A stretch of DNA of 22,380 bases. Origin: Nanobdellota archaeon. GTDB taxonomy: Archaea; Nanobdellota; Nanobdellia; Woesearchaeales; JAHWHD01. Each line of letters opens with the position of its first letter. Position 1 is the stretch's first letter. Positions 1 to 22,380 of the stretch are shown in pieces. The notes below the pieces were generated by a model that saw only the letters and a list, made by a program, of their open reading frames with translations, was not told the origin of the DNA and searched no databases. The position numbers and the translations under genes were made by a program. The stretch covers positions 1 to 22,380 of the forward strand of contig JAYENX010000002.1 in the NCBI GenBank assembly GCA_034722435.1, given 5' to 3'.

Positions 1-60
1 CTATTTATTTAAAAGACAAATCAATAAACATTTTAATACTCGTACTACTATTATTACTCT

Positions 61-378
61 ATGTTAATCTACAAAGAACGTGGCGGGGCAGCATTCGGTC
101 TTAATATGTTTATGACTACGCATGCATCTTGGCCATTCGCAACTATTGAGATATATCTTGACAAGTTGATAATCAAGTTTCTCTTTGTAAGGTTAGAATT
201 CTTAAAAAAAGATATTGAAATTGAAAAGATGATTCGAATATTTTCAAAAGGTATTAAGATTCACAATCCTAAATACAAATATACTGTTTTCTGGTCATTT
301 CATACAGATAAATTGATAGGAAAATTCTTAGAATCAGGGTATAGAATTAGAGAATCCCACAAGACTTATAAATTATAA
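61..378 (+). CDS. Hypothetical protein (105 aa)
   Basis: Clean ATG ORF with normal composition, an upstream AT-rich TATA-like tract and a GG..G...ASWPFA motif. No function recognised. Confidence 0.6.
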   Translation: MLIYKERGGAAFGLNMFMTTHASWPFATIEIYLDKLIIKFLFVRLEFLKKDIEIEKMIRIFSKGIKIHNPKYKYTVFWSFHTDKLIGKFLESGYRIRESHKTYKL

Positions 379-397
379 TTTTATTAATACTTATATT

Positions 398-1015
398 ATG
401 GATGGACATTCTAAAAAAAACTTATTCTTGTCAACGTTCTTATTTACATTAATATTCTTTATTGTCACATCATCATTAATTATTGCATCCGACATTAAAG
501 TTATAAACAAAAACGGAGATGTTGAAGTTTTATATTTAGGCTCTGATAATTATCAAACTTTAGAAGACGATTCTCTAGATGATGTATTATCTATAAAAAC
601 TGGTGACGGTTGGATAGACATTGACATTTTCCAAGTAACAACTATTGAATTAAAAGCAAATTCAATGATTAATCTTAATGAGATAAATATAAGGGGTAAA
701 GCTTTAGTAAAAACTATTGGTATTTCTAAAGTAGAAACAATGCATGCTTCAATCTTTACCGATCAAGCAGAATACGAACTAGATACAACCGGTTCAGAAA
801 CTATTATCCGTGTTCATACAGGTTCGGTTAAAATCAAAAATAACCTCGAAACATACATTGTGGAACAGTTTAATGAAGTGAATGTAACTCGAAATTCAAT
901 CTCTGAACCTTTTCAGTTTAAAGAACAAAATAAAACTTATCGTTGGGCTGGTTACTTAATTCTAATAGTCATTATTATTGGCTATCTATGGTTTAAAAAT
1001 GAAAAAATGAAGTAA
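398..1015 (+). CDS. FecR-like domain membrane protein
   Basis: N-terminal hydrophobic segment and C-terminal TM (WAGYLILIVIIIGYLWF). The central beta-rich pattern IKTG..IEL.ANS.I...VET.HA....Y.L....T.IRV.TG.V resembles the FecR domain. Confidence 0.6.
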   Translation: MDGHSKKNLFLSTFLFTLIFFIVTSSLIIASDIKVINKNGDVEVLYLGSDNYQTLEDDSLDDVLSIKTGDGWIDIDIFQVTTIELKANSMINLNEINIRGKALVKTIGISKVETMHASIFTDQAEYELDTTGSETIIRVHTGSVKIKNNLETYIVEQFNEVNVTRNSISEPFQFKEQNKTYRWAGYLILIVIIIGYLWFKNEKMK

Positions 1016-1059
1016 TAAATAAAAACCTTTAAAAAGCCCAATTCATTTAATCGTCTATT

Positions 1060-1260
1060 ATGGCAACTAAAAAAAGAGTAACTAAAAAGAAAACTACAAA
1101 AAAGAAAGTCGTTAGGAAGGTAACTAGAAAAACTCCTAAAAGAGTAATTAAGAAAAAAGTTACTAAATCCACTGAACCAAAACTTGATTGGTTATTTTGG
1201 CTCTTGACAACTATTATCGTTTTCGGTCTTGTCGTCGCAGTAATACAATCACTATTCTAG
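1060..1260 (+). CDS. Small Lys/Arg-rich (histone H1-like tail) protein with C-terminal transmembrane helix
   Basis: About 40 aa of KKT/KKV/RKV repeats followed by LDWLFWLLTTIIVFGLVVAVI. Upstream TTTAAAAA TATA-like box. Confidence 0.75.
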   Translation: MATKKRVTKKKTTKKKVVRKVTRKTPKRVIKKKVTKSTEPKLDWLFWLLTTIIVFGLVVAVIQSLF

Positions 1261-1836
1261 ATTTCCAAATTTACAACTAGAACAAGTACTGTCGACATAT
1301 ATCCAACCGTCATTAAGATACTTCTTAGGAGCTTCTGGATAAAATATTCTGTTATATGCATGTCCTGGTTTTACCATTATTTCGCTATTAACACCTATGG
1401 CTTTTAACATTGAAACAAGTAAAACACTTTTATCTTCACAATCTCCTGCTTTAGAGAACAATGTACTTTCTGGTGTTTGAATAAACTCTCTTGACTTAGG
1501 GTCAGAAACATAATCTATTTTATCTCTTATGAAATAATGTATTGCTTTAATCTGGCAGATTTTTATACCTGAATTACAACCTTCCGCAACAATCTTGTTA
1601 GCTGCTCTTTTAATGTCTGGAGATACAGGATACGCATATACATCATACAATCCATCAAACTCTCCTTGACTAATATCTTCTGATAAACTATAATCAATTA
1701 TAATCTTTGGTTCAGGGTTATGTTTTATTCCATAATGCGGAAAGATCATCACAACAATCAAGAATATGAGTGCAATACTGCCGATAACTTTTAAAGGTCG
1801 TTTCTTATCTTCTTCATACGTATCTTCTTCATTCAT
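1252..1836 (-). CDS. Transglutaminase-like (Cys-His-Asp) domain protein, membrane anchored
   Basis: GDCEDKSVLL, GHAY and WIYVDST motifs; N-terminal TM; GGAGGT SD; ATGA overlap with uppS. Confidence 0.85.
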   Translation of the reverse strand: MNEEDTYEEDKKRPLKVIGSIALIFLIVVMIFPHYGIKHNPEPKIIIDYSLSEDISQGEFDGLYDVYAYPVSPDIKRAANKIVAEGCNSGIKICQIKAIHYFIRDKIDYVSDPKSREFIQTPESTLFSKAGDCEDKSVLLVSMLKAIGVNSEIMVKPGHAYNRIFYPEAPKKYLNDGWIYVDSTCSSCKFGNLE

Positions 1837-2528
1837 TTCCCAAACCTCCTATCCCTTTTCTTAAAATCTTTTATACATGCATAAAAATCTTCTTTATCAA
1901 ACTCTGGAAACATTTTATCCAAAAAAATTAATTCCGAGTAAGCGCTTTGCCACATTAAAAAATTACTTAATCTTTTTTCGCCTCCAGTTCTGATAATTAA
2001 TTCTGGTTCAGATGATAGATACAAATAATTCTTAAAATTGTTTACATCGATATCTCCTTCATCAAGCATACCTTTCTTTGCCAGATGTATAACTTTATTT
2101 ACTGCATCAACAATCTCTTGACGACCTCCGTAAGCTATTGCAAAGTTTAACGTGAAATTATTGTAATCTTCAGTTTTATCCATTACTTTTTTAACCATTT
2201 CTTGCAATTCTTTATCAAACATATCAATTCTTCCGATAAATCTAACCTTTAATCTTTCCTCTTCAACTTTCTTATCGTCTAATAATCTTTGACATTCTTT
2301 CTTAAATATCTTTATCAAAAAATCAAATTCTATTTTCGGTCTATTAAAGTTCTCAGTTGAAAACGCATAAAGTGTTAATTCATTTACTCCTGTTTCTTTA
2401 CACCACTCACACATTTTTTCAATCTTATTGGCTCCTAGTTCATGTCCTTTCCAAGGTTCTAACATTAACCTTTTGGCAAACCTTCTGTTTCCGTCCATGA
2501 TGATTCCTATGTGTTTAATTTCTTTCAT
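1833..2528 (-). CDS. uppS: cis-prenyltransferase / undecaprenyl-diphosphate synthase
   Basis: HIGIIMDGNRRFA, TLYAFSTENFNRP, NFAIAYGGRQEI and IRTGGEKRLSNFLMWQSAYSEL motifs; GGTGA SD. Confidence 0.97.
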   Translation of the reverse strand: MKEIKHIGIIMDGNRRFAKRLMLEPWKGHELGANKIEKMCEWCKETGVNELTLYAFSTENFNRPKIEFDFLIKIFKKECQRLLDDKKVEEERLKVRFIGRIDMFDKELQEMVKKVMDKTEDYNNFTLNFAIAYGGRQEIVDAVNKVIHLAKKGMLDEGDIDVNNFKNYLYLSSEPELIIRTGGEKRLSNFLMWQSAYSELIFLDKMFPEFDKEDFYACIKDFKKRDRRFGK

Positions 2529-3055
2529 TCAATCACCTGCGTAAAACCTTTGCCCATGATAAGACCTATAAAGACTTCTTGCGGTACTGTTATTCCTGCA
2601 TTTGCAAACATCTCTGCTAATTCAAGACCACTTTTCTCTTTATCTCTTCCAGGTTTAAACGCTACAATCTTTTTCAATCCATCCGAGTAAAGATGCCCTT
2701 CATTAAGTTTAAGAGCGGTCTCTCTTTTTTTTATATTTACTGAGAGATTACTAAGATCTACAACTATCTTTTCAAATATCCATTTATTTTTACCTTTAGC
2801 AATAAAACCATGATTGAACAGTTCATGAGCAACCAAATCTTTCACAATATCTTCCTTATTCTTGCCCCTCACATAACTATTAACATTAGATATAGAATAA
2901 AATTCAAAGAAATTTTTATTGTTTTTTTCTTTCTTAAAATCAAAGACTCTTCCTATATACTTTTTTACGACTTGCTTGACCTTTCCTTTTGTCCATTTAT
3001 TCTCGACAAGATAAAGGTATGGCTTTCCTTTAATTTCTTTAATTCTTACAAACAT
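2525..3055 (-). CDS. Hypothetical protein with N-terminal beta-rich basic motif (ORF D-335 / IS1634 N-terminus-like)
   Basis: MFVRIKEIKGKPYLYLVENKWTKGKVKQVVKKYIG; ATGA overlap with uppS. No DDE domain visible. Confidence 0.7.
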   Translation of the reverse strand: MFVRIKEIKGKPYLYLVENKWTKGKVKQVVKKYIGRVFDFKKEKNNKNFFEFYSISNVNSYVRGKNKEDIVKDLVAHELFNHGFIAKGKNKWIFEKIVVDLSNLSVNIKKRETALKLNEGHLYSDGLKKIVAFKPGRDKEKSGLELAEMFANAGITVPQEVFIGLIMGKGFTQVIE

Positions 3056-3144
3056 AGTATAAGTTAGGCACTATATCTGGTTTATAAGTGTTTCTGTTGA
3101 ATTATTCTTAATTTACTATTAATAATTATCAATGAAATAAATTC

Positions 3145-3702
3145 TTACTCAGAAAAAACATTTCCTTCGAACCAATATACTTTAGTCTCTTTATCCATCC
3201 AGATATCAACTGGAAGGTTAGCTTTACTGCAAGTATGTTCTAAGAATTCTTTCACGCCCCATTTCCATTCAACAGGTACCTGTGGTAATAATAAACCTTT
3301 TTTATATTCTCTTTCAATTATCAATCCGTGCTTACCAATCTCAATTTTAGTAATATATTCTTCAGGATTATTTACTTTTATAAGCTCGGGCTTGCTTAGT
3401 ACTGTAACTTCTACCTTTATCTTATTCCATTCTTTCTCTGTAATAGCTGGAAATCTAGGATCTGAGAACGCAGCATTTTTTGCAGAATCAATAAGTGCTT
3501 TATATAATGGAAATGTTGGTTCTGCATAACCTATACATCCTCTAAGTTTGCCGTTAAGCACTAATGTTACAAAACATCCAGTATCTTTTTTGAACTCTTC
3601 TTTAAACTTATCACTAAGAATAAATTCTATTCCTTTGAATTTAGAGTCAATAACCTCTCGAGCAATCTTTAATAAAGTAATTCCTTGCTCATCAGAAATC
3701 AT
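3145..3702 (-). CDS. AMMECR1-domain protein (TIGR00296-like)
   Basis: GCFVTL...LRGCIG, AFSDPRFP, VEVTVLS and GLLLPQVPVEW motifs. Confidence 0.95.
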   Translation of the reverse strand: MISDEQGITLLKIAREVIDSKFKGIEFILSDKFKEEFKKDTGCFVTLVLNGKLRGCIGYAEPTFPLYKALIDSAKNAAFSDPRFPAITEKEWNKIKVEVTVLSKPELIKVNNPEEYITKIEIGKHGLIIEREYKKGLLLPQVPVEWKWGVKEFLEHTCSKANLPVDIWMDKETKVYWFEGNVFSE

Positions 3703-3974
3703 TTCGCTTTTTCGAAGTTCTTCAAGAACTTATCAAGGTCTTTCTTAACTCTTTTAGCAGCCTCAATTAAAGCTTTTTTCGGATCTTCCTTTCCATCAGT
3801 TTCAACTATGATCTTAGGTTCTGCAACTTCTGGATGTTCTACTTTATATGCTGCTGCCTTAACGTGCTTATCATTCCAAAGCTCTTTTCTTAGAATATTA
3901 CAAAAAGTATGATCTTCACCTTCAATCTCGACGATAATTCTATTTTTACCTTCTTCAACAATGCTTAGTTCCAT
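3699..3974 (-). CDS. rpoL: DNA-directed RNA polymerase subunit L (Rpo11)
   Basis: IEGEDHTFCNILRKEL...AAYKVEHP; 91 aa; purine-rich SD upstream. Confidence 0.97.
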   Translation of the reverse strand: MELSIVEEGKNRIIVEIEGEDHTFCNILRKELWNDKHVKAAAYKVEHPEVAEPKIIVETDGKEDPKKALIEAAKRVKKDLDKFLKNFEKAK

Positions 3975-4017
3975 TTTATTAAAACCCCCTTAATACTCTC
4001 ATTAGGAAATCACGTTA

Positions 4018-4025
4018 TTTATAAA
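4018..4025 (-). promoter_or_regulatory. TATA box (TTTATAAA) for the rpoL-AMMECR1 unit
   Basis: TTTATAAA about 45 nt upstream of the rpoL ATG. The same octamer recurs upstream of other genes in the window. Confidence 0.5.
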
Positions 4026-4123
4026 TCTTATTGTTAAATATTTTTGAAAATATTCTTGAAGGGTGTCAAACCAGGATTAGTGTTGTATAAACCTATATAC
4101 TAAATTAGGCACCACTTAAACTA

Positions 4124-4825
4124 CTAATTTCTATACTGTTTTACTATTCTCCAACATCCAACCGTAATTCTAGTTATACGTTTTGTATGATATTTCATTG
4201 ATTGTTTTAGTGGGAATTGGAATTCCCAGTAATGTGTAATTCTAGACTTTCTTTCGTCGGCAAATTTCTGAATGAACTTTTTCGTTGTAGCATTATGCAT
4301 TGAATAAATCGCTTTGCCAATCTCAAAAGCTTTCTCCAAAAACTCTCGATCTGCATTTTTTACTTTAGCCCCAAATGGGGGATTTTGAATCACTGTATCA
4401 ACATTTTCTTTGAAAGAACTCACTTTACATTTTTTTACAATATACTGACTATTTACATTATCTATTATATTCTCCCTTACAATATCCTTCGGGTTATTAT
4501 TGTTATTATCTATACTGCCCCTTACATCTTGTAGAATGTCTTTTATACTGTCTAGATTACTATTGCAGATATCTAACGCATCTTCATCTATATCTACAAA
4601 ATATACATATTTTGCGCCTAATATTAACGCTCCTATGCCTAATATCCCTGTGCCACATCCTAAGTCTGCGATAGTTTTTCCCTCTATATCGCCTTGTAAA
4701 TAGGCATTCCATAGTACTTCTGCAGCTATCTCGCTATCTGTAGGATACTGCTCTAACTTTATTTTTGCATCTTTAAAGACTTTTAATTTCGATAATATTA
4801 TTGCTAATCTTGATTTTGTAACCAT
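4124..4825 (-). CDS. METTL5-family (COG2263-like) SAM-dependent N6-adenine RNA methyltransferase
   Basis: LEQYPTD, DLGCGTGILG and QNPPFG motifs. Confidence 0.92.
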   Translation of the reverse strand: MVTKSRLAIILSKLKVFKDAKIKLEQYPTDSEIAAEVLWNAYLQGDIEGKTIADLGCGTGILGIGALILGAKYVYFVDIDEDALDICNSNLDSIKDILQDVRGSIDNNNNNPKDIVRENIIDNVNSQYIVKKCKVSSFKENVDTVIQNPPFGAKVKNADREFLEKAFEIGKAIYSMHNATTKKFIQKFADERKSRITHYWEFQFPLKQSMKYHTKRITRITVGCWRIVKQYRN

Positions 4826-5460
4826 TTTTATTTCAATTAAGATAACTTACGCTCACTTTTCAATTGTTTTCCATATTTGGAATCATTAAATTCTTTTCAA
4901 TCAATAATCAGTATATGATCTTTGTTTTGTTATTTATGTATTATTTATATTGTATTCGTATAGTATTCACATTCTATTCTTATATTGATATATGTTGCAA
5001 TATATGTTTTGACTATATAAACCTAATCCAATTAGATGAATCTTAAAATTCCTTTATTTGATTCATCAATTACAGCCCTTGTACTCTTAGAATTCTGCAT
5101 TTTCCCATTAAAACAAACATTTTCCTTCATTTGAATTAATAAAATTTGTTATTATGTCGATAAAATATCTATAAATCCAGCACTTACAACCCTTCAAACC
5201 CTTGAAATCGCGTATTTAGTACTTTTTACGGTCATATTTTAATTTTATTCTGTTTGCGATAATTACTACGTTAATTATGTTAAAACCCTTGAATTAAGCC
5301 ATTTCAGACCCTATAACTGAAATATTTAGTTCATTACGTTCTTGTTAATTTCTCTATGAACCTCTATTTAACTCTCATTTTGGGTAATTTTATACTTACA
5401 ATCCTATAATTCCTCTTAATTTATCACAATTCGTGCTGTTATAAGCTAAAAACTTCTGTT

Positions 5461-5491
5461 TTAACTCTCACTTTCGATTTATTTTCATATA
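5461..5491 (+). repeat. 31-bp bipartite repeat, left copy L1
   Basis: TTAACTCTCACTTTCGATTTATTTTCATATA. Confidence 0.85.
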
Positions 5492-5629
5492 TCTGTATTA
5501 TTTATACATATCTGGCATCATATTTCTCGTAGTATGATATCTGTATACACTACTCATTTTCTCTTATTATTTTGATTTATACGTTATATATTGATTTTTA
5601 TTTATTTTCATATAGTTGAACTCACTTAA

Positions 5630-5660
5630 TTAACCCTCACTTTTTACTTATTTTCATATA
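5630..5660 (+). repeat. 31-bp bipartite repeat, left copy L2
   Basis: TTAACCCTCACTTTTTACTTATTTTCATATA. Its reverse complement matches 8889-8920 with 2 mismatches and 1 indel. Confidence 0.85.
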
Positions 5661-5758
5661 TGTGGTATATTGTATTAGTACTATTCTAATAGTGCCTAAT
5701 GATCTATTATTAAATTTGAATAGTTGTCTATTTATTTTCATATACTAGCACTCATTTA

Positions 5759-5789
5759 TTTACTCTCATTTCTGATTTGTTTTCATATA
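5759..5789 (+). repeat. 31-bp bipartite repeat, left copy L3
   Basis: TTTACTCTCATTTCTGATTTGTTTTCATATA, 26/31 identical to L1. Confidence 0.8.
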
Positions 5790-6104
5790 CTGGGGCGAGT
5801 ATGTATATTTTCTATAAACCTGTTCTATCTTATTGTAAGTACAACTGAATTTACCTATTCAATTATTTTCATATATGTCTCATCACTTTCAATTTTACCT
5901 TTATTTCCTCTAAAAACCCACTCTTTCGCGCAGAATATTTCTTGATTTTTTTTAAATGATTTTTATTTTTGCAAAATTTCCATTTGAAATTTTTTAACTA
6001 AGGGGTTTATTTCATTTAGAACTATTTGAATGTTTTTTCTTTATTTTTTTGTTACAAATTTCTTTATTTTTTTAAAATATTTCATCGTTTTTTCACTTTT
6101 TTTA

Positions 6105-6375
6105 TAGTCTTAGTCCTAGTCTCTATTAGTCTTAGGACTATCTTCTGTTAGTCTTATCTTAGTCTCATTTTGGGACTATCATTGCGCGCGAAAGCGCGCC
6201 TCGCGTATTGTATGTGTGTAATTCTTACTTTGTAGTCTTAGTCTCATTCCCTTTATAGTCTTAGTCCTATCTTGGGACTGTCTTAAGTGTGATAGTCTTA
6301 GTCCTATTAAGACTAAGACTGTTTTTTTATCGTCGGCGCGCGCGCATAGTCCTATCTGGGATTGAGACTAAGACT
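6105..6375. repeat. Dense AGTC(T/C) / TAGTCTTAGTC iteron-like array in both orientations
   Basis: 13 AGTC on + and 7 on - within about 270 bp. AGTCTTAGTC at 6106, 6234, 6257 and 6294, inverted at 6311-6320 and 6366-6375. Confidence 0.92.
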
Positions 6376-7062
6376 GGCGTTTTCAACCTGTTTTGAGAAG
6401 TATTTTTTTTCTTTTCCGATTCTTAAGAAACCTATTTTTCCGTCTCTTTCTACCTCTTGTAAAATCCTGTAGAACGAGCTTTTTGAGCATAATCCTTGCT
6501 CATCGACAACCATTTCTTTCATTTGTAATCCTGATATTTCTTCATACTTTTGAATCAGTGAAACGATCAAATTTTTCACATATTCTTTACTATTTCTTGT
6601 GACTGTTTTTAGCACTTTTTGTTGTAGTGCAGTTTGCTGAATTTTGGGTTTTCCATAGGAAACGCCTTTCATTTTTTCTTCCATTATTTTTAGCTTTTCA
6701 GCCATATCCTGGAGAGGATAATGACCATCAATTAACTGCCTTATTTCATCATTTGTAATTGGTCTTTGGTTTTCTAGACCTTCTAATCTCATATTGACTC
6801 TTTGCAGTTCATTATGTGGATAGTGAGACTTATGCTCTAAGTCTAAAATTTTAGAATCAATCCTTTGTATTTCATAGGGTAAATGTGCAAATTGTTCAAG
6901 CCTTCTAAGCCTTTCATCATGCTCTTTATGCTGGCTATGGAAATATTGAATCCATTCACCTACGTTAGTGATATCATTTTTGATTTTAATGAACGCAGAT
7001 TTAAGAAAATTCTGGAATCTATTCCATCTATGTACATCAATATGTTTATCTCTCCACCCCAT
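6352..7062 (-). CDS. Coiled-coil protein with C-terminal winged helix-turn-helix (unknown function)
   Basis: LKSAFIKIKNDI motif, heptad-rich middle, and C-terminal KNLIVSLIQKY...SKSSFYRILQEVE..GKIGFLRIGKEKKYF wHTH pattern. Start placed at ATG 7062 (ORF track: 7104) because TTTATAAA sits at 7085-7092. Confidence 0.85.
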   Translation of the reverse strand: MGWRDKHIDVHRWNRFQNFLKSAFIKIKNDITNVGEWIQYFHSQHKEHDERLRRLEQFAHLPYEIQRIDSKILDLEHKSHYPHNELQRVNMRLEGLENQRPITNDEIRQLIDGHYPLQDMAEKLKIMEEKMKGVSYGKPKIQQTALQQKVLKTVTRNSKEYVKNLIVSLIQKYEEISGLQMKEMVVDEQGLCSKSSFYRILQEVERDGKIGFLRIGKEKKYFSKQVENASLSLNPR

Positions 7063-7148
7063 GTTTTTAAAAAACTCTTTTTTCTTTATAAATCTTTTCA
7101 TCATCTATATTGAAAAATTATTTAAACCAGCATCATAAATATGAAAAT
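7063..7148. promoter_or_regulatory. Back-to-back divergent promoters
   Basis: TTTATAAA at 7085-7092 (about 23-30 nt before ATG 7062) and A-rich BRE plus TTTAAA at 7121-7126 (about 23-28 nt before ATG 7149). The spacing fits leaderless transcripts. Confidence 0.6.
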
Positions 7149-7658
7149 ATGTTTTCAAAATCTCTAGAAATATTGAAACGCTCTTTAAAATCGTCCTTTG
7201 CAAAGATCAAAGAAGAGTTCGAGATGCATCTTTCATCTATTAATGACAATACTGGAGAAATTGCTGCCAACGCTGATCACATTTCAGACTTAGAACATCG
7301 TATTGACAAATTAAACGAGAAATTAGAGGAGATTCTCATGATTTTATCTCAGTTACCAAAAGAAACAAAATCTTTCATTATAAAGCCTCTGACGATAAAT
7401 GAGAAGCAAGTACTCATGGGTGTATACACTTCATCTAAACCTATTTCGTATGCAATTTTAGCTCAGAATTTAAACATTTCAGAATCTGTTGTGCAGTCAT
7501 ACGTCGAAGGTTTAATCTCAAAAAAGATACCTTTGATAATCACTCACAAGAATGCAACACCTTATCTTTCTTTGGATACTGACTTTAAGGAAATGCAGGC
7601 AAAAGAAAACATTTTAGGTATTGAGCAGAAACACTTGAACGAAACTTTTGAAAATTGA
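7149..7658 (+). CDS. Coiled-coil protein with C-terminal HTH/winged helix (unknown function)
   Basis: LKSSFAKIKEEF motif, coiled coil ISDLEHRIDKLNEKLEEI, and HTH LTINEKQVL...ISYAILAQNLNISESVVQSYVEGLISK. Start placed at ATG 7149 (ORF track: TTG 7110). Confidence 0.85.
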   Translation: MFSKSLEILKRSLKSSFAKIKEEFEMHLSSINDNTGEIAANADHISDLEHRIDKLNEKLEEILMILSQLPKETKSFIIKPLTINEKQVLMGVYTSSKPISYAILAQNLNISESVVQSYVEGLISKKIPLIITHKNATPYLSLDTDFKEMQAKENILGIEQKHLNETFEN

Positions 7659-7774
7659 TTACAATTTTTGCAATTTGAATTTCTAATCTTCAATCAAAAA
7701 TCTAATTTATTTTTTTTCAAAAAAATTTAAAAAATTATTGAAAATTTTTACAAAAATCACAATTTTTTTATACT

Positions 7775-7802
7775 AGTTCGCACAATATACATTGTGTGTA
7801 CC
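7775..7802. other. dif-like Xer recombination site (11-6-11)
   Basis: Minus strand GGTACACACAA-TGTATA-TTGTGCGAACT. The arms are 8/11 inverted to each other, the site is 21/28 identical to E. coli dif GGTGCGCATAATGTATATTATGTTAAAT with an identical spacer, and it lies 50 bp upstream of the xer ORF. Confidence 0.75.
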
Positions 7803-7852
7803 TTTGACTATATGAAAAGAAATATACTTTGCTTTTTTACCTAAATTAGGGT

Positions 7853-16600: not shown

Positions 16601-17133
16601 GCCTTACGCTTTTTTTCTTCATAACCAGAAATTCCCGATATTTCTTCAACAACCCTTCTTCTCTCTACTGAAGGCATCTCAACAAACTTGACAATATCTC
16701 CCTGTAGAATTATGTTAAAACCGTCAGGATCAATCTTTGCTAAACCCATCATATCAAGAACTTGCGTTCTTGTAACTTTATTATCATTTATTCGATAAAC
16801 TGAAGTTCCATTTTGTTTAATCTTTCTCGAAACTTTAATTTCTTTAGTATCTTCAGGAAACGTTTTATCCGAATTATCAAAGTATATGGACACCTCTCCA
16901 AACTTTGCAGGTTCTTTTTTCTTTCCACCATTATATATAAGGTTAGCAGATTTCTCTGCACGCATAGATTTAGCAGAACTTCTTCCAAGTACAAAACATA
17001 GGGCGTCGCCTATATTACTCTTTCCAGAACCGTTCGGACCTAGAACACAGTTAAACTTATCTCCAAACAACAGATCTGTCTTTTTTGCAAAGCTCTTAAA
17101 ACCGAGCATTTGCATCTTTGTAATCTTGGTCAT
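13639..17133 (-). CDS. smc: Chromosome segregation protein SMC
   Basis: Walker A GPNGSGKSN, long coiled coils, hinge GIYGTVSELG...GTLVV, signature LSGGEK, Walker B FYILDEVDAALD; 1164 aa. Confidence 0.98.
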   Translation of the reverse strand: MTKITKMQMLGFKSFAKKTDLLFGDKFNCVLGPNGSGKSNIGDALCFVLGRSSAKSMRAEKSANLIYNGGKKKEPAKFGEVSIYFDNSDKTFPEDTKEIKVSRKIKQNGTSVYRINDNKVTRTQVLDMMGLAKIDPDGFNIILQGDIVKFVEMPSVERRRVVEEISGISGYEEKKRKAMNELGRVDERLNEADIVLTERKTYLRELKKDRDQALKFKDLKDNIDTNKASYLNMQIKKKEKVNTDLNKKVSNHKEDLDKSESKIKKLKSNIDEKKIEIEDISKEIEVQGEKEQVALHKQVETLKVNLATDKTRTENCSNEIEKINEREKQLKQEFKEAGEKVKGIAEEKKALERQKIEKNKEIKFIEDELKKFRKKNEMDNVEEIDKEIEEIDKEAESKQKKIAELREQQQNFLREKDKLEFQIKSIDEKLAKVLEVEKENKSQIQNLKNRKDLFKKATLELNKRLNEDSSLSAQIGKARGNLTANQEKLAKLEARNIAAKESVAGEASIRKVLDLKKEIPGIYGTVSELGNVDNKYATALEVAAGNKIKFIVVEDDKVASRCIRYLKDNKLGIAAFIPLNKIKSFHGQDSGKKHVQANGCHGFAIDLIEFDLKFKKVFNYVFGGTLVVDNIDVARRLGIGTAKMVTLDGDIAEGSGVMKGGFRHRKGRSMGFKENELMKDIEKCNEMIADSSSIMSTFDKRRKENEEQIIKLRTEKAELEAEIIMLEKSLHLDSGDLGTSQKSKTDMENMLAKIEKGLDNVQDEIMDVNRELAQNKIKRQELRNKISQLRNPRLVAEFNAFEEKRRQVKERIIQIESELNNFDTQIQMVSPESEKITNVLKQIENEKDKFTLELKALNSKIKKGEIELKDKEKKSQQFYAKYKALFNKRSKVNDEINKLDRDIDRVRDVSRGAEIKMNTLSLEHAKIKAELAGLHEEFKQFEGVKLNLRKDEQQLKHDIDKFERMMSNMGAVNMRALEVYDEIEKQYNALIEKKNKLDLEKQDVEGLIGEIEIKKTELFMKTLNIVGEKFENIFVTLSRKGTAYLELENPKQPFEGGLNIKVKITGKKYLDIRSLSGGEKTMTALAFIFAIQEHEPHSFYILDEVDAALDKHNSEKLAKLIRKYCDYAQYIVISHNDSMISESDTLYGISMNEHGISQVTSLEL

Positions 17134-17215
17134 TAATTGTATCCCTCGCTTTATAAATAAACATATAAACTGTTTAAATAGCTTTTGATTTATTATTTAT
17201 AAATATTATATACTA

Positions 17216-18025
17216 TTATAAAAGGAATTTCTGCACATTCTTAAAATGTAATTTAGCAACAGTTTTCAAATTTACTTTGCTTGCAGCTTTCTTAAGCGCT
17301 TCTGCAACATGCGTGCTACCTTTAGGAAGTTCAAACCCTATACGTTTACTGAGCTTTTGAAGTTGTTTTATTGCAGCCTCTCTTGCCAAGATTGACGCAG
17401 CCGCTACCTCTACATATTTACTCTCGGCTTTTGTTTCCATTTTAGCTTTCACTTTACATCCCGGATATTTATCAGTTATTGCCATATCGCAAGGACGTAG
17501 TTCCGTAATTACTTGATTATGTAACTTGTTAAGAATCTCGGTTACTCCGTCATACTTGTTATATTCTTCGGGCATCATACTAATCACTTTATACTCTACC
17601 ACCTTTTTAACTCGTTGAGCGATAATAAAAATCTCGTTATCATCTAATTTTTTAGAATCCATTACACCTGCAAACAATAAATCTCGTCTTTGATCATCGT
17701 TAGCTTTTACTGCTGCAACGACAATCCCTCCAAACGAGTCACCTTTCAAAGATTCATCACTTCCAATCACTACACCTTCTTCTTTTGCAAACTTAATAGG
17801 TATAACCTTTTTACCAATCTTTAATTCAGAAAATAAAGCTTCAACAGCCTTTACAGATTCTTCTTTACCCTGCACCAAAAGTTTGTTTGAAGTAAATAGT
17901 ATCATGACTGCACCATTACCTCGCAGTCTGATAACTTCATACTCTGTTTTTGTTTTTTCTACAATGTATCCAAAATCTAATAACTGTCTTAATTCCTTTT
18001 TCTGAACTTTAGTATACGTTGTCAT
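17216..18025 (-). CDS. rnhC: Ribonuclease HIII-like protein
   Basis: N-terminal TBP-like region; IGSDESLKGDSFGGIVVAAV, KAESKYVEVAAASILAR and C-terminal KLHFKNV. Start at 18025 from the ATGA overlap. Confidence 0.8.
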   Translation of the reverse strand: MTTYTKVQKKELRQLLDFGYIVEKTKTEYEVIRLRGNGAVMILFTSNKLLVQGKEESVKAVEALFSELKIGKKVIPIKFAKEEGVVIGSDESLKGDSFGGIVVAAVKANDDQRRDLLFAGVMDSKKLDDNEIFIIAQRVKKVVEYKVISMMPEEYNKYDGVTEILNKLHNQVITELRPCDMAITDKYPGCKVKAKMETKAESKYVEVAAASILAREAAIKQLQKLSKRIGFELPKGSTHVAEALKKAASKVNLKTVAKLHFKNVQKFLL

Positions 18026-18528
18026 TTTATTATCATTGGTAAACATTGATTAGACCTACAAACATAGTTATTTCCGTAATCTCTACAATCAATATATTCG
18101 CCACTACAAGTGTAGGTTCTTAAATTACATCTCGCAACTTTCCTTCTATACCCTTCAGATTGACACCCTAAATTATTGACCTTAGTTATACAATCTTTGT
18201 CATATACACATTCTCTGTTTCCAGGCACGCAATCTGTACCATCGGAAACATAACCAGAATCGCAAACACATTGCATGCCATCAAAATAACCGTGAGGTTG
18301 ACAAAAAGGTTCTGGCAGCTCTTGCATATTATCCATTTGATTCTGCGCTAATGGGTCTTGCGTTTGGTCATTTGTCGTAGGTTGTTGATTATTACTATTT
18401 CCTGAGTTACTACTTTCACTCAGATTATACCCTGGAATTCCTTCAAAAATGTCGCCCATCATACCATCAAACGGACAGCCCGATAATAAAAACATGGATG
18501 TCAACAACACCACGATAATTATTTTCAT
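18022..18528 (-). CDS. Cys-rich (EGF-like) secreted lipoprotein, paralog A
   Basis: Lipobox-like FLLSGC; C.PHGYFDG..C.CD.GYVSDG.DC module. Start at 18528 from the ATGA overlap. Confidence 0.85.
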   Translation of the reverse strand: MKIIIVVLLTSMFLLSGCPFDGMMGDIFEGIPGYNLSESSNSGNSNNQQPTTNDQTQDPLAQNQMDNMQELPEPFCQPHGYFDGMQCVCDSGYVSDGTDCVPGNRECVYDKDCITKVNNLGCQSEGYRRKVARCNLRTYTCSGEYIDCRDYGNNYVCRSNQCLPMIIK

Positions 18529-19307
18529 TTTTTCACGCACCTTCCTTCCGAACAGTCAAAGCCTGCACCGCAATCAACCTCTTGAGGTTCGCACTTAAAC
18601 ATTTGCGGATTACAAACATACCTTATCAAAGTATTCCCGCTACATCTCGGAGTCTGAGTACATTCATTATCATATTCGCACTCTTTTTGACTTTCACGAA
18701 TACAACCAGTTCTAGTCATTGCATAACCTTCTTCACAATCACAAACACCTATCTTTTTGTTATAAAATGTGCCTGTTAAATCGTTACAATAACCTATATC
18801 AACGCAACTATCTGTATGCGCGTCGTAAATTTCGTCTTTATCGCAACCTTCAACATCCGCGAGAAACCTTGTCCTTCCTGCAGCTTCTTCTTTATCTGAC
18901 CACGCTTTTATATCTGTTTCAAGGTATGCTTTAAACTCTTGAGATGTAACGCATTTACCCCAGAATAAATAACTGCTAACATAATATGGCGTACTTTTCG
19001 GACAACTTTTCTTTTTCCCTAGCATTAAACCTTTAGCTGTCAAGATAAACTTCTTTTCATCTTCTGCAATAGTACCTTTAATCTTTAAATCAATATAATC
19101 GTTCATGCTTGCTTCATCAACGCATACTCCGCCAAAGAATCCACCTATTCTATATGGTTTATCATCAGGACACAGCGCAATGGTTCCTTTTGTCTCTGCT
19201 TCTTTTTTCTCTTTAATCGCAACCATTAAATCTTCAACAGCAAACTCGCAACCTATAATAAATATTAACAATAATAAACCTGCAATTATGATTGTTTTTT
19301 TATCCAT
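18525..19307 (-). CDS. Cys-rich secreted lipoprotein, paralog B
   Basis: Lipobox-like IFIIGC; two CPxxxPY...CV repeats; C-terminal CDCEEGY...C....ECEYDNEC module. Confidence 0.85.
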   Translation of the reverse strand: MDKKTIIIAGLLLLIFIIGCEFAVEDLMVAIKEKKEAETKGTIALCPDDKPYRIGGFFGGVCVDEASMNDYIDLKIKGTIAEDEKKFILTAKGLMLGKKKSCPKSTPYYVSSYLFWGKCVTSQEFKAYLETDIKAWSDKEEAAGRTRFLADVEGCDKDEIYDAHTDSCVDIGYCNDLTGTFYNKKIGVCDCEEGYAMTRTGCIRESQKECEYDNECTQTPRCSGNTLIRYVCNPQMFKCEPQEVDCGAGFDCSEGRCVKK

Positions 19308-19355
19308 TTTTTAATCATCCTCTCTTTATTATTATATTATTTTTATTAAAATATT

Positions 19356-19805
19356 TTAATCTTTAACACAGCTTCCACTTCGGCAAACATAATCATCTCC
19401 ATATACTCCTTTACAGCTTACCATTTCCATCCCTACACATTTGTAAGTTCTTAAGTCGCATCTTGGAACAAACATAATGTTACCATCACAAATTGATTTT
19501 CCACAATCTTTATCATATATACATTTTCTATTTCCGGGGATGCAATCTTTACCATCTGAAACATATCCTGCATCACAAATACACTTATTACCATCAAAGT
19601 AACCGTGTGGTTCACATAAAGGTTCGGAAACATCTACATTATTATTAACTAAATCCGGTCGAGCAAGTTCTCTGTCTGGTTGAGAATTACTACTGCTACT
19701 ATAACTATTTCCAGAGAAAGGTATATAATCTGCAATATCAAACATACAACCTACACTTAAGAATACAATTGTTAACAGACTTAACATAATAATACCTTTT
19801 TTCAC
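19356..19805 (-). CDS. Cys-rich (EGF-like) secreted lipoprotein, paralog C
   Basis: Lipobox-like FLSVGC; C-terminal module closely similar to paralog A; GGTGA SD before GTG 19805. Confidence 0.85.
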   Translation of the reverse strand: MKKGIIMLSLLTIVFLSVGCMFDIADYIPFSGNSYSSSSNSQPDRELARPDLVNNNVDVSEPLCEPHGYFDGNKCICDAGYVSDGKDCIPGNRKCIYDKDCGKSICDGNIMFVPRCDLRTYKCVGMEMVSCKGVYGDDYVCRSGSCVKD

Positions 19806-19956
19806 GAATATCACCTATTTACCGTATATTCTATAAAAATACTTAATAAACTTTTCTAAATGTTAGTAACAGACATAAGTTAAAGATATCCAAAATTCGG
19901 TACTAAGTTGAAAAAGGCAAACAAATTTATTAATGACTTTTGTCTTTTTTTATGTT

Positions 19957-20622
19957 CTAGAACTCAAACAATCCTTTCTGTGCCTTTCCTTCTTTAATCC
20001 TTTTCCACGAACTCCATGTTTTTCTAAACAACCCTGGATACTTATCCCAGTTTTCTGCTAAAAACTTTTTAGTCTTTGGATCGCTCGGGTAACCAGAACC
20101 GAAATCAATACCTACCTCTTCTTTTAACCTTTCAATCTCTCTATCACGATCAACTTTGGCAAGAATAGATGCAGCACCTACCACTATATGATTCATGTCA
20201 GCTTTATGCTCAGGTATGATTTCCTTTTTTTTATCTTCAACAAATTGACTTATATATCCTTTATACGCGGGAATGTTCGGACTCGGACAGTCAACAATTA
20301 CAGCATCGCATTTTAGATGGTTAATTATTTCTGCGCATTTAACAGCTTCTAAATCGTTAAGATTTAAATTTATAGATTCCCTTGCATCAACCTCTTCAGC
20401 ACCTACCATTATAACTTTAAAATCTTTAACAATCTCTTTAACTTTAGGATAAAGTTCTTCTCTTTTTTGTTTTGTAAGAAGCTTAGAATCTTTCACACCT
20501 AAAGCTTTCAATTTAGCTTCGCCGTTTTTATCAATGGATACTCCTGCAATCACTATCGGACCTATGACTGGACCTCTGCCAGCTTCATCAATCCCTGCAA
20601 AAGTCGCATATTTTTCTTTCAT
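19957..20622 (-). CDS. rnhB: Ribonuclease HII
   Basis: GIDEAGRGPVIGP, GVKDSK, HKAD, ASILAKV and DFGSGYPSDP motifs. Confidence 0.97.
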   Translation of the reverse strand: MKEKYATFAGIDEAGRGPVIGPIVIAGVSIDKNGEAKLKALGVKDSKLLTKQKREELYPKVKEIVKDFKVIMVGAEEVDARESINLNLNDLEAVKCAEIINHLKCDAVIVDCPSPNIPAYKGYISQFVEDKKKEIIPEHKADMNHIVVGAASILAKVDRDREIERLKEEVGIDFGSGYPSDPKTKKFLAENWDKYPGLFRKTWSSWKRIKEGKAQKGLFEF

Positions 20623-20755
20623 CAAAAAAGTATAAATACGCTTCTTAATAAATTGTTGTTTTTAGGCTCTGTAACAAGTCTCTCGCTCAATTTAGAAAAT
20701 TATAAAAACTATATAACTATTAATCTTATATTAAGCTAAAAAGAGGTAAACCAAA

Positions 20756-21118
20756 ATGCCAGAATATGCTATAAGCAATGTATTCTTTTCAGGTTTCAGA
20801 GACTTGGATAAATCTGATAAGAAACGGATTAAAGAAATTATTTATTCTAAAAGCGAGAAACTTGAACGAGAATTTAAGAAGATAAAATCTTTAAGGTTTA
20901 ATTTCAAGACATACGAAGAAGGCGGTTCTGTTAAGTACTCAGTTCATCTTCTTATAGACGGCCCTTCAAAACCTATAGCTATTGATACAAAGACAGCTAA
21001 CTGGGACGCTGTGAAAGTTATTAACAGAATCTTTGCAAAAGCAAAAATCCATCTTGAAAAAAAGTTTAAGAGCTATAAAAGATCTTTATCAAAAGAACAG
21101 GCGTCAAGATTAAAATAG
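20756..21118 (+). CDS. Hypothetical protein, possibly HPF/RaiA (ribosome hibernation factor)-like fold
   Basis: GAGGT SD; 120 aa basic protein with a helix (KL.R.F..I), three strands and a helix (D....I...F.K....L.K) in the HPF order. Confidence 0.6.
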   Translation: MPEYAISNVFFSGFRDLDKSDKKRIKEIIYSKSEKLEREFKKIKSLRFNFKTYEEGGSVKYSVHLLIDGPSKPIAIDTKTANWDAVKVINRIFAKAKIHLEKKFKSYKRSLSKEQASRLK

Positions 21119-21757
21119 CTATTTAGAATTTTTTTTAATTAACTTTTTCTTTATTTTGTTAACATACCTATGAGCCAGTTGTAAAGGTTCAGGAAGTTTG
21201 TGCCCTTTTAATGTTTCTTGTGTTATCTTTAATGAACTGCCTAAACCAATTTTATGACCTGGAGATATATACACGGGTTTTGCAAATTCTTTAGTTTTCA
21301 CCTCAAACCCTCTCAAGTCTTTCTCAAAATAGATTTTGCCTTCTTCAATTTTCCCGTCAACCAATTTACAAGATATACCAATCGTAGGTACGTCAAGCAG
21401 TAATCCTACATAGCTTGCTAAACCTATCTTTCTAGGATGTGCTACTCCGTGCCCGTCTATCATAAGAAGGTCTGGTTTATTTTCTAGTTTATTGAAAGCT
21501 TCAATAATCGCAGGACCTTCTCTAAATCCTCTAAATGCAGGAATATAAGGAACAGTTGCTTCAACAATTGCGTACTTCTTTTCAATCACTTCGTTAGTTT
21601 GCATGTCAAGAACTATAATCCCTGATATAATCTTATCATCTACAAAAGTTTGGTCAACCCCTGCAATAGTTTTCACTTTAGAAAAAGAATCTTTTAACTC
21701 AACCTTTTCGCCAAGTTTATGCTGCTCTTTTTTAAACTTCTTTATTAATGATGACAT
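21119..21757 (-). CDS. nfi: Endonuclease V
   Basis: AGVD, PYIP...FRE.P, DLLMIDGHGVAHPR..GLAS, PVYISPGH and KLPEPL..AH motifs. Confidence 0.95.
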   Translation of the reverse strand: MSSLIKKFKKEQHKLGEKVELKDSFSKVKTIAGVDQTFVDDKIISGIIVLDMQTNEVIEKKYAIVEATVPYIPAFRGFREGPAIIEAFNKLENKPDLLMIDGHGVAHPRKIGLASYVGLLLDVPTIGISCKLVDGKIEEGKIYFEKDLRGFEVKTKEFAKPVYISPGHKIGLGSSLKITQETLKGHKLPEPLQLAHRYVNKIKKKLIKKNSK

Positions 21758-21845
21758 ATTTACTAACCTTTTTATTTATATACTATTGTCTAGAGTTGTT
21801 TATAAAGGTTATCTCTATAATCTTAATGAGAAATATAAAAGAAAT

Positions 21846-21858
21846 ATAGCGAGGAGAG
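21846..21858. repeat. 13-bp direct repeat of the tRNA-iMet 3' end
   Basis: ATAGCGAGGAGAG at 21846-21858 and 21943-21955. Confidence 0.85.
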
Positions 21859-21943
21859 TGATTATCACCTCAGAACCTTTGGTTCCGGGACCTCCGAACC
21901 ACATACTATGTTCATTTTACTCACATAGGATAATCAAAAAGAA

Positions 21944-22018
21944 TAGCGAGGAGAGGATTTGAACCTCCGACCTGTGGGTTATGGGCCCACCGAGCACTCC
22001 TGACTGCTCCACCTCGCT
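21944..22018 (-). tRNA. Initiator tRNA-Met(CAT)
   Basis: AGCGAGG/CCTCGCT with an A1-U72 pair, anticodon stem GTGGG/CCCAC (three G-C pairs), CAT anticodon, T-loop TTCAAAT. Confidence 0.95.
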
Positions 22019-22042
22019 GTAAAATTACTGAATTATACGCTA

Positions 22043-22089
22043 TTTATAAATCTTACTGCTTCATCTATACTAATAGAAATATTTAAAAA
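22043..22089. promoter_or_regulatory. Divergent TATA boxes for tRNA-iMet (22043-22050) and tRNA-Ser (22082-22089)
   Basis: TTTATAAA and TTTAAAAA, each about 25-30 nt from the respective tRNA 5' end. Confidence 0.6.
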
Positions 22090-22113
22090 CTACTCTTAAA
22101 TATGCTGACTTAT

Positions 22114-22230
22114 GCCGAGGTCGCATAATCTGGTATTGCGCTAGATTGCTATGTACTATCAGTGCATCAGATCACTACGCAATTATCTAGTGACCTTAGG
22201 GTCATCGGGGTTCAAATCCCCGCCTCGGCG
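22114..22230 (+). tRNA. tRNA-Ser(GCT) with a canonical 37/38 intron (22152-22184)
   Basis: GCCGAGG/CCTCGGC + G73, CTAGA/TCTAG anticodon stem, long variable arm TGACC/GGTCA, BHB helix TTGC/GCAA. Spliced length 84 nt. Confidence 0.95.
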
Positions 22231-22380
22231 TCCTACTCCAAGTTTAGGTTAGGGTCGTTCCGAACTTAAACCTCAAGTTCAGTAGCCTAGTAAGGCGTTG
22301 AACTTCAAGTTCATGTTTGTTAATGTGGATACAGGGTGTCTACAAGGCTTATATATCTGGAATTCTATGTTGTTATTGGA

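Follow-up and report, generated by a model that had tools for sequence, protein, structure and literature searches.

A linked pair of paralogous putative DNA-binding proteins in Nanoarchaeia and the repeat array that accompanies one of them

In the parC/ParR and tubC/TubR systems, iteron arrays are located upstream of their own operons. The RTP protein of Bacillus subtilis, which is built from a winged helix and a long dimerising helix, binds oriented repeats in a unique chromosomal region. In eukaryotes, the meiotic recombination factor Hop2-Mnd1 is an obligate heterodimer on DNA, formed by two paralogues that each contain a winged helix and long coiled coils. In regulators of the MarR, ArsR-SmtB, PadR and GerE groups, dimerisation relies on helices next to the winged HTH and not on a long coiled-coil module at the N-terminus. 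In archaea, the Sso10a proteins are small crenarchaeal proteins with a winged HTH and a coiled coil, for which roles in DNA bending and chromatin are outlined (PMC4941522). In this study, a pair of neighbouring genes, A and B, was analysed in a stretch of 22,380 nucleotides (the window) from an uncultivated Nanobdellota archaeon, probably of brine origin (contig JAYENX010000002.1). The features of the locus are as follows:

4844..5888, + strand: 31-nt class-1 repeats with core ACTCTCACTTT then TTATTTTCATAT, in one orientation throughout, between the methyltransferase gene and the array
6105..6375, no strand: class-2 array of 19 AGTCYYA/TRRGACT heptamers (19 found, 0.1 expected) with palindromes and GC hairpins
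6352..7062, - strand: gene A, 236 aa (ORF, family alignment, AlphaFold2 model, Foldseek, 341 homologues)
6970..7005, - strand: LKSAFIKIKNDI motif of A, core of the shared N-terminal module (sequence and family alignment)
7063..7148, no strand: divergent promoter spacer of 86 bp between the A and B start codons
7084-7099, - strand: BRE/TATA of A, GAAAAGATTTATAAAG, 23 nt ahead of the A ATG
7118-7126, + strand: TATA-like box of B, TTATTTAAA, 22 nt ahead of the B ATG
7149..7658, + strand: gene B, 169 aa (ORF, family alignment, AlphaFold2 model, Foldseek)
7185..7220, + strand: LKSSFAKIKEEF motif of B (sequence and family alignment)
7853..8701, + strand: XerA-type tyrosine recombinase gene (Pfam PF00589 and PF13495)
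8890..9092, - strand: class-1 repeats in inverted orientation, right of the Xer gene

The starts of both genes were re-set by alignment of homologues: the ORF listed as 6352..7104 (-) was shortened to ATG 7062 (MGWRDK...) for A, and that listed as 7110..7658 (+) to ATG 7149 (MFSKS...) for B. The preliminary description had read the genes as head-to-head around an 86-bp spacer with two TATA boxes. This arrangement was confirmed; the spacer carries two BRE/TATA-like boxes, and that of A agrees with AAAGATTTAAATAA, the box that 65 aligned relatives have in common ahead of A. At its other end, gene A overlaps the repeat array by its final ~9 codons.

Both proteins share an LKSxFxKIK helix followed by a predicted coiled coil and end in different HTH domains, as had been proposed, and the structural models agree. 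In protein A, the N-terminal helical module (SFxKIKxD...W) occupies aa ~10-59; the AlphaFold2 model (mean pLDDT 77) has a helix at 10-59, more helices up to 133, and a winged HTH at 145-223 bearing the motif TRNSKEYVK...CSKSSFYR, and the coiled-coil helices are predicted to run to aa ~133. Protein B was modelled (mean pLDDT 87) as a single helix at 2-68, a winged HTH at 83-142 and two C-terminal helices. Its N-terminal module sits within the long helix, where H27, N32 and E37 are invariant, and its C-terminal tail is conserved (FKxxQAKENILGIEQ). The winged-helix fold is H-H-H-E-E in both models, with a pLDDT of about 90 in these regions.

In Foldseek searches, the winged HTH of A matched Hop2-WH, RTP and PadR with a probability of 1.00. 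The best match was the Hop2 winged helix (PDB 2mh2, E 4.3e-4, TM 0.79 on target); RTP of B. subtilis (PDB 1bm9 and 1f4k) ranked second and sixth (E about 1e-2, TM 0.47), and PadR, LmrR, Fur and BlaI were among the weaker matches at E about 1e-2. The winged HTH of B matched AdcR, SmtB, ZitR and HlyU (E about 2e-4 to 3e-3), with a probability of 1.00 to AdcR, SmtB and HlyU. The two winged HTH domains are of different types, that of A resembling Hop2-WH/RTP/PadR and that of B resembling MarR/ArsR/GerE. Neither protein belongs to a named Pfam family, in keeping with the preliminary description, and the HTH scores of both lie below the gathering cutoffs (A: best HTH match HTH_32, 13.6 bits, cutoff 33.7; B: HTH_11, 16.8 bits, cutoff 25). 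The B family gave sub-threshold matches to HTH_11, HTH_24, Sigma70_r4 and GerE; among the relatives compared (46 of B, 40 of A), the best HTH match, judged by E-value, reached 3.7e-6 (HTH_24). A sequence-profile search of the PDB with A and B returned just coiled-coil noise and weak HTH matches, and no description of either family was found in literature searches. A nearby SMC gene had suggested that A and B might be kleisin ScpA/ScpB (PF02616/PF04079). A matched ScpB only at E 0.12, and this identity was rejected because the window's genome has its genuine ScpA and ScpB elsewhere, on contigs C56 (45.8 bits) and C58 (113.7 bits) respectively.

A and B had also been described as probable paralogues. 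Direct comparison of the two was insignificant (BLASTP E 0.25; hhalign probabilities of 34%, 10% and 8% in three comparisons). A bridging family from other Nanoarchaeia orders, A', matched both of them: A over the N-terminal 64 columns (hhalign 98.5%, E 2.8e-15), and B over 146 columns covering its full length (97.4%, E 9.3e-12). When all six-frame ORFs of the window's genome were searched with the A' HMM, the top two matches were A (3e-10) and B (1.1e-5). Because A' matches both, A and B are ancient paralogues in their N-terminal module; since the direct profile comparison is weak, this homology holds by transitivity and, for A, is limited to that module. Paralogy thus stands for the N-terminal module; the winged HTH of A is of another type. 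The shared motif is more than a chance likeness: it forms the conserved core in the A family, in the B family and in a profile matching 787 protein clusters (50% identity). In all 150 of the matches listed, the module was N-terminal, in proteins of 60-274 aa. Modules standing alone without an HTH also exist, some of them near B in genomes that have no A.

A and B are members of a so far uncharacterised superfamily of small, putatively DNA-binding proteins, found here only in Nanoarchaeia (DPANN). In its members, an N-terminal helical module of ~65 aa (L-x-x-S/A-F-x-K-I/V-K-x-D/E) leads into a coiled coil, which is followed by a variable linker and, at the C-terminus, by an HTH that is either winged or plain. 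Groups A, A', B and B' were delimited by an L-x-x-[SA]-F-x-x-[IV]-K-x-[DE] helix running into a coiled coil, a length of 160-270 aa, a C-terminal HTH and an adjacent paralogue, all of which are seen in the window's A and B. The module in its 787 clusters, the ancient duplication behind the pair and the linkage across the class are newly defined here.

The linkage implied by the proposed pairing holds in relatives. B is present, at about one copy, in 82 of 91 good genomes of the order; it adjoins A in 35 of the 36 genomes with a strong A match and lies beside A in 79 of 80 public loci, the sole exception (L143) ending inside A. Roughly a quarter to a third of the order's genomes have B but no A, indicating that B does not need A. 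The layout is tandem A->B in 78 of the 80 Woesearchaeota loci, within a fixed synteny of AMMECR1, RpoL and methyltransferase genes on one side and Xer and, farther on, PAC2 on the other; in most relatives Xer, in one orientation or the other, is conserved next to B. Adjacent pairs are also found in other Nanoarchaeia orders, where they are convergent or tandem B'->A'. The idea of an ancient inverted duplication is not supported by these layouts. The head-to-head layout is not ancestral: in the lineage of the window and in a few others, gene A was flipped locally, taking its TATA box with it. In the flipped loci (the window, L079, L080, G016 and G076), the position and strand of the array with respect to the methyltransferase gene are unchanged.

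The class-2 heptamer cluster at 6105-6375 is unique within the window's 1.3-Mb genome. In relatives, a conserved block of ~130 nt consists of 11-bp-phased TCCCA repeats followed by AAAGATTTAAATAA; elsewhere in Woesearchaeota this ATTCCCA/AGTCCCA array lies upstream of the A TATA box, typically as 5+4 copies one helical turn (11 bp) apart, as in the clean array of G078; the heptamer varies between TCCCA, TCTTA and TCCTA forms. The window's cluster is the counterpart of that array, and it is found at the 3' end of A because the gene was flipped. Its own spacing is irregular, with 6-7 nt and palindromic intervals, not clean 11-bp phasing. Of 77 A loci, 49 have an exact phased array no farther than 400 nt from A, and 28 fail the strict test for exact TCCCA phasing. 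Five more exact arrays were found elsewhere in 647 kb of flanks, and none in 17 loci with B only. This co-occurrence links A to the AGTC/TCCCA class and fits one half of the suggestion that each winged HTH reads one of the two repeat classes. For the other half, nothing linking class-1 repeats specifically to B was found in the loci compared. Class-1 clusters also occur in some genomes without A (L063, L072 and L073), indicating that they are independent of A. In other orders, different 11-nt-phased repeats lie upstream of A' or B'. No structured RNA was found by Rfam in the long non-coding flanks of the window and seven relatives, either at the gathering cutoff or at E<=1.

We favour an account centred on A and its array, and consider that, taken as a whole, it has a slightly better than even chance of being correct. 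An ancient duplication produced the A/B pair, which has been kept adjacent across class Nanoarchaeia. In Woesearchaeales, the A lineage has a different winged HTH, and the AGTCCCA/ATTCCCA array directly upstream of the A BRE/TATA comes with that domain. A may oligomerise via its coiled coil, probably with B as a partner through the homologous N-terminal modules, and would bind the array cooperatively on one face; most likely, the array is coated by A, possibly paired with B. The single nucleoprotein complex per chromosome would control the A(-B) promoter and may also act structurally at this fixed position. In the lineage of the window, an inversion in place of gene A with its core promoter gave the head-to-head layout and left the array behind the 3' end of A. 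The domain change in A goes together with a new repeat array that is unique in the genome, and A with the TCCCA/AGTCYYA array is a candidate protein-DNA pair that is accessible in vitro without growing the organism. Because DPANN genomes are tiny, a near-universal, single-copy DNA-binding pair likely does something basic.

In the flipped genomes, the array is retained even though it no longer lies at the A promoter, indicating that simple autoregulation cannot be its whole function. The locus may be a chromosome-maintenance landmark (a centromere-like site, a terminus/fork-trap or a dimer-resolution region) at which A and B coat the array and self-regulation is secondary. This retention of the array is consistent with such a role, as are the near-universal, about single-copy pair, the conserved Xer neighbour and the clustering of both repeat classes solely at this locus in G000 and the near-complete genome G098. 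In many loci, class-1 copies face inwards from both flanks of A-B-Xer, and in G098 some of them fall within the methyltransferase CDS in varied reading frames, which implies selection on the DNA sequence. We nevertheless regard this role as unlikely. No partition NTPase is among the adjacent genes; in the long-contig genomes that were searched, 25-44% of the chromosome separates the locus from orc1, which puts it neither next to the origin nor across from it; and the window's dif-like palindrome has no consistent equivalent near Xer in 80 loci searched with a crude pattern. The synteny conserved here covers ten genes, so that the adjacency of Xer may be plain inheritance. Along the 1.0-Mb contig of G098, the one genome analysed in this way, GC skew and ORF-strand skew drift monotonically and mark neither origin nor terminus, and placement at the terminus is supported neither by this GC skew nor by the distance to orc1 in the long-contig genomes. 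It is similarly doubtful that the pair, the unique iteron array and the convergent class-1 repeats constitute a previously undescribed Nanoarchaeia-wide chromosome-maintenance site, with an A/B heterodimer as a dedicated coat and without a canonical ParA/SegA motor. If the complex does mark a chromosomal site, and not mere self-regulation, it would give access to the question of how chromosomes are organised or segregated in Nanoarchaeia.

A more ordinary possibility is that A and B are two independent transcription factors, autoregulated homodimers with their own regulons, kept together by synteny or co-transcription. Their winged HTH folds are generic, of the MarR/ArsR and PadR kinds, and B is also found without A; moreover, the entire neighbourhood is syntenic, so that adjacency of A and B alone is weak evidence. 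However, the adjacency persists through tandem, divergent and convergent orientations across the class, which co-transcription cannot explain; the homologous N-terminal modules suggest a common oligomerisation surface, and modules without an HTH, some near B where A is absent, also argue against independence. The motif array of A is, in addition, essentially restricted to its own locus. Independent factors therefore seem rather improbable to us. An Orc1/Cdc6-dependent origin at the A-B locus was ruled out, since canonical ORBs are located beside orc1 elsewhere: in the window's genome, contig C28 carries orc1, with a TTCCACAGGAAAC...GGGGT element upstream of it and ORBs on either side of an AT-rich stretch; in G098, the AT-rich stretch next to orc1 is at 496.5 kb, has inverted ORB-like elements on both sides and is 358 kb distant from the A-B locus. 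These elements were judged against the canonical ORB consensus. It is very unlikely that the locus is a second, Orc1-independent origin of plasmid descent with A and/or B as initiator. A near-pure A+T stretch of about 150 nt does lie beside the iteron-like array and a winged-helix gene (window 5940-6100; also in G098), and class-1 repeats are inverted on the two flanks. These motifs differ from the ORBs, however, A and B lack helicase, primase and ATPase domains, the locus has a fixed chromosomal position with host-gene synteny across an order, and G098 shows no skew signal at it.

The favoured account, with A on its array, can be set beside the described systems. The N-terminal module of A and B has no counterpart in MarR, ArsR-SmtB, PadR or GerE regulators. 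Like Hop2 and Mnd1, A and B are two paralogues with winged helices and coiled coils, but Hop2 and Mnd1 carry the winged helix at the N-terminus, the reverse of the order in A and B; the match of A is confined to the winged helix of 63 residues, with 24% identity, and the A-B heterodimer is hypothetical and, unlike Hop2-Mnd1, not a factor of eukaryotic meiosis. RTP is similar in its winged helix, long helix and repeats, but the structural match is weak and the helix order is unlike that of A. Sso10a also unites a winged HTH with a coiled coil in small archaeal proteins; its DNA-bending and chromatin roles, as outlined in the cited source, differ from the single dedicated repeat array at the A-B locus, and no sequence or fold match to it was retrieved in these searches.

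ParR and TubR are comparable in arrangement and not in sequence, as no homology to A or B was detected and TubR (PDB 6aht) ranked only 49th in the Foldseek list of A. ParR has a ribbon-helix-helix fold, and the N-terminal coiled-coil module of A and B is missing from both ParR and TubR. The A-B locus, unlike those systems, is chromosomal and syntenic across an order, and its conserved neighbourhood contains no partition NTPase (ParM, TubZ or ParA). As in those systems, however, an iteron array lies upstream of its own operon, with 11-bp-phased TCCCA upstream of the A TATA box in most loci. In both cases, the gene of a small DNA-binding protein is directly downstream of short direct repeats spaced by about one helical turn, and the array, one per replicon, is divided into two blocks at the promoter or close to it. 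Cooperative and autoregulatory binding is expected in ParR/parC and TubR/tubC, and the same is predicted for A and B.

In the window, gene A (6352-7062, minus strand) and gene B (7149-7658, plus strand) lie head to head, and their products begin with a common motif (LKSAFIKIKNDI in A and LKSSFAKIKEEF in B). The ORF listing gives 6352..7104(-) and 7110..7658(+). Homologue alignments place the start of A at ATG 7062 (MGWRDK..., 236 aa) and that of B at ATG 7149 (MFSKS..., 169 aa); since both families begin internal to the listed ORF starts, the 86-bp spacer was reproduced. Its minus strand carries GAAAAGATTTATAAAG, 23 nt ahead of the A ATG, and its plus strand TTATTTAAA, 22 nt ahead of the B ATG. 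The former is the same box as AAAGATTTAAATAA, which an alignment of 65 relatives shows to be conserved ahead of A. ORFs, alignments and models thus confirmed the preliminary description of a head-to-head pair with a common N-terminal motif, an 86-bp spacer, two boxes and different winged HTHs. The only sequencing run in which the window DNA occurs is a brine metagenome. The window is an entire contig (C2, 22,380 bp), and its genome comprises 1.30 Mb in 60 contigs (94.5% complete); relatives of the window carry the label Candidatus Woesearchaeota / Nanoarchaeia. At 22114-22230 (+), Rfam detects a tRNA over 117 nt (45.3 bits) and ARAGORN reports none; this tRNA probably contains an intron.

The distribution of the pair was investigated in 121 genomes of the order, 91 of them of high quality. 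B was found in 103 genomes (82 of the high-quality ones), nearly always in single copy; the unpublished genome G112 adds one to this B tally only. A was found in 78 genomes, with strong matches (E<1e-30) in 36, and B is its immediate neighbour in 35 of these 36, so that the linkage expected of the pair holds in relatives, adjacent pairs occurring in other orders too. The sole exception is G027 (94% complete), whose A is shortened and in which B has no match anywhere:

G027, C15:24441-24977: A-family match, E 1e-30, a 182-aa ORF covering profile positions 1-166.

The neighbourhood is fixed in 80 public loci: o1833, o2525, (AMMECR1), RpoL and a methyltransferase on one side of A and B, and Xer ... 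PAC2 on the other. With these loci oriented on A, the genes from o1833 to the methyltransferase are all on the minus strand, and Xer, a XerA-type tyrosine recombinase gene (window 7853-8701, plus strand), is on either. The layout is tandem A->B in 77 of the 80 loci (median spacer ~60 nt); a 78th, L143, has the standard orientation and stops inside A. Only the window's nearest relatives, L079 (75% identical) and L080 (50% identical), are head-to-head. In the order sample the same layout occurs in G013, G016, G032, G076 and same-genus G092, the last being unpublished and serving as an extra example only, as the flip rests independently on L079 and L080. Comparison of both layouts revealed that the flip covers gene A and its own TATA box only: neither the position nor the strand of B, of the methyltransferase operon or of the repeat array has changed. 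In other orders, the two genes converge or stand in tandem as B'->A'. Thus, the proposal of an ancient inverted duplication holds for the duplication itself, whereas the inversion is recent and local. A and B are kept adjacent across the class, and this adjacency outlasts every orientation change, which suggests a functional coupling other than co-transcription.

Direct comparison of A and B was insignificant: BLASTP recovered a 9-residue motif only (E 0.25), and profile-profile probabilities were 34%, 10% and 8% with deepening alignments. However, the claimed paralogy was upheld for the N-module, the N-terminal helical module common to both, through a bridging family. Weak B-profile matches in other orders of the class span the HTH and tail only, and in all six loci fetched from these orders, the counterpart B' (195-265 aa) adjoins A' (185-214 aa). 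A' shares the N-terminal signature of A, including a conserved Trp (…SFSKIKEDxxSVxxWIxHL…), and carries an HTH of the B type (LTPMERxLVWALL…STVRGQ…). By hhalign, it matches A over the N-terminal 64 columns (98.5%, E 2.8e-15) and B over 146 columns, the full length (97.4%, E 9.3e-12); among all six-frame ORFs of at least 50 aa of the window's genome, the two best matches of the A' HMM are A (3e-10) and B (1.1e-5). When the N-terminal 75 residues of A, B, A' and B' were combined into a single profile, 787 clusters (50% identity, E<=1e-3) were found among 1.84 billion representatives, and the module is N-terminal in all 150 matches listed of these 787 (protein length 60-274 aa). Judged from these profiles, A and B share one ancestor in the N-module, and the A'/B lineage over its whole length. 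Woesearchaeales A proteins carry a winged HTH that differs in type from that of B and A'. Elsewhere in the sampled genomes, ORFs of 113-160 aa align with the A profile in its winged-HTH portion alone, which we read as favouring acquisition by domain swap over plain divergence. Small ORFs of 62-87 aa with the N-module and no HTH were also met repeatedly in genomes of Woesearchaeales; some lie a few kb or less from B where the genome is without A, and the products of these ORFs could be partners or antagonists of B:

L063:5630-5830, N-module-only ORF
L075:13543-13767, N-module-only ORF
G120:C30:29821-29985, N-module-only ORF

In tandem loci, ATTCCCA/AGTCCCA heptamers recur every 11 bp through a conserved block, the 130 nt ahead of the A TATA box; typically there are five copies, an A+T-rich centre (…ATTTATCGnCTA…) and four copies. 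Exact TCCCA runs, defined as 3 or more copies at a spacing of 10-12 nt, were detected no further than 400 nt from A in 49 of 77 loci, 5 times in the other 647 kb of flanking DNA and not once in 17 B-only loci; a scan of the whole G098 chromosome (1 Mb) yielded one TCCCA array at the A locus and a single other, short one. In the window, the AGTCYYA cluster (6105-6375) counts 19 heptamers against 0.1 expected, with no comparable cluster elsewhere in the 1.3-Mb genome, and is the same element in the form of the window's lineage. At the same place, L079 and L080 contain AGTCCCA-TT-TGGGACT palindromes and AGTCTTAGTCTCATTCCCA units. Since A has flipped, the array now lies behind its 3' end and the last A codons read into it. 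Four of six other-order loci have different 11-nt-phased repeats upstream of A' or B'. We read the array as operator-like and matched to a lineage-specific DNA-binding domain, and consider that in Woesearchaeales it is probably bound by A, a link based on co-occurrence only. Flipped genomes, down to 50% protein identity, keep the array away from the A promoter, which suggests that autoregulation is not its sole role. GC-only hairpins or palindromes occur inside the window array (6186-6201, GCGCGCGAAAGCGCGC; 6336-6346, GGCGCGCGCGC; genome ~30% GC), and the L080 array holds a similar GC-rich segment, gtgcgcagagcgcgctacgcgc. Directly next to the heptamers is a stretch of ~150 nt that consists almost entirely of A+T (window 5940-6100; G098 854.2-854.36 kb).

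The second repeat, class-1, has the core ACTCTCACTTT, in the window within a 31-nt unit ending in TTATTTTCATAT, and is conserved in relatives. Between the methyltransferase gene and the array there are 3-10 copies in a single orientation, and many loci have inverted copies right of B/Xer. Its 8-mer, CTCACTTT, forms the sole cluster of its kind in the window's genome and in G098, oriented inwards from both sides of A-B-Xer:

Window 4419, 4852, 5467 and 5636, plus strand: class-1 8-mer
Window 8907 and 9260, minus strand: class-1 8-mer
G098, 853.7 and 857.1 kb: class-1 8-mer cluster

The methyltransferase CDS of G098 contains three copies at distances of 73 and 107 nt, hence in different reading frames, as also found in several relatives; this suggests that the sequence is selected as DNA. 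Class-1 also occurs in some genomes without A, and is thus independent of A. The analysis yielded no evidence for the suggestion that B recognises this repeat. A palindrome, TTCGCACAATATACATTGTGTGTA (window 7775-7802), precedes the Xer gene by 50 nt; a crude CAAT-N6-ATTG pattern near Xer had no match in 80 related loci, L079 and L080 included.

The most likely mechanism, which we hold with moderate confidence, is that A, perhaps joined by B, would assemble via its coiled coil on the heptamer array, which is unique in the genome, and would control at least the pair's own promoter. The most interesting reading, that the locus is a chromosome landmark, is improbable in our estimate; the inward-facing class-1 copies and the array kept away from the A promoter may be set beside it. 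That A and B are independent, ordinary regulators is ranked as less likely. An Orc-independent origin is considered very unlikely. The skew analysis of G098 placed neither origin nor terminus. Rfam had no match in the long non-coding flanks of the window or of 7 relatives. An Orc1 origin at A-B was rejected, as orc1 and ORB-like elements are elsewhere: on contig C28, at the beginning of which orc1 follows a TTCCACAGGAAAC…GGGGT element, and in G098, 358 kb away from A-B, where inverted elements next to orc1 enclose an A+T-rich stretch of ~300 nt. Judged by the ORB consensus, we take these elements to be canonical ORBs. C28 is a 40-kb contig with a canonical-looking ORB, GTTCCACAGGAAACTTAGGGGT (140-170; L001), just upstream of orc1/cdc6 (230-1444), which PolD genes follow; with both at its very start, oriC of the window's genome is likely at a contig edge. 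A role as SMC partners was likewise discarded, because ScpA and ScpB are encoded elsewhere in the genome.

Neither window protein reached a Pfam gathering threshold, in agreement with the earlier view that neither is assignable to a named family, and the HTH matches of their relatives, for which E-values but no member bit scores were given, all fell short of significance. A and B belong to a superfamily not described before, found here only in Nanoarchaeia. In AlphaFold2 models built with family alignments, A has a helix at 10-59, further helices to 133 and a winged HTH at 145-223 (pLDDT 77), whereas in B a single helix (2-68) precedes the winged HTH (83-142) and two short helices close the C-terminus (pLDDT 87). 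The folds nearest to the predicted winged HTH of A are the Hop2 winged helix (2mh2, E 4.3e-4), RTP and PadR/LmrR, and those nearest to that of B are MarR/ArsR proteins such as AdcR and SmtB.
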